64,000 nt of DNA, taken from NCBI GenBank assembly GCA_965116875.1, contig OZ220733.1:4096001-4160000 (forward strand), in the 5' to 3' direction. How positions within the stretch are numbered: the stretch's first letter is position 1; each line of letters begins with the position of its first letter. Made by a program: the position numbers and the translations under genes. This document shows, one piece after another, positions 1 through 64,000 of the stretch. The notes beneath the pieces are model-generated. The model was given only the letters and a program-made list of their open reading frames with translations, was not told the origin of the DNA and searched no databases. Source of the stretch: Candidatus Latescibacterota bacterium (GTDB taxonomy: Bacteria > Latescibacterota > UBA2968 > GCA-2709665).

Positions 1-69
1 GGACTGGGAGTTGAATTGAACATGGAGGGCGTGGAGAAATATCGTTGGCGCGTGGGAGACCCCTATTGA
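1..69 (+). CDS. 3' end of a probable enolase-superfamily (mandelate racemase/muconate cycloisomerase) protein, partial
   Basis: Frame 1 reads GLGVELNMEGVEKYRWRVGDPY-stop, resembling the (P)GLGVE(L/I)N C-terminus of this family. Confidence 0.55.
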   Translation, partial: GLGVELNMEGVEKYRWRVGDPY

Positions 70-150
70 ACGGAGGGCGGGCGCCTGATCCGGCCACAGA
101 GGCCGGCTGCAGGAAACAACGCTCAATCGCATTCCGGAAGCGTACAGACC

Positions 151-1767
151 ATGCTTGACGTTCTGATCCGAGATGCCGGTGTCATCGATGGAACCGGTGC
201 GGAAGCCTTTGCCGGCGACGTGGGTATCGAAGGGGACAGCATCGCAGCCGTAGGGGATGTATCGGGCCCGGCCAGGGTCGAGATCGACGCCGCAGGGTTG
301 ACAGCGGCGCCGGGATTCATCGACATCCATACCCACTCGGACTACAGCCTGCTGATCGACGGGCGGGGCGAGAGTGCGCTCTATCAGGGCGTGACGACTC
401 ACGTATGCGGAAACTGCGGCATTTCGGCATTTCCCGTGGGGGGGAACGGGTTCTATTTCGGCCCGTTCGACTCGGCTCGGCTGCGGTCTGCGGTCGCCGG
501 GGACTGGGCTTCCGCGGCAGGATATTTCAACGTTCTGGAGCGGCAGGGCGTGGCCATCAATGCCGCATTTTTTGTGGGCCATGGCGCGGTCCGGCACACG
601 GTGATGGGGCAATCCACCCATCCGCCCGCGCGGCACGAATTGGAGGGAATGAAAGTGCTGGTGGATGCCCAGATGGCCGAGGGAGCGCTTGGGTTGTCCA
701 CCGGATTGACCTACATGCCGGGCAGCAGCGCGAAGACAGACGAGATTGTCGAGCTGGCTGCCGTGACCGCCCCGTACGGCGGAATATACGCGACGCACAT
801 GCGCAACTATACCGCCTCTATAATGGATGCGTTGGAGGAGGCGATTCTGATCGGAGCGGAAGCGGCCGTTCCGGTTCACGCCTCCCACATAACGCCATGT
901 CCGCCGGCTACGGGCTCATCGGCCCGTCTGCTGGATCGGATCGAACGCGCACAAGCGGAAGGGCAGGATGTAACGGCCGAGACGGAGTTCTATGCGACCG
1001 GATCCACGTCGCTCAAGTCTCTCCTGCCGCCGTGGGCGCTGGAGGGCGGAAACCGGATGATGGCGGAACGATTGAAGGCGGTCCCACAGCGGCGTCGAAT
1101 GTGGCGACAGATTCAGGAAAGCGGGTCGGAACTCGGTGGGAGTACGAAGACGGTCTTGATGCAGCGCGGTCTCTGGAACAAACTCTGGCTGGGAAACTGC
1201 GCCGTGAACGCGTCGCTCACGGGCCGGACCTTTGCTGAAATCGGTCGTATTCGGAATACGCACCCGTTCGACGCAATCTGCGACGTTCTGATCGAAGAGG
1301 GCGGCGCCGCCAGTTTCTACGGCGAGGACAAGGCCGACCGGGATATCGACTGTCTCGCACAAGGCAAGTATTGCGGTGTGGGTTCCGACGGGCTGGCGAT
1401 GGCCGATAACGGTCCGCTGGCGGACGAAAGGGAACATCCCCGTTGTTACGGTGGCATGGCGTATCTGATCCGGACGTTGGTACGTGAACGGGGGGTAATG
1501 TCCATTGAGTCCCTCGTGCAAAAGCTCACGCGATTCCCGGCCGAGCGGATGGGGTTTGCGGACCGGGGCCTTGTTCAGGAAGGAAAAAAGGCGGACCTGG
1601 TCCTGTTCGATCCCGATTCCATGCTGGACCGGGCGACAATCCAGAATCCCTGTCTCTATTCGGAAGGAGTCCGCTGGCTTTTCGTCAACGGCATTGCCGC
1701 AATTGAGGACGGCAGGGCAACGGGAATGAGAGGCGGCAGGGTTTTGCGGCGTGAGCATTTCCAGTAG
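151..1767 (+). CDS. N-acyl-D-amino-acid deacylase / D-aminoacylase (amidohydrolase family)
   Basis: PGFIDIHTHSD, QGVTT..GNCG, YATHMR, HPRCYG, GKKADLVLFDP motifs. Confidence 0.9.
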   Translation: MLDVLIRDAGVIDGTGAEAFAGDVGIEGDSIAAVGDVSGPARVEIDAAGLTAAPGFIDIHTHSDYSLLIDGRGESALYQGVTTHVCGNCGISAFPVGGNGFYFGPFDSARLRSAVAGDWASAAGYFNVLERQGVAINAAFFVGHGAVRHTVMGQSTHPPARHELEGMKVLVDAQMAEGALGLSTGLTYMPGSSAKTDEIVELAAVTAPYGGIYATHMRNYTASIMDALEEAILIGAEAAVPVHASHITPCPPATGSSARLLDRIERAQAEGQDVTAETEFYATGSTSLKSLLPPWALEGGNRMMAERLKAVPQRRRMWRQIQESGSELGGSTKTVLMQRGLWNKLWLGNCAVNASLTGRTFAEIGRIRNTHPFDAICDVLIEEGGAASFYGEDKADRDIDCLAQGKYCGVGSDGLAMADNGPLADEREHPRCYGGMAYLIRTLVRERGVMSIESLVQKLTRFPAERMGFADRGLVQEGKKADLVLFDPDSMLDRATIQNPCLYSEGVRWLFVNGIAAIEDGRATGMRGGRVLRREHFQ

Positions 1768-1781
1768 CTGATCATCCAGGT

Positions 1782-4139
1782 ATGCGATCCGAACACATCA
1801 CCTCAGGCGAATTCGAACGGTTCCCGTCCACGGGCCGGAAGGACGTTGGCGTCCGTTCCGGACCAACGCCGTGGATTCGGATTGTCGCGTGCGTCATGCT
1901 GGGTTTCGGCGCAGGCGCCGGCGTTGCAGATGGCGCGGCGCAGGCCACTTTCCAGGACAGTGTGGAGATTTTCCTTCCCGAGGAACCGCTGGATTCGCTC
2001 CTCGAGCGGTATGGCGATCTGCTGTTCATTCCGCCTGAAGGCAACGCCCGGATTCTGAGGGACCGCTACGGCGTGCCTCACATATACGGCAAGCGGGACG
2101 TCGACGTCGCGTTCGGTTTCGGTTACGCGCAGGCCCAGGATCACCTGGTTCCCATGTTACTGAACTATCGGGCGGCCGCGGGTACGGCCTCGGAAGTGCT
2201 TGGCGCCGGTCATCTGGACGGCGACGAACGGGCGCTGCTCTGGCGAATCCGGAGCGTGGCCGTTGCAGGATACGGCGCGCTGCCTCGCGAAACCCGGAAC
2301 CTGATCGGCGCATTCGCCGACGGCGTGAACCATTATATCGACGTCTACCGGGACGAGCTGCCGGACTGGGTCGTCCATATCGGCGGTACGGACGTCGTGG
2401 CGTTGTCCCGGTGGCTGGTCATGTTGTTTGCGGAACGTGCAGGGTTGCTCGAATTGCAGGAGAAAGGGCTGACTCCGTTGCTGCGCACGCGCGCGACGTC
2501 GAATATGTGGGTCCTTGGCGGTTCACGGACCGCCGGCGGATATCCTGTTTTCGTGATGGACGTGCATTTGCCGTGGCGAGCGCCCTTTCAACCGTACGAG
2601 GCGCACCTTGTCAGCCGCGAGGGATTGAACGTGTCCGGGGTGACCCTGTTCGGCATTCCGGTCATTCTGGCGGGCCACAACCGGCACATGGCGTGGTCGC
2701 TGGCGGCGAACGAGGCGGATGTTTTCGATCTGTACGAATTGAAACTGGATCCCGCGAACCGGAGAAGGTATGTATTCGAGAAGGAAAAGAGGCGGATGTC
2801 GTCGAGGCGCGTGCAGATCCGGGTCGGGGAACCTCAGGGCATCCGCGAGGTCGAGCGCGAGTTGCTCTATTCCCACCACGGCCCGGTCTACAAGGCCGGT
2901 GACGATCGGGCCTATGCGGGACGGTGCAGCGCCGAGGACGTCGTCAATACCATAGGGCAGTTCTATGCGATCAATCGGGCCCGCGACCCGGATGTGTTCG
3001 AAAGCGCGTTACGGATGCTCCAGCTTCCCATGTTCCACGTCCTGTACGGCGACGTGAATGGACGGATGCTATATGTGTACAGCGCGCGAAGCCCGGTCCG
3101 GGCCGAGGCGTTCGACTGGCAGCGTCCCGTTCCCGGCTGGGTTCCGGATACGGAGTGGCGGGGCATCATGGGCTACGAGCGGCTTCCGCGAATCCTGAAT
3201 CCGAGGGCGGACTTCCTGCAGAACTGCAATGTCGCGCCGGATTTCGTAACCCACAACAGCGGGCTCAAACACACGGACTTTCCTCCTTTCATGGGCTGGG
3301 GCGGGCTGGACGACCGGGGCCAGCGTCTGCTGACCTGGCTGTCTGCCAACCGGAAAGCGACGATGCGTCAGGTGAAGGCGCTGGCCCGAGATCCGTACCT
3401 GATCGTGGCGGAGGAACTGAAGGGCATCATTCTCAGCGCATATAATCGAACGTGGTGGGAAATCTACGACCCGGAGAGACAACTGGCCTTCGCCGTGGAA
3501 CTTCTGCGCGGCTGGGACAACCGGGCGTCGGTCGACAGCCGCGCGACATTGTTGTTCACGGAATGGAAAGCGAGATTTTACGAGCTTGGTTCAGAGTTAT
3601 CGCCGGAGCAGTTGGATCGTCTTCCCGTTCTGGAGAAACTGGCGCTCGACGCATTGAGAATGACGGTCGAGCATATGATGACGACCTACGGCCGGCTGGA
3701 CGTGCCATGGGGCGAAGTGCACGTGATTCAGCGGGGCGAACGACGGTTCCCGGTGGGCGGTTCCGCGCCAGGCACGCAGGCCTTGCATACGACGTGGTCC
3801 ACGCCGGGCGAGGACGGCCTGTTCCGCGTCGAAGGCGGATCGGCCTATACAATGGTTGTTGAACTGGCGGATACGCTCCGGTCCTGGAGTCTTCAGTCCT
3901 TTGGCAACAGTGAGAATCCCGAATCGGACAACTATCACGATCAGGCAGCGATGCAGGCAACGGGCGAACTCAAGCCCTTCCGGCTTGACAACGAAGAGAT
4001 CCATGCAGACCTGCGGTCTGTGGTAACCGTGCCGCTCGAGCAGGGGGACATCGACCGGGAGCAGTTTCGCATTCGCTGGAGATTGAAGTCGGCGTCGGAG
4101 GAGATGGTCGAACCGGCGCCTGACGACGGAGGCGGTTGA
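1782..4139 (+). CDS. Penicillin acylase family Ntn-hydrolase, probably exported (true start may be downstream)
   Basis: RDRYGVPHIYG, FGYAQAQD, nucleophile motif SNMW, DVHLPW, HHGPV, QNCN. Confidence 0.9.
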   Translation: MRSEHITSGEFERFPSTGRKDVGVRSGPTPWIRIVACVMLGFGAGAGVADGAAQATFQDSVEIFLPEEPLDSLLERYGDLLFIPPEGNARILRDRYGVPHIYGKRDVDVAFGFGYAQAQDHLVPMLLNYRAAAGTASEVLGAGHLDGDERALLWRIRSVAVAGYGALPRETRNLIGAFADGVNHYIDVYRDELPDWVVHIGGTDVVALSRWLVMLFAERAGLLELQEKGLTPLLRTRATSNMWVLGGSRTAGGYPVFVMDVHLPWRAPFQPYEAHLVSREGLNVSGVTLFGIPVILAGHNRHMAWSLAANEADVFDLYELKLDPANRRRYVFEKEKRRMSSRRVQIRVGEPQGIREVERELLYSHHGPVYKAGDDRAYAGRCSAEDVVNTIGQFYAINRARDPDVFESALRMLQLPMFHVLYGDVNGRMLYVYSARSPVRAEAFDWQRPVPGWVPDTEWRGIMGYERLPRILNPRADFLQNCNVAPDFVTHNSGLKHTDFPPFMGWGGLDDRGQRLLTWLSANRKATMRQVKALARDPYLIVAEELKGIILSAYNRTWWEIYDPERQLAFAVELLRGWDNRASVDSRATLLFTEWKARFYELGSELSPEQLDRLPVLEKLALDALRMTVEHMMTTYGRLDVPWGEVHVIQRGERRFPVGGSAPGTQALHTTWSTPGEDGLFRVEGGSAYTMVVELADTLRSWSLQSFGNSENPESDNYHDQAAMQATGELKPFRLDNEEIHADLRSVVTVPLEQGDIDREQFRIRWRLKSASEEMVEPAPDDGGG

Positions 4140-4142
4140 ATC

Positions 4143-4910
4143 GTGTTGCCCAGCATGCGCCTGGAGGACAAGGTCGTGATGGTGACGGGCGCCGGCTCCG
4201 GCATCGGCAGGGCCGTGGCCATAGCCGTGGCCGAGGCCGGGGCGCATTGTGTGCCTTGTGAATTGCCGGAGAGGACCGAAGACCTGAAGGCCGTCTGCAC
4301 CGAGATCGAACGTCTGGAACGGCGTGCGCTGCCCGTATCCCTGCGCCTGCCGGACCTGGACAGCATCGAGTTGGCCGTTGAGAGGGCCGTGACGGAGATG
4401 GGGCGGATCGACGTGCTGGTGAACAACGCCGGCGTGAATGTACCCAGAGACGCGCTGGAGGTCGACGAAGCGGACTGGGACACCGTGATGGACGTGAATC
4501 TGAAGGGGTTGTTCTTCATGTCCCAGCGCGCCGGACGCAGGATGGTGAACGCCGGCGGCGGCAAGATCGTCAATATCGCCTCGCAGAACGGAGTGATCGG
4601 GTACTATCGCCGCGCGGCCTACTGTTCCAGCAAAGCCGGCGTGGTGAATCTGACCCGCGTGTTGGCGCTCGAGTGGGCGCCCCACGGAATCACCGTAAAC
4701 GCCGTGGGCCCCACGTTTATCCTGACGCCCCTCACGCAGTCCACATTCGACGATCCGGCGCTTCGGGAGGATCTGTTGAAGCGGATACCGCTGGGGCGGG
4801 TGGGCCGGCCGGAAGACGTCGTGGGCGCCGTGGTTTTCCTTGCAAGCCCGGCCGCGGATCTGGTCACGGGGCATACGCTTCTGGTTGATGGAGGCTGGAC
4901 GGCGGTATAA
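4143..4910 (+). CDS. Short-chain dehydrogenase/reductase (KduD/gluconate 5-DH-like)
   Basis: TGAGSGIG, NNAG, YCSSK, VDGGW. Confidence 0.9.
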   Translation: MLPSMRLEDKVVMVTGAGSGIGRAVAIAVAEAGAHCVPCELPERTEDLKAVCTEIERLERRALPVSLRLPDLDSIELAVERAVTEMGRIDVLVNNAGVNVPRDALEVDEADWDTVMDVNLKGLFFMSQRAGRRMVNAGGGKIVNIASQNGVIGYYRRAAYCSSKAGVVNLTRVLALEWAPHGITVNAVGPTFILTPLTQSTFDDPALREDLLKRIPLGRVGRPEDVVGAVVFLASPAADLVTGHTLLVDGGWTAV

Positions 4911-4963
4911 GACCGGCCAGAGGTGCGCCCCGAATACTGCACCCATTTGAACGGGTTGGACGA

Positions 4964-5929
4964 ATGGATTCGCTTGGGATATCCGCCGTCACGGTCATTG
5001 GAGCGGGAACCATGGGCTCCGGAATCGCCGGTATGTTCGCTCGGGCGGGATGTCACGTCCGCCTTGTCGACCTGAGCGATGAGCTTCTGGATCAGGCACT
5101 CGCGCGTCTGCGGTCGAGTCAGGAGGCTCTCGTTGAAGCGGGCCTGCTTCTCCCGCGAGACGCAAACGCCTCCATCGCACGGGTGATGCCGACAACGGAT
5201 CCGGCCGAAGCGTGTGACGGGACGGATTTTCTGCTGGAGGCGGTGACCGAAGACCTGGCATTGAAGCTGGAGTTGTTCGCGGCATTTGACAGACTCTGCC
5301 CGGACGAGACCATTCTGGCCACCAATACGTCGGGCCTGTCCGTGACCGCCATTGCGGCTGCGACCGCTCGACCGGACAGGGTGGGGGGTATGCACTTCTG
5401 GAACCCCCCACATCTGATTCCGCTGGTGGAAGTCATACGCGCCGACGCGACCTCCGACAATACGGCGGAACGACTGAAAGCGGTCGCCCTGAGTCTGAAC
5501 AAGAAACCGGTCATGGTCAGGCGTGACATTCCGGGATTCGTGGGCAACCGCCTGCAATTCGCCGTGGTTCGGGAGGCGCTGCACCTGCTGCAGGAGGGGG
5601 TGGCTTCCGCTCAGGATATAGATACGGCGATGACGGCGGGCCCCGGCCTTCGTTACAGTTTTCTGGGGCCGCTGCGCACCGCCGACCTGGGCGGGCTGGA
5701 CGTGTTCAGAGCCATCAGCAGCTATCTGTTCGCCAGGCTGAGCGTGGACCAGGAGGCGCCCGAGGCGTTACGTACGCTCGTAGAGTCGGGAAACCTGGGC
5801 GCCAAGTCGGGCTCGGGGTTTTACCGCTATTCCGACGCGGATCCCGGTGAGTCTATACGGCATCGGGACCGGATCCTGTTGAAGTTGACGGAAGTCCTGG
5901 AAGCGGAAGAGGGTATGAAGAATGGCTGA
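4964..5929 (+). CDS. 3-hydroxyacyl-CoA dehydrogenase family protein
   Basis: GAGTMG, EAVTEDLALK, ATNTSGL, HFWNPP, PGFVGNRLQ, GAKSGSGFY. Confidence 0.9.
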   Translation: MDSLGISAVTVIGAGTMGSGIAGMFARAGCHVRLVDLSDELLDQALARLRSSQEALVEAGLLLPRDANASIARVMPTTDPAEACDGTDFLLEAVTEDLALKLELFAAFDRLCPDETILATNTSGLSVTAIAAATARPDRVGGMHFWNPPHLIPLVEVIRADATSDNTAERLKAVALSLNKKPVMVRRDIPGFVGNRLQFAVVREALHLLQEGVASAQDIDTAMTAGPGLRYSFLGPLRTADLGGLDVFRAISSYLFARLSVDQEAPEALRTLVESGNLGAKSGSGFYRYSDADPGESIRHRDRILLKLTEVLEAEEGMKNG

Positions 5930-6920
5930 ACTTGCAGCCGGCTCGGGACCGTTGTTTACAGATCCGTGTCCCGAGGCGGCGCGACGGGTCTTCCGGAAAA
6001 AACGAGCGGCCTTTGAAGACAAAGTGACGTCGGTTCGCGACGCGGTTTCACGATTCGTGAGAGACGGCGACTATGTCGCTTCGGGAGGGTTTGGCGCCAA
6101 CCGGATTTCAACCGCGTGCATGCATGAGATCCTGCGGCAGGGGAAGAAGGACCTGGGTTTCGCGGGCCATACGACCACCCACGATTTCCAAATCCTGTCC
6201 GCGGGGAACCGGAACGGCCACCTGCTGCTGTCACGGGTGGATGCGGCCTATATTGTCGGGCTGGAGGCACGGGGATTGTCGCCGCAGGCAAGGCGTATGA
6301 TGGAAAGCGGCGAAGTCGCCGTGTGCGAGTGGACGAACTATGCCCTGGCGGCACGTTTCAGGGCGGCGGCCGCGGGTGTGCCGTTCCTGCCGATGCGGAG
6401 CCTGCTTGGAACGGACACTTTCGAACGCAGCGCAGCAAAGGAGATCGCCTGTCCGTTTACGAGGCGCAAGCTTCTGGCTGTGCCCGCGCTCTATCCCGAT
6501 GTATCGTTGATCCACGTGCACGAGAGCGATCCGTACGGAAACTGCCGGATTCGGGGGATCGCCGTCGCGGACTTCGACTTGGCGCGCGCGTCCAAACGGC
6601 TGGTCGTTACCGCGGAGAGACTCGTCAGCGCCGATGAGATCCGGCGGAAGCCGGAAGCCACGGTCATTCCCGCGTTCTGTGTGGACGCGGTCTGCGAGGT
6701 GCCGTTCGGTTCCTATCCTGGAAATATGGCGGGCGAATACTTCTCTGACGAAGACCACCTTGCGGAATGGCTGGACGTCGAGAGGGATGAGGAACGGTTT
6801 GAGGTTTTTCTTGAGAAATATATATACGGGGTGGTAAGTTTTGAGGAGTACGTGAGCCTTTGCGGCGGCACGAAACGCATGCAGAAGCTCCGGCATATGG
6901 AGTTGCATCCGGAGTCATAG
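5922..6920 (+). CDS. Family I CoA-transferase subunit A (glutaconate CoA-transferase-like)
   Basis: GGFG, RFRAAAAGVPFLP, PDVSLIHVHESDPYGN, PFGSYP; overlaps upstream stop. Confidence 0.85.
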   Translation: MAELAAGSGPLFTDPCPEAARRVFRKKRAAFEDKVTSVRDAVSRFVRDGDYVASGGFGANRISTACMHEILRQGKKDLGFAGHTTTHDFQILSAGNRNGHLLLSRVDAAYIVGLEARGLSPQARRMMESGEVAVCEWTNYALAARFRAAAAGVPFLPMRSLLGTDTFERSAAKEIACPFTRRKLLAVPALYPDVSLIHVHESDPYGNCRIRGIAVADFDLARASKRLVVTAERLVSADEIRRKPEATVIPAFCVDAVCEVPFGSYPGNMAGEYFSDEDHLAEWLDVERDEERFEVFLEKYIYGVVSFEEYVSLCGGTKRMQKLRHMELHPES

Positions 6921-6968
6921 CCCGTCGGCTCCGGCGAAGTCCGGCGACCAAGTCGAAAGGAACGGCGC

Positions 6969-7736
6969 ATGCCTGAATACAGCGCCATCGAACTGGCGAT
7001 TTGCACGGCATCCAGAATACTGGAGGACGGTGCGACCGTGGGCGTTGGAACCGGCGCGCCGTGCGCAACGGCGATGCTTGCGCAGAAGCGACATGCGCCG
7101 CATCTGCTCGTGGCGTTCGAAGCGGGCGGATTGGCGCCCCTCCTGCCGTCCATGCCCATCTCTGTCGGGGATTCAAGGACATTCTACCGGGCGCAGATGG
7201 CGACCAGTATGGGCGACGTCATGGAGGCGTGCCAGCGGGGGATGATGGACTACGCGTTTCTGGGTGGCGCTCAGATCGATCCGTTCGGCAATCTGAACTC
7301 AACCGTGATTGGAGACTACCAACGCCCCAGGGTACGGTTTCCGGGAAGCGGCGGCGGGAATGACTTCGCCAGTCTGTGCTGGCGCACGATGGTGATGACG
7401 CAGCATGATCGGCGGCGTTTCGTGGAGCGGCTGGATTTCCTGACGACCCCCGGATTTCTTTCCGGCCCTGGCGCCCGCGAGGCTGCTGGGTTACCGGGCG
7501 GCGGCGGTCCTCACAAGGTGATCACGGATCTGGCGGTGATGGGGTATGACCCCGAAACCTGCCGCATGCGGGTGGAGAGTCTGCATCCGGGGGTTACGTT
7601 CGAAAGGGTTCAGGATAATACCGGATTCGAGCTGGGAAGGGCCCCTCACGTGCGCGAAACGGCGCCGCCCGACGACGAGGAACTGCGCATCCTCAGGGAA
7701 GAGGTGGATCCCTTCAGGTACATAATCGGCAGGTGA
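6969..7736 (+). CDS. Family I CoA-transferase subunit B (GctB-like)
   Basis: VAFEAG (catalytic Glu region), LGGAQIDPFGNLNST, PGSGGGND, VITDLAV, VQDNTGF. Confidence 0.85.
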   Translation: MPEYSAIELAICTASRILEDGATVGVGTGAPCATAMLAQKRHAPHLLVAFEAGGLAPLLPSMPISVGDSRTFYRAQMATSMGDVMEACQRGMMDYAFLGGAQIDPFGNLNSTVIGDYQRPRVRFPGSGGGNDFASLCWRTMVMTQHDRRRFVERLDFLTTPGFLSGPGAREAAGLPGGGGPHKVITDLAVMGYDPETCRMRVESLHPGVTFERVQDNTGFELGRAPHVRETAPPDDEELRILREEVDPFRYIIGR

Positions 7737-7752
7737 ACGGCGGAGGCAATGC

Positions 7753-8616
7753 ATGTCATCAGTAAAGGAGATTTACCGGTTTGACGAGTTGACGTGGCCG
7801 GAGGTAAACGAGGCGGTCGCGTTGGGGAAGATACCCATTGTTCCCACGGGATCCGTGGAACAGCACGGTCACCATCTGCCGTTGAAGGTCGATCATCTCT
7901 GTGCCAACGCGGTGGCAACGGAGGCTGCGCGGCGGAAGCCGGAGTTAAGCCTGGTATTGCCGCCGGTCAGCTACGGCTACGTTCACCACGTGATGGACTT
8001 TCCGGGTTCACTGAACGTACACTTCGAGCATTTTATCCAGTATGTACTGGATATCTGCAAGAGTCTGGCCTATCATGGATTCAAGAAGATGATTCTGGTA
8101 AACGGCCACGGATCCAACCACAACCTTGTAGATATGGTGGCCAGGCGCACGATCGTCGAGACGGATGCAAGCTGCGTATTCTGTTCCTGGTGGCAGTTGT
8201 TGAAGGTGAATCCGGACTTCGACAAGGAATGGCGCGAGAGCGTTTTTCCCGGCGGCTGCGCCCATGCGGGCGAGCTGGAGACGTCGATGATGCTCTACCT
8301 GGATCCGGAAAGTGTACGTAAGGACCGGATCAGGAGCGAGATTGCCAAAACGAACGAACTGGGGTCGAAATACGTCTGGACGGATCTGTTCGCCAAGGGT
8401 GCGATGGGTCTGATCGAGTGGACCAGCCAGTATACGGACAGCGGGGTGATGGGCGAGGCCGAGAAGGCGACCGCGGAAAAAGGGAGGGTCGTCTTTGAGG
8501 AGGCCAGCGGAAATCTGGCGGAGTTCATCGAGGAATACCACGCGATGGAGATCGCCGACCGTACAAAGCACCAGGCGAACGCGCCGACGTTTCCGCTGTC
8601 GTTTCCAACGGATTAG
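7753..8616 (+). CDS. Creatininase family amidohydrolase
   Basis: GSVEQHGHHLPLKVD, NGHGSN, HAGELETS, ATAEKG. Confidence 0.9.
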   Translation: MSSVKEIYRFDELTWPEVNEAVALGKIPIVPTGSVEQHGHHLPLKVDHLCANAVATEAARRKPELSLVLPPVSYGYVHHVMDFPGSLNVHFEHFIQYVLDICKSLAYHGFKKMILVNGHGSNHNLVDMVARRTIVETDASCVFCSWWQLLKVNPDFDKEWRESVFPGGCAHAGELETSMMLYLDPESVRKDRIRSEIAKTNELGSKYVWTDLFAKGAMGLIEWTSQYTDSGVMGEAEKATAEKGRVVFEEASGNLAEFIEEYHAMEIADRTKHQANAPTFPLSFPTD

Positions 8617-8715
8617 CACTATGTCTCCGCTGCCGAGCGAGCAAAGGGTTGATGAAGACCTGTCTGCGCTCGAACCGCGGCAGCGTTCATACGGCAAGAC
8701 GCATGAGCCCTTGGC

Positions 8716-8855
8716 CGCTCCCTGAGCTTGTCGAAGGGTCGGCGAAGGGTGGTCTCAGGCGTGTCAGACAGTGAACCCGAATCTAGGCGCTCATCCTTTC
8801 GAAGGTTGTTGGAGGGTTGCTGAACATGGGCATTTCGACAAGCTCAATGACCACG
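8716..8855. repeat. Two oppositely oriented REP-like units (TGAGCTTGTCGAA core)
   Basis: cgctccctgagcttgtcgaaggg at 8716-8738 and gggcatttcgacaagctcaatgaccacg at 8828-8855; same family at 13631-13704. Confidence 0.75.
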
Positions 8856-9001
8856 TCTGGAAATGCTCAAGCCATCCATAAAGCGAGGCGAGGCGGAATC
8901 GACCGGCGGATAAATGGCGGCACATTTGCGGTTCGGGACACTTTGCGTCTGAATAGCGAGCATTGGTCCTGCTTTTGGCTTTTTCCCAGTTCTTGGATTC
9001 T

Positions 9002-9080
9002 AATCCTGCTTGATCCTGTCAATCTTGTAAATCCTGGTCGGTTTTGGGTTCTTGTCCTGTCCATCCTGTTTATCCATGTA
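9002..9080. repeat. Degenerate ~9-bp tandem repeats (ATCCTGTNN)
   Basis: aatcctgct tgatcctgtc aatcttgta aatcctggt ... gtcctgtcc atcctgttt atccatgta. Confidence 0.6.
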
Positions 9081-9121
9081 AGTTCCTGTTTGTAAATTGA
9101 ACGGATTAAAGGAGGTGTGGA

Positions 9122-10090
9122 ATGAAGCTTGTAACGTATGGGATCGGTAGAGACCGGTACGTCGGGTCCGTCACGGCGGATGGCGAAATCATCGTGGATC
9201 TCGCGGTTGCGGAAGGAGAAATGGCAAGCGTTCAGGGCCGTGAAGCGCGTGGATGCTTTGGCGATATGCTCTCGCTGCTCGACGCGGGCGGGGCCGGACT
9301 GCGCGCCGCGAAACAGGCAACGCGGTTCGCCGAGGACCGGCTCGGAGGAAAAGCGGACGGGTGCCTCGGCCACCTGATCGGCAAGGTGCGGCTCAAGGCT
9401 CCGGTGCCGAATCCGCGCAAGGTGTTCTGCCTCGCGGGTAACTATCAGGACCATATCGAGGAAGGTGGGGGAAAAATCGCCGTCCAGGACAAGGAAACGC
9501 CACGGGTATTCATGAAGCCGCCGTCTACCACCGTGATCGGCCCCGGAGACCGGATTCTGATTCCCCCCGTCGCAAGGTCGATCGACTGGGAGGGGGAACT
9601 GGCCGTGGTGATGGGACGACGCGCAAAAGCCGTCAAGGCGGAAGAAGCGCTGAAATACGTGGCCGGGTATACCATCATGAACGACGTGTCGGAACGGGAC
9701 CTGGTGATCAAGGAGCGCACCGACAGCCGCGACCGCGACAAATGGTTCGACTGGCTGAACGGAAAGTGGCTGGATACGTTCGGGCCGCAGGGGCCCTGGA
9801 TCGTAACGTCCGACGAGATCGGGGATCCCCAGTCGCTGGAGATCAGCACCTACGTGAATGGCGAGAGAAAGCAGAACAACAACACCGGGCAGATGTTGTA
9901 TCCCGTCGATATGATCATTGAGTACATTTCGGCCATCATCACGCTCGAGCCCGGCGATCTGATCAGCACCGGCACGATCTCGGGAGTGGGCGCGACCACG
10001 GGAACTTTCATGAAGCCGGGCGACCGCGTGGAAATCGAGATCTCGGGAATCGGCGTGTTGAGGAACGGCGTGGCGGCAAGCAAGCGTTGA
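9122..10090 (+). CDS. Fumarylacetoacetate hydrolase family protein
   Basis: KVFCLAGNY, FMKP, DWEGELAVV, NDVSER, GKWLDTF, PGDLISTGT; RBS aggaggt. Confidence 0.92.
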   Translation: MKLVTYGIGRDRYVGSVTADGEIIVDLAVAEGEMASVQGREARGCFGDMLSLLDAGGAGLRAAKQATRFAEDRLGGKADGCLGHLIGKVRLKAPVPNPRKVFCLAGNYQDHIEEGGGKIAVQDKETPRVFMKPPSTTVIGPGDRILIPPVARSIDWEGELAVVMGRRAKAVKAEEALKYVAGYTIMNDVSERDLVIKERTDSRDRDKWFDWLNGKWLDTFGPQGPWIVTSDEIGDPQSLEISTYVNGERKQNNNTGQMLYPVDMIIEYISAIITLEPGDLISTGTISGVGATTGTFMKPGDRVEIEISGIGVLRNGVAASKR

Positions 10091-10140
10091 CGACGTCGCA
10101 GATTGTGCGATGCAGTTCCAGGAAGACCAGGGATGGAGTT

Positions 10141-11172
10141 ATGGACGCAAGGACCAAACGCAAGATCAGCTGGTACCGATGTCCGCTGGACCGCGAAACG
10201 CTGAATGCCTTGAATCGGCGCAGCGATTTCCTGGGGTTCGTGCAGACTCTGGGCCACCTCGGCGTGCTCACGCTCACCGGAGCGTTCGCCTGGTATGCAT
10301 CTGAGCATCTTGGGCCGCCTTTCCTGATCCTGGCCCTGTTCCTCCACGGGACCGGGTACGCGTTTCTGTTGAACGGGTTTCACGAGTTCTGTCACGGGAC
10401 GGTATTCAGATCGAAGTGGTTGAACGTGGTGTTTCTCAAGGTGTTCAGTTTCATGGGCTGGTACAATCCCGTATTCTTCTGGACCAGCCATTCCAAGCAC
10501 CACCAGTACACCCTCCATCCTCCCGACGATATGGAGGTTGTCCTGCCGGTGGAGATTACGCTCAAGAGCTTTCTCAAGGCCGCGGTCGTCAATCCCTGGG
10601 GTCTGTACAACAGGCTGAAGGGCGTGGTCCGGCTGAGCCTGGGCCGTCTGGAGGGTCCCTGGGAGCGCGTGCTGTTTCCGGAGTCGGAGCCCGCTCTTCG
10701 GCGCCGCCTGTTCAACTGGGCCAGAATCCTGCTGGTTGGGCACGCGGTGCTTGCCGGCGTATCGCTCTTTTTCGGATTGTGGATGCTTCCGTTGCTGGTC
10801 ACGCTTGCGCCGTTCTACGGCGGATGGCTGCTCTTCCTCTGCAACAACACGCAGCACGTGGGACTTCAGGACAATGTCCCCGACTTCCGATTGAACAGCC
10901 GGACGGTCATTCTCAACCCGTTGTTCCGGTTCCTCTATTGGCATATGAACTACCACATCGAACATCATATGTACGCCGCGGTACCCTGCTATCGCCTGGG
11001 GAAGCTGCACAAATCGATCGTGGCGGACATGCCCCGGTGTCACGTCGGGCTCGTCTCCTGCTGGAAGGAAATTATCGGCATTTTGAGAAAGCAGAAGGCG
11101 GACTCCGGATACCAGTTTGTGGCTGAACTGCCCGTACGGGTTGACGTTGCGGAGCCAAAGCCAGCGGATTGA
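10141..11172 (+). CDS. Membrane di-iron fatty-acid-desaturase-family protein (MocD-like oxygenase)
   Basis: Three His boxes HEFCH, HSKHH, YHIEHH; hydrophobic segments; ATG 10141 after ggag. Confidence 0.85.
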   Translation: MDARTKRKISWYRCPLDRETLNALNRRSDFLGFVQTLGHLGVLTLTGAFAWYASEHLGPPFLILALFLHGTGYAFLLNGFHEFCHGTVFRSKWLNVVFLKVFSFMGWYNPVFFWTSHSKHHQYTLHPPDDMEVVLPVEITLKSFLKAAVVNPWGLYNRLKGVVRLSLGRLEGPWERVLFPESEPALRRRLFNWARILLVGHAVLAGVSLFFGLWMLPLLVTLAPFYGGWLLFLCNNTQHVGLQDNVPDFRLNSRTVILNPLFRFLYWHMNYHIEHHMYAAVPCYRLGKLHKSIVADMPRCHVGLVSCWKEIIGILRKQKADSGYQFVAELPVRVDVAEPKPAD

Positions 11173-11207
11173 CGCCCTCCGTTTCTTTCGTCCCCTTGAA
11201 GGAGTCG

Positions 11208-12410
11208 ATGACTTCCGTGGCCGACCGACCGAAGATCGCCGCCGTCGTTACCGAGTACCGCAAGTACTCCCACGCCCAGCACATCTGCGACCGCTTCCTC
11301 GAGGGGTACGGCTGGAACGGCAGACACCACCGCCCGCGGATGGACCTGGTTTCGCTGTACGTGGACCAGCGGCCCGAAGGCGATCTGAGCGCGGAGCGGG
11401 CAGCCCGCTTCCCCGGCCTGTCGATCTTTCCAACGGTCGCGGACGCGCTGACCCTTGGCGGACCCGACCTGGCCGTGGACGGTGTATTGCTCGTCGGCGA
11501 GCACGGGGAATACGGCACCAATGAAAAGGGTCAGCACCTCTATCCGCGTTACGAGCTGTTCAGGCAGATCGTCGCCGTATACCGCACCTCGGGCAGGAGC
11601 GCGCCGGTCTTCAATGACAAGCACCTGTCGTGGCGATGGAAATGGGCACGTGAGATGTACGATATTTCACAGGAGATGGGTTTCGCATTTATGGCGGGTT
11701 CGTCGCTCCCCGTGACCTGGCGTACGCCCTCCATCGACATGCCGCTGGGCGCCCGCGTGACCGAAGCCATGTGCATCGGTTACGGCGGGGTGGACAGCTA
11801 CGATTTCCACGCCCTGGAGACGCTGCAGTGCATGGTCGAGCGGCGCCGTGGAGGCGAGACGGGCGTGCGCTGGATCGACACCTACCGCGGCGAACGCTTC
11901 TGGGAGGCCCATCATGGCCCGGTATGGTCGCGGGAGTTGTTCGAAGCCTGTCTGTCTCGCAGCCATACGCTGGCGCAGCCGCGTCCCGGTTTCAGTCACG
12001 TGTTACCGACTCTGGATGAAATGAAGTCGCTCGAGGATGACCCCGTTGCCTACCGGTACGAACACAACGACGGCCTGATATCCACGATGATTCTGCTCAA
12101 CGGCGTGGTGAGGGACTTCAATTTCGCCGCGCACCTGCCGGGAAGGGACAAACCCCTGTCCACACAGATGTACCTGCCGATGCCGCCCGCGTACACAACG
12201 CTCGCGAATTTCTTCTCGCCCCAGGTCAACAACGTGGAGCGGATGTTCCTCACCGGAAAGGCCACGTACCCCGTGGAGCGGACCCTGCTCACCACCGGAC
12301 TTGTGGCCGCGGGCGTGGACAGCCTGAACCGGGAACAGACCCGCGTCCAGACGCCGCACCTCGACGTGACGTACTCGCCCAATCCCGAATCGACCTACTG
12401 GAGAACGTAA
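11208..12410 (+). CDS. Uncharacterised protein, paralog 1 (possible Gfo/Idh/MocA-like fold)
   Basis: Long ORF after aaggag; shares GEHGEY, LYPRYE, PVFNDKHLS, AGSSLPV, HALE..QCMVERR.GETGV, YPxERTL with next ORF. Confidence 0.8.
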   Translation: MTSVADRPKIAAVVTEYRKYSHAQHICDRFLEGYGWNGRHHRPRMDLVSLYVDQRPEGDLSAERAARFPGLSIFPTVADALTLGGPDLAVDGVLLVGEHGEYGTNEKGQHLYPRYELFRQIVAVYRTSGRSAPVFNDKHLSWRWKWAREMYDISQEMGFAFMAGSSLPVTWRTPSIDMPLGARVTEAMCIGYGGVDSYDFHALETLQCMVERRRGGETGVRWIDTYRGERFWEAHHGPVWSRELFEACLSRSHTLAQPRPGFSHVLPTLDEMKSLEDDPVAYRYEHNDGLISTMILLNGVVRDFNFAAHLPGRDKPLSTQMYLPMPPAYTTLANFFSPQVNNVERMFLTGKATYPVERTLLTTGLVAAGVDSLNREQTRVQTPHLDVTYSPNPESTYWRT

Positions 12411-13625
12411 GTGGCTCGTCCCGAAGAACAGAGCGTGCCGGGCGCCGCTCCAACGCGCCTCGCCGTCATCGCCACCATATATCGCTACCTCTCCCACGCA
12501 CAACACATCGCGGACCGGTTCGTGGTGGGGTATCCGTATGAAGGACAGTGGCGGCGGCCCAACATGCGCATCGCGTCGCTCTACGTGGACCAGAAGCCTG
12601 AGGGCGACCAGAGCGAAGACCGCGCGAGGGAGTTCGGATTTGACGTTTACGACACGATATCCGGGGCCCTGCGCTGCGGCGGAGATCGGCTGGCCGTGGA
12701 TGCCGTGCTGATCATTGGAGAGCACGGGGAGTACCCGAGTAACGACAGGGGGCAGAAACTCTATCCAAGGTATGAGTTCTACAGGGAATGCGTCGATGTC
12801 TTCGAACAGGACGGAGTTGCGGTGCCGGTGTTCAACGACAAGCACCTCTCCTACAGCTTCGACAAAGCCCGCGAGATGGTTGCGGATTCCCGCCGCCTCG
12901 GATTCCCGCTTCTGGCAGGGTCGTCGCTGCCTGTTTCGTACAGACTACCCGACGTGGAGTTGCCGCTGGAATGCGGGATTCGCGAGGCCCTGATGGTTGG
13001 GGTGGGCGGCTCCGACGCGATGGACTACCACGCGCTGGAGGCGATGCAATGCATGGTCGAACGCAGGCGGGATGGGGAAACCGGCGTCACGGCCGTACAG
13101 ATGATCGAAGGCGACGCCGTCTGGCGGGCGGGCGAGGAGGGCGGGTGGTCCCGTGACCTGCTCGAGGCGGCCCTTTCGCGCAGCGACACGCCCTGCGGGC
13201 TGCCCGAAGAGGACGGCCGCACCCGGGATCTCCTGGGCGCCGGCGAACTGCCGGGCCTCGCGAAAAATCCCGCGGCGTACTTCATCGAGTACCGCGACGG
13301 TTTAAAGGCTACCCTGCTCATGCTGAACGGGGCCGTGCGCGATTACTGCTTTGCCGCTCGGGTGGACGGATACGACGCCCCGGTGTCCACCCAGTTTCTG
13401 CTGACGCCCACGCCGAACGTCACCTATTCGGCATGCCTGGTCCACAAGATCGTGGAAATGATCGAAAGCGGGGTGGCGCCCTACCCTCCTGAACGCACGC
13501 TCATCGTCTGCGGTATGCTCGAAGCCTGTCTCACTTCCAGGCTGCACGGCGGACGGCGTCTTGAGACTCCTGACGTTGACGTGTCCTACAGCGCGCCCGC
13601 GGAGTCCCACCACGCACGAGCTTGA
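12411..13625 (+). CDS. Uncharacterised protein, paralog 2
   Basis: Abuts paralog 1 and carries the same motif series. Confidence 0.8.
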   Translation: MARPEEQSVPGAAPTRLAVIATIYRYLSHAQHIADRFVVGYPYEGQWRRPNMRIASLYVDQKPEGDQSEDRAREFGFDVYDTISGALRCGGDRLAVDAVLIIGEHGEYPSNDRGQKLYPRYEFYRECVDVFEQDGVAVPVFNDKHLSYSFDKAREMVADSRRLGFPLLAGSSLPVSYRLPDVELPLECGIREALMVGVGGSDAMDYHALEAMQCMVERRRDGETGVTAVQMIEGDAVWRAGEEGGWSRDLLEAALSRSDTPCGLPEEDGRTRDLLGAGELPGLAKNPAAYFIEYRDGLKATLLMLNGAVRDYCFAARVDGYDAPVSTQFLLTPTPNVTYSACLVHKIVEMIESGVAPYPPERTLIVCGMLEACLTSRLHGGRRLETPDVDVSYSAPAESHHARA

Positions 13626-13630
13626 CGACG

Positions 13631-13704
13631 CGTGGTCATTGAGCATGCCTGCATTGAGCTCGGTCCCTGAGCCTGTCGAAGGGTGTCGAAATGTCGAAAT
13701 GCCC
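13631..13704. repeat. Three nested REP-like units
   Basis: cgtggtcattgagcatg[cctgcattgagct[cggtccctgagcctgtcgaaggg]tgtcgaaatg]tcgaaatgccc. Confidence 0.75.
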
Positions 13705-13818
13705 GCATATATGAAACGGGCAGATATTTCCGGGAGTACCATCTGGGCCGAAGAACGTTCACTTTTTTCGCTCCTGGTAACAACATCGTTCATTTGTTGA
13801 AAACGCGGGAGGTTTGCC

Positions 13819-14916
13819 ATGAAAATGCAGGCGTCGGTGCTGTTGGAACCGCTCAAGCCGCTGGTCGTGGAGGACCTGGACCTGGAAGGGCCGAAGCAGG
13901 ACGAAGTCCTGGTTCGCATGGTGGCAAGCGGGGTCTGTCACAGTTGCCTGCACGTCGTGGACGGGGGCTGGAAGGGGTTTCCCATGCCGATGGTGCTGGG
14001 CGATGAAGGGGCGGGTGTGGTGGAGGAGGTGGGCCCTGGCGTGAGGCACGTAAAGCCCGGGGATCACGTGATCCTCTCGTGGTCTCCCACCTGCGGGCGT
14101 TGCCACTACTGCGTTACCGGGCTTTCCCACCTGTGCGAACGCGGCGTGCCGTCCAACGGGGTGTTGATGGACGGCACCTCGAGAATGAAGTTGCGCGGGC
14201 AAACGGTCTACCACTATGGGCCTGCGTGCAGTTTCTCTTCCTATTCAGTGATGCCGGCGTCCTGCGCCGTGCCCATTCGCGAGGATATGCCGCTGGACGT
14301 GGCCGCGCTGATCGGGTGTTCCGTGATGACGGGCGTGGGTTCGGTGATCAACACCGCCGCGGTGACGCCAGGGGCGAGCATGGCGGTATTTGGATCGGGT
14401 GGAATCGGCCTGAACGCGGTCCAGGGTGGAACGCTGGTGCAGGCCCACCCCATCATTGCCGTGGACATCAATCCCGCGAAGCTCGAATACGCGAAGTCGT
14501 TCGGCGCCACTCACACGATCAACGCCGCCGAGGCCGATCCCGTGGAGGCGATCCGGGACCTGACGGGACGGGGGGCCGATTACTCCTTCGTGGCCGTGGG
14601 TGAGCCGCGCGTGATCAACCAGGCCTGGGATTGTCTGGCGTCCAGGGGCCAGTGTGTGCTCATCGGGTTGCCGCCGACCGGTTCCACGGTGACCTTCGAT
14701 ACCGGAAATCTCCAGTCCAACGAGCGGATCATGCGGGGCTCCAAATACGGCAGCGCCAGGACGTGGGACGATTTTCCCCGGATGGTGGAGCTCTATCTGG
14801 CAGGCAAGCTCAAGATCGACGAACTGGTGACGCGCAAATACGGCGTGGATGAAGCGAACGAGGCCTTCGATGCGCTCGTGGCGGGTGAAGTGGCCCGGGG
14901 CCTGATCGTCTTCTGA
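13819..14916 (+). CDS. Zn-dependent alcohol dehydrogenase (MDR, class III-like)
   Basis: GVCHSC, GDEGAG, structural CGRCHYC..C, LIGCSVMTG, GSGGIG; RBS ggagg. Confidence 0.9.
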   Translation: MKMQASVLLEPLKPLVVEDLDLEGPKQDEVLVRMVASGVCHSCLHVVDGGWKGFPMPMVLGDEGAGVVEEVGPGVRHVKPGDHVILSWSPTCGRCHYCVTGLSHLCERGVPSNGVLMDGTSRMKLRGQTVYHYGPACSFSSYSVMPASCAVPIREDMPLDVAALIGCSVMTGVGSVINTAAVTPGASMAVFGSGGIGLNAVQGGTLVQAHPIIAVDINPAKLEYAKSFGATHTINAAEADPVEAIRDLTGRGADYSFVAVGEPRVINQAWDCLASRGQCVLIGLPPTGSTVTFDTGNLQSNERIMRGSKYGSARTWDDFPRMVELYLAGKLKIDELVTRKYGVDEANEAFDALVAGEVARGLIVF

Positions 14917-14939
14917 ACAGGGCGACGCTCAGGAACGGG

Positions 14940-15857
14940 CTATTCGTTGGATCGGTCGTCACGCCAGGACGGCTCGCTCCACGTGTTGTGCCAGTTCCAC
15001 TTCCAGAGGACCCGCTTCGAGGGCAGTTTCACTTCGTATTCCACCCCGGCCGTGAAGGGCAGTACGCGGGTCCTGTGTCCCACGGCCTCCCGAATCCATT
15101 CGATGAACGCGGCCACGTCCGTGACGTCGGGCGGCCACGTCCCGTGCGGGATGGGGTCGGACGCGCGGTCGGTGCGGTAGTGGATGGGTATCAGGAACTC
15201 CGGCTCGATGGCGTCGATGCATTGAAGGAGCTTGTCCGTGCGGTCATCGCCGCCCCATTCCGTCAGACCCATCTTCATGTGGATGAGGTAGGTGACCCTT
15301 CCGCGCAGTTTCTCGAGCGCCCGGTAGGGTTCGGTGAGGTCCCCTGTATGAAGGAATGAGATATTGAGATCCCGGACGGTGACGAGGTATCCGCAGTTGG
15401 GCAGGTCCGGCCTCTGGTTCTCTCCGCTTTCGATGATGTCCACGTGAATGGGGCCGAGGTCCAGTTCGAAGGGTCCGGGAAAGCTGCGGGATTCTCCGCC
15501 GATGTGGCTCAGGTACCGGGGAAAGACCACCTGCACGAGGACCGGGTCCAGTGTTTTGGTGATGGGCAGGTCCCGGTCGAACGCCGCGTCGCGGTATTTT
15601 TCGTCCACGGGCCGGTCGGGGTCGCAGCAACCCGGGCTTACGTAGACTTTCTTGAAGCGATCGCCCTGGCAAAGCCGGCGAAGCGTGCCGGGGTGGCAAT
15701 GATCGAAGTGTTCGTGGCTGATGAAGATATAGTCGAAATCGGGCGAAGCGCCGGTCAGATGCTCTCCGAACAGATAGGGGTCGAAGGCGAAGTTGATCGC
15801 GTCCGTACGGACTTCAAATCCGCCGCAGCCGGTCCATTTGAGAAAAATCGGATCCAT
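14940..15857 (-). CDS. MBL-fold metallo-hydrolase (UlaG-like)
   Basis: FDPY, ISHEHFDH, HTGD, IPIHY. Confidence 0.85.
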   Translation of the reverse strand: MDPIFLKWTGCGGFEVRTDAINFAFDPYLFGEHLTGASPDFDYIFISHEHFDHCHPGTLRRLCQGDRFKKVYVSPGCCDPDRPVDEKYRDAAFDRDLPITKTLDPVLVQVVFPRYLSHIGGESRSFPGPFELDLGPIHVDIIESGENQRPDLPNCGYLVTVRDLNISFLHTGDLTEPYRALEKLRGRVTYLIHMKMGLTEWGGDDRTDKLLQCIDAIEPEFLIPIHYRTDRASDPIPHGTWPPDVTDVAAFIEWIREAVGHRTRVLPFTAGVEYEVKLPSKRVLWKWNWHNTWSEPSWRDDRSNE

Positions 15858-15951
15858 CGAAAACTCACTTCCAAATGGGTTGATTCTGGTTCGTCAAGTC
15901 CGTTATACCCCGAATCTTCGTACATCACCTTTCCATCACTCTCGTCGCGAT

Positions 15952-15976
15952 GTAGGGGCGTCCCTTGTGGGCGCCC
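15952..15976 (+). repeat. GTAG-type REP palindrome
   Basis: GTAG followed by gggcgtccc-ttgt-gggcgccc imperfect hairpin. Confidence 0.65.
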
Positions 15977-16033
15977 GCCCGGACAACATATCGATCGTGA
16001 ATCGGAAAGCAAAGCACGGAATGGGGTGCGCCT

Positions 16034-16612
16034 GTGGCACGTAGCGCTGACCCGCGTTCGTCGCCGGATCGAGCGAAGCCTTCACGCGTTCAGCCCGAGG
16101 GAACCCAATCCTCTCGCACGATTGCCCTCTTCGTCTACGGTACGCTGAAACGGGGGTATTCGAACCACGACGGTTACTGTCGCGGCGTGCTGGCGATCGA
16201 AGACGCGCTCGTTCGCGGGCAACTCTATATCCGTCCCGATCGCATCCCGTTCCTGGAGGTCCCCGAACCGGATATCCTGGCAACGGGAACCGCCGACCCC
16301 GTGGCAGACGCGGCCACGCAGCAATGCCTTGCAGGCGACATTGAATCCCGGCGATTGGCGGAATGCCCGCCCGATCCGCCGGTGAGCGGCCGAGGCGTCG
16401 TGAGCGGGGAAATGCTCGTTTTCGACGATCCCGAGGCCCGCCTGCCCGCCCTCGACCGCCTGGAAGCCTTCCGTCCCGGCGGTCGTAGTCTTTATCGCCG
16501 GGTACTCGTGCCGGTACGGGTGAAAGATTCGTTCACTGCCGCCTGGACATACGCGGTGGAGACGAGACCGCCCGATTGGCCGAGACTGGAATCGGATCGT
16601 TGGACGGGGTGA
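16034..16612 (+). CDS. Gamma-glutamylcyclotransferase (AIG2-like) family protein (start uncertain)
   Basis: LFVYGTLKRG.NH, V.GE, LDRLE, YRRVLV, AWTY. Confidence 0.8.
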   Translation: MARSADPRSSPDRAKPSRVQPEGTQSSRTIALFVYGTLKRGYSNHDGYCRGVLAIEDALVRGQLYIRPDRIPFLEVPEPDILATGTADPVADAATQQCLAGDIESRRLAECPPDPPVSGRGVVSGEMLVFDDPEARLPALDRLEAFRPGGRSLYRRVLVPVRVKDSFTAAWTYAVETRPPDWPRLESDRWTG

Positions 16613-16842
16613 CAGGCAGGTCAATATGTGCACCGTCATCAATGAACCGGTTGAGGTACACAACACCCCGTGCCTGGCGCAGCTATCAACGGTAAAGGAA
16701 ATCCCATAAGAGTCATTGCAGTCCGGCCTGCAACGCGCTTGAGATTACTCGGATTCCTGAAATGAATGGATGAGATTTCGAATTACACGCGGACGTCAGT
16801 TCGTTGGGTATCAGGGAGCGGTTGCAGCAGCAGGAACACCAC

Positions 16843-16879
16843 TTGACTCAGGAATTACTTAGCTATATATTTAGCTAAG
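16843..16879 (+). promoter_or_regulatory. Sigma70 promoter with overlapping palindromic operator of the Phd/VapC module
   Basis: TTGACT(16843)-17 bp-TATATT(16866); the -10 is the spacer of the perfect inverted repeat CTTAGCTA-N6-TAGCTAAG. Confidence 0.75.
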
Positions 16880-16913
16880 AATGGAAATCGGCCTGAATCC
16901 ATGGAGTCACACG

Positions 16914-17147
16914 ATGTCGGCAGTAAACGTACATGAGGCCAAAACTCAACTTTCCCGCCTTCTGGCGAGGGTGGAGGCAGGTGAGGTCGTCGTGATTGCT
17001 CGCAACGGTACCCCGATTGCGCGTCTCGTGCCCTATGAGAATCGTCCCGGGATCCGGCGTTTTGGCGCCTTGAAGGGTCGGGTTGTCGTCGACGACAGCT
17101 TCTTCGAGCCGCTTCCGGAAAAGGAACTGGCCGCCTGGGGGGGGTGA
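16914..17147 (+). CDS. Phd/YefM family antitoxin
   Basis: VNVHEAKTQLSRLL..VEAGE.VVIARNG.PIARLVP. Confidence 0.9.
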   Translation: MSAVNVHEAKTQLSRLLARVEAGEVVVIARNGTPIARLVPYENRPGIRRFGALKGRVVVDDSFFEPLPEKELAAWGG

Positions 17148-17151
17148 TTGC

Positions 17152-17538
17152 ATGCGTATTCTACTTGATACCCATGCCTTTCTGTGGTGGCTCGCAGGCA
17201 GCGATCGACTGTCGGGCGTTGCCCACGATACAATCGCCGACCCTGGTAACGATATCCTTATCAGCGCGGCGTCCGCCTGGGAGATTACAACGAAGCATCG
17301 TCTCGGGAAGCTTCCGGGAGCCGACGTGGTAGTACATGACGTCGCCGGCTGTATTGCGAGCCAGGGATTTCAGGAGTTGCCAATAACCGTCCGCAATGGC
17401 GAGCGTGCGGGGCGTCTGCCTGGACCGCATCGGGATCCATTCGACCGAATGTTAATTGTGCAGGCTCTGGTCTTCGATCTCCCCCTCGTTTCAGTCGAGG
17501 CGCTTTTTGACCGCTATGGCGTCAACCGTATCTGGTAA
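17152..17538 (+). CDS. VapC family PIN-domain toxin
   Basis: MRILLDTHAFLWW, SAASAWEI, HRDPFDRMLI.QA. Confidence 0.9.
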   Translation: MRILLDTHAFLWWLAGSDRLSGVAHDTIADPGNDILISAASAWEITTKHRLGKLPGADVVVHDVAGCIASQGFQELPITVRNGERAGRLPGPHRDPFDRMLIVQALVFDLPLVSVEALFDRYGVNRIW

Positions 17539-17569
17539 CGCCGCCGGATCAAGACCCCGGACACCACCG

Positions 17570-17680
17570 TTGACCCGAGCATCCGACACGCTCATAGACC
17601 GGATGGTCCGAGCAATCGTCGAGGAAGTCGACCCGTAGCATGTGATTCTTCTTGGTTCCCGCGGCAGAGGCGACGAACGG
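17570..17680 (+). pseudogene. Minimal nucleotidyltransferase (MNT antitoxin-like) remnant
   Basis: LIDRMVRAIVEEVDP*HVILLGSRGRGDER: GS-x-x-RGD motif with in-frame TAG, then truncated. Confidence 0.6.
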
Positions 17681-17681
17681 C

Positions 17682-17980
17682 AGGAATCCTGGGATCCTCG
17701 GCGGAACCCCGGTGTTCTCTGTAACCAGGGTCCCGATACGCATCCTGATCGAACATCTGGGGAAACAGGAGACCGTCTCGTCGACTTTCTTGATAGATAC
17801 GCCACGGTGTGAAGTGACCAGGCGATCCAGGTCCTCGAAACCGCAATGGTGGCATTGACCGGTGAATCGGATGAGCTGTCGTTTGACCATTCCCTGCCGT
17901 GACAGCTCGGATTCCGTCAGGGATGTGAATGAGGTCTGTGTCCTGTTTTCCGACGAGGAAATCCTGCTTCAAAACTACTA
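17682..17980 (+). pseudogene. Decayed DUF433 antitoxin plus DUF5615-like PIN toxin pair
   Basis: NPGILGGTPVFSVTRVPIRILIEHL / frameshift / GDRLVDFLDRYATV*SDQAIQVLE; then ATG 17871 with frameshift LSFDHSLP*QL ... VRDV..SDEEIL. Confidence 0.55.
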
Positions 17981-17998
17981 AAATAAGATGGTGACGCG

Positions 17999-19741
17999 AT
18001 GCTAACCAAACTCACTATTCGCAACTTTAAGCGCTTCGGCGAGGTGGAGATCGAACTGGGGAGTCCGGTGGTCTTCATCGGTCCCAACAACTCCGGGAAG
18101 ACCTCTGCCATGCAGGCGCTCGCGCTGTGGGACATCGGTCTCATGCGATGGAATGAGAAGCGTTCCGGCAAGAGTACGCCCGAAAAACGCCCGGGTGTGA
18201 CGATCAACCGGCGCGACCTGGTTGCGATTCCGATTCCTGAGGCGAATCTTCTCTGGCGCGGTCTCCATGTGCGTGACGTTCGGAAGATTGATGGAGAGCA
18301 GCGTACCAGCAACATTCGCATTGAGATCGTTGTAGAGGGCGTTACGAACGACAAGCACTGGAAGTGCGGCCTTGAGTTCGACTACGCGAACGACCAGTCC
18401 TTCTACTGCAGGCCGCTACGGCTATCAGATTGCAAAACGCCAGATCGGATGCCCGTTCCTGCCGAGGCCGGTAGCACACGAATTGCATTCCTGCCGCCAA
18501 TGTCCGGTCTGGCCGCGACGGAGACGCGCCTCGACGAGGGAGCTGTCAACGTACGGATTGGCGAGGGTCGTACGGCAGAAGTCCTGCGTAACCTGTGCTT
18601 CCAGGTCCATCAGTCGCAGCCGGAACAGTGGAATGTGCTTGTTGAGCAAATACGGACCCTTTTTGGATCTAGGCTCGATCCGCCCCGTTACATCGCAGAA
18701 CGGGGAGAGATCGCTATGACTTACCGTGAGCGGCAAGTCAGGCTCGACTTGTCGTCAGCCGGGCGGGGGCTCCAACAGACGCTACTATTGTTGGCCTATA
18801 TGTACTCGAACCCGGGCACTGTGCTGCTGCTCGATGAGCCGGATGCTCACCTGGAGATTCTTCGCCAACGCCAGATATACGGGCTTCTCACCGAAGTGGC
18901 GCGGGTCAGCGGCAGCCAGATAATAGCTGCAAGTCATTCTGAAGTGCTGTTGAACGAGGCTGCGGGCAGAGACCTCGTCGTTGCCTTTGTCGGTCGTCCA
19001 CACCGAATTGACGAACGGAAGAGCCAGGTCGCCAAAGCTTTAAAAGAGATCGGGTATGAACAATATTATCAGGCGGAACAGACCGGGTGGATACTCTACC
19101 TGGAGGGGTCGACTGACCTGTCGATATTGCTGGCATTCGCAAAGCGTCTTAATCATCAACGCGCGATCAAGGCGCTTGAACGGCCATTTGTGCATTACGT
19201 AGGAAACCGCCCACCGGCTGTTCGCCGCCACTTCCATGGATTGCGGGAAGCTTTCCCCGTGCTTCGGGGGGTTGCATTATTTGACCGTATTGAATCCGGG
19301 ATCGGTGACTTGTCCCCTGTTGAATGCCTGAGCTGGGACCGTCAAGAGATAGAGAATTATCTTTCTTCAAGGGCTACACTCTTAGCTTTCGCAGAAGCGC
19401 TGAGTCCCGACGATGTGCCAGGACCCCTATTTGCCGCGCCTGAGAGACAAAGGCGAGTAAAAGCAATGCAAGCGGCAATCGACGGAATCGAGTCCGCACT
19501 CAAAGAGTTGGGTAAGCCGTCGCCATGGAGCGCGGACATTAAGGCCAGTGACGAGTTCCTGGCTCCGCTCTTCGCTTCCTATTTTAAGAGACTTGAACTA
19601 CCGAACTTGTTGGCCAAGAAGAACTTCTATGAACTCGTCGATTGCGTTCCGGAAAACGAAATCGATCCGGAGATCTGCGCGAAACTTGACGCGATTGCGG
19701 CTGTCGCGGAAAGCGCGACACCTGCGGGAGACCCATCTTGA
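17999..19741 (+). CDS. ABC-type ATPase fused to TOPRIM-like domain (OLD-family-like endonuclease)
   Basis: IRNFKRF, Walker A GPNNSGKT, LSSAGRG, Walker B LLLDEPDAHL, ASHS; C-terminal YLEGSTD, ALFDR, DRQEIENYL. Confidence 0.8.
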   Translation: MLTKLTIRNFKRFGEVEIELGSPVVFIGPNNSGKTSAMQALALWDIGLMRWNEKRSGKSTPEKRPGVTINRRDLVAIPIPEANLLWRGLHVRDVRKIDGEQRTSNIRIEIVVEGVTNDKHWKCGLEFDYANDQSFYCRPLRLSDCKTPDRMPVPAEAGSTRIAFLPPMSGLAATETRLDEGAVNVRIGEGRTAEVLRNLCFQVHQSQPEQWNVLVEQIRTLFGSRLDPPRYIAERGEIAMTYRERQVRLDLSSAGRGLQQTLLLLAYMYSNPGTVLLLDEPDAHLEILRQRQIYGLLTEVARVSGSQIIAASHSEVLLNEAAGRDLVVAFVGRPHRIDERKSQVAKALKEIGYEQYYQAEQTGWILYLEGSTDLSILLAFAKRLNHQRAIKALERPFVHYVGNRPPAVRRHFHGLREAFPVLRGVALFDRIESGIGDLSPVECLSWDRQEIENYLSSRATLLAFAEALSPDDVPGPLFAAPERQRRVKAMQAAIDGIESALKELGKPSPWSADIKASDEFLAPLFASYFKRLELPNLLAKKNFYELVDCVPENEIDPEICAKLDAIAAVAESATPAGDPS

Positions 19742-20200
19742 GCCTGACTGCCTTCAATATCGCCAACTTCAAGGCTTTCGCTGCCACTTCCCAGAATGCT
19801 CAACCTGCTGGTTCCCAATATCACGGCCGGGGCACGAGGCCCGTTCCCACGAATTGAAAGAGAGTTCATGGGTAATGATCTGTATCGGACTCGCCGGGTG
19901 GACACCGTACGTGCGTTTATGCCAGTCGACGCGTTGAGTGATCTTGTTTCGGGCGTCCGCGGGTCCTTCGAGAATGAGATACGCAGGCTTAGCTACCTTG
20001 GCCCCTTAAGATCGTATCCGTCCAGGCGTCTTGTGTATTCACAACACGATGATCCAAACAGGTACGCAGGTGGAGGCTATGCGTGGGACGTGGTTCGTGA
20101 CAATCCGGAAGTCATTGAGATTCCCGTCACTCCAGAAGGTGAGTTTGAGCGCACCTGGCCCGGTGGTTTTTTCACTGAGCGCGCGGAGGAGCTATTCTGA
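19738..20200 (+). pseudogene. Internally deleted AAA ATPase / DUF3696-like gene
   Basis: Retains N-terminus LTAFNIANFKAF, a middle YLGPLRSYP segment and C-terminal GEFERTWPGGFFTER.EELF; Walker A/B absent. Confidence 0.6.
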
Positions 20201-20202
20201 TA

Positions 20203-20518
20203 ATGCTTTACGAGTACGCACTGGAACCGGAACTCGTAGCGACCTGGACTGAACGCAAGGCATTTCGTTATTTCCTGTCGAGTTTCGATTTTGGCCAAGG
20301 GCGCGGCGTCTCAAGGTATCCAAAACACCGGTGTGATCTTTAGCGCCGGCCTTGACGAAGCAAAGGACGGTGAAAGTGCTACGGACGATCTCGCATTGAT
20401 GGATCGATACCAATACGACTATCGTTGGTCTCAATATGATGGGGATCGACCGGCAGGTTTTGAACAGGAAGGAGAGGCTATCGAGTTGGTCGGTACGAGA
20501 CGGTTGCCCTCGCCGTAG
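20203..20518 (+). pseudogene. Internally deleted partner gene (N- and C-terminal pieces out of frame)
   Basis: MLYEYALEPELVATW...VSRYPKH (stop 20343) joined near 20329 to GVIFSAGLDE...RWSQY...-stop in another frame. Confidence 0.5.
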
Positions 20519-20543
20519 CCGGCTATTCAGAAATCCAGGATAA

Positions 20544-20714
20544 CTTGCCCGATATCGACCGCCTGGAAGGCATATGCCCCGGCGGTCGGAGTCTTTATCG
20601 CCGGGTACTCTTGCCGCTGCGGGTGAACGATCCGTTCAAGAGCACGTGAAATCACACCGTGGAGACGAAACGCTGGATCTGCCCTATCCGGCCTCCGCCG
20701 TCCGGACAGGGTGA
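20544..20714 (+). pseudogene. Degenerate direct copy of the 3' end of the GGCT-like gene (16441-16612)
   Basis: Colinear DNA match; LPDIDRLEGICPGGRSLYRRVLLPLRVNDPFKST* vs LPALDRLEAFRPGGRSLYRRVLVPVRVKDSFTAAW. Confidence 0.8.
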
Positions 20715-20937
20715 AAACGCTGGTGTTCGCGCGAGATCCAAAGCGCGGCGGCAAGCCAGGCAGCCAGTCCAGTTCGTTATGGCCGCTATGACATTGACGC
20801 CACGTGCAAGCGGACAATGGCACGCGGTTTGCAGATGGTTTCTTTCACTGAAAGAGTCGAAGTGAGACGAATTCAGAACCGTTCTGGTTGAAGTGATGAC
20901 TTTAATTTGACATGTAACTACTAATTGGTAACTTTGG

Positions 20938-21201
20938 ATGTATCAGATCTTGATAAGGAGAAGTGTGCTGCGGCGCATTCAGAGGCTGCCAGACTCGGTT
21001 CAACGAAAGGCAGCCAACCTGGTCGAGGACCTGCGGGACAGCGGGCCGGTCAGAAAAGATTGGCCCAACTATTGCAAACTTGGACAAGATGAGTATCACT
21101 GCCACCTCACGCGTGGCTGGGTCCTCTGTTGGAAATACAAGAAAAACTCTCAAACAATAGAGGTCTACTATGCAGGCAGTTGTGAAAACGCCCCGTATTG
21201 A
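20938..21201 (+). CDS. RelE/HigB-like toxin
   Basis: 87 aa basic protein, WPNYCKL..YHCHL...IEVYYAGS.ENAPY; toxin-first order; TTGACA at 20907. Confidence 0.7.
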   Translation: MYQILIRRSVLRRIQRLPDSVQRKAANLVEDLRDSGPVRKDWPNYCKLGQDEYHCHLTRGWVLCWKYKKNSQTIEVYYAGSCENAPY

Positions 21202-21538
21202 GATTCTCATCAGAGGGGAAATCCCTGACAAGCTGATGTCCGTGCTGAATGAGGAGTACGGTGAACAGATTCGGTTTTCCGGAGCCGACACCGACGATCT
21301 CGTCGATGTATTTGAGACCGACTGGTACCGAAGCGTCAAATCAGGAATGGGGCCGGGAGATAATCTGAGGACGTACCGGGAGAATCGCGGGTTGACGCAG
21401 GCGAGGCTGGGCGAGATGCTGGGCGGTGTTCCTCGCCAGCATATCTCGAATATGGAGCGGGAAGTCCGTTCGATCAGCCTGAAGACCGCGCGAAAATTGG
21501 CACAGATATTTCAAGTGTCACCCGAGAAGTTCATTTAA
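21170..21538 (+). CDS. XRE-family HTH antitoxin (HigA-like)
   Basis: LRTYRENRGLTQARLGEMLG.VPRQHISNMER..RSISLKTARKLA. Confidence 0.85.
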   Translation: MQAVVKTPRIEILIRGEIPDKLMSVLNEEYGEQIRFSGADTDDLVDVFETDWYRSVKSGMGPGDNLRTYRENRGLTQARLGEMLGGVPRQHISNMEREVRSISLKTARKLAQIFQVSPEKFI

Positions 21539-21591
21539 ATCGATGCGTGGCGAAGAAAACACTACAGCCGCTTTTTTGCGAATAGATAGAC

Positions 21592-22866
21592 ATGCCCCAT
21601 CTCCGCTTCATACATACTGCAGACCTGCATCTCGACAGCCCATTTGTTGGGATAAAGGCCGTCGCTCCCGAGAATGTGTCTCGCGCGTTGCACGATGCGA
21701 CGTTCAGCACCTGGGAGAACATCATCAACCTGTGCATCGACGAGGGTGTGGACGCGCTGCTGATCGCGGGCGACGTGTACGATTCGGCCGACCGGAGCCT
21801 GCGCGCGCAGTTGAGATTCGTCGAGGGCCTGAAGCGGCTGGACGAGGCCGGCATACGTTCTTTCGTCTGTCACGGCAATCACGACCCGCTGGATGGTTGG
21901 GAGGCGCGGCTGGAATATCCCGCAAGCTGTACGCGCTTTGGGACGGTGGCTGAGTCGGTCCCGGTGTTTGAGGACGATCCACGTCGCGGAGTCGTGCATG
22001 GAATCAGTTATGCAACACCCGATGTCTCCGACAACCTGGCGCAGCGTCTCGGCAAAGGCGATCCCGATGCGTTTTCTATCGGCCTGGTGCATGCCAACGT
22101 AGACAGCGACACGGCACACGGGAACTACGCGCCCTGCTCGCTGGAAGATCTTGAAGGTTCGGGTATGGACTACTGGGCGCTCGGACACGTACATACAAGG
22201 CAGGTACTCAGAGAACGGTCCCCGGCCGCGATCTATCCGGGCAACCCGCAGGGCAGGCATCCCAACGAGCCCGGCGCGCGCGGCATATATCTCGTCGAGG
22301 TGGACGAAGTGGGGATACCTTCCTTGAATTTCAGGGCAGTAGATACCGTTCGGTGGGAGCAGACCGTTCTGGACATCTCCCGCATAGACACCGAACAGGA
22401 TTTGATCGACGCGTTGCATCAAAGCATGGATGATGCTCTGAATGTCGCGGCAGGCGTGCCGGTCGTGCTGAGGACCACATTGATTGGAAAGGGCAGGCTG
22501 CACGGTTCGTTGCGGCAGCCAGGCTTTTTGGATGGCCTGATGGAGGAAATAAACGGCGAGTGGGCGGAAAAGACACCCTTTGCATGGTGCGAACGCATCG
22601 AGGACGAGACCGCGGCCCCGTTTAATCGGGATGAGCGACTTGAAGGATCCGACTTCCTCGCCGAACTGCTCAGAACCGCCGATCATGCGAAGGAAGACGC
22701 CGATTTGCTGGCCCGTCTGCAAGATGGTCTTAACGACCTCTATCAGCACCGACTCTATCGCAAGCACCTCTCTGTACATGTTCCCGGTGGCGAGGAACTC
22801 TCCACGATGATCGATGAAGCCGAGGCCATTCTCGTAAACCGGCTCGGCGAAGACGACGACGCATGA
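21592..22866 (+). CDS. Metallophosphoesterase DNA repair exonuclease (YhaO/SbcD/Mre11-like)
   Basis: HTADLHLD, AGDVYD, GNHD, YWALGHVH, YPGNPQGRH. Confidence 0.9.
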   Translation: MPHLRFIHTADLHLDSPFVGIKAVAPENVSRALHDATFSTWENIINLCIDEGVDALLIAGDVYDSADRSLRAQLRFVEGLKRLDEAGIRSFVCHGNHDPLDGWEARLEYPASCTRFGTVAESVPVFEDDPRRGVVHGISYATPDVSDNLAQRLGKGDPDAFSIGLVHANVDSDTAHGNYAPCSLEDLEGSGMDYWALGHVHTRQVLRERSPAAIYPGNPQGRHPNEPGARGIYLVEVDEVGIPSLNFRAVDTVRWEQTVLDISRIDTEQDLIDALHQSMDDALNVAAGVPVVLRTTLIGKGRLHGSLRQPGFLDGLMEEINGEWAEKTPFAWCERIEDETAAPFNRDERLEGSDFLAELLRTADHAKEDADLLARLQDGLNDLYQHRLYRKHLSVHVPGGEELSTMIDEAEAILVNRLGEDDDA

Positions 22867-25800
22867 GAATTCGCGACATACGCATCGATGGCTTCGGGCA
22901 GTTTGCCGACAGGCGGTTCGGGGCCCTGGAACGACCCGTGACAGTCTTCTTCGGTCCGAACGAGGCGGGCAAAAGCACGATGCTGGAGTTTGTCCGAAGA
23001 GTGCTTTTCGGTTTTCCACGCAAGAGCGGGAAGGTCAACGCTTATCCGGCATTGGCCGGGGGGAATTATGGAGGCCAGATAACCGTCGAAGGGACGGACG
23101 GGCGTGTGTATGACGTTCGCAGATCGACAGGCAAGAGTTTCAGCGGAGACGTTCTTCTGACTTCTGCAACGGGCGAACCACTACCCGAAACTGAACTGGC
23201 GTCGCTGCTGGGTCACCACTCAAGGGAGGTCTTCGAGACGATATTCGCATTCACCCTCGACGACCTGTACAGCGACGACCTGCTGAGCGACGCGAACGTC
23301 AACAGCCAGATCTACAGCGCGGGCATGGGCGTTACCTCACTTCCGAACGCCGTAAAGTCCATCGAATCTTCCCGCAACGGTATCTTCCTGAAAGGAGGGA
23401 GTACCCAGGAAATCTACGAGATTCACAACAAAATCGAGAAGATCGACGAAAAACTGCGGGAGGTCGCCGGCAACGCGGCAACGTTCGGTGTTCTGACCGA
23501 CCGCCTCGGGCGGATCCAAGTCGAGCTCGGAGACCTGTCTGCCCAGCAATTGGAGACTCAATCCCGGTATAACCGACAGAATACGCTTCAGAAAGGCTGG
23601 GACGCCTGGAATGATCTGAATTCCGCCGAGGAAGAACTGGCTGGCATACCGGACATCGAGAGGTTTCCCGCCGATGGTGTGAATCGCCTGGAAGCATTGC
23701 AAGAGCGTTTGAGCGCCGCTCGGAGGGAATACGAGTCCGCCGAACATCGAGTGTCCAAGGCCGTACAGGCAGCGGACGTCAGGATCAAGCACGAAGGCAT
23801 TCTGAAACATTCGGCCGAAGTCCGAGGGCTGCAAAACGGCCGAACCGCATTCGACGGGTCCGTAAAAGACCTTCCTGAACGCGAGACCGAACTTGAAGGC
23901 CACATAAGAGCGCTGGCCGAAACTCTGAAAAACCTGGGGCCAGACTGGGACGAATGCCGCTTGGAAGGATTCGATCTTTCTGTAGCGGTACGCCAGGAGA
24001 TTTCCGAACACGGCGACAGATTGCGTCGCGCATCCGAGGAGCTGTCCGAATGCAAGTCAGCCCTACAACAGGAAATGGCGTCCCTCGAGGAGGCCAGGGA
24101 CGCTGAGAACAGCGCCCAACGCGTGTTCGAGGAGGCCAAAAAACCAGGATTGAATGCCGACCAGATACGACTGCGCCGCAACCTGGTGCGCGCCACAAGG
24201 TCGAAGCTCGATGGTATCAACCGCCAGCGACAAAACGTCCTGAATCTCAGGAGTCAACTCGAATCCCTCGAGAGTACAGCGTCTGATGCCGGTGGATCGG
24301 GCAGGAACACCGCTGTAGCGGCAGTCAGCTTCGGGATCGGGCTGGTGTTCCTGATCGGCGGAGCGGTTCTTGGTGGAACCGCACTCTTCATTGGTGTCTC
24401 GGCCGGAATCGCGCTCGCAGGCATGGGCATGTACGTATTGGTAACCGGTAAGTCCGGCCCGGTGCGCGGTGGTGAATCCCCGCTCGCGTCCCCTCTTCGC
24501 GAGTCCCTGCGCCGCGCCGAAGCGGACCTCGAGGATCTCCAGTCACAGATGATGAAGGACGCAGCGCCACTCAATCTCGAATCGATCGATGAATCCTCGC
24601 TCCTCGCGGCCGAACAGACGATCGATGAAGAGGAGGACCTGTTTCAGGAACGAACTCGGCTTGCCGAAACCCTCGAGGCTGCGAAGGCACTTGCAAAGCA
24701 AAGGCGGGCTCGCGCTGACAGCTCTGCCGCCGCCGTCGAGGAAGCGGAGGGTCGACTCAATTCGGCGCAGCGTGAATGGCAGGAATGGCTGACGGCGCGT
24801 GGCCTGTCTGAAACCTTCACGCCCGAGACGGCCGACGTGCTTCAGAGCCAGGTCGAACTTGGTCGAAGCCGGCTTGACGACGTGCGTAGCTGGCAGCAGC
24901 GCATCCAGGCCATCCGGAAAGACATCGACGAATACAACGAGGTGGTTGAGCCGCTTGCGACCGCCTTCGACGTCCCGTTCGATCGAAACGACCCACGCAT
25001 CGTCGCTGCTGCCGCCGACAGACTCGTCGAGTTGATGGAGGAAGTCCGGGAGGCCGTAAGAAGTCGGACCGACGCGGAACTCGATCTGGAAAATGCTCGG
25101 CGCCACTCGGACGAGCGGAACAGCGACCTGAAAAACGCGAAAGATGAGCTTGAGCTCTTGCTGAAATCCGGCGGCGCGGACGACACTGAAGCGTTCCGCG
25201 AGCGTGCGATTCTTTCCGAACAGCGAACGGAACTTGAAGAGAAAGCCCGTGATGCGCACGATCGGCTTCAACGCCTGAGCGGACCTGGCGAACCCCTTGA
25301 ATTGCTGAAATCGGATCTTGGCAGCACGAATCTTCAAGCCATCGCCGACGAGATTGAGGGTCTGGAGAAGGAACGGACGTCTGGCAATGCCCAGCGCGAG
25401 GCGCTGTCGACCCAACGAGGATCCATCCAGACCGAACTGGACGGGCTTGTCGGCGAGGAGGAGTCGTCGCGGCTGCGGATGGAAAGAAACGTGCTCCTGG
25501 AGCAACTGAGGGGCCACGCGCGTGACTGGACCCGGCTTACGATTGCCCGGAACCTGCTCGCCGAAGCGCGGCGGAAATTCGAGCGCGAGCGGCAGCCAGG
25601 CGTTATCCGGCACGCTGAAGAATTCTTCACTGCGATTACCGGTGGGCGGTACCGGCAGGTTTATGCTCCTCTTGGTGAACAGACGATTACGGTTACCGAC
25701 GCCGATGGACGGACGAAGCAGCCCTCGGATCTCAGCCGGGGCACGCGTGAGCAACTGTTCCTCTCGCTCCGGTTCGGGCTGATCCGCGAGCTGGGGGAGC

Positions 25801-26003
25801 GGACGGAACCGCTGCCGGTCGTCGTGGACGAGGTCCTGGTCAACTTCGATCCTGACCGCGCGCTTCGGGCGGCCGTCGCCTTCACTGAGCTGTCCAGGAC
25901 CAACCAGGTACTGGTATTCACCTGCCACCCAACGGTCGTCGAACTGTTGCGAAACGCGGCATCCGAGTCAGGGGTCGAGAAACCGGATGTCGTTGGGATC
26001 TAG
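22863..26003 (+). CDS. YhaN-like SMC/Rad50-type ATPase with coiled coil and central hydrophobic hairpin
   Basis: GPNEAGKST, LSRGTREQLFLSLR, VVVDEVLVNFD, FTCH; ATGA overlap with the nuclease. Confidence 0.9.
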   Translation: MRIRDIRIDGFGQFADRRFGALERPVTVFFGPNEAGKSTMLEFVRRVLFGFPRKSGKVNAYPALAGGNYGGQITVEGTDGRVYDVRRSTGKSFSGDVLLTSATGEPLPETELASLLGHHSREVFETIFAFTLDDLYSDDLLSDANVNSQIYSAGMGVTSLPNAVKSIESSRNGIFLKGGSTQEIYEIHNKIEKIDEKLREVAGNAATFGVLTDRLGRIQVELGDLSAQQLETQSRYNRQNTLQKGWDAWNDLNSAEEELAGIPDIERFPADGVNRLEALQERLSAARREYESAEHRVSKAVQAADVRIKHEGILKHSAEVRGLQNGRTAFDGSVKDLPERETELEGHIRALAETLKNLGPDWDECRLEGFDLSVAVRQEISEHGDRLRRASEELSECKSALQQEMASLEEARDAENSAQRVFEEAKKPGLNADQIRLRRNLVRATRSKLDGINRQRQNVLNLRSQLESLESTASDAGGSGRNTAVAAVSFGIGLVFLIGGAVLGGTALFIGVSAGIALAGMGMYVLVTGKSGPVRGGESPLASPLRESLRRAEADLEDLQSQMMKDAAPLNLESIDESSLLAAEQTIDEEEDLFQERTRLAETLEAAKALAKQRRARADSSAAAVEEAEGRLNSAQREWQEWLTARGLSETFTPETADVLQSQVELGRSRLDDVRSWQQRIQAIRKDIDEYNEVVEPLATAFDVPFDRNDPRIVAAAADRLVELMEEVREAVRSRTDAELDLENARRHSDERNSDLKNAKDELELLLKSGGADDTEAFRERAILSEQRTELEEKARDAHDRLQRLSGPGEPLELLKSDLGSTNLQAIADEIEGLEKERTSGNAQREALSTQRGSIQTELDGLVGEEESSRLRMERNVLLEQLRGHARDWTRLTIARNLLAEARRKFERERQPGVIRHAEEFFTAITGGRYRQVYAPLGEQTITVTDADGRTKQPSDLSRGTREQLFLSLRFGLIRELGERTEPLPVVVDEVLVNFDPDRALRAAVAFTELSRTNQVLVFTCHPTVVELLRNAASESGVEKPDVVGI

Positions 26004-26024
26004 GAGGATCCGGGGTTCCGGATT

Positions 26025-27842
26025 CTACCCGTCGTACCACCCCGCCTGCAGCGCCCACATCCGGGCGTACTCTCCGTTACGGGCGATCAATTCGTCGTGG
26101 GACCCTTCTTCCACGAGCCGCCCATCCATGAGGACGAGAATCCGGTCGCACATCCGGGCCGAGCCCAGCCGATGTGAGACCACGATCGTGGTGCGATCGC
26201 CGGCCATGGCGAGAAAGCGGCGGAAGACGTCGGCCTCGGCCACGGGATCCAGAGATGCGGTCGGCTCGTCGAGGACAACGAGATCGGCGTCTCTCATGAA
26301 TCCCCTGGAGATCGCGACTCGCTGCCACTCCCCGCCCGACAGTTCCGTCGCGCCTTCGAATTCCCTGCCAAGCGGCGTTTCATAACCGTCCGGGAGCCGG
26401 CCGGCGACGGCGTCGGCGCCGCCCCGTCGCGCCGCGCGTTCGATTTCGCCAGGCTCCCGCATCCGTTCCCAGCGTCCGAAACCGATGTTCTCACCAAGCG
26501 TAAAGGCAAAGCGGGTGTAGTCCTGGAAGACCCCGGTGGACCGGTCCCAATATGCGTCACGGTTCGTTCGGTTCGCCGGGAGGTCGCCGTAGTTCAGTTT
26601 GCCCGCGGTAGGATGGAACAGCCCCAGCAGCACCTTGACCAGAGTGGTCTTGCCGGAACCGTTCGCGCCGACAAGGGCGACCCGCTCGCCGGGTCGTACG
26701 GCCAGGTTGACTCCCCTGAGGGCATGTCGCTCGGCCTGAGGATAGCGGAAGGAGAGGTCTTTGGTTGTGATTGCCTTTGTCTTGAGTGAGGCGATGATGG
26801 CGCCACCGGGCGGGTCTTCGGGGCCGAGGTCCAGGTAAATGAACAGGTCGGCGACGTTCATCAGTTGAATAGCAAGAAAGCTCATGCGATTTACGAGGTG
26901 GTCGACTCCCGTTCGCGCCTGACGCAGGGCGACCAGCATTGCCGCGAACTGTCCGGCGGACAGCCCGCCCCCGAGGACCGCCCACGCCGACCAGCCGACG
27001 GCGCCGGCAAACGCCGACAGGCTGACGGCGGACAGGCAGCCGCCTGTGGCGTGATGTTTGCGTCTCTGGCGGTACAGGGGATCTGCGACCTGCCAATACA
27101 GGTGATCCCACCACCCGGCCAGGACCGACCCGAGCCGAAACACCCGTACCTCCTTTGCGTCCTCCCTCTCTGTAAGGATACGTTCCAGGTATGCGCGCAG
27201 ACGCTGCGCCTGGGTCTGGCGACGTTCCAGGTAGAACTCGTGCACGTTATGGTAAAGGCCGGCAAGCGGCGGCGGCAGCGAGACGAGGAGGATTGCCACG
27301 AGCAGGTACGGGTCCCAGAACCCGACGACAATGCCAACGGAAACCACCGTCAGCCCGCCGGTCAGGATCCGGTAGATTGCACCAAGCAGGTTCAGGAAAA
27401 AGCCGGGCGTCGCCGCTACCTGCGCACGCCGTATCAGGTCGTGGAAATCCGCCCGCTCGAAGACATCCAGACGGAGTGACCGGGACTTGATCTGGAGTTG
27501 CTCGAGAAGCCTGTCTTCCATCTCCTGCTTGAGCCGCTCGAGCAGGATGGTACGCGACCATGTCCGGAGGCCGATTTCGGCGAGGGTAACGGACGCCCAG
27601 CCCGCGAGCCAGGGCAGCATCGAATTAACGGGAATCCGGCCCTCGTAAACGCCAACACTGTGATCGAATAATTCACGTACGACCCAGACGGTCGCGGCTG
27701 GCAGCATGCCGCTCGTGAACTCCAGCAAAAGGGAAAGGACCGACCGCCAGGGATCGATGCGGATCATCCAGCCCAGGAACCTGATGAGTGTCCGGAGACC
27801 GCGCGGACGCCGTTTTACCGGATCGGTTTCTACCTGTACCAC
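26025..27842 (-). CDS. ABC exporter, fused TMD-NBD (subunit 2 of a probable heterodimer)
   Basis: GANGSGKT, LSGGEWQR, LDEPT, VSHR; GTG 27842 after ggagg, overlapping the upstream gene end. Confidence 0.88.
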   Translation of the reverse strand: MVQVETDPVKRRPRGLRTLIRFLGWMIRIDPWRSVLSLLLEFTSGMLPAATVWVVRELFDHSVGVYEGRIPVNSMLPWLAGWASVTLAEIGLRTWSRTILLERLKQEMEDRLLEQLQIKSRSLRLDVFERADFHDLIRRAQVAATPGFFLNLLGAIYRILTGGLTVVSVGIVVGFWDPYLLVAILLVSLPPPLAGLYHNVHEFYLERRQTQAQRLRAYLERILTEREDAKEVRVFRLGSVLAGWWDHLYWQVADPLYRQRRKHHATGGCLSAVSLSAFAGAVGWSAWAVLGGGLSAGQFAAMLVALRQARTGVDHLVNRMSFLAIQLMNVADLFIYLDLGPEDPPGGAIIASLKTKAITTKDLSFRYPQAERHALRGVNLAVRPGERVALVGANGSGKTTLVKVLLGLFHPTAGKLNYGDLPANRTNRDAYWDRSTGVFQDYTRFAFTLGENIGFGRWERMREPGEIERAARRGGADAVAGRLPDGYETPLGREFEGATELSGGEWQRVAISRGFMRDADLVVLDEPTASLDPVAEADVFRRFLAMAGDRTTIVVSHRLGSARMCDRILVLMDGRLVEEGSHDELIARNGEYARMWALQAGWYDG

Positions 27843-29737
27843 GAAGCCTGTTCCTCCCACATTCCGGCGTAAACGCCCCCTTTGGCCACCAGGTCGTCGT
27901 GGCAGCCCTCCTCCACGATACGGCCCTGCCCGAGCACGAGGATGCGATCGGCCATACGCGCGGACCCGAGCCGGTGGCTGATCAGCAGGGCGGTCCGCCC
28001 GTGAAGGAGTTCGGCGAACTGCCGGTACAGCGCAGCCTCCGCCACGGCGTCGAGCGCCGCGGCCGGCTCGTCGAGAATGAGTAGTTCCGGATCCCCGGTG
28101 AAGGCGCGCGCGATGGCGATTCGCTGCCATTCGCCGCCGGAGAGACCCTGCCCGCCGTCGAAGACGTGCCCGACCGGGGTTTCGTAGCCACCGGGAAGCC
28201 GTTCAGCGATCTCGTCAACGCCGGCACGGCGGGCTGCCTCATGGACCGCTGCCATGTCCGGTTGCAGCCAGGAGGGCCACAATTCGCTGCCTGGTCCCTC
28301 GCTCGAACCGTACAGCGTTCCGATGCCAATGGATTGGCCGAGCGTGAATTCGAATCGGGAGAAATCCTGGAAGGCCGCGCTCACGGCGCCGGCCTGACTC
28401 TCGGGGTCTATATCACGGTAGTCGATGCCATCGGCCGTTACTCGTCCCGAGGTGGGGGCGTAGAGACCGAGAAGGACCTTTGCGATGGTGGACTTGCCGG
28501 CGCCATTGTCGCCGACGAGTGCGACGCGTTCGCCAGGGGCCAGGCAAAAAGTGACGCCGTTCAGCACGGACGGCGCCTCGTCGCCGGCAGCGGATGGCGG
28601 GTAGGTGAAGTGGACGTTGTCCATGACCAGACCCTCCCGCAGGGGTCGGGGAAAGGAGGCGGCGTCCGACGTACCTTCCGTTGCTGCGCTTTCCGGTATG
28701 TTGCCATGCTGCTGATCGAAGAACTCCCGAACATTGCCGACCTCGGCAGAACGAGCCTGCAACTCCCTGGAACTGAAGCCGAGACTGCCTCCTGCGCGCA
28801 ACATGTCGCCCACACCCTGAAAGAGCGCAACAAATCGTCCGGGAGTGAGAACCCGGTCCCCCAGCAGGAACGCGAGGAGGACCGCGACGCCAACCCCCGC
28901 GGCCACCTGGAGCGCCGTGACCGGTATGCTCAATATGACCTGGCATTGCCGCTGATCCAGCAGACGCTCCCGCAGAACCTGACGCATTCTTCGCCAGCGC
29001 CCGGTCAATGGCGTGTGCAGGCCGAAGAGCCGCATTTCCTTCTGCTCCGACCGACCCGTAAGGATCCGGTTCACGTACCCGGCGCGGCGCTCCTCCGGGG
29101 TCTCTCCGTAGGTGAACGCCATGAACATCCGGCTCTGTCGGATCTCCAGGCGGACAAGCGGCGCCAGCGCTCCCAGCATGGCCACCGTGATCCATATGGA
29201 GACCGGCGCGAACATCGCTGACACCGAGACGGCGGTGATAGCGGCCTGGGAAAAGTGCAGAGCGTTGAAAAAGAGCCGTCCAGGTTTGCGCCCCGGATCG
29301 CGTGCGCGTTCCAGACGGTCGTACGTCTCGCTTACATCGAAGGATAGCAGGGGCAGCCGCGACGATCGTTCCAGAAGGCGGCGGCCCAGAACGTGGGAAA
29401 GATTCTGCTCCAGGCGCAGGTGGAAGACATCGCGCAGATGCCACATGACATCGTTGGTCGCCAGCAGGATCAGTCCGAATGCAATCAGCCACGGCAGGAT
29501 GTCGTCAAAGTCGGACGGGCCGCCGCCGGCCGCATCGACCACGGTGTCGACGAGATGCCTGGTAACGTAGATGAGCAAGGCAGGCTGGATTCCAAGCAGA
29601 ACGTGAATGACGATCAGCCAGAGCCCGGCCGTCCTGGCGTGCGCCCGAATGTGGCTCCAGGTCCAGCGCAGGTTGGCCAGAATCGCGCCTGCGTTCTCGC
29701 GTCGGTTCCAGTATTCGAGGTCGGATGTCGGCGGCAT
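27830..29737 (-). CDS. ABC exporter, fused TMD-NBD (subunit 1)
   Basis: GDNGAGKS, LSGGEWQR, LDEPA, ISHR; N-terminal TM helices. Confidence 0.88.
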   Translation of the reverse strand: MPPTSDLEYWNRRENAGAILANLRWTWSHIRAHARTAGLWLIVIHVLLGIQPALLIYVTRHLVDTVVDAAGGGPSDFDDILPWLIAFGLILLATNDVMWHLRDVFHLRLEQNLSHVLGRRLLERSSRLPLLSFDVSETYDRLERARDPGRKPGRLFFNALHFSQAAITAVSVSAMFAPVSIWITVAMLGALAPLVRLEIRQSRMFMAFTYGETPEERRAGYVNRILTGRSEQKEMRLFGLHTPLTGRWRRMRQVLRERLLDQRQCQVILSIPVTALQVAAGVGVAVLLAFLLGDRVLTPGRFVALFQGVGDMLRAGGSLGFSSRELQARSAEVGNVREFFDQQHGNIPESAATEGTSDAASFPRPLREGLVMDNVHFTYPPSAAGDEAPSVLNGVTFCLAPGERVALVGDNGAGKSTIAKVLLGLYAPTSGRVTADGIDYRDIDPESQAGAVSAAFQDFSRFEFTLGQSIGIGTLYGSSEGPGSELWPSWLQPDMAAVHEAARRAGVDEIAERLPGGYETPVGHVFDGGQGLSGGEWQRIAIARAFTGDPELLILDEPAAALDAVAEAALYRQFAELLHGRTALLISHRLGSARMADRILVLGQGRIVEEGCHDDLVAKGGVYAGMWEEQASWYR

Positions 29738-29829
29738 CGTCCGTTCTCCGCGGCTGACCGAGAGCAACATTCATCAGGGATTGCCAGGCGATAGGGAAGA
29801 TAAGTCATCCGCCCAACGGAATCAATCGA

Positions 29830-29899
29830 GAATATAGGTATAAATACATATTTATAAATAATTTATATTCTTGACTTCCGGATCGATTTTTGTTATATT
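29830..29899 (+). promoter_or_regulatory. AT-rich palindromic operator region plus near-consensus sigma70 promoter
   Basis: TATAAATA-CA-TATTTATA overlapping TATAAAT-A-ATTTATA; TTGACT(29871)-17 bp-TATATT(29894) with extended TG. Confidence 0.7.
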
Positions 29900-29915
29900 A
29901 TTAACGTGGGAAATC

Positions 29916-29957
29916 AAAGAGGGAGTTGGAGGCATCCGCCTCCAACTCCCTCTTTTT
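29916..29957. terminator. Perfect 18-bp hairpin with T-run (intrinsic terminator)
   Basis: AAAGAGGGAGTTGGAGGC-ATCC-GCCTCCAACTCCCTCTTT TT. Confidence 0.8.
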
Positions 29958-30079
29958 CGTCTTGCGTCACAGTCTCGAAATCTGCCGGTTCCGCCTGACC
30001 GGAAGCCGGACCTGCCCAGGCGCGATTTCTCCCCGACCCGAACTGTCGGGCGAGCCCTGACGACCGAACTACATGCCGC

Positions 30080-30337
30080 TTACGACCGCGCTCCCAGATA
30101 TCTCTCAGCGTAAATGTCCAGTACTCTCCGAATCATCCTCTGGTAGGGTACGCCGTTCTCCCGCGCGCTTGCCTTGAAGAAATCCACACTCCTCTTGTTT
30201 AGACTCAGGGTCACCCGTACGGTTTCCTCCTTCAACACGAGCTGGTCGGGTGACGGCAGAAAGTCTGGAATCACTTCAGCCTGTTCAATTGCTTCCGCAA
30301 GTTCTGCCGGTGCATTTTCATAATTCCTCTTGCTCAT
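30080..30337 (-). CDS. CopG/BrnA-like RHH antitoxin
   Basis: DFLPSPDQLV.KEETVRVTLSLNKRSVDFFK..A...GVPYQRMIRRVLD.YA. Confidence 0.8.
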   Translation of the reverse strand: MSKRNYENAPAELAEAIEQAEVIPDFLPSPDQLVLKEETVRVTLSLNKRSVDFFKASARENGVPYQRMIRRVLDIYAERYLGARS

Positions 30338-30390
30338 AACGCTTCCTTCCCTCGCGCCAGTAACCGGCGCCGAATATGCGGACGCGTAAT
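30319..30390 (-). pseudogene. C-terminal remnant of BrnT-like toxin
   Basis: RVRIFGAGYWREGRKRYEQEEL-stop overlapping the antitoxin start; no 5' part. Confidence 0.65.
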
Positions 30391-30393
30391 ACG

Positions 30394-31704
30394 CTATCGG
30401 TGATGGAATCCGTGGTTCAGATCCAGCCGGACGCCTACAACCAGTGCGTTCTCGAGTTCCGGATCAGCGCCTGGATTAAAGATGTATTGCAGGTCCGGCT
30501 GGATCTGCAATATGTCGCTGATCCGAAGAACATACGTGAATTCGAATGCGGTCTCATGGCTTTCCGCTTTGGCGGCAGCGCGAAAATCCGCGCTGCAACG
30601 CGCCCTGGCCATGGAAATCCCGATCTGGTCGTCCGGCCTGCGGGGGACGAGGCCGGACATCAACACCCCCGCTCCGATGTACCTGTCGAAGGGATTGAGC
30701 GCGCCGTTGGCGGTTCCGTAGCGAAGGAATCCCGAAACCGTTCGCCGGTTGGCGACGTCCGCGTACGGCGTGCCATCGGCAAATCCATACCACCCATTGT
30801 TTCCGCCTCGCCGCACGGGATTTCCTCCCGTGTCGGTTTCGCGGATCGCCTCGAATTCCGCGCTATAGGAGAACGCGCCGAGACCCAGACGGAGGGCATC
30901 GGAAACGTCACGGTTGTACTCGAGGGAATGCAGAACGCCCTCGCGGCTGCTCAACTTGATTGCGGTGGCCGAGGGGTTTTCCGGATCGCCCGGCACCGCG
31001 TCGAGGATCGCGTAACGCATCAGATTGTTTCCTGAATTCCATTCGAGTCGACCCGCGAACGACGTCGCCGGAAAAATCGACGGCCCCCGTTCCCCGGTCT
31101 GGGAATACGTGGGCACGATTCCGTGTGACCCGTTCAGGAACAACGCCGCCGAATCCACCGCATCGAACTCGCTGTTCAGATCGTAGAGCCCGATCTTCAG
31201 GCTCAACCCTTCCGTAACGGGATGTAGGTACCAGAATTCGTAGAGCCGAAACGCCTGCTCCGCGTCGATGTTGGAAACGACCTGGGTATCGCCCGAATAC
31301 CGGTCCGAAAACGTCGATGCGTTGTTCCATAGCAGATACGCGAACAACGAGCCGGCCCCGCTTCCGAATGCCCGTTCAAGGTCAAACGTGAGGACCGCAT
31401 CGACGTTCTGCAGATATGCAGTGCCGTTCCGGATGCCGCCGGAGGCGTTTCGAAGCAAGTCTGCGACGTACCCCACTTCGGCGGAGACCGCTTTGCCGCC
31501 TTCACCCGTTTGAGCGCGCACGGGGACCGGGGCAGGGCCGACCAGCAGTATGCAGATAACCAGCAGGAGCAATCTGGCTTTCGATTCTGCATGGATCGAT
31601 TCGGGACGACAACCGAAGGCGGCAATGAATCGTTGCGGAACTCTATGCTTCGAGGTGCGCGTGTTCCGGCGCTGCTGATGCCATGTGGATGTATCCGGCG
31701 CCAT
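30394..31704 (-). CDS. OprB-family carbohydrate-selective porin (start uncertain)
   Basis: Signal-like segment ending VRA-Q; SNIDA, RLYEFWY, GLYDLNSEFD, LFLNGSHG, QPDLQYIFNPG. Confidence 0.85.
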   Translation of the reverse strand: MAPDTSTWHQQRRNTRTSKHRVPQRFIAAFGCRPESIHAESKARLLLLVICILLVGPAPVPVRAQTGEGGKAVSAEVGYVADLLRNASGGIRNGTAYLQNVDAVLTFDLERAFGSGAGSLFAYLLWNNASTFSDRYSGDTQVVSNIDAEQAFRLYEFWYLHPVTEGLSLKIGLYDLNSEFDAVDSAALFLNGSHGIVPTYSQTGERGPSIFPATSFAGRLEWNSGNNLMRYAILDAVPGDPENPSATAIKLSSREGVLHSLEYNRDVSDALRLGLGAFSYSAEFEAIRETDTGGNPVRRGGNNGWYGFADGTPYADVANRRTVSGFLRYGTANGALNPFDRYIGAGVLMSGLVPRRPDDQIGISMARARCSADFRAAAKAESHETAFEFTYVLRISDILQIQPDLQYIFNPGADPELENALVVGVRLDLNHGFHHR

Positions 31705-31813
31705 GATCTCAGTCGTTGTCCTTTTATGGACCGGCTCAGCAGAACTCCCCGTCGGAAGCCGCATATATCCTTCCACAACCACGTGTCCGAAGGCCCGTTT
31801 TTTTTTATTCGCC

Positions 31814-32728
31814 TCAGAACGTGAGTTCGAAGGTGCGCGCGCTGTAACCCGCGAATATGCCGTACCCGTTCTCAATATTGCTGTGAATTCTCACCGGTTC
31901 TGCAAATGGGTTGTCGTCGGTCGTCTTGTGGAGCAGAGCGCTTCGGAGGTGCCTGTAATAGGTCTCGCTCACAAAACGGACTTCGACCCAGATTCGACGC
32001 TCGAGGCTCGCTTCTACCGTGTAGTCGGTGGAAGATAACTCAATTTCGTGGGATTCACCGTCGAAGAGAACGTCCTTGAAGAACGGTTCGGAACCCTCAA
32101 ACGGCTCGACGCCTTCGACAACCGGATCTTCAATCCGGTTGTCGGCGATGATGGACGGGTCCTTCGTCGAAAAACGTAGATCGAATCGACCGGATCGATC
32201 CGGAGCAATGACACGAATCTGATAGTGATTCCGATTGTCCGGCGGATCCTGAATCCGGAGGGTGATTCGGAAGTCCGTGATTGCCGACACACCGGGTTCT
32301 CCCGGAGCGGGATCGGAGGTCTCCACCCGATACGATTCAATGGACGTCGGTACAGGTGGGGGTGCGCTGTCCGTCGCATGAATGGTCTCGAAGCCGGCCG
32401 CTGACACCCGCAATGAGTAAGACCGGCCCGCTTGCAGGGTCCTTTCGCTTGCATATACCCGTTCTCGCTGGAGAAAGGGCAGCCGGTCGATGATCCGGCC
32501 ATCTGAAAGCAGTTCCACACTTGCGGCGGTTACCAGTCGCTCGGTTCCGGGCGAGGGTTCCAGAATACCTGCGGACCGACTGACGGACGCCGCCCATTCA
32601 CGGTCCGGGGTGAAGAATGCCTTTATCACCAGTCGCGGCGTGTGCTCGGGCAATTCCGGTTCAATGATCAACTCGCACCCCGTGAAGGCGATCACGAGTG
32701 TCGCGATTTTGATGTACATTTTTTTCAT
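31814..32728 (-). CDS. DUF4249-like lipoprotein partner of the TonB-dependent receptor
   Basis: MKKMYIKIATLVIAFTG-C lipobox; C-terminal NPFAEP..HSNIENGYGIFAG. Confidence 0.8.
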   Translation of the reverse strand: MKKMYIKIATLVIAFTGCELIIEPELPEHTPRLVIKAFFTPDREWAASVSRSAGILEPSPGTERLVTAASVELLSDGRIIDRLPFLQRERVYASERTLQAGRSYSLRVSAAGFETIHATDSAPPPVPTSIESYRVETSDPAPGEPGVSAITDFRITLRIQDPPDNRNHYQIRVIAPDRSGRFDLRFSTKDPSIIADNRIEDPVVEGVEPFEGSEPFFKDVLFDGESHEIELSSTDYTVEASLERRIWVEVRFVSETYYRHLRSALLHKTTDDNPFAEPVRIHSNIENGYGIFAGYSARTFELTF

Positions 32729-32744
32729 TGAGACGGGTTCCCGA

Positions 32745-35240
32745 TTACAACTTGAACCTGTAGCTGATCCACGGAAGGACCGGAAACAGGGTGACCTGCT
32801 TCGCCCGGTACTCCCTGGAATCCGTCCCTGAGTCATAGTAATCGTCGAAATAAATGAAAAACGGGTTCTTTCGGTTGTATGCATTGTAGGCGCCCACGCG
32901 GAATCCGTGTCTGCGCCAGTCAAAGTTGAACCCGATATCGATGCGATGATATGCAGACATCCGGAAGCCGTTGCGGTCCTCGTAGATCCTCGCTTCATAC
33001 GGCAGCACGCTGGGGGTCCAAAGCTCGTGTCCGCCGATCGATCCTCTGACGTATTCATCATAGTAACGTGCGACCGGAATGGTAACCGCGTTTCCGGTTC
33101 CATAGACCCAGTTTAACGAGGCGTTCGTGATGCGTGTCAGTCGATGGTTCAGGACCAGCGCGACGTCGTGCCGGCGGTCGTACCGAAATGGAAAGGTGCG
33201 CCCCTCATTCAATTGGGCAAAACGCCGTCTCGTCCAGGAAAGGGTGTATCCGATCCAGCCTGTGGTGCGGCCGCGTTTCCTTTGTACAAACGCTTCGACG
33301 CCGTAGGACCATCCACGCCCGGTTTCCACCTTGTCCTGCCAGTCCTGGTGTTCCCCGAACCCCGCCAGAAAGGTCGCGCCTTCCCTGTATTCGATGAGGT
33401 CGGTCATCGTCTTGTGATAGGCCTCCAGGCTGAGTTCGTACCGTCCCTGGTTCAAGGTGCCCGCCAGGCCCACGCCGAACTGGCGCGACCCCTCGGGACG
33501 CGCGCGTTCGGTGGCCGGGAGCCACAGGTCGGTCGGGAGCCCGATGGTGCTGTTGGAGAGTAGATGAATATACTGGCGCATCCGGGCGTAGGACGCTTTA
33601 AAGGCCCACCGCGGATTCAACAGGAGACGCGTCGAAACTCTGGGTTGGAGGGATGCGAAGCGTGAGTTGCCCACAGAGAAGCCGGAGGCGTGCAGCCCCA
33701 CGTTGGCGCTCATCCGCTTTGACAGGCGGACGTCGTCCTCGAGGTACAGTCCGAACTCCAGAGCGTCTGTCGCCCGGACGGCGCCAAGTGTCGTAGCTTC
33801 CGGAGCGCCGCTTGCGGGGCTGAATTCGTATTGCGCCGCTCCGGGGCTGTACGTGTGGTAGGTGCCGTTGCCGCCGAAGCGGATATAGTGGGCCGGATTG
33901 GGAACGTAGTCGAGATCCAGCTTCAGGCCGAAGTCGCGAATGCCCGAGTGATAGCGAAGGCTGAGCGTCTCATTCTCGTGGACGTCCTCGTCGCGGGTTG
34001 TGGAACGATCGTCGATGTTCGAGGTAAGTTTATAGCGGCTGAAGATCCCGGTGAGATTGCCGAAGAGCCGGTTGTTGAAGAGGATGTTCCAGCGCACCGT
34101 CGAGGTGAAATTGCCCCAGCCGAAATCCGCCGCCGTCGTCTGCTCGCTTCGATAGGTTCCAGACGTGTACTCGTCCTGTATGTCACTCCAGAAACGGTCG
34201 TCACCACCGTACAGGCTCAGGAAAACACGGTTTCGGGGCGACAGGATGTGGTTGACTTTGGCATTGACGTCATAAAAAAAATAACCTCCCCGCTCGCCGG
34301 GATCCAGAAAGGGACGGATCAGCAGATCGATATACGTCCGTCGCGCCGAAACGATGAACGACGTCCGGTCCTTGCGTATCGGACCTTGCAGGGTCACCTG
34401 AGAAGCAACCAGGCCGATGGAACCCTCCACTTCGAACGCCTGCATGTTGCCGTCCTTCATGGCAACCTCCAGGACCGAAGAAAGGCGGCCGCCGAATCGT
34501 GCCGGAAACCCGGCTTTTGTAAGCTGCACGTTCTTGATTGCGCTGGAGTTGAAGACCGAGAAAAAACCGAAGAGGTGGGAAGCGTTGTACACCGGGGCGT
34601 CGTCGAGCAAGATCAGGTTCTGATCCGGACCGCCGCCGCGAACGTAAAGGCCGCTCGTCCCTTCGGCGCCGGACTGGACTCCCGGAAGAAGCTGCATGGT
34701 CTTCATCAGATCGACTTCGCCCAGAAGGGCCGGGGCGTTTTCAATCTGGCTGACAGGCACGTCGACAACACCCATCCGTGTCTGTTCCTGGATCGGATCC
34801 GCCTGCTCGGCCTTTACTTCTATGCCTTGCATTTCCAGCGGTAGGGGCTTGAGGGCGAACTCCACGCGAATGTCTCGTTCCGGGCGGATTGACAGGGTGT
34901 CGCTGTGAAACCCGATGTAGGAAACGACAATCAGAAGCGAGTCCGCAGGCAGGGTCAGACTGAAGAAGCCATAGCGATTCGTCGTGGCGCCTACCCGCAA
35001 GGTGGGTTCGTACAATGAGGCGCCGATCAGCTTCTCGCCGTTCGAGGCATCCGATACGTACCCGCTGATGGTGTGTTCCGCCCGTTGCTGCGCAATGGCG
35101 TCCGTGCCTGTACCAGGTAAGAGAACCGGTAAAATGACATGAAATGACAGCGAAAACGCCGTCGCCGCCGAAAGAGCGCCACGTTTCGCGGAAGAGAATC
35201 GCATAATCCGGTGGGTTATCTGAACATTCGCGCGGATCAT
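32745..35240 (-). CDS. TonB-dependent receptor with N-terminal carboxypeptidase-regulatory-like domain
   Basis: ISGYVSD..GEKLIGA, LLPGVQSG.EG..GLYVRGGGPDQNLILLD, GGRLSSV, YNAYNRKN, terminal YRFKL. Confidence 0.9.
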   Translation of the reverse strand: MIRANVQITHRIMRFSSAKRGALSAATAFSLSFHVILPVLLPGTGTDAIAQQRAEHTISGYVSDASNGEKLIGASLYEPTLRVGATTNRYGFFSLTLPADSLLIVVSYIGFHSDTLSIRPERDIRVEFALKPLPLEMQGIEVKAEQADPIQEQTRMGVVDVPVSQIENAPALLGEVDLMKTMQLLPGVQSGAEGTSGLYVRGGGPDQNLILLDDAPVYNASHLFGFFSVFNSSAIKNVQLTKAGFPARFGGRLSSVLEVAMKDGNMQAFEVEGSIGLVASQVTLQGPIRKDRTSFIVSARRTYIDLLIRPFLDPGERGGYFFYDVNAKVNHILSPRNRVFLSLYGGDDRFWSDIQDEYTSGTYRSEQTTAADFGWGNFTSTVRWNILFNNRLFGNLTGIFSRYKLTSNIDDRSTTRDEDVHENETLSLRYHSGIRDFGLKLDLDYVPNPAHYIRFGGNGTYHTYSPGAAQYEFSPASGAPEATTLGAVRATDALEFGLYLEDDVRLSKRMSANVGLHASGFSVGNSRFASLQPRVSTRLLLNPRWAFKASYARMRQYIHLLSNSTIGLPTDLWLPATERARPEGSRQFGVGLAGTLNQGRYELSLEAYHKTMTDLIEYREGATFLAGFGEHQDWQDKVETGRGWSYGVEAFVQRKRGRTTGWIGYTLSWTRRRFAQLNEGRTFPFRYDRRHDVALVLNHRLTRITNASLNWVYGTGNAVTIPVARYYDEYVRGSIGGHELWTPSVLPYEARIYEDRNGFRMSAYHRIDIGFNFDWRRHGFRVGAYNAYNRKNPFFIYFDDYYDSGTDSREYRAKQVTLFPVLPWISYRFKL

Positions 35241-35334
35241 TGCAGTCAAAGAGGAATAAGCTGTCAGCCGCTATAGCGGTACCGTGTACCGGTAACAGTA
35301 TGTCGGCGTCCGTGTCGTTTTCGTTCAGCGTCTG

Positions 35335-35499
35335 TCAGGAGTCAAGAATCAGCCGAAAGCCGCGATCTTCAGTTGTTCGATACGTGGAAAAGCCGCGGCG
35401 GTCGAGGGTGAGGATATCGAAACATCTGATGTGTTCGGCCAGGAGTACGAGGGTAGCGTCCGCATAGTCCATGGGTGTGTCCGCGTATTTTTCCAAAAG
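35335..35499 (-). pseudogene. C-terminal half of a VapC/PIN toxin
   Basis: LLEKYADTPMDYADATLVLLAEH....ILTLDRRGFSTYR...-stop, beginning directly after the dipeptidase stop codon. Confidence 0.75.
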
Positions 35500-36507
35500 T
35501 CACAGGTTCCACACCTGCTCGAACAGGCGCATCCAGTTGCCGCCAAGCAGTTTTGTGATCTCCGCAGCGTTGTATCCACGGTTGGCGAGCGCATTCGTGA
35601 CGTTGGGGAACTCGGGCAGCGTGGCCATACCCCTGGGCTGAAAGCTCACTTCGGTATACGGGACCGAACCGTCAGCGAACGTGGACGGGAATTTGGTTCC
35701 CTGCTGCGATGCGATGAAGTGCCAGAATTCGAGGGGTTGTTCGTGGGTGGAATCGGTGCCGATGGCGACGTGGTCGATGCCAATCCGTTCCACCATATTG
35801 TCGATCGCGTCGACAAAATCCTCTACGGTAGAATCGTATCCCTTTGGCAGGAAGGGCGTGTAGGACGTCGCGCCTACAACGCCTCCTTTTTCGGCCAGAA
35901 GTCTCAGCGCTTCCTCTTCCTTGTTTCGCGGATGGTCGCAGAAGCTGCGGGCATTGGCGTGGGTGATGGCGACCGGCTTCTCGGACATCTCGATGGCGTC
36001 CAGGGTCGTCCGGGGACCCACGTGCGACAGATCGATGAGGATGCCCAGCCGGTTCATCTCCCTCACCGCATCCACACCGAAATTGCTGAGACCCGCGTCA
36101 TTCCGCTCCCAGCAGCCGCTGCCGAGAAGGTTGGTCTCGTGGTACGTCAATTGAATCACCCTCACCCCGAGCGCGAGGAACAGGCCCAGACGATCCAGTT
36201 CGTTCTCGATCGGCGAGGCGTTCTGAAATCCCAGGATAATCCCGGTTTTTCCCTGCTGCTTGGCCGCGTGTATATCGACTGTCGACTTCACCTGCAGGAT
36301 GTCGTCGCGCTCACGGAATCGCCGCATCCACGCCGTGAGATGAGCCATGGTTTGGATGAAGTTCTCCCACGTGGAGACGGTGGCGTTGATTGCCGTCAAG
36401 TTGCCGGCGCGCAACTGCCGGAATACGGCATCGCTGTCCCAGTTGCAGATGCTCAATCCGTCGATCACCAGCGCATCGTCGTAGATCTGCCTCGGGTTCA
36501 TTGCCAT
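35500..36507 (-). CDS. Membrane dipeptidase (peptidase M19) family protein
   Basis: LGFQN, QLTY, MNRLGILIDLSH, THAN, HPRNK, GIDHVAIGTD, LGGNWMR. Confidence 0.88.
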   Translation of the reverse strand: MAMNPRQIYDDALVIDGLSICNWDSDAVFRQLRAGNLTAINATVSTWENFIQTMAHLTAWMRRFRERDDILQVKSTVDIHAAKQQGKTGIILGFQNASPIENELDRLGLFLALGVRVIQLTYHETNLLGSGCWERNDAGLSNFGVDAVREMNRLGILIDLSHVGPRTTLDAIEMSEKPVAITHANARSFCDHPRNKEEEALRLLAEKGGVVGATSYTPFLPKGYDSTVEDFVDAIDNMVERIGIDHVAIGTDSTHEQPLEFWHFIASQQGTKFPSTFADGSVPYTEVSFQPRGMATLPEFPNVTNALANRGYNAAEITKLLGGNWMRLFEQVWNL

Positions 36508-36520
36508 TGGCAGGGTCCTC

Positions 36521-37651
36521 CTACTCAAAGCGGTTACCTGTTCTGAACGGATCGCCCAGCGGATTTTCCCGTTCTTCCAGCGCGTCGGCGATTACGGGTC
36601 CGATGGCGCCGCCGAATTTAAACCCGTGGCCGCACCCGCATCCCGCGACCAGCACGCGTTCGAAACCCCGTGCCCAATCGATAACGAACTCCTCGTCCGT
36701 CATATCGGCCATGTTGGTGTACAGGCAGGCCCGACCGCCAACCAGCGGCGCTGCAGCCAGTCCGGGTATGCGCCGGGCCACGAATTCCCGGGCCCACGCC
36801 AGAAACTCTGAGGTTGGTTCACGCGGGACGTCGACCGTGGTATCCTCCCACTTGCTGTCTTCCGCCACCTTCACGAACCCCTCGTGCAGATGGGGGAACC
36901 CGTACCACAGGTTGCCGGGTGAAAAGATCATCCAGACCGGAAAACGTTCGCGCTCGAACGGCATCGGGTCCTCCGGCGCAAAGAAGGCCATCTGCTGCCG
37001 CGTAATGCGCACGACTCTCTCCATGGCCGGCAGAAGCTCGGCCACCCATGGCCCGGCCGCCACCACCACACGGTCGCAGGTCCGCCAGCCGGTTTCCGTG
37101 CGGATCCGGGCGCCGGAAGGCGTGTCTTCAACCGCGGTGACGAGGGTGTTTTCGCGGATAGTCACACCCGCGTCATCCGCCAGCTTCGCCAGGTCCTCCA
37201 GCGCCTGGCCGCTGCGCAGATAACCCGCCCAGGGGTCGAAGAAGAGACTGTCCTCGTCGCTTACGGTGAACTGCGGATACCGTTCACGGACCTGGCCGGC
37301 CGTGAGTTCGTAGACGTCCTTTCCCATCCTGTTCAGGGTTTCCCATCCCGTGTGGGTTTCGTGATCGGCTTCCAGGTCGCGCGACACGATCAGTGCGCCG
37401 TACTGGAAGTATATCGATCGGCTCGTGCGGTTGTGCCACTCCCGCCATTGGGCCTCGGCCCGGGTGACGAGTTCCACGTAAACCGGGTTCGGGTAGTTCG
37501 TACGCCGGATCACCTTGGACACGTCCGTACTGGATGCCTTCGGATTGGGGATCTTTCCGCGCTCGAAAAGCGATACCTCGTGTCCCCGGTTGCGTAGTTC
37601 CAGCGCCGCGGCCATGCCGAAGATTCCGGCGCCGACGATGCAGGTATTCAT
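36521..37651 (-). CDS. FAD-dependent oxidoreductase (monomeric sarcosine/fructosyl-amine oxidase family)
   Basis: GAGIFG, SSTDVSKVIR, CLYT, GHGFKFG. Confidence 0.88.
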   Translation of the reverse strand: MNTCIVGAGIFGMAAALELRNRGHEVSLFERGKIPNPKASSTDVSKVIRRTNYPNPVYVELVTRAEAQWREWHNRTSRSIYFQYGALIVSRDLEADHETHTGWETLNRMGKDVYELTAGQVRERYPQFTVSDEDSLFFDPWAGYLRSGQALEDLAKLADDAGVTIRENTLVTAVEDTPSGARIRTETGWRTCDRVVVAAGPWVAELLPAMERVVRITRQQMAFFAPEDPMPFERERFPVWMIFSPGNLWYGFPHLHEGFVKVAEDSKWEDTTVDVPREPTSEFLAWAREFVARRIPGLAAAPLVGGRACLYTNMADMTDEEFVIDWARGFERVLVAGCGCGHGFKFGGAIGPVIADALEERENPLGDPFRTGNRFE

Positions 37652-37725
37652 GGAAGTGCTCCGTTGTGGGGGTTATATCCTCGTGCGCCAGCAAGAGCAG
37701 GCTGCGATGCCGTACGGCTGATCCA

Positions 37726-38604
37726 TCACAGATCCACGCCCGAACGCCGCAGCAGATCGGGTATCATGTCGGTAAACTCATCCTCTCCGCGGTCTCCAAC
37801 GTCTCGGAACCGGACCATGAGGTCTCTGGCCAGCGGACCGACCTCCAGCGGCACCCCGAGTTCCAACCCAAGCTCAATCCCCAGATGCAGATCCTTCACC
37901 GCCAGATCGGTGGATGCGCCCATTCGACCGCTGTTCAGAAAAAGCGAGAGGGTGTGTTCAAATATCCTGCTTTGTCCCATACTCGACCTGATCGCATCCA
38001 GCAACAGGCGCGGATCGATCCCGGCCCTGGCGCTCATCGCCACGCCCTCGCACGCACCGATGAAATTAACAAACATCATCAGGTTGTTGATCAGCTTGAT
38101 CGCATTCCCGGATCCGGCCGGTCCCACGTGAACGATCCTTCCGCCAATAGACGCCAACACCGGCCTCACCCGCTCCAGGTCCTCCGCGTGACCGCCGACG
38201 AACAGGGTTAGCGAAGCATCCTGGGCGCCATGGATGCCGCCACTGACCGGCGCGTCGAGCACGTGTAGACCCCGTTCCGTCCCCGCGGCGCAAATGCGGC
38301 GCATGGCGGACGGAGCGATGGTACTCGTGTCAACGTACGTCGATCCCCCGACCAGGCCGGAAAACACCCCGTGTTCACCCAGTGCGACCTGCTCGACCGC
38401 ACCGCTGTCGGGCAGGGAGGTCAGCACCACTTCGGATCGAACCGCCACCGCCCTCGGGCCTTCAGCCCAGAATGCGCCGGCCGCCTCGAGGTCGCGGCCG
38501 GTCTGACGCCGGGTATCGTGGATGGTCAGCGTGTGCCCGGCATCAAGGATATTGGCCGCCATCGGCTGCCCCATATTTCCAAGACCGATGAATCCGACTT
38601 TCAT
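37726..38604 (-). CDS. Beta-hydroxyacid dehydrogenase (3-hydroxyisobutyrate DH family)
   Basis: MKVGFIGLGNMG, LDAPVSGG, KLINN. Confidence 0.9.
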   Translation of the reverse strand: MKVGFIGLGNMGQPMAANILDAGHTLTIHDTRRQTGRDLEAAGAFWAEGPRAVAVRSEVVLTSLPDSGAVEQVALGEHGVFSGLVGGSTYVDTSTIAPSAMRRICAAGTERGLHVLDAPVSGGIHGAQDASLTLFVGGHAEDLERVRPVLASIGGRIVHVGPAGSGNAIKLINNLMMFVNFIGACEGVAMSARAGIDPRLLLDAIRSSMGQSRIFEHTLSLFLNSGRMGASTDLAVKDLHLGIELGLELGVPLEVGPLARDLMVRFRDVGDRGEDEFTDMIPDLLRRSGVDL

Positions 38605-38741
38605 GTCTACCTTGATTCGTAAGTCTTCGTGGACGTTAATTCGATTATGTGCAAGATGATAAAGGCGATTAGACGGCCGATTACCAGGATACACCAGGGG
38701 TCACTGGACATGTTCGGGATCTCTCGCCCGGCCCCTCAGAA

Positions 38742-38865
38742 GCGGGTAGACGGGAGACGGTAGAGGGGAGAGATTGCCTGCCTTGTAAGGATTCCCTTCG
38801 TGCCGAAGGCAAGGAGGGAAGACATTCCGGGCGAGGATTTCTTCTACCGTCTACCCTCTACCCGC
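38742..38865. repeat. Inverted heptamer-repeat arms (23 bp, 2 mismatches) enclosing ~78 bp; MITE-like
   Basis: gcgggtagacgggagacggtaga ... tctaccgtctaccctctacccgc. Confidence 0.65.
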
Positions 38866-38914
38866 ATTCAGGCTCTTTGTGCCAATCTGCCTGTTGTCTT
38901 TTTTCGAATTGAGG

Positions 38915-39310
38915 TCAATCCCCGCGCACTTCGTCACGTGTGTCAAATTCGGCAGGCATGGTGATTTCGATCACCTCCCAGTCATCGGAATATTCGAGTA
39001 CCTCGTGCCGGATACCGGGCGGCTGGTACCATGCGTCGCCCGCTTCCACCCGAATCTCGCCGATGTCCTCGAAGTAGAGGCGAGCCCACCCCTTGATCAG
39101 ATAGACCATCTGAAAATCCAGGTCGTGTGAGTGATAACCCAGCGGTCCGGTGCATGATTGCCGGGCGCGGATGATGTGGGCGAGGATTCTTCCGTCCGTG
39201 GCGTCCTTGATGCCGAGGTCCCGGTAGGTGAAGTAGGGACGCAATCCCTCCTCCGTCCAGCGGGCATCTTTGGCGTGTGCGGCGAACGACTCGACTTTTT
39301 TCCCGGACAT
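38915..39310 (-). CDS. Cupin domain protein
   Basis: YHSHDLDFQMVYLIKGW, GDAWYQPPGIRHE. Confidence 0.85.
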   Translation of the reverse strand: MSGKKVESFAAHAKDARWTEEGLRPYFTYRDLGIKDATDGRILAHIIRARQSCTGPLGYHSHDLDFQMVYLIKGWARLYFEDIGEIRVEAGDAWYQPPGIRHEVLEYSDDWEVIEITMPAEFDTRDEVRGD

Positions 39311-39517
39311 GGCGCGACTCCTGAGTTAAGGGGGATGCCAATGGTTTGGTGAAGGGGCGAACTCACCGGTAATCCGGATACAGCTTCCGAGCGATTGCCT
39401 GTCAATTGTGCGCCATACCCGTCCGGCGCGCAAGACATTTCTGCGATCCGCACCGGTCGCGGTCTTACCGGAACAGGGGCTCTCGAACCTATGGTCGCAG
39501 GGGACGGAGGGGTTCAC

Positions 39518-40342
39518 TCAGGCCGAGGCGCCGGAATAGTGGCGGAGCCCCCAACGCCAGAACAGGCGCGAGGCGATCAGCATACCCGCCGCCACGAGAA
39601 TCGAGGCGGTAAGTGACTCCGAATCGAGCCGGCCGGTAAGGGCCCGGGCGGGCACCGTGATCGCGAACGCGACCGGAACGATGAACGTAAGGACGAAACG
39701 GAGCCAGTAAGGATAAATGCCGACGGGCCAGCGACCGGCCTGGACCATCGAGTCGAAGATATTGAGGATGTTCTCGACCTTGATGTACCAGAATGAAATG
39801 GTGGACAGGATCAGGAAAAAGCTGTAGATCGTGGCCGCGCCGCACAGGAGGACCATGCCGAACGTAAGGGTGTCAATGGCGCCGACGTCCGCGCCCCTCT
39901 CGATGAGGGCGTAGGACAACACGATTCCGCCCAGCACGACGTCGGTCGCCTTCCAGATCCGGAACTGGCTTATGCTGATCAGAAACTGCGCATCCTCGGG
40001 TTTCGTGAGGGTGTAATCGAGCGTTCCCCGCCGGACGTCCGTCATCAACTGCATCATACTGGGGCGGATAACGATGGAAATACCCGCGCCGATAATCACG
40101 AATACGCCGATCAGGGCGAGCAAATCGTAGGATCTCCAGTCCCCAAGGGTATCCGTGTGGAGAAAGACCACGTAGACCCCGAGCAGCGCCTGTACAAGGC
40201 TCACCGCGGACTGGAAGATCTGGACGTAGAAGTTGACGCGATAGGCCAACTCGTTCAGAATGCCGATCTTCAGGAACGTCCATATCACGGTCAGCTTGTG
40301 CAAAATCGATTGCCCCTGGAAGACGGTTGGGGATTCCGGCAC
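39518..40342 (-). CDS. ABC-2 type permease (DUF990-like)
   Basis: LAYRVNF, G.LDY.L.KP, WPVGIYP, terminal YSGAS. Confidence 0.85.
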   Translation of the reverse strand: MPESPTVFQGQSILHKLTVIWTFLKIGILNELAYRVNFYVQIFQSAVSLVQALLGVYVVFLHTDTLGDWRSYDLLALIGVFVIIGAGISIVIRPSMMQLMTDVRRGTLDYTLTKPEDAQFLISISQFRIWKATDVVLGGIVLSYALIERGADVGAIDTLTFGMVLLCGAATIYSFFLILSTISFWYIKVENILNIFDSMVQAGRWPVGIYPYWLRFVLTFIVPVAFAITVPARALTGRLDSESLTASILVAAGMLIASRLFWRWGLRHYSGASA

Positions 40343-40348
40343 GGCTTA

Positions 40349-41143
40349 CTATGATCCCACGGCGGCATATTTCCTGACGCCCCGGCGCCAGACGAGTTTG
40401 ACTATGGCGAAACCGACAACGACCCACAGAAGCTGCATCAGGAGTCCACGTTCGATCTGCGCCATATCGAGCCTGCCAAGGATAAGCTCGACGGGAAAGG
40501 CGACCGACCACTTGAACGGCAGCGCATCGGCGATCGCACGGGCCCATCCCGGCAGCAGGTCCAGTGGCGCAATTCTGCCAGACAGAAAAAGGCCGAAGAA
40601 GAAATACATCTGATTGACAGCGTCGGTCCGTGTTGTCCAGAACGCGACGAGCGAGAGTGCCCACTCAACGAAGAATCTGAGAAGATATGCAAGGAACAAT
40701 GAGAACACGAAAAGGAGCACGTTGACAATTTCGAAGTGAAACGTGGGTTTGAACAGGAGGCAGAGCACGGCCGCGGACGGGATCAGAACGCACAGCGTCA
40801 GGGTCTTGTAACCGATGTTGTCGGCAATATCGCTGTGGATGGGATGGATCGGCTTCAGGAGCATCGCCGACAGTTCGCCGTGCTGGACGCGATAGCCCAT
40901 TTCGTGCATGATCCAGGTAAACGTCCACATGTTGACGACCATCAGTACGATGTAATACGCGGCAAACCCGCCTGCATCGTAACCTCCCACGTCCCCGCCC
41001 CGGGCTATGGCCACGGTCGACCAGACGACACAATAGATCATGGGCTCGAGAAGCCCTCCGATCATCCAGATCGCCATGGCGACGCGATATTGGAACTGAA
41101 GCGCGATGGAGGTTTTCAGGTACGCCCAGTAAATCGCAAGCAT
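40349..41143 (-). CDS. ABC-2 type permease (DUF990-like)
   Basis: FQYR, GELS..LLKP, FLSG.IAPLDLLP, terminal YAAVG. Confidence 0.85.
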   Translation of the reverse strand: MLAIYWAYLKTSIALQFQYRVAMAIWMIGGLLEPMIYCVVWSTVAIARGGDVGGYDAGGFAAYYIVLMVVNMWTFTWIMHEMGYRVQHGELSAMLLKPIHPIHSDIADNIGYKTLTLCVLIPSAAVLCLLFKPTFHFEIVNVLLFVFSLFLAYLLRFFVEWALSLVAFWTTRTDAVNQMYFFFGLFLSGRIAPLDLLPGWARAIADALPFKWSVAFPVELILGRLDMAQIERGLLMQLLWVVVGFAIVKLVWRRGVRKYAAVGS

Positions 41144-41196
41144 CTGTGTCTCCTGCGCCCGGAAATCCCTTTACCGATCCGATATGGACAGTCGGG

Positions 41197-42207
41197 TCAG
41201 GGATCGCGCGGGTCCGCCGGCCCGGCATCGTCGTCCGGGGTGTCCACGGAAAAGACCTGCTCGATTACTTCCTCGATGGGCGGGTCTTCGACGGTCAGAT
41301 CGAGTACAGGTAAATCACCGAGTATCCTTGCTGTCACCTGCGGCGTTGCCTCCTTGGGTACCCTCAGGGAGTAGCGCAGCCCGGCGGCCTCCACGACCTC
41401 CCCGTACGGAGAGAGGTCGGCGTTCTCGGTCTCGAGTTCGACGTCGATGGTCTTGTGCGGGGAGAATCGGGTGACAAGATCGGAAAGCGCGCCGTCGAAG
41501 AGAATCCGGCCGTGGTGGATAACCACGACACGTTTGCAAAGCGCCTCGACGTCGGCCATGTAATGGCTGGTCAGCAGCACCGTCGCGCCGTGCGCGCGGT
41601 TGTAATCTTCAACGAAGTTCCGTATCCGGCGCTGCATGGTAACGTCGAGGCCGATTGTGGGCTCGTCCAGGAACAGTACCCTCGGACGATGCAGCAGGGC
41701 GGCGGCGATCTCGCACTTCATCCGCTCTCCGAGGGACAGGTTTCTGACCGGTTTGGGCAAGAGCGGTTCCAGCTCGAGCAATTCCGTCAGTTCATCGAGC
41801 GTCTCTCTGTAGTCCCCGCGCGATATCCGATAGACCGCCCGATTGCGTTCGAGGGAGTCGATCATCGGGATGTCCCAGATCAGCTGGTTTCGCTGTCCCA
41901 TCACGAGCGTAATCTGACGGAGGAAAGCCCTTTCGCGCCGGTGCGGAATATGACCCAGAACTTCGGCCGCGCCGTCCGTGGGATAGAGCAATCCGGAGAG
42001 CATCTTGAGCGTCGTTGTCTTTCCCGCCCCGTTGGGACCGAGAAAGCCGACGATTTCACCGGGTTCGACGCTGAAGGAGATCGCTTCGACGGCCTTGACC
42101 AACCTCGTTTGCCGTTTGACAAGGCTTCTGGCCGCGGCGCGGAGACCGGCCTCGCGCTCGGGAACGGCGTAGTACCTGGAGAGACCGTTTACCGTGATGG
42201 CGTGCAT
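41197..42207 (-). CDS. ABC transporter ATP-binding protein
   Basis: GPNGAGKT, LSLGERMK, LDEPTIGLD, TSHY. Confidence 0.9.
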   Translation of the reverse strand: MHAITVNGLSRYYAVPEREAGLRAAARSLVKRQTRLVKAVEAISFSVEPGEIVGFLGPNGAGKTTTLKMLSGLLYPTDGAAEVLGHIPHRRERAFLRQITLVMGQRNQLIWDIPMIDSLERNRAVYRISRGDYRETLDELTELLELEPLLPKPVRNLSLGERMKCEIAAALLHRPRVLFLDEPTIGLDVTMQRRIRNFVEDYNRAHGATVLLTSHYMADVEALCKRVVVIHHGRILFDGALSDLVTRFSPHKTIDVELETENADLSPYGEVVEAAGLRYSLRVPKEATPQVTARILGDLPVLDLTVEDPPIEEVIEQVFSVDTPDDDAGPADPRDP

Positions 42208-42331
42208 ATGATCGTGGATGCCGTTTGGGATACCCGTCAATATGGACAACGAGCCGCCGGTCTGTTGGAATCGGCGGCCCGTGAGAGCGAGACGTTGAAG
42301 AAAGTACCTGGAAAGGTCGCAGCGGAAACAT

Positions 42332-43564
42332 TCAGGAGCCGATCCGGTCCTGAATGACGCCCCAGTCCGAATCGGTCATGTCGCTGTAGTGCCAGTAAAT
42401 GAGGGTGGTCAGGCCGCCGTGCTCAACGGTCTGCAGCAGGTGTTCGAGTTCGCGACTGTCCATGCGGACGCCACCGTGGTGCAGTCCCATCCAGGGCCGG
42501 ATTCGGGAGACGTCGCCCAGTCGCTCTCGCATCTTGGTGATTTCACTGAGGGCCACCTGCTCGAAGAACTCCGGTGGCAACGGAGCGTCCAGGTCGGCGA
42601 GGCATCCGGCGCCGGGAATCCACAGCGCGAAGAGTTCGCGCACCCGATCGAGCGCTTGCGGTTCGGTCATTCCGGGGTTCCACGCGCAAAGGGTCGCCGC
42701 CCACCGATACAGGGTACCCTTGAGGCCATCGATCCCATGCTGCCAGAAATAGAGTTTCGGGCACTGGAAGTCGACGATTTCCGCAAGACGACCGAAATTG
42801 TAGCCGGTAAGCGGTGCGAAGGCGGGCAGGCGGGGGCCGCAGGCCACCTTGCGCGCCGGCTCCAGGGACCGGGCGGTGTCGGCAAACGCGCCAACGTAGT
42901 TCTCGATGCTGTCGGTCTTGAACCGGAACCAGTCGAAAAGGCCCGGGTTCGAGATCAGTGCGTCGAGGCCGTCGATCAGCCCGCGTTCCCGGCGGCCCGG
43001 CGGCAGACGCCCAAGATTCCCGAGGTTGTCCTTCAGGCGCGCCTGCGCCTGCCACAGGACGTCGAAATCGTACCCCCATTCTGCGGCTCGCTCACGGCAG
43101 CAGTCGCAGTCGCACCGGAACAGATTGCCCCGATGGTCGGGCGCAATTTCGTATCCCCATTCCGGTCCGTCCAGGATGAATCCGTCCACCCCGGGGAAAC
43201 TCCGCACGACGTCACGGGTCCGCGCGGGCCCGTACCTGAGTTTTTCCGGACCGTTGATGCAACCCGGGGCGGATTGAAGCCAATCGTGCAGATACACGTC
43301 GAAGTGCCGGTCTTTCGCCCTCTCAACGGCCCGTTGAAGTATTTCGAACCGGGGGACGTCTTCCGGCGACATTTCCGGCGGACGGGTCTCGCATCCCTCG
43401 TAGAGTTCAGGCGTGGGTGGATACGCGGGCGACGACCCGAATCTCAGGTCGCCCAGCACGATCGTGTCGATGCCCACCCCTTCCAGGCGGTCCAGGACGT
43501 GGTCGACGCCTTCTTCTTCGAAGGCGTCGATCCGGCCGATAAACATCCATATATCGAGTGACAT
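42332..43564 (-). CDS. Uncharacterised protein, possible glycoside-hydrolase-like TIM barrel
   Basis: 410 aa ORF with RBS; DGFILDGPE, CDCDCC cluster, PKLY. Confidence 0.65.
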   Translation of the reverse strand: MSLDIWMFIGRIDAFEEEGVDHVLDRLEGVGIDTIVLGDLRFGSSPAYPPTPELYEGCETRPPEMSPEDVPRFEILQRAVERAKDRHFDVYLHDWLQSAPGCINGPEKLRYGPARTRDVVRSFPGVDGFILDGPEWGYEIAPDHRGNLFRCDCDCCRERAAEWGYDFDVLWQAQARLKDNLGNLGRLPPGRRERGLIDGLDALISNPGLFDWFRFKTDSIENYVGAFADTARSLEPARKVACGPRLPAFAPLTGYNFGRLAEIVDFQCPKLYFWQHGIDGLKGTLYRWAATLCAWNPGMTEPQALDRVRELFALWIPGAGCLADLDAPLPPEFFEQVALSEITKMRERLGDVSRIRPWMGLHHGGVRMDSRELEHLLQTVEHGGLTTLIYWHYSDMTDSDWGVIQDRIGS

Positions 43565-43585
43565 GGAAGGTCCATTCCATACAAA

Positions 43586-43614
43586 AGGAGGGCGGGTATG
43601 GAACCCCGCCCCCG
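43586..43614. repeat. REP-like palindrome
   Basis: gggcgggt-atgga-accccgccc imperfect hairpin between two co-directional genes. Confidence 0.4.
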
Positions 43615-43635
43615 AGGTTCGGGCCGCCTGTCAAT

Positions 43636-44685
43636 TCAACCGATTTCCAGCATGCGGTCCACCGAGCGCCGGGCGCGGATCCGGATGTCTTCCGGTACTT
43701 CGATAATCTGCTCGTTGTTTTTCAGGGCGTTCAATGTGTCTTCCAGTGTAATTTCGTTCATGTGCGGGCAGCGGATACTGCAAAGCCGTACCATTTCTTT
43801 CTCGGGGTTATCGGCCATGATATTGTCGCCCATACTGCACTCCGTGAGCAGCAGATAACTCGATGCTTCGGTCTCCTGCACAAACGCGCTCATCTTCGAG
43901 GTGCTGCTGGAGAAGTCGGAGGCGGCCACAACTTCGGGACTGCACTCCGGATGGGCGAGAACGAGCACTCCCGGAAACTGCTCCCGCACGTGGGAGACGT
44001 CGTCCACGGTGAATTTCTCGTGCACTTCGCACCGGCCGTGCCAGCCGATCATCTCGTATTCGAGCTCTGATCGCGGCAGATCGGGCTTTTCCCGCGTGGG
44101 GAAGACGATTCGCTTGCCGGTTTCCTGAGCCACGTTTGCCGCCAGATATTCATCGGGAAGAAAGATGACGGTTTCGCTCCCGAGCGACTCCACGACCTTC
44201 GCGGCGTTGCTGGACGTACAACAGACGTCGCATTCCGCCTTGACGTCCGCATACGTGTTGATGTACGTGACGATGGGGACGCCGGGGTACTCCTGTCTCA
44301 GCCGGCGGACGTCTTCAGCGCTGATACTCGCCGCGAGCGAACAGCCCGCAACCCGTGCAGGCAGAAGTACGGTTTTTTCCGGATTGAGGATCTTCGCGGT
44401 TTCCGCCATGAATCGCACGCCGCAGAAGACGATCGGGTCGCATTCGGTCTCAGCGGCTTTGCGGCTGAGTTCGAGCGAATCTCCCACCACGTCCGGTACG
44501 GTATGGAAGAGCGCCGGCTCCATGTAGTTGTGACCCAGGATAATGGCGCCCCGCTGTTCCTTCAGGCGGTTGATCTCGTAGACCAGTTCAGCCTTATACA
44601 GCAGCTCGATATCCGGCACGATACCGCTGAGTTTGCGCTCCATGTGTTCGTACGTTTCCTGGAGCGTATCCGCCAGGATTGCCAT
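43636..44685 (-). CDS. nadA: Quinolinate synthase
   Basis: GHNY, GDSL, FCGVRFMAE, GCSLA, YINT, CCTSSN, CEVH, HPEC, CPHM. Confidence 0.95.
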   Translation of the reverse strand: MAILADTLQETYEHMERKLSGIVPDIELLYKAELVYEINRLKEQRGAIILGHNYMEPALFHTVPDVVGDSLELSRKAAETECDPIVFCGVRFMAETAKILNPEKTVLLPARVAGCSLAASISAEDVRRLRQEYPGVPIVTYINTYADVKAECDVCCTSSNAAKVVESLGSETVIFLPDEYLAANVAQETGKRIVFPTREKPDLPRSELEYEMIGWHGRCEVHEKFTVDDVSHVREQFPGVLVLAHPECSPEVVAASDFSSSTSKMSAFVQETEASSYLLLTECSMGDNIMADNPEKEMVRLCSIRCPHMNEITLEDTLNALKNNEQIIEVPEDIRIRARRSVDRMLEIG

Positions 44686-44864
44686 CGAGAGAGTCTCCGC
44701 GCCTGCTGAAATCGGTATGGGTTAGCAACCCGTTGAAAGAGTCCATCCGGGCTGCCTGCCTGCCAGGACTTCACTGGCAGGCCTGCAGTGCGACTTTATC
44801 AACGGACTGTTAGCGCTAAAGATACACAAACTCGGCTGGATCGGCAAGGGCATCGGCCCGATGG

Positions 44865-45923
44865 TTAGTCTGCAAGATCCTCCTGCCGCGAGCGCCTGAG
44901 GAGTTCCGCTTCCGCCGCCTGCCTGTCCGCGTCGTTACTGAGCGGCGTTATGGTGACCCCTGGCGCCGGCCTGGGGGAGAGGATCCGGCTGGCGCCGGCG
45001 CGTTGCAGTTCTCGGACAACGGGTTCGGGGTTCGGCGCCAGCGCAATAATGGTTCCGCCTGCTCCCGCTCCGGCCAGTTTGGCGCCCAGGGCCCCGGCAT
45101 TCAGCGCGGCCTGAATGAGGCGTTCGTTCTCCGGACCGGAACCGCCGAGATCCCGCTGGATGTCGTGATTCTCCACCATCAGTTCTCCCAGGGTTTGCCA
45201 GTCCGCTTCCAGAAGGGCACGTTTTCCCATTCGAGCCACGTGGGCAATGCGCAGGTAGCTGCGGACGACTTCCCGGTCGCCTTCCAGCCAGCGTTCCCGG
45301 ATCGGCTGGTGAACGCGGGCCGAGTTGCGTTTTATCCCCGTGTGGGCGAGGACGAAGGGACATTGGTCGATGAATGGCGCGAGGGGTTCGACGGTGGCGT
45401 AGGGTTCGTCGGCCAGCGCCCGGTAGAACTGCTTTTCCCGGAAATCCAGAAAGTTCAGCCCTCCAACCGTGCACATATATGCGTCCTGGTAACCGCACAG
45501 GACCAGGTAGTGCAACTCGATGTGGCGTGCCATTTCCGCACGGTAGTACACGTGGACGGACCGGCCCATGTAGGCCAGAACGGCATTGAGAATGGATACG
45601 ATCAGGGCGGATGAACTCGACAGTCCCGCCCTGAAGGGGACGTCGCACGACCAGCGCAGGGAGAACAGGGCGTTTTTCAGGTTGAGGTAGTCGACAACGG
45701 CCATCGCAACGTCGAAATATCCGCCGTCCGGTTTCAATTCATCTGCGGCATGAATCACACGGCGGCAGCCTGCGACCTCAAAGCTCAGAACGTCGGCGGG
45801 TTCGATAAGTACGACGGCGCGTTCCTGCGTTGAACACGAGATGACGCTGCCCCCGTACATATCGGTGGGATTGCCGATTATGCCCGCTCTGCCGGGCGCC
45901 GAGCTCAGGTATGCCCCCGGCAT
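44865..45923 (-). CDS. GHMP-family sugar kinase (glucuronokinase-like)
   Basis: GRAGIIGNPTD.YGG, PFRAGLSSSSA, CGYQD, GAKLAGAGAGG. Confidence 0.8.
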   Translation of the reverse strand: MPGAYLSSAPGRAGIIGNPTDMYGGSVISCSTQERAVVLIEPADVLSFEVAGCRRVIHAADELKPDGGYFDVAMAVVDYLNLKNALFSLRWSCDVPFRAGLSSSSALIVSILNAVLAYMGRSVHVYYRAEMARHIELHYLVLCGYQDAYMCTVGGLNFLDFREKQFYRALADEPYATVEPLAPFIDQCPFVLAHTGIKRNSARVHQPIRERWLEGDREVVRSYLRIAHVARMGKRALLEADWQTLGELMVENHDIQRDLGGSGPENERLIQAALNAGALGAKLAGAGAGGTIIALAPNPEPVVRELQRAGASRILSPRPAPGVTITPLSNDADRQAAEAELLRRSRQEDLAD

Positions 45924-45925
45924 AC

Positions 45926-46831
45926 TCAGAATTCCCTCAATTGCTTCTGGATATGCTGCCGGATGAGATAACCGTGGCGCTGGTCCGAGATGGCGAAGTC
46001 GATGAACGCCTTATAGTACGATACGGGGTCGCCGATGCCATATCGAAGTTCCTCTTTTTTCAGTCGGATGCATCGTACCGTTCGGCCCATCTTGATCAGC
46101 GTGGCAATCGCATCCGTCAACTCCAGCTTGCCGCTGTGTCCCGGCAGAGTGTGCCGTATTGCGTGGAAGATCTCGGGATGAAACACATATCGGGCGGCGA
46201 CTGCAAGGCGACTGGGCGCGTCGGACGGGGATGGTTTCTCCACGATGCTTTCGATTTCGAAGTCCGTGCTGGCGCTGCCTTTGGGTTTGACAATGCCGTA
46301 ATTGGGTACATCCAATGGATCCACTTCCACAACGGCGATCGTACATCGGGAATCGTGCTGGAAATGGGACCTGATCATCCTCCGGATCAGGCCCGCGTGG
46401 TTGCCGGACTTGACAATCGTATCTCCGAGCGCTACGACGAACGGGTCGTTTCCCACGAAGTCCTCGGCGCCGCCAATGGCGTCACCGATCCCAGGCGGTG
46501 TGTGCCGGCCGTGAGGGATGAGCTGACGGGTAAAGAAAAACCTCACTGACTCGCGTCCAAAATCCACTGCGTCCAGCAATTCCCGATTTTCACTCTCCGA
46601 AAGCCGATTCAGAAGTTCATGGTCCCGATCGAAGTGATCTTCGACAGGCCGTTTGTCCCGTCCCGTTATAAACAGGAACCTTGTCAGGCCCTGGTCGACC
46701 ATCTCTTCCACGACGTACTGTACCACGGGTTTACACGCGACCGGGAGCATCTCCTTGGGCTGCGATTTTGTGGCAGGCAGGAGGCCGGTACCCATTCCTG
46801 CCAACGGGATCACGACCTTTTCGATTTCCAT
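45926..46831 (-). CDS. GalU/GalF-like sugar-1-phosphate uridylyltransferase
   Basis: VIPLAGMGTGLLPATKSQPKEMLP, EDHFD, LGD, VEKP, ELTDAI. Confidence 0.85.
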   Translation of the reverse strand: MEIEKVVIPLAGMGTGLLPATKSQPKEMLPVACKPVVQYVVEEMVDQGLTRFLFITGRDKRPVEDHFDRDHELLNRLSESENRELLDAVDFGRESVRFFFTRQLIPHGRHTPPGIGDAIGGAEDFVGNDPFVVALGDTIVKSGNHAGLIRRMIRSHFQHDSRCTIAVVEVDPLDVPNYGIVKPKGSASTDFEIESIVEKPSPSDAPSRLAVAARYVFHPEIFHAIRHTLPGHSGKLELTDAIATLIKMGRTVRCIRLKKEELRYGIGDPVSYYKAFIDFAISDQRHGYLIRQHIQKQLREF

Positions 46832-47036
46832 AAGTTGGAACTCCCCGGGTTGTTAAAATACAAAAATCAGGGCGTGCCTGCTGCAGCACACCCTGTATTC
46901 GACGGGACGGTCTTCGTTCGTACCGCGGCCGCTGATTTCGCCCACGACGGGCGCGGGAACCGGTCAGGATCGAAGCCGGCAAGGCCTTGGGGAGACATTG
47001 CCGGCGCCGGTCGTCTGATGACGTCCTGAAGTGCGC

Positions 47037-47369
47037 CTACAGCACGGCATCGAGTTTTTCAACCAGTTGTTTCTTCGGTACCGCTCCGACAACCTGATCG
47101 GCCAATTCGCCGTCTTTAAAAATGAGCAGTGTGGGAATACTTCGGATACCGTAGTCGGCGGCGATTTTCTGTTCGGAGTCCACGTCGACCTTACCCACCT
47201 TGACCCGGCCCTCGTACTCGACGGCAAGTTCGTCCACGATTGGCGCGACCATGCGACAGGGCCCGCACCACACGGCCCAGAAGTCCACGAGTACCGGAAG
47301 GGTGGACTCGACGACTTCAACCTGAAAGCTATCGTCGGTTATGGTAATCGGATTTCCCAACGCGCACAC
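47037..47369 (-). CDS. trxA: Thioredoxin
   Basis: [18 protein letters not shown]. Confidence 0.95.
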
Positions 47370-47382
47370 CGCCTTTCGTTAA

Positions 47383-47544
47383 GAAGTTGTTTTAAAATTA
47401 CCGGTGAATTCCCGAGCGCGAGCGAAAAAGCGGCGGTCAAGGCGGGCAAATCCGCCCATATTTGTCTATACGGGTGGATTTGACCAACGCCGACCGGCGC
47501 TTTTGCAGCCGTGCGAAGTCCGCCGGGAATTTTAGGACAGCTTC
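47383..47544. mobile_element. MITE-like 162-bp foldback element with terminal inverted repeats and flanking TAA
   Basis: TAA|GAAGTTGTTTTAAAATTACCGG ... CCGGGAATTTTAGGACAGCTTC|TAA; interior also self-complementary (caaatccgccc / gggtggatttg). Confidence 0.7.
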
Positions 47545-47644
47545 TAATGGGATAAATTTTGGAGTTTCCGCTTCGCACCGTCGGCCGTCGTACGGCCGCT
47601 ATCATTGCACGTACGTCCGGATTCGGGCTCCTCATGAATTGTCA

Positions 47645-47673
47645 AATCTACCAAGTTTTCGAGATCGTGTCAA
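47645..47673 (-). promoter_or_regulatory. Sigma70 promoter facing trxA
   Basis: Minus strand TTGACA-17 bp-TAGATT with extended TG. Confidence 0.65.
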
Positions 47674-47724
47674 GAATCACGGAAGAGCGTGAAAGCCCGT
47701 GTGATGGAGTCGCCCGGCGCCGCT

Positions 47725-48753
47725 TCAGACGGCCGGCCCGGAACACATACGGCAGATGAGTTGCGTGAGCGTGGCGGCGGGTGCGCGAGAACGGGACTTC
47801 AGTCGATTGTCCGCGCTCAGGAGCGCTTCGAAGGCGTGCCACAGATTCTTTTCGTCAAAACGGGCGGCCTGGTCCAGGTAGCTGGAAACAAAGAACGGGG
47901 GAACCTTCAGCTTTCCCGCCATTTCGGATCGTGGCAGTCCAAAGCTCCTCAGCCAACGGGCCTTGCGAAGGATGCCTATGTGCCTGATGAGCATTGCGAC
48001 AATTGCCACCGGGCTGTCACCACGGTCCAGTAGGCGATGCAGAACGGCCAGGGCCTCGCCGGTTTTCCTCTGTCCCACGGCATCGGCGAGTTCGAATACC
48101 GTCGCGTTTCTTGAAGCGCCGGCCACCTGTATGACGTCGTCGCGCGTGATGGTATCGCGTTCACTGGTATAGATGGCCAGCTTTTCGAGTTCGCTGACGA
48201 GTTCGCCCGGATTCGGCCCCACGCCGAGGTGAAGCATGTGTGCGGCATCGGGTTCAATCCGCTTGTTCAGCGCAGCCGCCCTGCTTCGAATCCACTGCGG
48301 GAGTTCATTTTCGTAGGGCGGCTTGAATTCCACCGAAACGGCGTTCTTTCGCAATGCGGCGGACAGTTTCTTGCGGCCGTCCAGTTTGTCCACGGTAAAC
48401 ACAAGGACCGTGGTCTCAACGGGGTTATCGATCAGGGGCAGGAATGTACGTGCGTCGGCGTCCCGCAACCGTTCCAGGCGTTTGACCACCACAACGCGCC
48501 GCGCCGCCATCATCGGAAAGGCTGTTGCCCGGCTTACGGCGTCGGCCGCGTCCATGTCCTCGCCGTGAAAGATATCCAGGTTGAATGCGCTTGACGCAGG
48601 ATCGACGGCTGCGTCGAGAAGGGCTTTCAGACTTTCTTCCCTGGCGACGTTCTCAGACCCGTGCAGCAGATACAGCGGCGCGAATTCGCCCCGTTTGATC
48701 TGGGCGGTCAGCCTGTCGTGCGAGTTGCGGGATCTGGCTTTGGATTTGGCCAC
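47725..48753 (-). CDS. holA: DNA polymerase III subunit delta
   Basis: PLYLLHG.E, FN..IF.G, FPMMA.RRVVVV, ELEKLAIY, VFELADAV, ADNRLKS. Confidence 0.88.
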   Translation of the reverse strand: MAKSKARSRNSHDRLTAQIKRGEFAPLYLLHGSENVAREESLKALLDAAVDPASSAFNLDIFHGEDMDAADAVSRATAFPMMAARRVVVVKRLERLRDADARTFLPLIDNPVETTVLVFTVDKLDGRKKLSAALRKNAVSVEFKPPYENELPQWIRSRAAALNKRIEPDAAHMLHLGVGPNPGELVSELEKLAIYTSERDTITRDDVIQVAGASRNATVFELADAVGQRKTGEALAVLHRLLDRGDSPVAIVAMLIRHIGILRKARWLRSFGLPRSEMAGKLKVPPFFVSSYLDQAARFDEKNLWHAFEALLSADNRLKSRSRAPAATLTQLICRMCSGPAV

Positions 48754-48765
48754 GGTCGAGGTCTA

Positions 48766-48957
48766 TCAGCCGTCAAGGTCGCGGAATTCGGCGTCCGTGA
48801 CCCGATCCTTGTTGGTTTTCCATGATGGTTTCTTCCCGGTGGGGCGTGAACCGTCTCTTGTTGGAAAGATCCATCGAACCGAAGAGCGCAGAAGATCCCG
48901 AAGCACGCGGAATACAAGAACCAGCATCAGGCAGAAAAGGAAAATACGCAGCAACAT
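48766..48957 (-). CDS. Small hypothetical membrane-anchored protein
   Basis: Fills the purM-holA gap; hydrophobic N-terminus, C-terminal VTDAEFRDL. Confidence 0.6.
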   Translation of the reverse strand: MLLRIFLFCLMLVLVFRVLRDLLRSSVRWIFPTRDGSRPTGKKPSWKTNKDRVTDAEFRDLDG

Positions 48958-48969
48958 GGTGTACTCTCG

Positions 48970-50013
48970 CTATTGAATTTGAACACGTGACACCGGGTCG
49001 GTGACGACTTCACCCACAACGTAACCGTTCTCACCGCTTCGATTCAAATGCTCGACTGCCCTTTCAGCCTGACAGGACGGAACGACAAGCACGAGCCCCA
49101 GGCCCATATTGAACACGCGAAACATCTCGTCGGCATGAATGTCGCCGCCTACTCGCCGTAACAGGTTGAACACTGCCGGTTCGGGCCAGGTTCCACGGAA
49201 AATACGTGCGCCAAGTCCTTCCGGAAGGGTGCGGGGCAGGTTATCCAGGATGCCACCTCCGGTGATGTGCGCCATTCCCCGTACCGACACGGCTTCCATA
49301 AGGCCGAACACCGAAGATACGTAACTCTTGTGGGGGGCCAGCAGGGTCTCGCCAACGGTGCCGCCGAGTTCGTCCAGGTGTGTGTCGACGGACCATCCGG
49401 CGGTTTCGAACAGGAGTCTGCGCGCCAGTGAATATCCGTTGGTATGCAGGCCGCACGACGGCAGTCCGATGAGCTTGTCTCCCGGTTGCGCCCGGGAGCC
49501 ATCGATGATGTCTTCCCGGTTCACAATGCCGACGATCGTACCGGCAAGGTCGTATTCGCCCGCGGCGTAAAAATCGGGCATTTCCGCCATTTCGCCGCCC
49601 AGCAGTGCGCATCCGCACGCCTTGCATCCGTTTGCGATTCCGTCGATGACGGACTCGGCCACGGCTGTATCGTGTTTCCCCATGGCCAGGTAATCCATAA
49701 AGAAGAGCGGGCGGGCGCCCTGCACGAGAATGTCATTGGCGCAATGGGCAACAAGGTCGGCTCCGACCGTATTGTGGATGTCGGTCAGAAACGCAATCTT
49801 CAGCTTGGTGCCAACGCCATCCGTACCGGCCACGAGGACGGGGTCGCGGTACGCATCCCATTGGGGCGCAAAGAGGCCACCGAAACCGCCGATGTCGGCA
49901 AGTACTTCCGGGCCAAACGTCGACCGTACCGTTGCGGCGATACCTCTTTTGGTGCGGCCTGCGCTCTCAATATTCACGCCAGCGGCCGCGTATGCGTCTG
50001 ATTTTCCCGGCAT
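48970..50013 (-). CDS. purM: Phosphoribosylformylglycinamidine cyclo-ligase
   Basis: YAAAGVNI, GGFGGLF, TDGVGTK, GGEMAEMP, GLHTNGYSL, HITGGG, FNMG. Confidence 0.95.
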   Translation of the reverse strand: MPGKSDAYAAAGVNIESAGRTKRGIAATVRSTFGPEVLADIGGFGGLFAPQWDAYRDPVLVAGTDGVGTKLKIAFLTDIHNTVGADLVAHCANDILVQGARPLFFMDYLAMGKHDTAVAESVIDGIANGCKACGCALLGGEMAEMPDFYAAGEYDLAGTIVGIVNREDIIDGSRAQPGDKLIGLPSCGLHTNGYSLARRLLFETAGWSVDTHLDELGGTVGETLLAPHKSYVSSVFGLMEAVSVRGMAHITGGGILDNLPRTLPEGLGARIFRGTWPEPAVFNLLRRVGGDIHADEMFRVFNMGLGLVLVVPSCQAERAVEHLNRSGENGYVVGEVVTDPVSRVQIQ

Positions 50014-50960
50014 CAGACTTCCTCCCGGGCGTCGCAACCGGAAACAGAGGCGGAAACGATCTGTTCAGCGACCCGTACGGCCTGAACCGCCGCACCAACG
50101 TCGTGCACGCGAACGACGTGAGCCCCGGCCGCAGCGGAAAGACTCACGGCTGCGAGCGTGCCGAACAGCCGCGCCTCCGGCGGGAGATCCAGTGCCGCAC
50201 CGGTGAATTTCTTGCGTGACGGGCCCACCATCAACGGGCAGCCCAGGCCATGAAATTCGTCCAGTCGCGCAAGAATTTCAAAATTGTGGTCATTTCGTTT
50301 CCCAAATCCCAGACCCGGATCGATCAAAATGCGGCCGGGATCGATGCCCGCCTCTATGGCCGCGTTCCTGCGTTCATCGAGAAAATCGAAAATGTCGGGG
50401 ATCAGGTTACCGTACACCGGCCTGATCTGCATGGTCAGGGGCGTACCCTTCATATGCATGAGAACGACAGCGGCGCTCGATTGCGCGATCGTTGTGCCCA
50501 TGCGGGGGTCGAATCGCATGGCGCTGATATCGTTTACGATAGATGCGCCCAGCTGCAAGGCGATTTGCGCGACACCCGCCTTGGTCGTATCAATGGAAAT
50601 GATCAGGTCCGTTCTGGCAGCGACTTCTTCAATAACCGGCGCCGTACGCCGAATTTCCTCTTCCTCGGAAACGGGTTGGGCGCCCGCCCCGTAGGTTCCC
50701 GCCGGACGCGTGGATTCACCGCCCACGTCGATGATGTCCGCGCCTTCTTCAGCCATCAGAATTGCACGTTCGATGGCCTGCTGTCGCTCCAGATAACGTC
50801 CACCGTCGGCAAACGAATCGGGAGTCACGTTGAGAATCCCCATGACCCGGATCCGCGAGCCCAACTGGAGGATGTTTCCCCGGCAATCGAGTCGACGGGC
50901 GGGGGATCTCATGTATTGCATGCGAACACTGGAAAAGCAAAGGGGATGGCAAAAAGACAC
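50013..50960 (-). CDS. folP: Dihydropteroate synthase (start may be near 50912)
   Basis: MGILNVTPDSF.DGG, GGESTRP, DPGLGFGK, SRK, RVHDV. Confidence 0.95.
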   Translation of the reverse strand: MSFCHPLCFSSVRMQYMRSPARRLDCRGNILQLGSRIRVMGILNVTPDSFADGGRYLERQQAIERAILMAEEGADIIDVGGESTRPAGTYGAGAQPVSEEEEIRRTAPVIEEVAARTDLIISIDTTKAGVAQIALQLGASIVNDISAMRFDPRMGTTIAQSSAAVVLMHMKGTPLTMQIRPVYGNLIPDIFDFLDERRNAAIEAGIDPGRILIDPGLGFGKRNDHNFEILARLDEFHGLGCPLMVGPSRKKFTGAALDLPPEARLFGTLAAVSLSAAAGAHVVRVHDVGAAVQAVRVAEQIVSASVSGCDAREEV

Positions 50961-50999
50961 GGCGTTTTACCATCCCCGGATATCACTCGAGTACTGCGG

Positions 51000-53147
51000 T
51001 TAATCGTCGTCCTCGGAAGTTTCTCTTGATTCGGCCGTCGTTTCCTCCGAGGAGGGCGTCTCCGGTTGCTCAACATCGTCGGGGGCATCCTGTTTGGTCC
51101 GACCGTTCTGAGATTCGGGCGGTTCCGGCGGTTTCTGTAGCTTCTCTCCGGCAAGAATGCGGTCGAGTTGGGAGTCGTCCAGTACCTCGAACTCCAGAAG
51201 CGCGTCGGCCAGAACGTGGACCTGTGCGATATTCTCCCGCAGCAGGCTTTCCGCCCGTTCCTCCGCGGTGAGGACGAAGTTGCGGATTTCATCGTCAATC
51301 ACCTGCGCGACTTTTTCGCTGAAGTCCCTGCGCTGGGCGATCTCGCGACCGAGGAAGACCTCGTCCTGCCTGTTGCCGTACGAAACGGGCCCCAGTTTCT
51401 CGCTCATACCCCAGTCACACACCATCCGGCGCGCCAGGTCGGTGGCCATCTTGTAGTCCTGCTGCCCGCCGCTTGAGACTTCCCCGAAGACGATTTTTTC
51501 CGCCACTCTGCCACCCAATGCGTACGTGAGGACGGCGTCGCTGTAGCTCCTGGAATAGTTGTGGCGTTCGTCGATGGGCAGATACGTGGTGAGCCCCAAT
51601 GACTGGCCTCGGGGGATGATGGTTACCTTGTGGACCGGATCGGACTCCGGAACGAGCTTGGCCACCAGTGCGTGACCGATTTCGTGATATGCCGTGCGTT
51701 TCTTCTCAGAGTCGGAGATGACCAGGCTGCGCCTTTCCACACCCATGATGACCTTGTCCTTGGCGTTCTCGAAGTCCTCCATGATCACGGAGGTCCGGTC
51801 GTACCTGGAGGCGAGCAATGCAGCCTCGTTGACCAGATTTTCAAGGTCGGCCTGGGTAAAGCCGGGCGTCGCCCGCGCAAGTACGGTCAGATCCACGTTC
51901 TTGTCCAACGGGGTATTGCGGATATGTACCTTCAGCACGCCCTCCCGGCCCTTGACGTCGGGCCGGTCCACAACAACCTGACGGTCGAAGCGGCCGGGTC
52001 GCAGAAGCGCCGGATCGAGGACGTCGGGGCGGTTTGTGGCCGCGATGAGGATTACCCCCTCCTTGGAGTCGAATCCGTCCATTTCCACCAGCAACTGGTT
52101 GAGCGTCTGCTCTCGTTCGTCGTGGCCTCCGCCGATGCCTGCGCCGCGGTGCCGGCCTACGGCGTCGATTTCGTCGATGAAAATGATGCACGGCGCATTG
52201 GCCTTTCCCTGCTCGAACAGGTCACGCACGCGGGACGCGCCGACACCCACGAACATTTCCACGAAGTCTGATCCGCTCATGCTGTAGAATGGAACGCCGG
52301 CCTCGCCGGCCACCGCCTTGGCCATGTACGTCTTGCCCGTGCCAGGCGGTCCCACCAGGAGGACCCCCTTCGGGATTCGTCCGCCAAGCCGCTGGAACTT
52401 GCGGGGGTCTTTGAGGTACTCGATAATCTCCTGCAGTTCCTGCTTGGCCTCGTCGGATCCGGCAACGTCTTTGAACGTGACTTTCGGGCGGTCTTCCGAA
52501 ACCAGCTTGGCCCTGCTCTTGCCGAAGCTGAACGCGCCTTTCGGGCCTCCCTGCATCTGGCGGAAGATGAACAGCCACAGGCCGACAAAGAGAAGCCACG
52601 GCAGGAAATTGAAGAAGACCTTCAGCCAGTCGAAGGGCTTTTCCTGGAACCGGAAGTCGATTTCGTATTTTTCCCAGTCTGCTATTGCGTCTTCGCCGAT
52701 GACCCCCAGGTTGACGACGAAGGTCCTGTATGCCTGCTGACCGCCACGGCTGGTCGTATATTCGGGTTCGATCAACGTGCCGTGAAAATCGCTGTCTATG
52801 ATGACGGCGCTTTCGATCTTTCCCTGTTTCATCAGGGTGCGGTATTCCTTGTAGCTGATCACGACGTCGCCCGAGCCGGAACTGCTCCCGAAGAACCGTG
52901 TGGCAAAGAGCGCGACCAATACGAAAAAGACCCAGAACGCAAGTGTCTTTGATCGTCGACGCCATTCACCGCCGTCGTTTTCGGGAGAGGCCCCGGGCTG
53001 GCGGTTCTGCCGCGGCCGCGGTCGGTTCCGGGGCGGCTCGGGCGCGTCGCGGTCTGCGTCGGACTCAGGCTTCAACTCCGGAACGGGCGGTTGTTGCTCC
53101 TTTTGCCCTGCGTCCGGAGTTTCTTCCTGTTCTTTGTGTTCTGCCAT
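51000..53147 (-). CDS. ftsH: ATP-dependent zinc metalloprotease FtsH
   Basis: Two TM helices, [38 protein letters not shown]. Confidence 0.97.
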
Positions 53148-53164
53148 AAAAACCGCCTTGACAA

Positions 53165-54595
53165 TTATGCTTGCGAGGAGGTGACTTGCTCTCCCCAGCC
53201 ACCCCTGAAGGTGACTTCCAGCACCGTACTCGTACGATGCGTAACGGCCGCGAACCGGGCCGTACGCAAGCCGACCACCCAGAGGATGGCCTGCCCCCCC
53301 AGAAGCAGCGGGACTTCATCGCGCAGCGGTCTGGGGATCTTGAGGTTGATCAACAGGTCGCTTACCTTTTGTGTTCCGGACATTCCCAACGGCGCGAAAC
53401 GATCGGCACGCAGCCGGTTTCTGAGCGTCAGGCAGCCGCCGATCGCATCCAGATCGAAACAGGCGCGAAATGGATCGGACGACAGTTCGTCCTTTTGCAC
53501 GTCGCCGGCCGGCCTGAGCTTCGTCTCGACAGACGCACCGATTTCCGGAATCTCGGTGACGCCCGGAACGGCCACGTCGGTCTCGAACGCCGGCGTTGGG
53601 CGACTCAGGATCAGCCATGGACTCGAAAGATGAACGGAAATATCGGCAGACACCTGAACCGAACCGGCAGGCGCCAGACGCAGGCCTTCCATCCGGCCGA
53701 CGCCCTTCTCATCGAGGTCTCGGGCGCCGCCTCGAAGCTGAAAAAATGCGGTTCTGAACAACCTGCGCTGAAGTGCTATATGATAACCGAAAACGGCGTT
53801 TTCATCAAGGATTATTTTTCGTTTGCCCTCGTAACGCAGGGCCTTGCGGTATGCGGATTCAGCCTGCTGGCCAAGCAGTTGATCCTCACCCTGGATGATC
53901 TCCGCGGACCTTGCAAGGACCGCCTCGATCGAGGGGTTGTAATCCGATGCGATCTCCGGCAGAAGACGATGCCGGATCCGGTTCCGGAGGAAGCGGGTGT
54001 CCCTGTTGGAATCGTCGTGACGCACGTGCAGGTTCCGATGTGTAACGTATTCCTGTATCTGTTGCCGGGAGATCCCGAGGAGCGGGCGGATCCAGATCCC
54101 GTCGCGGACCGGTCTGATTCCGCCGAGCCCGGTCGTACCGGCGCCGCGAATCAGCCGCATCAGTACGGTTTCGGCCTGATCGCTGCGTGAATGACCCAGC
54201 GCGACGCGGGAAGCGCCGGTGTTTCGCAGGACGCGTTCGAAGAAAGCGAGTCGGGCGTCTCGCGCCGCTTCCTCAGGAGAGCCCCCGCCGGGCAGGGTCG
54301 CTCTTTCGGAAAAGCACGGAAGATCCATCGATGCGGCGAGATCCGATACGAACTGCTGGTCCTCATCCGAAGCCAAACCCCGCAGTTGATGGTTGAGGTG
54401 GGCAACGAAGAGCCGGAGGTCGAGGGAAATGCGAAGCCGTGACAGCAGATCCAGCAGTGAGACCGAGTCCGGCCCTCCGGATACGCCGATGACAATCCCA
54501 TCGCCCGGCCGGATCATGCCGTGCCTGTCAATATACGACTTCACGGCAGGAAACAGGTCGGATGTCGGGGAACTGGCGCCGGAACCCGGTTTCAT
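53165..54595 (-). CDS. tilS: tRNA(Ile)-lysidine synthetase
   Basis: [35 protein letters not shown]; upstream of ftsH. Confidence 0.95.
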
Positions 54596-54939
54596 GAGTG
54601 GATTATCCGTTCTTGCCGAGACCATCAGGATTGTCCTGTTTCACTTTGACGGAGACTTCACTGGCGGTGACCGCTGTCCGCCTCTCTGAAGAGGCGACCG
54701 GTCTTTCGGATTTCCCGCGGCTGGATGCTGAAGGCGTAGCGCGCAGCGATTGGCGCCTTCGGCTGTGTGGCGATTTTCATGTCGGACGATGTCTCACGGT
54801 CGGGCTGGCTATTCGACGCTTGAGTATCCGGTTCGGTTTCTGAAAACCGGCTTCATCTGATCGAATTAAACACCTGATTATCAATTATATAGCCCGTTGG
54901 GACAGAAAACAGTCCAAGCGCGGCGTCCAGGCAGCATAA

Positions 54940-54971
54940 GAAAAAACACGCCGGTAGCAGCGTGTTTTTTC
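54940..54971. terminator. Bidirectional intrinsic terminator closing the redoxin operon
   Basis: GAAAAAACACGC-CGGTAGCA-GCGTGTTTTTTC. Confidence 0.8.
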
Positions 54972-54995
54972 TGTTCCGATTTACCCTGCCTGAAC

Positions 54996-55973
54996 TTATG
55001 GCACGCTCTTGCCGAAGTTCTTGGCGAATTCAAGAAAATCCGTGAAGTCGACCAGGCCGTTTCCATCCAGGTCGAAGGTCGGGTTGTCGGTGCTGAAGGC
55101 CTGGGCGAAGGCGACGAAGTCGCTGAATCCGATTTGTCCGTCATGGTCGAAGTCGGCCCGGGGATTGAGGGGTACAACGATGACCGCTCCGGAAACAGCG
55201 AGCGTGATGCTTCTGTTTTCCGGATCGTCGCTCAGGATTGTCAGGTTGCCGGAGAAGGGTCCGGATTCCGCCGGAGTGAATGTGATCGCCACTCTCGCGC
55301 TGTCTCCTGCCGCGACCGTTACCTCGGTCGTGTTAATAGAGATTTCCTCGAGATCGGATTGAATGTTGCTGATCGTGAGCGATTCTCCTCCGGTATTGTA
55401 CACGACCAGGGTGAGCGTTTTGGATACTCCGGCTGAAACGTCCTCGCCAAAGTCGAGTGAAGGTTTCGAAAGATCGATCGCCGGCGGCGGAACGCTCAGC
55501 AGTTCCCGGATACGCGCGGCCGTTGCGGTGATTGACGCAGGTTTTCGTATCCCGATGTGACGGATAATGCCCTTGCGGTCCACGACAAGCGTATGGTCAA
55601 CGCCGAGAGTTCTCGGAAACGCGCGGCCGGCCCGGAGGAGAAGCGGGAACGTGACACCGGTGACTCTTTGAAAGTCCCGCAGTTCCGATTTGCTGCCATT
55701 GTAGACGTCGAGTCCCAGAACCGTCAGGCTGTCATCCTGGAACGCCCTCCAAATCTGTCTTTCTATAGACGGACCCGTCTGTCTGCACAGGTCTCAGTTA
55801 TGGCCCAGGTAGTAGAGCACGAAGACGCGCCCCATGTAATCTGCGGGCGTGTAGGTCTTGTCATCCAACCCCGTGAGCGAGAAGGTCGGTACTGTGTCGC
55901 CGACCTTCTGAGCCCGTGCAGACGCAGGCGCGAAGAGTCCCAGAATCACTGCGGCAATCAAGGGTCGGTACAT
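54996..55973 (-). CDS. Secreted putative selenoprotein B: redoxin (UDLC) + Ig-like domain + dockerin/EF-hand-like tail, 325 aa; TGA at 55796-55794 (codon 60)
   Basis: RBS gaaagagg; signal peptide MYRPLIAAVILGLFAPASARA-Q; VGDTVPTFSLTGLDDK...VLYYLGHN-TGA-DLC; frame open on both sides of the TGA. Confidence 0.85.
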
Positions 55974-56027
55974 GGGATACCTCTTTCAGGAAGGGAAAGT
56001 CCTGCGGGTGTATACGCCCGGGGAAAC

Positions 56028-57011
56028 TCATGGCACGCTCTTGCCGAAGTTCTTGGCGAATTCGAGGAAGTCCGGGAAGTCGACTACGCCGTTCCCATTC
56101 AGGTCGAAGGTCGGGTTGTCGGTGCTGAAGGCCTGGGCGAAGGCGACGAAGTCGCTGAATCCGATTTGTCCGTCATTGTCGAAGTCCGCCCGGGGATTGA
56201 CCGGGACTACGATGGCGGTTCCGGAAATCGCGACGGTAACGGTGCCCTTCTCCGGGTCGTCGCTGGAAATGGTAATCGTCCCGGAAAACGGACCGCCCTC
56301 CGTGGGCGTAAAGGTGATGTCGACGGTAGCGCTGTCGCCCGGTGCGACCGTAAGTTCCGTCATGCTGAACGTGACGCCCTCCAGGTCGGACTCCAGGTTC
56401 GTAATGCTGAGGTCCTCCCCTCCCGTATTCTTCACGACGAGGGTTACGGTCCTGGTTTCGCCGGCCGGAACGTCCTGGCCGAAGTCGAGCGAAGTACCTG
56501 GAACATCGATTGCCGGCGGCTGAACGGTCAGCAATTCCCGGACGCTCGCCGCCGCTGCGCTGAGACCGGAAGCGCCGCGCCCGATGTGACGGACAATCCC
56601 TTCGCGGTCCGCGACCAGCAGAGTGTGGGTCCCGTGAGATCCCCTGATATTGCCTGCCTGAAGCAGGAGGGGAAACGAGATCGTGGACACGGACTGAAAA
56701 TTCCTGAGCTGAGCCTGACTGCCATTGTAGATGTCAAGTCCCAGGACCGCAAAGCCGTCATCATCCTGGAACGCCTTCCAGATCTGTTGTTCTATGGACG
56801 GACCCGCCGCCCGGCAGGTCGGTCAGTTATGGCCCAGGTAGTAAAGAGCCAGAACACTTCCCTCATAATTCGCGGAGGCATAGGTTTTGCCGTCCAGCCC
56901 CGTAAGCGAAAACGTTGGTACCGCGTCACCGACGTTCTGGGCTTCCGCGGGCCCGCCCGGGCAAAACCCCAGGACCAGCAGGAACACGACGCAGGCAGCG
57001 ATTCGACCCAT
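56028..57011 (-). CDS. Secreted putative selenoprotein A: redoxin (UPTC) + Ig-like domain + dockerin/EF-hand-like tail, 327 aa; TGA at 56825-56823 (codon 63)
   Basis: RBS aaaggagg; signal peptide ending AEA-Q; VGDAVPTFSLTGLDGK...ALYYLGHN-TGA-PTC; ORFs 56823-57011 and 56028-56690 share a frame with no other stop. Confidence 0.85.
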
Positions 57012-57045
57012 TGCAATCCTCCTTTGAGATGGTGTGTGGTCTGCG

Positions 57046-58629
57046 TCAGAAATAGGTCTTCAGACGCATTTCAAGGCCATTGAACGGCAACACGAGATAG
57101 CATGTCCCGGATGTGCACGCGGCGCCGCCTCGCCTGCGGCCGGCGAATACGAAGGCTTCGTATCGATCGAGAAAGGCGACGTTCAGGTTGACCGACAGCC
57201 AGGAACGAGCCCCGGTCTCGACCCGGTCCGGCGTTGCGCCGTCATCCACTTCGAATGGATCGTTGGTGCGATCCAGTATGACTGCGGCGCCCACACCCGA
57301 GGGATGCTGGAAGGAAAACTGGGTAAAGACGTCCTGGAACACCGGCTGGTTTCGGGGCTGCCTGGCCGCGCGCCGGACCTGCAGATCGAAACCCAGGACA
57401 GACCCTCCGGGTGTAATGGATTCGACCCCCACACCGCCGATCCGGTGCATTCCGATTCCCTTCAGTTCGTCTTTTCCCCAATCAAAAAAGACGGTAGACG
57501 TCAAGCTGTGCCCGCCGGGCTGCCGAGGCAGTTCAACGTCCACGCCCAGATACCGCTCGTTGAACGTCGTTGAAAAGCCGGGCGCCAGTTCGTTCTCTCC
57601 CTTGCTGACGTTTGCCGTCAGCGTGCCCAGTCCGAAAATCGAATACGTTGCTTCCACCTGGTAGCCCGTTTCAGCATCGGCAATCAGGGCATGCGTGGAC
57701 CGGTTGAGCAGGACGGCCGCGTGTTCGCGGACCAGGGACGGGGGATCGTTGAAGCTGTAGGCGAATTTCTCATAGTCCTTGTATTCCAGGCTCAATCCCA
57801 GATTGGAAATGCCGGCGTTGGCCGAAAGATACAGAGCGCTGCCGTCCACGTGCGCGTCAATCAGCCCGGCGTATTCGGCGTAGACGGTCGCATAGCCGTC
57901 CGGAAAGCCCGATGCTTCAATTGCGGGCGTGACGTCGAATTCCAGAAAACCCGACCACGTTCGCGTGGAGTCAATCCTGGCGGCGTGATGGCTTACGGCC
58001 GTGACGCCGGCCTTGATCCGGCTCGTCGGTCGCAGCGAGACTTCCCCTCCGAGAAGCCAGTTTTCACGCCGTGGTACGTCCCGCAGAGGATCACCCACCC
58101 GCACCGCCGGCGGGATGTCGCTTAATACTGGACGGCCGATCAGGGCTTTTGCCTCGGCCCGGGGACCCGCCCAGGTGGCCATGCCGCCCTCGAGGTCTCG
58201 GGACGGCGAATAGCGGCGCCGGTATTGTCCGCTCTCCAGAACGACGCCAGGCAGATCGAAGGCCCTGAGCGTGATGCCGCGACCCAGGATGGCGTAGTAG
58301 TTGCCCGCAACCAGCTCGACCGGTCCCTGCGACCAGCGCAGGTGCTTCTGGGAAACATGCACGACCTGGTATTCAACCTGCGACAGCGGCGAGCCGGGAG
58401 CGGTGTTGCGCCATGCATTGAAAATCTCTGCCCGTAGTCCGGCCTGAAGACCGTGCCGCGTGTAATCGACGTCGAACTGCTCATAAAGTGACGAAACCGC
58501 CAGCGAGTCCGAGCCCGGGACGCGTCCCCGCTGGATTTCGGTCAGGCTGGATACGGTCACCTGCGCGACGACAGGCTTCGACGTCGCCAGCAGAAGGAGC
58601 ATTATCAGGCTATTGGTCAGCGCTCGCAT
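57046..58629 (-). CDS. Outer-membrane beta-barrel-like protein with C-terminal CxxGxC (DUF6029-like)
   Basis: Signal peptide ending VVA-Q; AGNYYAILGRGITLR, LEYKDY, PPSLVREH, GGAACTSGTC, terminal LEMRLKTYF. Confidence 0.75.
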   Translation of the reverse strand: MRALTNSLIMLLLLATSKPVVAQVTVSSLTEIQRGRVPGSDSLAVSSLYEQFDVDYTRHGLQAGLRAEIFNAWRNTAPGSPLSQVEYQVVHVSQKHLRWSQGPVELVAGNYYAILGRGITLRAFDLPGVVLESGQYRRRYSPSRDLEGGMATWAGPRAEAKALIGRPVLSDIPPAVRVGDPLRDVPRRENWLLGGEVSLRPTSRIKAGVTAVSHHAARIDSTRTWSGFLEFDVTPAIEASGFPDGYATVYAEYAGLIDAHVDGSALYLSANAGISNLGLSLEYKDYEKFAYSFNDPPSLVREHAAVLLNRSTHALIADAETGYQVEATYSIFGLGTLTANVSKGENELAPGFSTTFNERYLGVDVELPRQPGGHSLTSTVFFDWGKDELKGIGMHRIGGVGVESITPGGSVLGFDLQVRRAARQPRNQPVFQDVFTQFSFQHPSGVGAAVILDRTNDPFEVDDGATPDRVETGARSWLSVNLNVAFLDRYEAFVFAGRRRGGAACTSGTCYLVLPFNGLEMRLKTYF

Positions 58630-59149
58630 CGGCGTTCGCCCCGTCGTCGGCGCCGGGTTCGGGAAACAGCGCCTCGACTGCCGTCAGCAACACTTGGGCG
58701 TTTTTCGAATGATATCCGACCTGCCGCAGCGCAATCTCTCCGTCCGGGGTGATCAGGAGCGTCGTCGGCAGGACGTTCACCTGCATTCGCCGCATGACCG
58801 CGCTGTCAGAGTCGAGGACGATCGGGAAGTTGACCTTTCTCGCCCGCAGAAAGGGTTTCACACGGTTCTGCCCACGCGGCCCGTCCACGTTTACGCCAAG
58901 TACGGTAAGCCCTGATTTGCCGTACTTCTCGTGAATCTTCTGGAGCTTGGGCATCGCCTTGACGCAAGGCTTGCAGTAGGTCGCCCAGAAATCCAGAAGT
59001 ACCGGACCCTTTGTCAGCAGGTTTTTGAGGTTGACGCGTTCGCCCTGCAGGTCCCGGAGGTTGAAGTCGGGGGCCGAGGCGGCGTTCAGCGTCGCTGCGC
59101 CCAGGGAAATTGAGGCGGCGATGGTCAGGGTATGAACGATCGTCTTCAT
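58610..59149 (-). CDS. TlpA/ResA-family exported thiol-disulfide oxidoreductase
   Basis: Signal peptide; APDFNLRDLQG, LDFWATYCKPC, cis-Pro loop VLPTT. Confidence 0.92.
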   Translation of the reverse strand: MKTIVHTLTIAASISLGAATLNAASAPDFNLRDLQGERVNLKNLLTKGPVLLDFWATYCKPCVKAMPKLQKIHEKYGKSGLTVLGVNVDGPRGQNRVKPFLRARKVNFPIVLDSDSAVMRRMQVNVLPTTLLITPDGEIALRQVGYHSKNAQVLLTAVEALFPEPGADDGANADASADQ

Positions 59150-59204
59150 TCCCGCAGTTTCTCCTGTTTGCCTTGTCGATCGGCGTGTGTCGCCCTTTAA
59201 TTGA

Positions 59205-59232
59205 AATACGCCTGAAGGTTTCTCATGGTTCC
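59205..59232 (-). promoter_or_regulatory. Candidate ECF-sigma promoter for the redoxin operon
   Basis: Minus strand GGAACC-16 bp-CGTATT, 55 nt upstream of the TlpA start. Confidence 0.55.
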
Positions 59233-59600
59233 GGACCGGAGTTCGCCAGCAAAATCCGCGCCGAACGGATTGCGGATCAATAAACGATAACCGAAAAATC
59301 TCGCTTCATCAAGGGCTTTTTTGCGTTGTTTCCGTGATGCCCTCAACGTGTCAGTGCGGACTGATGTCTGAAGAAGGGGACGGAGAAACAGCGGGCTTGT
59401 TGCCGAAAGGCGGTTTCCGCTTGCTGCGCGTCTCCGGTCGATCTATATTTGGGGTCGATATTTTCTCTCTTTGTCGCGGGCGACCGGTTCAATATGTCGC
59501 CCGGGTTCCGCAAGGTCCGCTGTGATGGTCTCAGCAGCGTGGCCGTTCGCAAGGCCGCCTGTTTTACGGACGGTCGTTGAATTTTACCGGAAGGGTCGCC

Positions 59601-60653
59601 ATGGTACACATCGGCATCATCGGTATCGGATTTATGGGAATGACCCACTATCGGGGCGCCCGCGGGGTGAAGGGCGGGAAGGTGGCGGCCATCTGCACGC
59701 GGGACGAAAAGAAACTGAGCGGGGATTGGCGGGGTATTCACGGAAACTTCGGGGAGCCCGGTGGTATCGAGGATCTGGCCGGTATCCGGACATACCGGAA
59801 GATCGACGATCTGCTGGCCGATCCCGGAGTCGATCTCGTGAACGTCTGCCTTCCTTCGGCGATGCACAAAGACGTGACAATCGCGGCGTTGCGTGCCGGT
59901 AAGCACGTATTGCTCGAGAAGCCCATCGCACTGAATCCGAAGGACGCCGACCGGATGGTTCAGGAGGCGGCAACTGCCGGACGCTCGCTGATGGTTGCGC
60001 AGGTACTTCCATTCTTTCCGGAGTTCGCCTTTGCCCGGAAGGTCGTCGCGGACGGCGAGTACGGAGCGCTGCTGGGCGCGCATTTCAAGCGTATCATCTC
60101 GCAGCCCGACTGGTCATCGGAATTCAGCGACGTCGAGCGGAGCGGGGGGCCGGGTATTGACCTGCACATCCACGATACCCATTACATTCTGCTGCTTTGC
60201 GGGGTGCCGGACCGCGTATCGTCCACCGGACGGTTGGTGAACGAACGACACGCGGAGTATTTGTGTACGAGCTACAGGTATCTGGACAGGCCGGACGTAA
60301 GCATAACCTGCGCTTCGGGTGCGATTTCTCAGCCCGGTCGTGCATTTGCCCACGGTTTCGAAATCTACCTTGAAAAGGCGACGTTGATTTACGAATTCGC
60401 CACGCTGGGCGACAAGCCGGTCCTGTCGACCCCCCTGACGCTGCTCACCGAAGACAGGAAGGTCCGGAATCCCAGACTGGGTTCCGGGGACCCGGTGGTG
60501 GCGTTTACGCGAGAGATTCAGGCCGCCGTGGACGAAGTGGCAAAAGGGATTCCGGCCGAGGCGCTGTCCGGGGTTCGGGCGGCGGACGCACTCAGGCTCT
60601 GCTTCAAGGAAGTCCAGTCCGTGCGTCTCGGCCGTGCGGTGCCGGTAAAATAA
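59601..60653 (+). CDS. Gfo/Idh/MocA family oxidoreductase
   Basis: GIGFMG.TH, GKHVLLEKP, DLHIHD. Confidence 0.9.
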   Translation: MVHIGIIGIGFMGMTHYRGARGVKGGKVAAICTRDEKKLSGDWRGIHGNFGEPGGIEDLAGIRTYRKIDDLLADPGVDLVNVCLPSAMHKDVTIAALRAGKHVLLEKPIALNPKDADRMVQEAATAGRSLMVAQVLPFFPEFAFARKVVADGEYGALLGAHFKRIISQPDWSSEFSDVERSGGPGIDLHIHDTHYILLLCGVPDRVSSTGRLVNERHAEYLCTSYRYLDRPDVSITCASGAISQPGRAFAHGFEIYLEKATLIYEFATLGDKPVLSTPLTLLTEDRKVRNPRLGSGDPVVAFTREIQAAVDEVAKGIPAEALSGVRAADALRLCFKEVQSVRLGRAVPVK

Positions 60654-60821
60654 CAGAGAGGCGAGGGTAAGGAGGGGAAGACGCCGGATCGCAGAGAGGT
60701 CATCGGTGCAGAACGGAAAACGGGCGTGCGGCAAGGTCAAGGCCGCACGCCCGTTCAAACTTGGACCCGCAAGCGTGGATCCCATTGCAATATGCGTGGG
60801 TACGCCGAGGTACCGCCATGG

Positions 60822-62294
60822 TTAATTGCGGAATGCGAAATCGACAGGTTTACCCTGCGCGAACTCGGCTTCGACGTTGCCCAGCCCGAAAAGGGTCGCG
60901 GAAAGATCTCGCGGAGAGAGGGGTTCGGCTAGGGCGAGGCCCGCTGGCAATCCGGGTCCCACGAGCAGCGCACGACCGGCAGCGGCATCCAGTACCGCCA
61001 GGGTCGTGCGATTCCGGTAGCGGTGGTGTTCCTGGACGATTTTCCGGAGTTGCTCGATCGTCCTGCGACTGTCGGGGCCGTCGGTTAGCTGGAGAAGCAT
61101 CAGGTCTGGCTGCGCCCTTGGCAGGCACGCGACAGCCAGAGATGCCAGAAAGCTGTTCCTGAGTTTAAGATTTCTGTCGGACGATACCAGGGTTCTGACG
61201 ATCAGTCGAGAAAGGACTTTGTCCTTAACGGCCTTGGTTATTTTAAGCTTTTTGGGGTCCAGCGTCGGGTACACGACGTTTTCGATGAACGCCTGCGATC
61301 TGCCCTCCGAACGGGCTTCGTCCAGTGCTTGCCGGACCGTTTCCGCCGCTCTGGTCAACAACGAAGCCCGCACGGTCAGTGGTCCGAATTTCCTGTATTT
61401 CCTGTGAGAGCTCCGCTCCGGCGGGGCGCTGTCGTCCATGTAGAGCGCCAGCGTGCGGGTACGGGTCTTGTCCTTAATGGCGCGATTGTGATATTCGAAC
61501 AGCGTCGGATGTGCGAGCTTGTCGCCCTTCAGCGCGTCGTCGCGTCCCGTCAACAGGGTGGCCAGCCATCGTCTTGCCGGATCGGGGGCGGGCGCGGTCT
61601 GCAACAGGGTCCCCTGAGCGAGCAGGCTGTCGTTGAACGTTGAATCGGATGTACCGTATTGGCCCGGCATGATTGCAATCGCCAGAAGCGCGGGGGGAAA
61701 GTCCGTACCTTTATAGACAAACCGATTGAACGCGGCTTCGATTCTTGCTTTCTGTTCGGGCATGATCTGTATTTCCGGACTTCGACGTCTCCGCTGCACG
61801 GGGTCCCCGCGTTGCCCTATTCCCCCTCGCCGGCCAGGACCCTGTCGTCGTCCAATTCCCTGCCGGTCTCCCGCGTCGGTACGTTGCCGGGGCCCCGTTC
61901 GCCGGGCGAAGATGCCTGCGATCGCCTCGCCGAAAGCCTCCCGCAGGTCCCCATCCGACACTTCGCCGGCCCTCGCGAAAAAGAGCCTGAATCGTTCCTT
62001 TTCCCGCGGGAAGAAATCGTCCCAGGCAGCCAGTGAGTTCAGTACATAGGACCTGATGGGCAAGGGGAACCGGTTGAACGTCCCTTCGTTCCCCTTCACG
62101 AGGTCGTAGGCGCCCGAGGGTAGATCGGAGTACCGGTCGTTCCGAATCGGGCTAAGGTCGACGCCCCCGCCTCCGCCTCGTCTCCTTCCGCCTCCCCTCC
62201 CCTGTGCAAGCGCGTCCTCACACGCGAGCGCCAGGACAAGAAATGTCGCCGCGACCGATACGATCCCGTGAGAGGACTTCTGAAAAACCGGCAT
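60822..62294 (-). CDS. Uncharacterised secreted protein with Gly/Arg-rich segments
   Basis: ATG 62294 after ggagg; signal-like segment ending ALA-Q; long open frame. Confidence 0.65.
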   Translation of the reverse strand: MPVFQKSSHGIVSVAATFLVLALACEDALAQGRGGGRRRGGGGGVDLSPIRNDRYSDLPSGAYDLVKGNEGTFNRFPLPIRSYVLNSLAAWDDFFPREKERFRLFFARAGEVSDGDLREAFGEAIAGIFARRTGPRQRTDAGDRQGIGRRQGPGRRGGIGQRGDPVQRRRRSPEIQIMPEQKARIEAAFNRFVYKGTDFPPALLAIAIMPGQYGTSDSTFNDSLLAQGTLLQTAPAPDPARRWLATLLTGRDDALKGDKLAHPTLFEYHNRAIKDKTRTRTLALYMDDSAPPERSSHRKYRKFGPLTVRASLLTRAAETVRQALDEARSEGRSQAFIENVVYPTLDPKKLKITKAVKDKVLSRLIVRTLVSSDRNLKLRNSFLASLAVACLPRAQPDLMLLQLTDGPDSRRTIEQLRKIVQEHHRYRNRTTLAVLDAAAGRALLVGPGLPAGLALAEPLSPRDLSATLFGLGNVEAEFAQGKPVDFAFRN

Positions 62295-62454
62295 ATATCG
62301 CCTCCCTGAGCAATTGTCATCGACTGACGAACCGTTATGGAACCGGCGCGTACGCCGACTCGCGTTTGGGTCTCTGAGCATCGTGCGTTCGTGAACCTCC
62401 CTTCCGGCGCGAAGGAAGTCGAAAACGTCGCGAAAACCGACCTGCAAGGATCGT

Positions 62455-63231
62455 TCAGAGGTGTGTTCGAAGCCACAGAAGGATCTCGGCCCGGGCGACC
62501 GGGTTGTCCAGGAGCGCCAGACCATTGGCCGTTCCCTGATATCCGCTGACCCGGACGGGTTCCAGGGTTCCCCGCGCCAGCAGTTCGGACGACGTAAAGG
62601 AATATCCGTCGCCGTGTGAGGCCACGAACAGGATCGACCGGGGCTTGAAACCGGCGACGTTGGCGCCAAGCAAGACGTCCTGCCGGAGACGTGTGATGAG
62701 GGAGATAACGACCGATGTTCTGACGTCCGGATTGCTGCCGGAACTGACGTACGCGATGTTGGCGCCAAGCGCCGCGCCCACGAGTCCGATGCGTGCGACA
62801 TCCACGTCGGATCGGCTCTTCAGCCAGCCGATTGCGCCTTCGACGTCGCGCGGCATGCTGTTGAAGTCTTCGATCTGGAACCGGCTTCGGGGAAAATAGA
62901 CGTCATTTTGAAACGTACTCAGGCCGTGTCCTCTGACGTCGTAAGCCAGCACGTGAAATCCTGCGTCGGTCAGGTCCGGCACGAAGGGTACCCATATGCC
63001 GAGATTCTGGTCGTACGGATGGATGAGGACAACAGCGGGTCGGCGCCCGGTCTGCCGATTGGAGGTGAACCAGGCCGCGAAGATTGTGAAGCCGTCCGGG
63101 GTTTTGAACGAAACCGTCTCTCCGGTAACCCATTCCGCCGGAGTCGAGACCTCACTGTCGGTCGGATGTCGGCCGCATTGCATCGTAAGCAGCGCAACTG
63201 TCAGGACCGCCAGACATGCACGTGGCGCCAT
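62455..63231 (-). CDS. Alpha/beta-hydrolase-fold exported protein with degenerate catalytic triad
   Basis: F.TPDG, AVVLIH, YDVRGHG.S, DV.GAI.WL, IGLVGAALGAN. Confidence 0.8.
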   Translation of the reverse strand: MAPRACLAVLTVALLTMQCGRHPTDSEVSTPAEWVTGETVSFKTPDGFTIFAAWFTSNRQTGRRPAVVLIHPYDQNLGIWVPFVPDLTDAGFHVLAYDVRGHGLSTFQNDVYFPRSRFQIEDFNSMPRDVEGAIGWLKSRSDVDVARIGLVGAALGANIAYVSSGSNPDVRTSVVISLITRLRQDVLLGANVAGFKPRSILFVASHGDGYSFTSSELLARGTLEPVRVSGYQGTANGLALLDNPVARAEILLWLRTHL

Positions 63232-63514
63232 GCGCGTTTTTCCCTGTGACCAATACGATTTATCCACTCTCTTTAACGGTTAAATTAACGACATCATGTG
63301 TGCAAAAACAAGCGCGGAGTGAGAGCCGCTCGACGGTGCTGCGGCATCACGGGATTCTACCGGGTACAGACGAATTCTTCACAGAGTGGGCATTTCCCCT
63401 TGCGGTTACGAGGATTAGACAATAACTTAGGGTGATTCGTTCCGAGCAGGGCGTCCCCGGCGCGTCATCACGCCGTCGGAATTCTTCAACTGCATTGGTC
63501 GAGGGAGATCCAAG

Positions 63515-64000
63515 ATGTATCAATTCAGCTTTTTCTGCAAAATTGCAATCCTGCTGGTTGCCGCAATTGCGGTCACTGATGGAAGCGCCGCCGCGAGAAA
63601 GGCTTCCACCCGGCGCAACAGCGTGGGAATGGAGTTCATCCTGGTTCCGGCAGGGACGTTTCGCATGGGTTCCACGAGCGAAGACGCCGGGGAGAATGAG
63701 AAGCCGGTGACGGAGGTGAGCATCAGCCGGGCCTTCTACCTTGGAAAGTACGAAGTTACGCAGAAGCAGTGGGAGAAGGTGATGGGGACCAATCCGTCGG
63801 ACTTCAAGGGCTGCGGGGATTGTCCGGTCGAACAGGTTTCGTGGAACGACGCGCAGGCGTTTATCCGGACACTGAACGCAATGGAGGACTCGAAGCGGTA
63901 CCGGCTGCCTTCGGAGGCCGAGTGGGAGTACGCCTCGAGAGGCGGAACCGACGGGGACCGATACAGTGCGGGCCTTGACGCGATTGCGTGGTACGACAAG
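63515..64000 (+). CDS. FGE-sulfatase (SUMF1-like) domain protein, partial, runs off the window
   Basis: Signal peptide; MEFILVPAGTFRMGS, GKYEVTQ, PVEQVSWNDA, YRLPSEAEWEYA. Confidence 0.88.
   Translation, partial: MYQFSFFCKIAILLVAAIAVTDGSAAARKASTRRNSVGMEFILVPAGTFRMGSTSEDAGENEKPVTEVSISRAFYLGKYEVTQKQWEKVMGTNPSDFKGCGDCPVEQVSWNDAQAFIRTLNAMEDSKRYRLPSEAEWEYASRGGTDGDRYSAGLDAIAWYDK

Follow-up and report, generated by a model that had tools for sequence, protein, structure and literature searches.

The window, a 64,000-nucleotide stretch of Candidatus Latescibacterota contig OZ220733.1, carries on its minus strand four neighbouring genes that code for a TlpA-like reductase, a DUF6029 barrel and two redoxin-Ig-dockerin paralogues, here termed selenoproteins A and B. 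The features of this locus, given in the direction of transcription, are:

59205..59232, minus strand: candidate ECF-type promoter 5′ of tlpA, GGAACC-N16-CGTATT (motif match only)
58610..59149, minus strand: TlpA/ResA-like periplasmic thiol-disulfide oxidoreductase, 179 aa, assigned by profiles and alignment
57046..58629, minus strand: DUF6029 outer-membrane beta-barrel, 527 aa, with a C-terminal F; C-terminal sequence ...AACTSGTCYLVLPFNGLEMRLKTYF
57100..57117, minus strand: codons of the barrel motif C505-T-S-G-T-C510, invariant in the aligned homologues
56028..57011, minus strand: selenoprotein A, 327 aa, with a signal peptide, a redoxin domain (U63-P-T-C), an Ig-like domain and a tail
56823..56825, minus strand: in-frame TGA of gene A, read as U63 and aligned with Cys in homologues
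56796..56812, minus strand: SECIS-like hairpin 3′ of the gene A UGA
54996..55973, minus strand: selenoprotein B, 325 aa, with a redoxin domain (U60-D-L-C), an Ig-like domain and a dockerin-like tail
55794..55796, minus strand: in-frame TGA of gene B, read as U60 and aligned with Cys in homologues
55767..55780, minus strand: SECIS-like hairpin AGACG-GGUC-CGUCU 3′ of the gene B UGA
54939..54972, minus strand: intrinsic terminator hairpin 3′ of gene B, with a 15-bp stem and A- and U-tracts

These genes form one tight unit: tlpA and the barrel gene overlap by 20 nt and the other intergenic gaps measure 34 and 54 nt, an arrangement that points to probable co-transcription of all four. The preliminary description of this DNA had claimed four co-directional, closely packed genes bearing the motifs CKPC, CTSGTC, UPTC and UDLC, a barrel ending in F, and a terminator after the fourth gene; each of these was found in place, the terminator being a strong hairpin with a U-run (−38.5 kcal/mol for a 74-nt stretch, z −8.2). 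The ECF promoter that it also proposed stands in part: the motif is present, and is partly kept in the genus relatives (GGAACC in seven of ten, CGT at equal distance in six of ten), but it is a motif match only. A sigma-70 scan gave no match at the same site. The signal peptides of the four genes were judged by eye only. The locus is neighboured by tilS, ftsH, folP and a Gfo/Idh/MocA gene.

The first gene codes for a protein that matches the Pfam profiles AhpC-TSA (PF00578; 89.2 bits, cut-off 26) and PF08534 (71.4 bits, cut-off 26.6), and its nearest relatives among solved structures are 2m72 and ResA 1st9, both at about 117 bits. Its active site, C59-K-P-C62, lies within WATYCKPC, and the alignment shows the DFWATxCxPC motif and the cis-Pro P128 to be invariant in all 26 sequences, as are D89, R92 and D113. 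Two of these residues belong to a subfamily motif, D89-G-P-R92, which is missing from the seven other TlpA-like paralogues of the same genome. Assignments as an equivalog of ResA (NF002854; 109.8 bits against a curated cut-off of 170) or of the rhizobial TlpA (NF047696; 53.7 against 230) were rejected. The genome encodes one DsbD_TM protein.

The barrel matches DUF6029 (PF19494) at 51.8 bits, against a gathering score of 27; this domain is carried by every listed homologue except a 379-aa fragment (P0041), and the nearest clusters in an atlas search with the barrel were DUF6029 at 0.98. No solved structural relative was found by sequence search. The preliminary description had made its reading hinge on conservation of the two barrel cysteines, and they are indeed conserved: the C-x-x-G-x-C motif is invariant in 39/39 aligned homologues, and 133 of the best 150 representatives of the family carry C-x4-C, 16 of the remaining 17 being truncated. 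The terminal F is seen in 95 of those 133 motif-bearing barrels. Given the usual barrel topology, we reason that the C-x4-C would be placed in a turn on the periplasmic side, in which case a surface redoxin could not reach the pair directly.

Selenoproteins A and B are paralogues with 65% identity, and the following scores are given for A and B in that order. Their redoxin domains match AhpC-TSA (40.6/46.8 bits, cut-off 26), and their Ig-like domains, at residues 167–264 of A, match both the Pfam HYDIN/VesB Ig profile (54/47.7 bits, cut-off 25.5) and the NCBIfam choice_anch_D model (53.4/49.3 bits, cut-off 45). The dockerin/EF-hand-like tails (residues 275–323 of A) score over the cut-off for EF-hand_1 (29.6/27.7 bits, cut-off 25.4), reach only 14.8 bits with Pfam Dockerin_1 (cut-off 22.9), and lie close to the cut-off of 29 for NCBIfam dockerin_GC (29.5/26.7 bits). 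In the genome itself three cohesin domains score above their Pfam cut-off, and SprA is encoded there too (481 bits). The T9SS sorting domain TIGR04183 was not found by NCBIfam models in either redoxin of the window; it is over the cut-off (23 bits) in four of six redoxin orthologues from other phyla and in two of three redoxins of family f4, the third of which has a dockerin tail. The third protein of the trio is export-tagged, and T9SS sorting domains and dockerin-like tails are exchanged on one enzyme within a single phylum.

The redoxin family is defined by the signature G-[YH]-x-[U/C]-x-x-C ... GPS-x-E, and its alignment lacks the cis-Pro usual in thioredoxin-fold oxidoreductases, so its chemistry may be atypical. 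Peroxiredoxins are marked by a PxxxT/SxxC motif and a conserved Arg; that assignment was rejected for these proteins, which have a [U/C]xxC active site and, by eye, no invariant Arg at the corresponding alignment position, and which score 14.8/13.7 bits with PRK09437 (cut-off 140). No NCBIfam redoxin-family model was over its cut-off for the family. The Omp28-type partner suggested in the preliminary description was not borne out, as neither redoxin matched Omp28 in Pfam or NCBIfam (E ≤ 0.1).

Gene callers split A and B, and all 19 public proteins that we found are fragments beginning after the TGA, in agreement with the earlier remark that standard annotation fragments the last two genes. Taken by itself, this would favor the view that the TGAs are true stops or errors and that A and B are either disrupted genes or small independent ORFs, a view that we regard as close to refuted by several other observations. 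Conservation flanks the TGA on both sides, down to about 30% identity, and among the 150 redoxin matches listed for the phylum 143 have exactly one TGA, five have none and two have another stop. Homologues show Cys in the same column: the 60 module redoxins in 78 loci comprise 42 with Sec and 18 with Cys at this position. The gene A TGA is unchanged in independent contigs of runs X3, X4 and X8. The genome has the full Sec machinery, with selB (373.5 bits), selA (549.3) and tRNA-Sec (73.4) all mutually adjacent, and a selD (366.3 bits) that itself has one TGA; TGA is also used as an ordinary stop at the locus, where it ends the barrel gene and gene A. Moreover, the UGA is followed, at +16 to +35, by a hairpin whose loop is GGUC or GUC and whose arms vary between lineages. 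In 37 Sec forms this hairpin averages −11.0 kcal/mol, compared with −7.75 for 18 Cys forms (Mann-Whitney p 0.0012; being kin, these sequences are not independent). RNAalifold returned no single consensus structure for this region because the hairpin register shifts by 1–2 nt between lineages, and no Rfam family matched the hairpin. Evidence for expression is thin, consisting of two short contigs from a single RNA library that may hold DNA. On these comparative grounds, A and B are real selenoproteins with one in-frame TGA each, exposing a large selenoprotein family that gene callers cut at UGA.

The trio recurs, with varying gene order, in Latescibacterota, Eisenbacteria, Marinimicrobia, Calditrichota and Bacteroidota, and the barrel occurs in 38 of the 41 genomes of the order. 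The tlpA gene adjoins that of the barrel in 14/14 loci examined with 5-kb flanks and in 77/78 loci of a wider survey; 52 of these 78 loci also include a redoxin, a fraction that rises to 29/32 for loci of other phyla, and in family f4 all three genes are kept in 8/8 loci despite differing order and orientation. The neighbourhood, on whose conservation in relatives the preliminary description had also made its reading hinge, is kept far beyond the phylum. As a point against the module, four loci of genus g6 (5-kb flanks) have no redoxin beside the TlpA-barrel pair, and the same holds for all 23 Latescibacterota-type loci without a redoxin; there the Sec-redoxin domain occurs elsewhere, in longer ORFs. 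Across 168 Latescibacterota genomes the redoxin domain is found in 110, together with the barrel in 100 and alone in 10; two have the barrel only and 56 neither. The ten genomes with a redoxin and no barrel are an observation that speaks against a relay. We found no published description of this module in the literature.

Structure prediction of the TlpA-barrel complex gave ipSAE values of 0.79, 0.78 and 0.77, with 0.01 for the best control; in calibration the mark was reached by 116/157 solved complexes and 2/215 mismatched pairs, counts that are only rough here because our own alignments were used. At least 85% of the contacts are common to all runs, with a partner pLDDT of at least 83, and the predictions support binding of TlpA to the barrel, which would give DUF6029 its first concrete, albeit predicted, partner. 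The predicted interface of about 160 contacts is spread across about 22 barrel segments, suggesting a plug-in-barrel arrangement, and the barrel contacts often fall on alternate residues (23/25/27/29, 246/248/250, 524/526). The TlpA-specific DGPR loop is predicted to touch the conserved LEYKDY stretch of the barrel, and barrel residues 507–509, between C505 and C510, are among the predicted TlpA contacts. The model suggests that TlpA itself is seated in the barrel, rather than that electrons pass via the barrel cysteines. Residues of TlpA at the predicted interface are not better conserved than its others (0.57 versus 0.56, p 0.38); those of the barrel are (0.60 versus 0.48), although lumen-facing barrel residues are expected to be conserved in any case.

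We propose that the locus encodes a three-part envelope thiol/selenol module, its third part duplicated, in which TlpA and the barrel pass reducing equivalents to surface selenoredoxins; we judge the case for this to be evenly balanced. TlpA would be exported to the periplasm, where the DsbD-type membrane protein of this genome could reduce it, and would most likely be lodged plug-like in the DUF6029 barrel lumen with the invariant C-x4-C loop at the contact surface. The two [Sec]xxC redoxins would be exported and held at the cell surface by the Ig-like domain and dockerin-like tail, for which a T9SS sorting domain would substitute in the orthologues. The TlpA-barrel complex would then most likely pass reducing equivalents across the outer membrane, whereby the surface selenoredoxins would stay reduced and could reduce an extracellular substrate. 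The surface location of the redoxins, the direction of electron flow, the redoxin-barrel contact and the substrate are what we infer from this arrangement. A relay of reducing power to surface selenoenzymes is plausible; its most explicit form, a conduit in which a lumenal TlpA plug relays from DsbD, perhaps via the C-x4-C, to surface Sec redoxins, is advanced tentatively. We are not aware of anything known to carry thiol reducing power through the outer membrane. If real, such a conduit would be without known precedent as a way of moving thiol-based reducing power over a bacterial outer membrane, and it would be conserved across the FCB superphylum. The module bears on how surface thiol enzymes stay reduced outside the cell, and offers a defined, widely kept three-protein candidate that is testable in cultured carriers.

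Alternatively, the barrel could serve to anchor the exported redoxin in the outer membrane or to let it pass, with TlpA only setting, during assembly and with no steady electron flow, the thiol state of the cargo's Sec/Cys pair or of the barrel's own pair. PorP/SprF-type barrels serve neighbouring T9SS cargo, the redoxins are T9SS- or dockerin-tagged and encoded beside the barrel, and SprA is present in the genome; yet the predicted barrel partner is TlpA, through a very large interface, genus g6 keeps the TlpA-barrel pair without an adjacent cargo gene, and anchoring has no need of an invariant Cys pair. We hence consider this rather unlikely. The invariance of that pair, only four residues apart, would suit a small structural loop, and LptD needs Dsb proteins; together with the predicted binding of TlpA, this permits a reading in which C505-C510 is a structural disulfide, TlpA the private isomerase or chaperone of the barrel, and the redoxins functionally separate neighbours. 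It becomes improbable when set against the continued association of the third gene with the other two in five phyla, rearrangements notwithstanding, the genome-level co-occurrence (both in 100, one alone in 12), and an interface that at about 160 contacts far exceeds a transient enzyme-substrate contact.

The plug-like contact pattern could also be accommodated by a redox-gated channel, in which solutes or polymers pass through the barrel and TlpA is a removable plug whose binding depends on thiol state. One study reports HHpred similarity of Wzi-barrel-like proteins to DUF6029 (PMC9603273), and a Wzi-like polysaccharide porin has been suggested for DUF6029. Nevertheless, no polysaccharide export genes lie among the neighbours named above and the conserved exported redoxin is left unexplained, making such a channel very improbable.

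Returning to the proposed envelope module, several known systems offer points of comparison. HBP35 of Porphyromonas gingivalis is described as a T9SS cargo with cell-surface thioredoxin activity (PMC4674972), and by that account surface thioredoxin-fold proteins exist in this superphylum. HBP35 differs in having Cys where the module redoxins have Sec, and it is no close relative of theirs, being absent from the top 60 of the 82 solved matches to their profile; in the literature accessible to us, no partnership of it with a barrel or TlpA was found described. The module resembles the pathways from DsbD/CcdA to TlpA, ResA or CcmG in the secreted ResA/TlpA-type CxxC protein with a cis-Pro encoded by gene 1 and in the DsbD_TM protein of this genome. 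Those known pathways terminate in the periplasm, with cytochrome c or Cu centres as their end points, whereas the module TlpA, which has its own DGPR motif, is accompanied by an outer-membrane barrel and by a redoxin that is exported.

In MtrA-MtrB-MtrC, a barrel-sheathed periplasmic redox protein passes its electrons on to a surface redox protein that is exported separately. The likeness is one of architecture only, resting on the side of the module on a predicted complex; MtrCAB transfers electrons through haem, in place of thiol/selenol-disulfide exchange, and the families are unrelated. LptD-LptE and the TonB-dependent transporters likewise hold a globular protein or domain inside a large barrel, as is predicted here, and LptD depends on defined disulfides; however, they belong to other families with another function (lipopolysaccharide or nutrient transport), and the plug of the module is a thioredoxin-fold enzyme from a separate, overlapping gene. 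Finally, Zhang and Gladyshev reportedly described bacterial UxxC selenoproteins of the thioredoxin fold that are TlpA-like or Prx-like. As in those proteins, Sec takes the place of the first Cys of a CxxC within a redoxin fold, and there are orthologues with Cys, but the module redoxins are set apart by their own signature, their surface-targeting tails and a fixed genomic partnership.

The locus comprises four co-directional genes on the window's minus strand, and our analysis confirmed the preliminary description of it in coordinates, motifs and in-frame TGAs:

58610-59149, minus strand: TlpA-like gene, 179 aa, with WATYCKPC
57046-58629, minus strand: DUF6029 barrel gene, 527 aa, C-terminal end ...AACTSGTCYLVLPFNGLEMRLKTYF
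56028-57011, minus strand: redoxin paralogue gene A, 327 aa with UPTC, one TGA read through
54996-55973, minus strand: redoxin paralogue gene B, 325 aa with UDLC, one TGA read through

The tlpA and barrel genes overlap by 20 nt, and 34 and 54 nt separate the subsequent genes. Pfam and NCBIfam profiles recover an AhpC-TSA/Redoxin domain in TlpA (89.2 bits), and Pfam recovers DUF6029 in the barrel protein (51.8 bits against a cut-off of 27); signal peptides were assigned by eye. In the products of both gene A and gene B, an AhpC-TSA domain is combined with an Ig-like domain (“choice-of-anchor D”) and a tail of EF-hand/dockerin type, whose assignment as a dockerin is marginal (Pfam Dockerin_1, 14.8 vs 22.9; NCBIfam dockerin_GC, 29.5 and 26.7 vs 29). 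The dockerin-like tails, encoded by the last ~175 nt of the two genes (56031-56207 and 54999-55175, minus strand), are near-identical in DNA, with the rest of the genes far more diverged, a pattern that resembles the outcome of gene conversion or of strong constraint on this region.

Gene B is followed by a 15-bp hairpin and a U-run (z -8.2), and GGAACC-N16-CGTATT, a motif match only, lies upstream of tlpA and is partly conserved in the genus. About 60 nt further upstream, a second block, GCCCTTGATG..GCG..TTTTCGGTTAT(C/T)GTT (window ~59270-59315, minus strand), is kept in most genus relatives and may be a promoter or operator. A sigma-70/terminator scan of the window stayed at chance level (promoter-like sites, 1 vs 1.2 expected; terminator-like, 6 vs 5.4) and did not pick up the hairpin after gene B. 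The adjoining genes (tilS, ftsH, folP, holA and a Gfo/Idh/MocA gene) look unrelated to the module; an ORF of 659 aa with Gly/Arg-rich stretches (60822-62801, minus strand) matches no Pfam family at E <= 1e-4.

The common thread across relatives is a solidly conserved trio, as judged from sequence and gene neighborhoods, of TlpA, barrel and redoxin. Within the order, the barrel was found in 38 of 41 genomes, and TlpA adjoins it in all 14 fetched loci. Scanning a single genome for each species yielded 292 barrel relatives, from which 78 loci were kept, spanning Latescibacterota, Eisenbacteria, Marinimicrobia, Calditrichota and Bacteroidota: TlpA is adjacent to the barrel in 77 of these, the lone exception beginning at a contig end, and a second redoxin, of the module redoxin family, is present in 52 (29/32 outside the phylum). 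The position of the redoxin varies among phyla, being either upstream of TlpA or downstream of the barrel; in a single latescibacterotal family (f4) the order is divergent, convergent or TlpA-redoxin-barrel, with the trio intact in 8/8 loci. Counted per genome across the phylum, 100 have both barrel and redoxin, 10 the redoxin only, two the barrel only and 56 neither.

One genus (g6) carries the TlpA-barrel pair without an adjoining redoxin. Loss of Sec use was considered as the cause and rejected, since selA is kept in 5/5 of its genomes and Sec-redoxin domains occur elsewhere in them; there they lie within far longer ORFs (437-1695 aa), distant from the TlpA-barrel pair (e.g., G090:C1:861964-862347 and G088:C14:82309-82689). 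Separately, one genome bears the whole module at two distant places with the same match pattern (G038:C1:1128840-1140363 and 3196269-3207792), and another has a second, distant TlpA-barrel pair (G017:C1:4181589-4192884), whose barrel is 28% identical and which has a UPVC redoxin of its own and a dockerin-like tail nearby. Cultured Balneolales isolates also carry DUF6029.

Several lines of sequence evidence make a solid case that genes A and B code for selenoproteins. The window's own genome encodes selA, selB and tRNA-Sec side by side, as well as selD (G000:C1:1070717-1071640), which is probably also a selenoprotein because it has one in-frame TGA; TGA otherwise acts as a stop here, terminating the barrel gene and gene A themselves. 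Of the 168 genomes in the phylum, 110 hold the redoxin domain, and among the 150 matches listed, 143 have exactly one TGA, five none and two another stop. In the alignment of 60 module redoxins from the 78 loci, drawn from several phyla, a single shared column is occupied by Sec in 42 and Cys in 18. Downstream of the UGA, at +16 to +35, lies a hairpin whose loop reads GGUC or GUC and whose arms vary by lineage (CCGACGG/CCGUCGG, GACG/CGUC, GCUGCC/GGCAGC, GAGCGGC/GCCGCUC). RNAalifold returned no consensus structure for 26 Sec sequences because the hairpin register differs between lineages, and per-sequence folds were therefore used: these gave -11.0 kcal/mol for 37 Sec sequences vs -7.75 for 18 Cys sequences (p 0.0012, the sequences being kin and not independent). 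The Cys forms compared keep the same peptide motif, yet their hairpin is weaker than in the Sec forms. Rfam gave no match anywhere in the window. Contigs assembled from two DNA runs and from one run of an RNA library, the latter giving two short contigs, retain the TGA of gene A unchanged. All 19 hits in public databases are fragments starting after the TGA. The alignment also shows that module redoxins lack the cis-Pro of thioredoxin-fold oxidoreductases, with a near-invariant Asp at that site and GPS-x-E after the active site.

The architecture of this third protein indicates that it is built for export. A T9SS type A sorting domain scores above cut-off in four of six redoxin orthologues from other phyla and in two of three from family f4, whereas in the third f4 protein the redoxin domain is immediately followed by a dockerin-like tail; hence, these tails appear to be interchangeable surface-targeting modules. 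The window's own genome encodes an SprA translocon and three cohesin domains, and the dockerin/EF-hand-like tail (~55 aa) ends about 100 other ORFs there (105 further matches at E <= 0.001), which together point to a genome-wide surface-display system. The tail-bearing ORFs are often in tandem arrays (e.g., C1:2050907-2054497, C1:147422-171790, C1:774085-800051 and C1:2566284-2610304).

The barrel carries a C-x4-C motif (C505 and C510) that is invariant in 39 homologues with identity down to 29%. A profile search retrieved 1429 barrel representatives at E <= 0.001, and 133 of the best 150 have the motif within their last 45 residues; of the other 17, 16 stop short of the profile's C-terminus and one full-length sequence has Y and F. 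By ordinary barrel topology, we reason, these residues would fall in a turn on the periplasmic side. The cysteine pair of the earlier proposal is conserved, and its electron route “through the barrel cysteines” is best taken as a hypothesis.

Prediction of the complex of barrel residues 23-527 with TlpA 25-165 gave ipSAE values of 0.79, 0.78 and 0.77, whereas the highest-scoring of three controls reached 0.01; the calibration, with the mark reached by 116/157 solved complexes and 2/215 mismatched pairs, holds only roughly here because our own alignments were used. At least 85% of contacts are common to the runs, with partner pLDDT of at least 83. The predictor is unlikely to have reproduced a known structure, because a search with the barrel profile found no solved relative among PDB sequences (0 hits at E <= 1). 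The modeling supports binding of TlpA to the barrel. The ~160 predicted contacts are spread over the full length of the barrel in ~22 segments, frequently at every second residue, and involve most TlpA faces, a pattern from which we infer that TlpA would sit in the barrel lumen. To house the 141 TlpA residues, the barrel would need about 22 strands or more. The D-G-P-R loop (D89-R92), invariant in module TlpA and absent from the genome's seven other TlpA-like paralogues, is predicted to touch a conserved LEYKDY stretch of the barrel. Interface positions are more conserved than the rest in the barrel (0.60 vs 0.48) but not in TlpA (0.57 vs 0.56, p 0.38).

The predicted contacts include barrel 507-509, between the two cysteines, and TlpA 56-60, around C59 of its CKPC, though not necessarily with each other. 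We weighed several readings of the module. One rival explanation is that C505-C510 is a structural disulfide served by an assembly factor of its own. The barrel might also be a redox-gated pore, or the whole a cargo-specific anchoring or biogenesis device. The most likely reading, a hypothesis to which we give an about even chance, is a relay: DsbD would reduce TlpA, TlpA would be lodged in the barrel, the complex would pass reducing equivalents to the surface selenoredoxins and these would act on some extracellular substrate. The genome encodes one DsbD-type protein that could feed TlpA. The selenoproteins, the conserved trio and the predicted TlpA-barrel complex lend partial support to the originally proposed interpretation, with the relay function itself still hypothetical.

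Titles and abstracts on DUF6029, TlpA/outer-membrane barrel relays or plugs and Latescibacteria selenoproteins yielded no description of the module; the work found that mentions DUF6029 concerns polysaccharide porins, and term searches of PorA papers gave no occurrence of Omp28, TlpA or DUF6029. Among solved structures, the one nearest to the module TlpA is 2m72, which matches over the full length with 117.5 bits. T9SS-exported thioredoxins such as HBP35 exist (PMC4674972), but HBP35 and the module redoxin are not close relatives. In its predicted architecture, the module resembles both MtrCAB and LptDE; it would work like the periplasmic DsbD-TlpA cascades, but extended outward.

Follow-up and report, generated by a model that had tools for sequence, protein, structure and literature searches.

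The window analysed here, i.e. the whole stretch of 64,000 nucleotides, carries on its minus strand (54996-55973) one open frame of 325 codons followed by a TAA stop, hereafter referred to as gene B, which contains a single in-frame TGA at codon 60 in the context VLYYLGHN-U-DLC. Beyond this codon, translation of the frame yields no other stops and no frameshifts. A mechanically produced list of open reading frames splits the gene into two pieces, a 59-residue frame (55794..55973) ending at the TGA and a 195-residue frame (54996..55583) lying behind it. The initial annotation had described gene B as a diverged copy of a second gene in the window, paralog A, and this description is correct in all checkable details: the 59-codon 5' part is present as the 59-residue frame, the TGA codons of the two genes are aligned with each other by BLASTP (65% identity of the proteins over 318 residues), the signal peptides and the xx dipeptides of the UxxC motifs have diverged in the same alignment, and the 325-codon frame is free of any other lesion. 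The features of the locus and their coordinates are collected in Table 1.

Table 1. Features of gene B and its surroundings; positions are those of the window.
Feature	Position	Strand	Basis or remarks
Gene B	54996..55973	-	Translation; Pfam AhpC-TSA, Redoxin, HYDIN/VesB-like Ig, EF-hand_1
In-frame TGA of gene B, proposed Sec60, opening the U-D-L-C redox motif	55794..55796	-	TGA in 63 homologs, Cys in 4
Candidate SECIS core AGACG-GGUC-CGUCU	55767..55780	-	5-bp stem, GGUC tetraloop at nt 22-25
Competing hairpin GACCUGU/ACGGGUC with 8-nt loop	55772..55793	-	Local minimum-energy fold, directly 3' of the UGA
Signal peptide, about residues 1-22 (...APASARA/Q)	55908..55973	-	Read by eye from the sequence
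TlpA/ResA-like thioredoxin-fold (redoxin) domain, about residues 23-142, spanning the TGA	55548..55907	-	Pfam, PDB, Foldseek
Ig-like domain (choice-of-anchor D / DUF1573 / HYDIN-like), about residues 164-264	55182..55484	-	Pfam, NCBIfam, Foldseek
C-terminal dockerin/EF-hand-like calcium-binding repeat pair, about residues 272-325	54999..55160	-	Pfam EF-hand_1
Ribosome-binding site AAGAGG, 6 nt before the ATG of gene B	55980..55985	-	Read from the sequence
Intrinsic terminator-like hairpin and U run, 3' of the stop of gene B	54939..54972	-	Direct fold
Paralog A, 327 codons and TGA stop; Sec63 TGA at 56823-56825 (U-P-T-C)	56028..57011	-	Translation, Pfam, BLASTP
Upstream co-directional gene, DUF6029 protein with N-terminal signal-like sequence	57046..58629	-	Annotation of neighbours
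Cys-type TlpA-like thioredoxin (WATYCKPC), first gene of the apparent operon	58610..59149	-	Annotation of neighbours

Paralog A, located 54 bases upstream of gene B, likewise contains an in-frame TGA, which is its codon 63 and stands in the context ALYYLGHN-U-PTC. Further upstream, the gene of the CKPC thioredoxin overlaps the DUF6029 gene by 20 nt, and it is also found upstream in two public relatives (L095, L096); tilS and ftsH are the genes downstream of gene B. No cytochrome c maturation genes were seen in the annotated neighbourhood of gene B, and no CcdA/DsbD gene was noticed among its annotated neighbours. For gene B itself the direct fold of 54930-54998 gives a terminator-like hairpin of -29.3 kcal/mol (z -4.93), which none of 200 shuffled sequences equals, though a consensus terminator scan made no call after the gene. 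Expression was checked in four of nine sequencing runs, one of them an RNA library (X5), which contained a single 198-nt contig identical to 56774-56971 and thus spanning the TGA of paralog A, with DNA carry-over being a possible source; no RNA contigs on gene B were found in this one library, a result that is uninformative either way for gene B.

The domains assigned to protein B include two thioredoxin-fold families on the N-terminal part, namely AhpC-TSA (PF00578; 46.8 bits, cut-off 26), whose match to residues 24-140 runs across the TGA, and Redoxin (PF08534; 33.0 bits, cut-off 26.6). The middle of the protein is an Ig-like region of the HYDIN/DUF1573/ASH kind (residues 164-262), matched by the Pfam HYDIN/VesB-like Ig model at 47.7 bits (cut-off 25.5); the choice-of-anchor D model of NCBIfam matches the protein as well. 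At the C-terminus Pfam EF-hand_1 reaches 27.7 bits (cut-off 25.4), and the NCBIfam model dockerin_GC (NF041540) scores 29.8 on protein A and 26.7 on protein B, the former above and the latter below the cut-off of 29. This dockerin-like C-terminal module is common to many other proteins of the same genome.

The AlphaFold model of protein B, built on an alignment of 22 sequences, has a mean pLDDT of 88.4 and places U60 directly before a helix formed by residues 61-75, while the N-terminal helix (residues 3-13) has low pLDDT. In Foldseek searches the best solved structures were 2ls5, a Bacteroides protein, together with ResA and DsbE (TM, target, 0.79-0.85), and for the middle part of the protein the PapD-like domain of HYDIN (2e6j; TM, target, 0.81). 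A sequence search of the PDB likewise gave 2ls5_A as the best match (6.4e-12), followed by ResA entries, and in the sequence alignment U60 faces the first Cys of the CGVC motif of 2ls5. The xx dipeptide is PT in all A-type copies and DL or NL in the four known B copies, and it is very variable elsewhere in the family; such differences may tune the redox potential, as the initial annotation had proposed.

The host genome, a single contig of 5.45 Mb, possesses selA, selB, selC (tRNA-Sec) and selD, all scoring above curated cut-offs. The tRNA-Sec is found at 73.4 bits (cut-off 47) and is also called by ARAGORN as tRNA-SeC with anticodon TCA, and it is adjoined by both selB (373.5 bits, cut-off 242) and selA (549.3 bits, cut-off 268). 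The selD gene (366.3 bits) has an in-frame TGA of its own; the genome also has an fdhA-like gene containing one in-frame TGA (CSRA-U-HAP). Since TGA still serves as the ordinary stop of paralog A, this genome has not reassigned the codon globally.

Relatives of genes A and B were sought by a six-frame search of 61 related genomes. The active-site motif was located in each of 60 fetched loci, giving 73 raw matches (72 distinct); 5 spurious off-frame rows were dropped, an alignment score of at least 150 being required for a homolog to be kept. In 63 of the 67 homologs kept the aligned codon is TGA, and in the other 4 it encodes Cys (CPVC twice and CAPC twice); in distant TlpA-like homologs from other phyla the TGA position is occupied by the first Cys of the motif WCxxC. 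The occurrence of TGA at the same codon in all TGA-bearing homologs is not due to chance. A-type copies with one TGA each are present in all 15 genomes of the genus and gene B in 4 of these 15, its orthologs in the 3 other genomes being 85-87% identical, having one TGA each and standing in the same A-then-B tandem. With the redoxin domain as the sole query, matches at E <=1e-10 were obtained in 105 of the 168 genomes searched from the phylum; a TGA is carried by 143 of the 150 matches listed (in one case along with a TAG), 6 have no stop and 1 has a TAA, with 19 further matches lying outside this listing and the position of the TGA having been located in the 60 fetched loci only.

Selection on the pair was estimated as dN/dS by Nei-Gojobori counting on codon alignments. 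The initial annotation had expected purifying selection downstream of the TGA, and the values obtained there bear this out: 0.27 between A and B (dN 0.225, dS 0.825; 263 codons) and 0.20-0.26 when the four B orthologs are compared in six pairs (265 codons). The latter figures are the firmer ones, since the dS between A and B (0.83) is near saturation. Over the 38 codons immediately 5' of the TGA the comparison of A with B gives a dN/dS of 0.08, and the redoxin part downstream of the TGA gives 0.09-0.29 among the B orthologs. A maximum likelihood tree computed from 28 members of the family groups the four B copies together (support 100/99), next to a sister group made up of all 15 A copies found in the genus (93/90); A and B jointly have a support of 98/99. 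The A copies of the B-bearing genomes are nested deep in the A clade and the stem branch of B has a length of 0.28. B may either be as old as the genus and have been lost often, or be younger and fast-diverging.

In the fdhF-type bacterial SECIS, known from E. coli, about 18 nt separate the UGA from an apical loop of sequence GGUC. The candidate hairpin of gene B, AGACG-GGUC-CGUCU, resembles this type in its GGUC tetraloop with two leading G, in its spacing of 18 nt (the tetraloop occupies nt 22-25 counted from the U of the UGA) and in a stem of at least 4 bp, and differs from it in that the stem has 5 bp only, the energy lies above the limit of -7.5 kcal/mol and a stronger competing hairpin overlaps it. 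According to the rules given in one review, bacterial SECIS elements have an apical loop of 3-9 nt whose first two positions are G, and an upper stem of 4-16 bp, at a distance of 16-37 nt from the UGA and with a minimum free energy of -7.5 kcal/mol or lower (PMC13188914). The loop of 4 nt, the stem of 5 bp and the spacing of 18 nt found in gene B lie within these published rules (PMC13188914), while the energy of the hairpin with its lower stem, -7.2 kcal/mol, is short of the limit; the GGUC hairpin alone has -5.3 kcal/mol (z -0.94), with 33 of 200 shuffled sequences being as good. The local hairpin of paralog A (56796-56812; -9.3 kcal/mol) lies within all of the rules published there (PMC13188914).

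Among 57 distinct Sec-form sequences the GGUC loop is found at nt 22-25 in 45, and the four flanking pairs are found in 48-54. In an alignment of 58 sequences, 81.3% of cells pair, compared with 39-54% for partners shifted by 1-3 columns, and the covariation score is 0.24, compared with at most 0.13 in the shifted controls; none of 500 shuffles reached the observed paired fraction or covariation score, although the sequences are related and the stem falls in conserved G-P-S codons. The bases paired at 19-28 are G-U, G-C or A-U, and those at 18-29 are G-C or C-G, but changes on both sides of a pair amount to only 5 cells, a number reached by 10 of the 500 shuffles. The Gly codon forming the loop is GGT in 48 of the 51 Gly codons at that position, against a background of 18.5% among the 1367 Gly codons in the 33 long open reading frames of the window, and it is GGT in none of the 4 Cys forms. 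The strongest support comes from the same genome, where selD has UCAGUCC-GGUC-GGACUGA behind its UGA (loop at nt 21-24) and the fdhA-like gene has a GGUCU loop at nt 22-26 behind its own.

Other results for the hairpin are less favourable. With the four pairs forced, an energy of -7.5 kcal/mol is reached by only 36 of the 58 sequences, and in unconstrained folding the loop occupies exactly nt 22-25 in 16 of the 58. RNAalifold returned no consensus pairs for 58 distinct stretches of 48 nt after the UGA, and a search of the whole window against Rfam at gathering scores gave no match. The genome was also scanned for a TGA with a GGUC hairpin at nt 21-22 and 40 open codons on either side, with five control offsets; 8 sites were found, compared with 3-8 at the control offsets, which means that this descriptor alone is not specific. 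Of the 8 sites 5 look non-coding, only selD, A and B looking coding, and the site of the fdhA-like gene was missed because its loop is GGUCU. We therefore rate the GGUC hairpin as the likely, and not as the demonstrated, SelB site of gene B because of its weak energy, the lack of an RNAalifold consensus, the few double changes and the unspecific descriptor.

Two further structures were considered as SECIS elements and rejected. The minimum-energy hairpin lying right after the UGA, which is formed by GACCUGU/ACGGGUC in gene B and by GACCUGCC/GGCGGGUC in paralog A and overlaps the 5' arm of the GGUC hairpin, begins its loop 7-10 nt after the UGA (7 in gene B), as compared with the 16-37 nt of the published rules (PMC13188914), and it is not conserved outside the genus, whereas conservation there extends to the GGUC loop at nt 22-25. 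The other hairpin, CUGGAAGGCGUUCCAG, which is located about 45 nt 3' of the UGA, is conserved among members of the genus alone and lies beyond the range published in the same source (PMC13188914).

The best explanation of these data, which we hold with high confidence, is that gene B is an intact selenoprotein gene, its in-frame TGA most likely encoding selenocysteine. The UGA at codon 60 of the mRNA would be read by SelB with Sec-tRNA(Sec), SelB most likely being recruited by the small GGUC-tetraloop hairpin 18 nt downstream. The protein would then be exported by means of its signal peptide and probably held on the cell envelope or surface by its dockerin/EF-hand-like tail, its architecture being that of a TlpA/ResA-like thioredoxin-fold domain followed by an Ig-like spacer and a calcium-binding tail. 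In the redox domain, U60-D-L-C63 would substitute for CxxC, with Sec60 as the attacking nucleophile forming a selenenylsulfide with Cys63. The most likely function of protein B would be that of an extracytoplasmic Sec-based thiol-disulfide reductase, or one acting on sulfenates or peroxides. As to its origin, gene B would have arisen by tandem duplication of A, the older and more widespread of the two, and would have been kept by purifying selection while its xx dipeptide changed.

This reading has to be weighed against the one in which the TGA is a true stop, so that the locus would produce a 59-residue peptide and/or a separate Ig-dockerin protein translated from an internal start. We regard this as improbable: it would cut the thioredoxin fold in two at the active site, and it is at odds with the conservation of the frame across the TGA in 63 homologs and the Cys in 4 others, as well as with the low dN/dS on both sides of the TGA, i.e. 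in the 38 upstream codons of A and B and in the downstream redoxin part of the B orthologs. The database proteins matched by protein B do agree with it, as each of the 43 is either a C-terminal fragment (194-241 aa) or a longer protein of the Ig-dockerin kind, and stand-alone Ig-dockerin genes do adjoin redoxin genes in relatives; for the required internal start after the TGA, an unsystematic look revealed no ribosome-binding site. Given that the hairpin of gene B is weak, some termination at the UGA is plausible.

Under selenium shortage cysteine can take the place of Sec at Sec codons, and it is the aligned residue in relatives; these points, along with the marginal SECIS-like hairpin of gene B, speak for a read-through of the UGA that inserts a standard amino acid (Cys or Trp, through a near-cognate or mischarged tRNA) and not Sec. 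We nonetheless find such read-through very improbable in a genome with a complete Sec system whose selD is itself a selenoprotein gene, where a GGUC loop and its spacing are common to selD, the fdhA-like gene and gene B, and where the GGT preference at the loop Gly codon belongs to the TGA forms and is absent from the Cys forms; the phylum-wide persistence of the TGA would also be hard to explain if Cys were intended. Least credible of all is decay, with gene B as a pseudogene derived from A and knocked out by a nonsense mutation. Its limited occurrence (4 of 15 genomes in the genus) and its long stem branch would fit decay, yet in all four genomes the gene has no other stop or frameshift and evolves with a dN/dS of 0.17-0.28 over 303 codons, and it has a ribosome-binding site and a terminator of its own. 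Moreover, the TGA is common to the functional-looking paralog A and to the whole family and is therefore ancestral rather than a new lesion. The argument of the initial annotation for selected recoding as opposed to decay is in this way supported by dN/dS, the Sec machinery, the Cys-bearing relatives and the SECIS-like hairpin. Our verdict is that gene B is most likely a real, selected selenoprotein gene, with a SECIS that is plausible but marginal.

With regard to known systems, typical peroxiredoxins have their peroxidatic Cys or Sec in a PxxxTxxC/U motif. In protein B the residue at position -3 to U60 is Gly (L-G-H-N-U), the motif being UxxC and not TxxU, the latter of which is itself listed as a selenoprotein motif (PMC13188914); protein B is therefore not a typical peroxiredoxin, having no Thr at position -3. 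Its predicted likeness to ResA, TlpA, DsbE (CcmG) and 2ls5 lies in a thioredoxin fold with the TlpA-type insertion and with the motif at the start of helix 1, and presumably in an extracytoplasmic location, while the presence of Sec in place of the first Cys sets it apart from ResA, TlpA and DsbE. It is not a ResA equivalent, as the NCBIfam ResA model (NF002854) scores 37.8 bits on it, far below the cut-off of 170.

Selenoprotein families of a similar kind are tabulated in two reviews (PMC13188914, PMC9312934), namely Prx-like thiol:disulfide oxidoreductases (PF00578, UxxC/UxxU), a 'Redoxin family protein' (PF08534, UxxC) and a 'thiol-disulfide isomerase-like' family (cd02966, UxxC), and protein B fits this known UxxC Prx-like/TlpA-like class as a new member of it. 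Like the tabulated families it is known from prediction only, and it shares with them the Pfam domains, the UxxC in place of CxxC and the existence of Cys homologs; it differs from them, as they are described there, in its signal peptide, in the fusion to Ig-like and dockerin/EF-hand-like domains and in the tandem Sec/Sec pair. By the table descriptions protein B may fall into any of the three UxxC families, and a member of the family of gene B could be among the accessions of these reviews (PMC13188914, PMC9312934). The fused domain architecture and the lineage are new here. Proteins of this kind, this mode of recoding and this type of SECIS are all known, which will leave the specialist unsurprised.

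In public databases gene B is cut off at the TGA in all entries found. A comparison of protein B with a collection of 5.8 billion proteins gave 43 proteins, among them the window's own 195-residue piece, which are either fragments of 194-241 aa starting after the TGA or longer Ig-dockerin proteins, with no PF00578 or PF08534 among the precomputed domains of these 43 matches. They are named 'DUF1573 domain-containing protein' or 'choice-of-anchor D domain-containing protein', and such truncated annotation seems to hold for the whole family in this lineage, which is uncultured and little studied and whose public records are labelled as Gemmatimonadota or Latescibacterota MAGs. In the full-text literature no co-occurrence of 'selenocysteine' with 'Latescibacterota' was found, 'selenoprotein' and 'Latescibacteria' do co-occur but are unrelated in the text examined, and 'selenoprotein' co-occurs with 'dockerin' only under unrelated titles. 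With the annotation corrected, many proteins that are at present named after DUF1573 or choice-of-anchor D would regain their redox domain, and this phylum would join those using selenocysteine. The locus also offers a clean natural Sec/Sec pair, produced by duplication and differing in xx, along with Sec-to-Cys switches in sister genomes, which makes it useful for separating the contributions of Sec and of the xx dipeptide.

A broader proposal, which we put forward tentatively and consider possible but doubtful, is that A and B belong to an expanded, phylum-wide and unannotated family of extracytoplasmic selenoenzymes with a surface-fixed Sec head and a set of xx dipeptides graded in redox potential. 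If this were true, a Sec-based TlpA-like head would be carried on Ig-like spacers, with the dockerin-like tail fixing the enzyme to the cell surface, and tandem Sec/Sec and Sec/Cys paralogs would provide graded redox potentials for extracellular disulfides or oxidants. The lineage would then spend its selenium mainly on redox chemistry at the surface and have a selenoproteome that is largely invisible in databases.

At the nucleotide level, A and B of this genome share 91-96% identity over their last 60 codons, with a third-position identity of 0.83-0.93, which suggests gene conversion at the 3' end of the pair. Around the UGA (codons -8 to +37) the third-position identity of A and B is 0.73-0.77, compared with 0.3-0.5 in most other segments of the alignment.

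The two tandem genes A and B, each with a proposed recoded TGA, are found in one apparent operon, downstream of genes (window 57046-59149, minus strand) for a TlpA-like thioredoxin of the Cys type (CKPC) and for a DUF6029 protein, and this arrangement suggests a shared envelope redox function. Tandem arrays combining Sec and Cys forms were also found at homologous loci of two relatives (L050 and L054), and these mixtures look like natural Sec-to-Cys switches; in the Cys form of L050 a hairpin is retained, with a GGCC loop replacing GGUC.

Elsewhere in the same genome, selD and an fdhA-like gene, in each of which the TGA is followed by a hairpin carrying GGUC or GGUCU at nt 21-26, are further predicted selenoprotein genes. 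There is also a weak match to the redoxin domain that contains both a TGA and a TAG, one of each; it may represent a more distant third member of the family or a broken one.

Features of A, B and related genes (window positions, or positions on G000:C1, the single contig of the genome)
Feature	Position	Description
selD (L020)	G000:C1:1070717-1071640	one in-frame TGA, CG-U-AAK
fdhA-like gene (L149)	G000:C1:4662841-4663614	one in-frame TGA, CSRA-U-HAP
Weak redoxin-domain match	G000:C1:2031628-2032149	25% identity, residues 23-196
Near-identical stretch	54999-55180 (B); 56031-56210 (A)	encodes dockerin-like tail
Second small hairpin	55737-55752 (B); about 56766-56781 (A)	~45 nt 3' of UGA
L050 array (relative G020)		UTIC, CPVC, USVC
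L054 array (relative G018)		CPVC, UIVC

A total of 108 matches to B were obtained within its own genome (A and B included), and the redoxin part is matched only by A, B and four weak ones, the remainder being confined to the Ig-like and/or C-terminal part. The majority span just residues ~255-325 and close open frames whose lengths range from a few hundred to 3000 aa, which makes the dockerin/EF-hand-like tail a common C-terminal module of secreted proteins in this organism. In A and B the nucleotide identity of the last ~60 codons reaches 91-96%, and third-position identity is 0.83-0.93 there versus 0.3-0.5 mid-gene, a pattern suggestive of gene conversion within the tandem pair, or else of an exchange in the very recent past.

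When four sequencing runs were compared, DNA contigs at least 99% identical were found to cover parts of window 54900-57100, the runs holding them being labelled as sponge metagenome and coral reef metagenome; the run matching best may be the source sample itself. A single contig from the RNA library, in which DNA carry-over is possible, is identical over 198 nt and crosses the TGA of A (56774-56971).

The second small hairpin, which in A reads CUGGAAGGCGUUCCAG with a GGCG loop, is conserved within the genus but not outside it, and the plus-strand image of the copy in A appeared in the terminator scan.

What the first reader, a model, noticed from the sequence alone, without database searches (positions are those of the whole stretch)
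56028..57011. Hidden selenoprotein A: in-frame TGA gives a UxxC active site
The 62-aa and 220-aa ORFs are one frame broken only by TGA at 56825-56823. Read through, LALYYLGHN-U-PTC aligns with LLDFWATY-C-KPC of the neighbouring TlpA, so the TGA occupies the nucleophilic Cys position. The thioredoxin fold continues downstream (AVLGLDIY, FPLL, LLVADREGIVRH). UxxC in thioredoxin-fold proteins is an established selenoprotein signature.
Basis: partly seen in the sequence, partly recalled or inferred. Interest (0 to 1): 0.85.

Follow-up and report, generated by a model that had tools for sequence, protein, structure and literature searches.

The report
Unannotated selenoprotein gene pair, Latescibacterota
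Two neighbouring genes of an uncultured sponge-associated bacterium each encode an exported redox protein whose active-site residue is selenocysteine, written as a TGA "stop", which is why databases list only truncated versions.

Summary
The observation and the selenoprotein reading both hold.

- **Gene A** (57011-56028, minus strand) is one 327-codon frame broken only by TGA at 56825-56823, giving LGHN-U-PTC.
- **Gene B** (55973-54996), not in the finding, is a 65%-identical tandem paralog with TGA at the same codon.
- **Sec machinery:** the genome has selA, selB, tRNA-Sec and a TGA-containing selD.
- **Homologs:** among 37 distinct homologous domains from relatives, 35 have TGA and 2 have Cys at that column. 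In 149 more distant relatives, 162 of 167 aligned domains have CxxC there.
- **SECIS:** a hairpin with a GGUC loop lies at +22 to +25 after the UGA. It shows covariation and fixed synonymous sites.
- **Protein:** signal peptide, TlpA/ResA-like thioredoxin-fold domain, Ig-like choice-of-anchor D domain and a dockerin-like tail.
- **Databases:** all 21 protein hits are truncated forms.

Thioredoxin-fold UxxC selenoproteins are an established kind, so this is a new, unannotated member. It is common across the phylum: 108 of 168 genomes. Function and selenium incorporation are inferred, not shown.

The parts
56028..57011 (-). Gene A: 327-codon selenoprotein CDS including the terminal TGA stop. Start ATG at 57011.
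   Evidence: dN/dS 0.10-0.27 upstream of the TGA in 11 of 11 ortholog pairs
57018..57023 (-). AGGAGG Shine-Dalgarno-like sequence 6 nt upstream of the gene A start
   Evidence: read directly from the sequence
56823..56825 (-). In-frame TGA of gene A, read as selenocysteine U63 (first position of UPTC)
56796..56809 (-). SECIS-type hairpin of gene A. Stem is columns 18-21 with 26-29 (GGCG/CGUC). Apical loop GGUC is at 56804-56801, which is +22 to +25 from the U of UGA.
   Evidence: synonymous-site fixation
56940..57011 (-). Predicted signal peptide of A (residues 1-24, ...PAEA|QN). Called from the sequence pattern and the model only.
   Evidence: sequence; N-terminal helix 3-15, low pLDDT; no signal-peptide predictor was available
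56571..56933 (-). TlpA/ResA-like thioredoxin-fold domain of A (residues 27-147) carrying U63-x-x-C66
56217..56513 (-). Ig-like beta-sandwich of A (residues 167-265): choice-of-anchor D / DUF1573 / ASH-HYDIN type
56043..56189 (-). C-terminal dockerin-like double EF-hand tail of A (residues 275-323; NCBIfam dockerin_GC)
   Evidence: 29.5 bits against cut-off 29; 32.6 bits, the best match in the genome
54996..55973 (-). Gene B: tandem paralog of 325 codons plus TAA stop, 65% identical to A, same domain order
55794..55796 (-). In-frame TGA of gene B, read as selenocysteine U60 (UDLC)
55767..55780 (-). SECIS-type hairpin of gene B (AGACG / CGUCU, loop GGUC at 55775-55772)
54939..54972 (-). Strong terminator-like hairpin with A and U tracts just after gene B
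   Evidence: -29.3 kcal/mol, z -6.15, 0 of 200 shuffles as stable. The consensus scan did not list it.
57046..58629 (-). Upstream gene: DUF6029 protein (527 aa) with a signal-peptide-like N-terminus and a C-terminal Phe. It overlaps the TlpA gene by 20 nt.
   Evidence: synteny
58610..59149 (-). First gene of the apparent operon: ordinary Cys-type TlpA/ResA-like protein (WATYCKPC)

Best explanation
Genes A and B are real selenoprotein genes. SelB with Sec-tRNA(Sec) reads the in-frame UGA as selenocysteine. It is directed by a small hairpin with a GGUC apical loop placed 18 nt after the UGA.

Each product is exported through an N-terminal signal peptide. It consists of a TlpA/ResA-like thioredoxin-fold domain with a U-x-x-C redox centre, an Ig-like choice-of-anchor D domain, and a dockerin-like tail that probably fixes it to a cell-envelope or surface partner.

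Inferred chemistry: the selenolate of U63 (U60 in B) attacks an oxidised substrate, either a disulfide or a sulfenic acid. C66 resolves the mixed selenylsulfide into an intramolecular Se-S bond, and a thiol donor then reduces that bond.

Shown in silico: the reading frame, the Sec/Cys pairing, the hairpin, the machinery and the fold. Inferred: selenium incorporation, location, substrate and electron donor.
For: **Frame and paralogy**
- One frame is broken only by TGA in A and in B. The two are 65% identical.

**Sec machinery**
- selA scores 549 bits against a cut-off of 268, and selB 373.5 against 242. tRNA-Sec scores 73.4 bits, and ARAGORN calls it SeC with anticodon tca. selD scores 366 bits with one TGA inside, giving U-A-A-K.

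**Sec/Cys pairing**
- 35 of 37 distinct homolog domains have U and 2 have C at the same column.
- 162 of 167 aligned domains of 149 distant representatives have C..C there.

**Purifying selection**
- Selection acts on both sides of the TGA. dN/dS is 0.10-0.27 upstream and 0.14 or less downstream, in 11 of 11 pairs.

**Hairpin**
- The hairpin is columns 17-21 with 26-30, with loop G22 G23 U24 C25. 84% of cells are paired against 25-47% for slid controls, and 0 of 500 shuffles reach the covariation score. Pair 18-29 is GC in 24 sequences and CG in 3. Pair 19-28 is GU 15, AU 9, GC 6.
- The loop Gly codon is GGT in 33 of 35 sequences, although GGT is only 16% of Gly codons in this genome. The Pro codon is CCG in 34 of 35.
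- selD of the same genome has a CAGUCC-GGUC-GGACUG hairpin at +21 to +24.
- The E. coli fdhF SECIS has G23 and U24 in its apical loop (passage in PMC8659212).

**TGA as a stop, and sequence accuracy**
- TGA is the commonest ordinary stop: 1319 of 2344 long frames.
- Contigs of four runs read the TGA unchanged.

**Fold**
- The AF2 model has mean pLDDT 82.7, and helix 64-81 starts right after U63.
- Foldseek finds 2ls5 and ResA with target TM about 0.8.
- In PDB sequence alignments U aligns with the first Cys of CxxC.

**Export and electron supply**
- 91 of 149 nearest Cys-type relatives carry a T9SS sorting tail.
- The dockerin_GC match is over its cut-off for A and B.
- A DsbD/CcdA-type membrane electron carrier is encoded elsewhere in the genome.
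Against: - There is no direct evidence of selenium in the protein and no proteomic data. The single RNA-library contig across the UGA does not prove transcription.
- The hairpin lies in coding sequence for a conserved Gly-Pro, so part of its conservation is protein-level. Its stem is short (4-5 bp), and column 17-30 is unpaired in 20 of 30 distinct sequences.
- A stronger alternative hairpin (columns 6-13 with 18-25) exists in this genus, although it has no covariation.
- No Rfam family matched.
- A naive search for 'TGA plus GGU-loop hairpin' gave 43 genome hits. All six others that I tested were non-genes or lay upstream of real starts. The hairpin pattern alone is therefore weak evidence.
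- The canonical cis-Pro of TlpA-type proteins is not conserved: H129 aligns with it, and relatives have H, D or E there. The chemistry may differ from TlpA.
- If the protein sits outside the outer membrane, no reductant is evident.
Confidence: 0.88

Rival explanations
1. Same selenoprotein, different chemistry. The domain acts as a peroxidase (Prx/GPx-like), using the selenolate to reduce peroxides at the cell surface, rather than as a protein disulfide reductase or isomerase.
For: - The best Pfam match is AhpC-TSA, not Redoxin or Thioredoxin.
- The cis-Pro expected in TlpA-type oxidoreductases is absent.
- Weak matches exist to thiol peroxidase and glutathione peroxidase models.
- Foldseek also lists Bcp peroxiredoxins, with target TM about 0.7.
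- Relatives are secreted to the surface, where no DsbD-type reductant is obvious.
Against: - U occupies the first position of the motif and Cys the second. Selenoprotein Prx is listed as TxxU, and 'Prx-like thiol:disulfide oxidoreductase' as UxxC (Table 1 passage of PMC13188914).
- The closest solved structures by sequence and fold are TlpA/ResA-type, with target TM about 0.8.
- Peroxiredoxin and peroxidase NCBIfam models score far below their cut-offs.
Confidence: 0.2
2. The UGA is recoded, but by near-cognate read-through or another tRNA that inserts Trp or Cys rather than selenocysteine.
For: No experiment here distinguishes which residue is inserted.
Against: - Full Sec machinery is present, and selD itself needs Sec decoding.
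- A SECIS-type hairpin with the same loop as selD's follows the UGA.
- Homologs alternate only between TGA and Cys codons at a redox CxxC site.
- TGA is the main ordinary stop codon of the genome.
Confidence: 0.03
3. The TGA is a true stop. The locus would be a pseudogene, a sequencing error, or two separate genes (a 62-aa peptide plus a choice-of-anchor D protein), as public annotation has it.
For: All 21 database proteins found start downstream of the TGA and are named choice-of-anchor D domain-containing protein where they are named at all.
Against: - The TGA is kept at one codon in two paralogs, in 35 of 37 homolog domains and across 108 genomes of the phylum.
- The 5' piece is under purifying selection in frame.
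- The Pfam domain and the predicted fold run across the TGA.
- The 62-aa piece alone would be a thioredoxin fold cut just before its active site.
- Contigs from several runs agree on the TGA.
Confidence: 0.02

Closest known systems
Predicted bacterial thioredoxin-fold UxxC selenoprotein families. [quoted passage not shown] I saw passages only.
   Same: PF00578 and PF08534 matches over their cut-offs, a UxxC motif with Sec in the first position, a Cys-containing homolog family, and a bacterial SECIS immediately downstream.
   Different: - I could not fetch the example accessions, so direct homology to those named families is untested.
- No NCBIfam selenoprotein model hits the Sec domain at E <= 0.01.
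- The fusion to choice-of-anchor D and dockerin-like domains, and the phylum Latescibacterota, do not occur in the review's text: 0 occurrences of Latescibacter, dockerin and choice-of-anchor.
TlpA/ResA-type extracytoplasmic thiol-disulfide oxidoreductases (B. subtilis ResA 1su9/1st9; B. thetaiotaomicron 2ls5; Geobacter 3kcm)
   Same: Thioredoxin fold with a central insertion. Target TM is about 0.8 and rmsd about 2.2 A. The redox motif sits at the N-terminus of helix 1.
   Different: - Sec replaces the nucleophilic Cys.
- There is no conserved cis-Pro.
- Scores are far below the ResA subfamily cut-off: 32-38 bits against 170.
- Ig-like and dockerin-like domains are added.
Unnamed Cys-type family of about 260-aa TlpA-like proteins with a T9SS type A sorting tail (representatives P0031-P0173)
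   Same: These are the nearest full-length relatives, at 30-49% identity. They share the motif context (F/L)FxxG-x-x-C-P-x-C-x-x-x-x-P, and 162 of 167 domains have C..C at the U..C columns. One Cys form (P0030) has the same redoxin, choice-of-anchor D and dockerin_GC order.
   Different: They use Cys, not Sec. 91 of 149 end in a T9SS tail rather than a dockerin-like tail. Their organisms are not named by the tool.
E. coli fdhF SECIS element
   Same: An apical stem-loop whose loop holds G23 and U24 counted from the U of UGA (passage of PMC8659212). Here the loop is G22 G23 U24 C25 in at least 90% of 35 sequences.
   Different: The stem is shorter and there is no conserved bulged U17; column 17 is C, A or G. 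SelB binding was not tested.
M. tuberculosis DipZ C-terminal region (2hyx)
   Same: A thioredoxin-like domain followed by a beta-sandwich domain in one exported polypeptide (Foldseek rank 3).
   Different: The overall superposition is poor (TM 0.35, rmsd 19 A). DipZ has Cys and no dockerin-like tail.

Membership tests
Bacterial selenoprotein gene (SelB/SECIS-decoded UGA) | In-frame UGA with conserved coding sequence on both sides | tested here: met
   dN/dS 0.10-0.27 upstream and 0.14 or less downstream in 11 of 11 pairs
Bacterial selenoprotein gene (SelB/SECIS-decoded UGA) | Homologs with Cys at the UGA position (Sec/Cys pair) | tested here: met
   2 of 37 close homolog domains have CPVC; 162 of 167 domains of distant representatives have C..C
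Bacterial selenoprotein gene (SelB/SECIS-decoded UGA) | Stem-loop just downstream of the UGA with G in the apical loop at SelB-compatible spacing | tested here: met
   GGUC loop at +22 to +25 with covariation; the same loop in selD of this genome. In silico only; no Rfam match.
Bacterial selenoprotein gene (SelB/SECIS-decoded UGA) | selA, selB, selC and selD in the genome | tested here: met
   all are over their curated cut-offs
Bacterial selenoprotein gene (SelB/SECIS-decoded UGA) | Selenium physically present in the protein | not testable with these tools
   needs 75Se labelling or mass spectrometry
TlpA/ResA-like thioredoxin-fold oxidoreductase (PF08534 / PF00578 / cd02966) | Profile match over the curated cut-off | tested here: met
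   AhpC-TSA 40.6 and 46.8 bits (cut-off 26); Redoxin 28.2 and 33 bits (cut-off 26.6). The NCBIfam ResA subfamily model is far below its cut-off.
TlpA/ResA-like thioredoxin-fold oxidoreductase (PF08534 / PF00578 / cd02966) | Thioredoxin fold with the C/U-x-x-C motif at the start of helix 1 | tested here: met
TlpA/ResA-like thioredoxin-fold oxidoreductase (PF08534 / PF00578 / cd02966) | Conserved cis-Pro loop facing the active site | tested here: not met
   The Pro of LPTT in the neighbouring TlpA aligns with H129. No conserved Pro lies in that stretch of alignment A2. This was judged from alignments only, not from coordinates.
Peroxiredoxin (Prx, PF00578 sensu stricto) | Peroxidatic Cys/Sec in the second position of T-x-x-C/U | tested here: not met
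   The motif is U-x-x-C. The review lists Prx selenoproteins as TxxU. Peroxidase NCBIfam models are below cut-off or absent.
Named selenoprotein family 'Prx-like thiol:disulfide oxidoreductase' (review Table 1) | Direct sequence relationship to the family's reference protein | not tested
   The reference accessions could not be fetched with these tools. Only the domain (PF00578) and the motif (UxxC) agree.
GC-type dockerin domain (NCBIfam NF041540) | Profile match over the cut-off (29 bits) | tested here: met
   A: 29.5 bits and 32.6 bits. B: 26.7 bits and 29.7 bits. Pfam gives only EF-hand matches.
GC-type dockerin domain (NCBIfam NF041540) | A cohesin-type partner that binds it | not tested
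I did not check it.
Choice-of-anchor D domain (NCBIfam NF012200) | Profile match over the cut-off (45 bits) | tested here: met
   53.4 bits (A) and 49.3 bits (B)

The most novel reading that the evidence does not exclude
These are surface-displayed selenoenzymes. A Sec-containing redox domain would be carried on an Ig-like stalk and plugged by a dockerin-like tail into a cohesin-type scaffold outside the cell. This is the Latescibacterota counterpart of the T9SS-secreted Cys redoxins of related bacteria. Selenium would have been chosen because a selenolate works, and resists irreversible oxidation, in an oxic extracellular setting without a dedicated reductant. That would make it a dockerin-borne extracellular selenoprotein, expanded phylum-wide.
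Probability: 0.3. Interest if true: 0.65.

Novelty: new member of a known kind. Interest (0 to 1): 0.42.

Why it matters
**Annotation.** A whole family in Latescibacterota is cut at the Sec codon in public protein sets. It has matches in 108 of 168 genomes, and nearly all listed matches carry one TGA. All 21 database hits are truncated, so the redox domain is invisible to function prediction.

**Selenium biology.** The finding adds a little-studied, uncultured, sponge-associated phylum to the Sec users. It gives a clean Sec/Cys family pair in which the Cys forms are secreted proteins. This is useful for asking why Sec replaces Cys outside the cytoplasm.

**SECIS.** The element has the same loop position as the E. 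coli one, so a heterologous read-through test looks feasible.

**Limits of the novelty.** The kind of protein, a thioredoxin-fold UxxC selenoprotein, is well known.

Tried and rejected
- **Rfam.** A scan of 54900-57100 at E <= 10 gave no SECIS family, only two chance sRNA hits.
- **Alternative hairpin.** The more stable hairpin right after the UGA (columns 6-13 with 18-25; -28 kcal/mol in A) was rejected as the conserved element. It shows no excess pairing or covariation over shuffles.
- **Second hairpin.** A hairpin about 44 nt downstream in A is not kept in the other family (sequences) and was dropped.
- **Genome-wide pattern scan.** I searched for TGA plus a 4-bp stem and a GGU-loop, with at least 30 open codons on each side. 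This gave 43 hits, of which only selD, A and B are credible. Of six others tested by Pfam, five had no family. One was a DegT aminotransferase whose match starts after the TGA. The scan is not specific and gives no selenoproteome.
- **BLASTP.** The gene A domain against the neighbouring TlpA is not significant. hhalign was needed.
- **Terminator scan.** The consensus scan did not list the hairpin after gene B. Folding shows it.
- **The listing of cluster members.** It was switched off, so source names and organisms of the Cys-type relatives are unknown.
- **Read laying.** Only assembled contigs were available. Parts of the stretch have no cover in X3 and X5, which says nothing. The RNA-library contig 56774-56971 is not proof of transcription.
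- **Literature.** 'selenoprotein' plus 'Latescibacter' found 3 papers, 2 of them listed. In the one I opened (PMC8318568, passages only), the two words are unrelated. I found no description of this family. Supplements and the BSepDB database itself were not seen and may list such genes.
Full report
**1. Observation**

On the minus strand, 57011-56028 reads as one frame of 327 codons plus a stop. The only interruption is TGA at 56825-56823, which is codon 63. The 62-aa and 220-aa ORFs of the plain ORF list are the two halves. The local sequence is LALYYLGHN-U-PTCRAAGPS.

An AGGAGG lies 6 nt before the ATG.

Pfam's AhpC-TSA and Redoxin models match across the TGA and score over their gathering cut-offs.

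**2. A second copy**

Fifty-four bases downstream lies gene B (55973-54996). It has the same build, is 65% identical, and has TGA at the equivalent codon: LYYLGHN-U-DLC, at 55796-55794. Two paralogs that have diverged by a third of their residues both keep the TGA.

**3. Machinery**

- The window's genome is one 5.45-Mb contig.
- It carries selA, selB and a tRNA-Sec (anticodon tca) side by side at C1:184347-187783.
- selD lies at C1:1070717-1071640 and contains one TGA. It reads ...TCG-U-AAK..., the UxxK motif that the review lists for selenophosphate synthetase.
- TGA is nevertheless the commonest ordinary stop, closing 1319 of 2344 open frames of 400 codons or more. Gene A itself ends in TGA. 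The code is therefore not reassigned.

**4. Relatives**

I searched 41 genomes of the same order in six frames with the read-through protein. Almost every match that covers the N-terminal domain has exactly one TGA.

From the 41 stored loci L024-L064, I extracted every domain hit of at least 91 query residues. I dropped L025, which covers the same DNA as L024, and I dropped exact duplicates. Of the 37 distinct domains that remained, 35 have U and 2 have Cys (CPVC) at the same column. One Cys form lies close to Sec forms in the same locus (G020, locus L055), and the other lies on the same contig as a Sec form (G018, locus L052).

Across the phylum, 108 of 168 genomes have a match to the domain at E <= 1e-10. 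Reading the listed rows by eye, 6 say 'none', 1 says 'TAA', 1 says 'TGA + TAG', and all others say '1 TGA'. Another 21 matches were not listed.

Record titles of close relatives name Candidatus Latescibacterota MAGs. A few of the same genus are labelled Gemmatimonadota.

**5. Sec/Cys pair at greater distance**

A full HMMER search of 1.84 billion representatives with residues 25-165 gave 2212 hits at E <= 0.001. I re-aligned 149 of the best 150; the other, P0012, is a truncated form already found. Of 167 aligned domain stretches, 162 have C..C at the U..C columns, 2 have A..C and 3 are partial.

Of these 149 proteins, 91 carry a T9SS type A sorting tail and 5 a choice-of-anchor D domain. One (P0030, 49% identical) has the same redoxin, choice-of-anchor D and dockerin_GC order, but with Cys.

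**6. The RNA signal**

I aligned the 45 nt from the UGA in the 35 Sec genes. The alignment has no gaps. Columns 20-22 and 25-26 are invariant, and columns 23, 24 and 27 are at least 90% conserved.

The conserved hairpin pairs columns 18-21 with 26-29. In some sequences 17 also pairs with 30. The apical loop is G22 G23 U24 C25.

- 84% of cells pair, against 25-47% when partners are slid by 1-3 columns.
- 0 of 500 shuffles reach the covariation score.
- Pair 18-29 switches between G-C (24 sequences) and C-G (3).
- Pair 19-28 is G-U, A-U or G-C.

The more stable hairpin that RNAfold prefers in gene A (columns 6-13 with 18-25) has no such support.

The loop overlaps a conserved Gly-Pro, so protein constraint contributes to its conservation. 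But the synonymous sites are fixed too:

- The Gly codon is GGT in 33 of 35, and the Pro codon is CCG in 34 of 35.
- The third base of the preceding codon is G in 35 of 35.
- GGT makes up only 16% of Gly codons in this genome's long frames.
- dS just after the UGA (0.16-0.57) is lower than before it (0.50-0.93) in 10 of 11 ortholog pairs and about equal in one.

The genome's own selD has CAGUCC-GGUC-GGACUG with the loop at +21 to +24.

A review passage describes the E. coli fdhF SECIS as a 17-nt upper stem-loop (nt 15-31) with G23 and U24 in the apical loop and a bulged U17 (PMC8659212, one passage read). The loop position matches. The bulged U does not, because column 17 here is C, A or G.

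Caveats: the sequences are related, the stem is short, Rfam has no match, and the bare pattern is common in this GC-rich genome.

**7. Not an error**

- Contigs of two runs with no differences span both TGAs.
- A contig of a third run (labelled sponge metagenome) and a 198-nt contig of an RNA library (labelled sponge metatranscriptome) span the gene A TGA without differences.
- One of the DNA runs may be the source sample, and RNA libraries can hold DNA.
- Conservation in other assemblies is the stronger argument.

**8. The protein**

| Residues (gene A) | Feature | Evidence |
|---|---|---|
| 1-24 | Looks like a signal peptide: basic start, hydrophobic core, AEA then Q. No predictor was available. 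B has ARA then Q. | |
| 27-147 | TlpA/ResA-like thioredoxin fold | see below |
| 167-265 | Ig-like sandwich: choice-of-anchor D over cut-off; DUF1573/ASH/HYDIN; Foldseek HYDIN and CEP192 PapD-like domains | |
| 275-323 | Double EF-hand, dockerin-like tail; NCBIfam dockerin_GC over its cut-off for both genes in the six-frame search | |

For the thioredoxin-fold domain:

- PDB sequence matches (2ls5, 3hdc, 3or5, ResA) put U on the first Cys of CxxC.
- The AlphaFold model, built on a 25-sequence alignment, has mean pLDDT 82.7. Helix 64-81 starts right after U63.
- Foldseek gives 2ls5 and ResA with target TM about 0.8.
- The usual cis-Pro is not conserved. The Pro of the neighbouring TlpA's LPTT aligns with H129, and relatives have H, D or E there.

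The genome has 107 six-frame matches to the query, nearly all to the tail. It has 28 matches to dockerin_GC, 7 of them over the cut-off, and 19 T9SS sorting tails. I did not test the cohesin.

**9. Context**

The gene order on the minus strand is:

1. A Cys-type TlpA (58610-59149).
2. A DUF6029 protein that overlaps it by 20 nt (57046-58629).
3. Gene A.
4. Gene B.
5. A strong hairpin with a U tract (54939-54972; z -6.15).
6. tilS, ftsH and folP.

The order TlpA, DUF6029, Sec gene, TilS is kept in 14 of 14 loci with 3-kb flanks (L065-L078). DUF6029 also sits next to the Sec gene in four loci of other genera of the family (L051-L054). It was not seen in the 1.5-kb flanks of loci L055-L064, which come mostly from the second family.

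A DsbD/CcdA-type membrane protein is encoded elsewhere, at C1:1968881-1969501.

**10. Mechanism and rivals**

The most likely reading is SelB-directed Sec insertion. The product would be an exported thiol-disulfide (selenylsulfide) oxidoreductase, held at the envelope or surface by its tail.

A peroxidase-type chemistry is the main rival for function. In its favour are the AhpC-TSA best match, the missing cis-Pro and the surface location of relatives. Against it are the UxxC order and the closest structures being TlpA/ResA-type.

Non-Sec read-through and a true stop or pseudogene are very unlikely (sections 3-7).

**11. Known or new**

A 2026 review lists many predicted thioredoxin-fold UxxC selenoprotein families, among them Prx-like thiol:disulfide oxidoreductase (PF00578), thiol-disulfide isomerase-like (cd02966), redoxin family (PF08534) and a UGC-containing TlpA family. 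I read passages of Table 1 in PMC13188914. The kind is therefore known.

The following appears to be unrecorded in what I could search:

- No NCBIfam selenoprotein model hits the Sec domain.
- All 21 proteins found in a 5.8-billion-protein set are truncated forms of 197-317 aa that cover at most 47% of the domain. Where they are named, the name is choice-of-anchor D domain-containing protein.
- The review text has no occurrence of Latescibacter, dockerin or choice-of-anchor.
- The paper searches found no description of this family.

I did not see supplements or the BSepDB database, and I could not compare with the reference accessions of the named families.

**Verdict:** a genuine, unannotated member of a known kind. 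Two features are of note: its surface-anchoring modules and its spread across the phylum.

Noticed in passing
G000:C1:1070717-1071640 (locus L012:1501-2424); TGA at C1:1070744: The genome's selD is itself a selenoprotein gene (...TCG-U-AAK...). Its SECIS-type hairpin is CAGUCC-GGUC-GGACUG, with the loop at +21 to +24.
   Followed up: partly
G000:C1:184347-187783 (loci L001, L007, L016): selA, selB and tRNA-Sec lie side by side on the minus strand.
   Followed up: partly
whole genome G000; tails such as window 56043-56189 and 55011-55157: More than a hundred open frames share the C-terminal dockerin-like tail. There are 107 six-frame matches to the query, most of them to residues about 260-327, and 28 matches to NCBIfam dockerin_GC, 7 over the cut-off. 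The genome also has 19 T9SS type A sorting tails. Two export or anchoring tags therefore coexist.
   Followed up: partly
window 56620-56640 (residues about 125-131 of gene A); alignment A2: The family lacks the cis-Pro that faces the active site in TlpA/thioredoxin-type proteins. H129 (H, D or E in relatives) aligns with the Pro of LPTT in the neighbouring TlpA.
   Followed up: partly
loci L052 (G018:C97) and L055 (G020:C1): Cys-form (CPVC) and Sec-form paralogs lie close together in the same locus. One Cys form (L055) still has a GAACG-GGCC-CGUUC hairpin at the SECIS position, which suggests a recent Sec-to-Cys change or the reverse.
   Followed up: no
loci L056, L057, L061, L063 and rows (for example G088:C14, G090:C1): In the second family of the order, the Sec domain heads much longer open frames (up to 1417-1695 aa). 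These carry several Ig-like repeats before the dockerin-like tail.
   Followed up: no
window 57046-58629: The DUF6029 protein has a signal-peptide-like start and ends in ...LKTYF, which looks like an outer-membrane barrel. It is always next to the Sec gene in this genus (14 of 14 loci) and in four loci of sister genera. It could be part of the same system.
   Followed up: partly
loci L068, L070, L072: Three MAG records carrying 87%-identical orthologs are titled Gemmatimonadota, while ten of the other eleven are titled Candidatus Latescibacterota. This is probably a labelling inconsistency in the public records.
   Followed up: no
window 54939-54972: A very stable hairpin is flanked by an A tract and a U tract, so it looks like a bidirectional terminator. 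It lies between gene B and tilS, and the consensus scan missed it.
   Followed up: partly
window 56765-56782 (minus strand, +44 to +61 after the UGA of gene A): A second 7-bp hairpin (CUGGAAG...UUCCAG) in gene A is only partly kept in B and not in the other family. Its meaning is unknown.
   Followed up: partly
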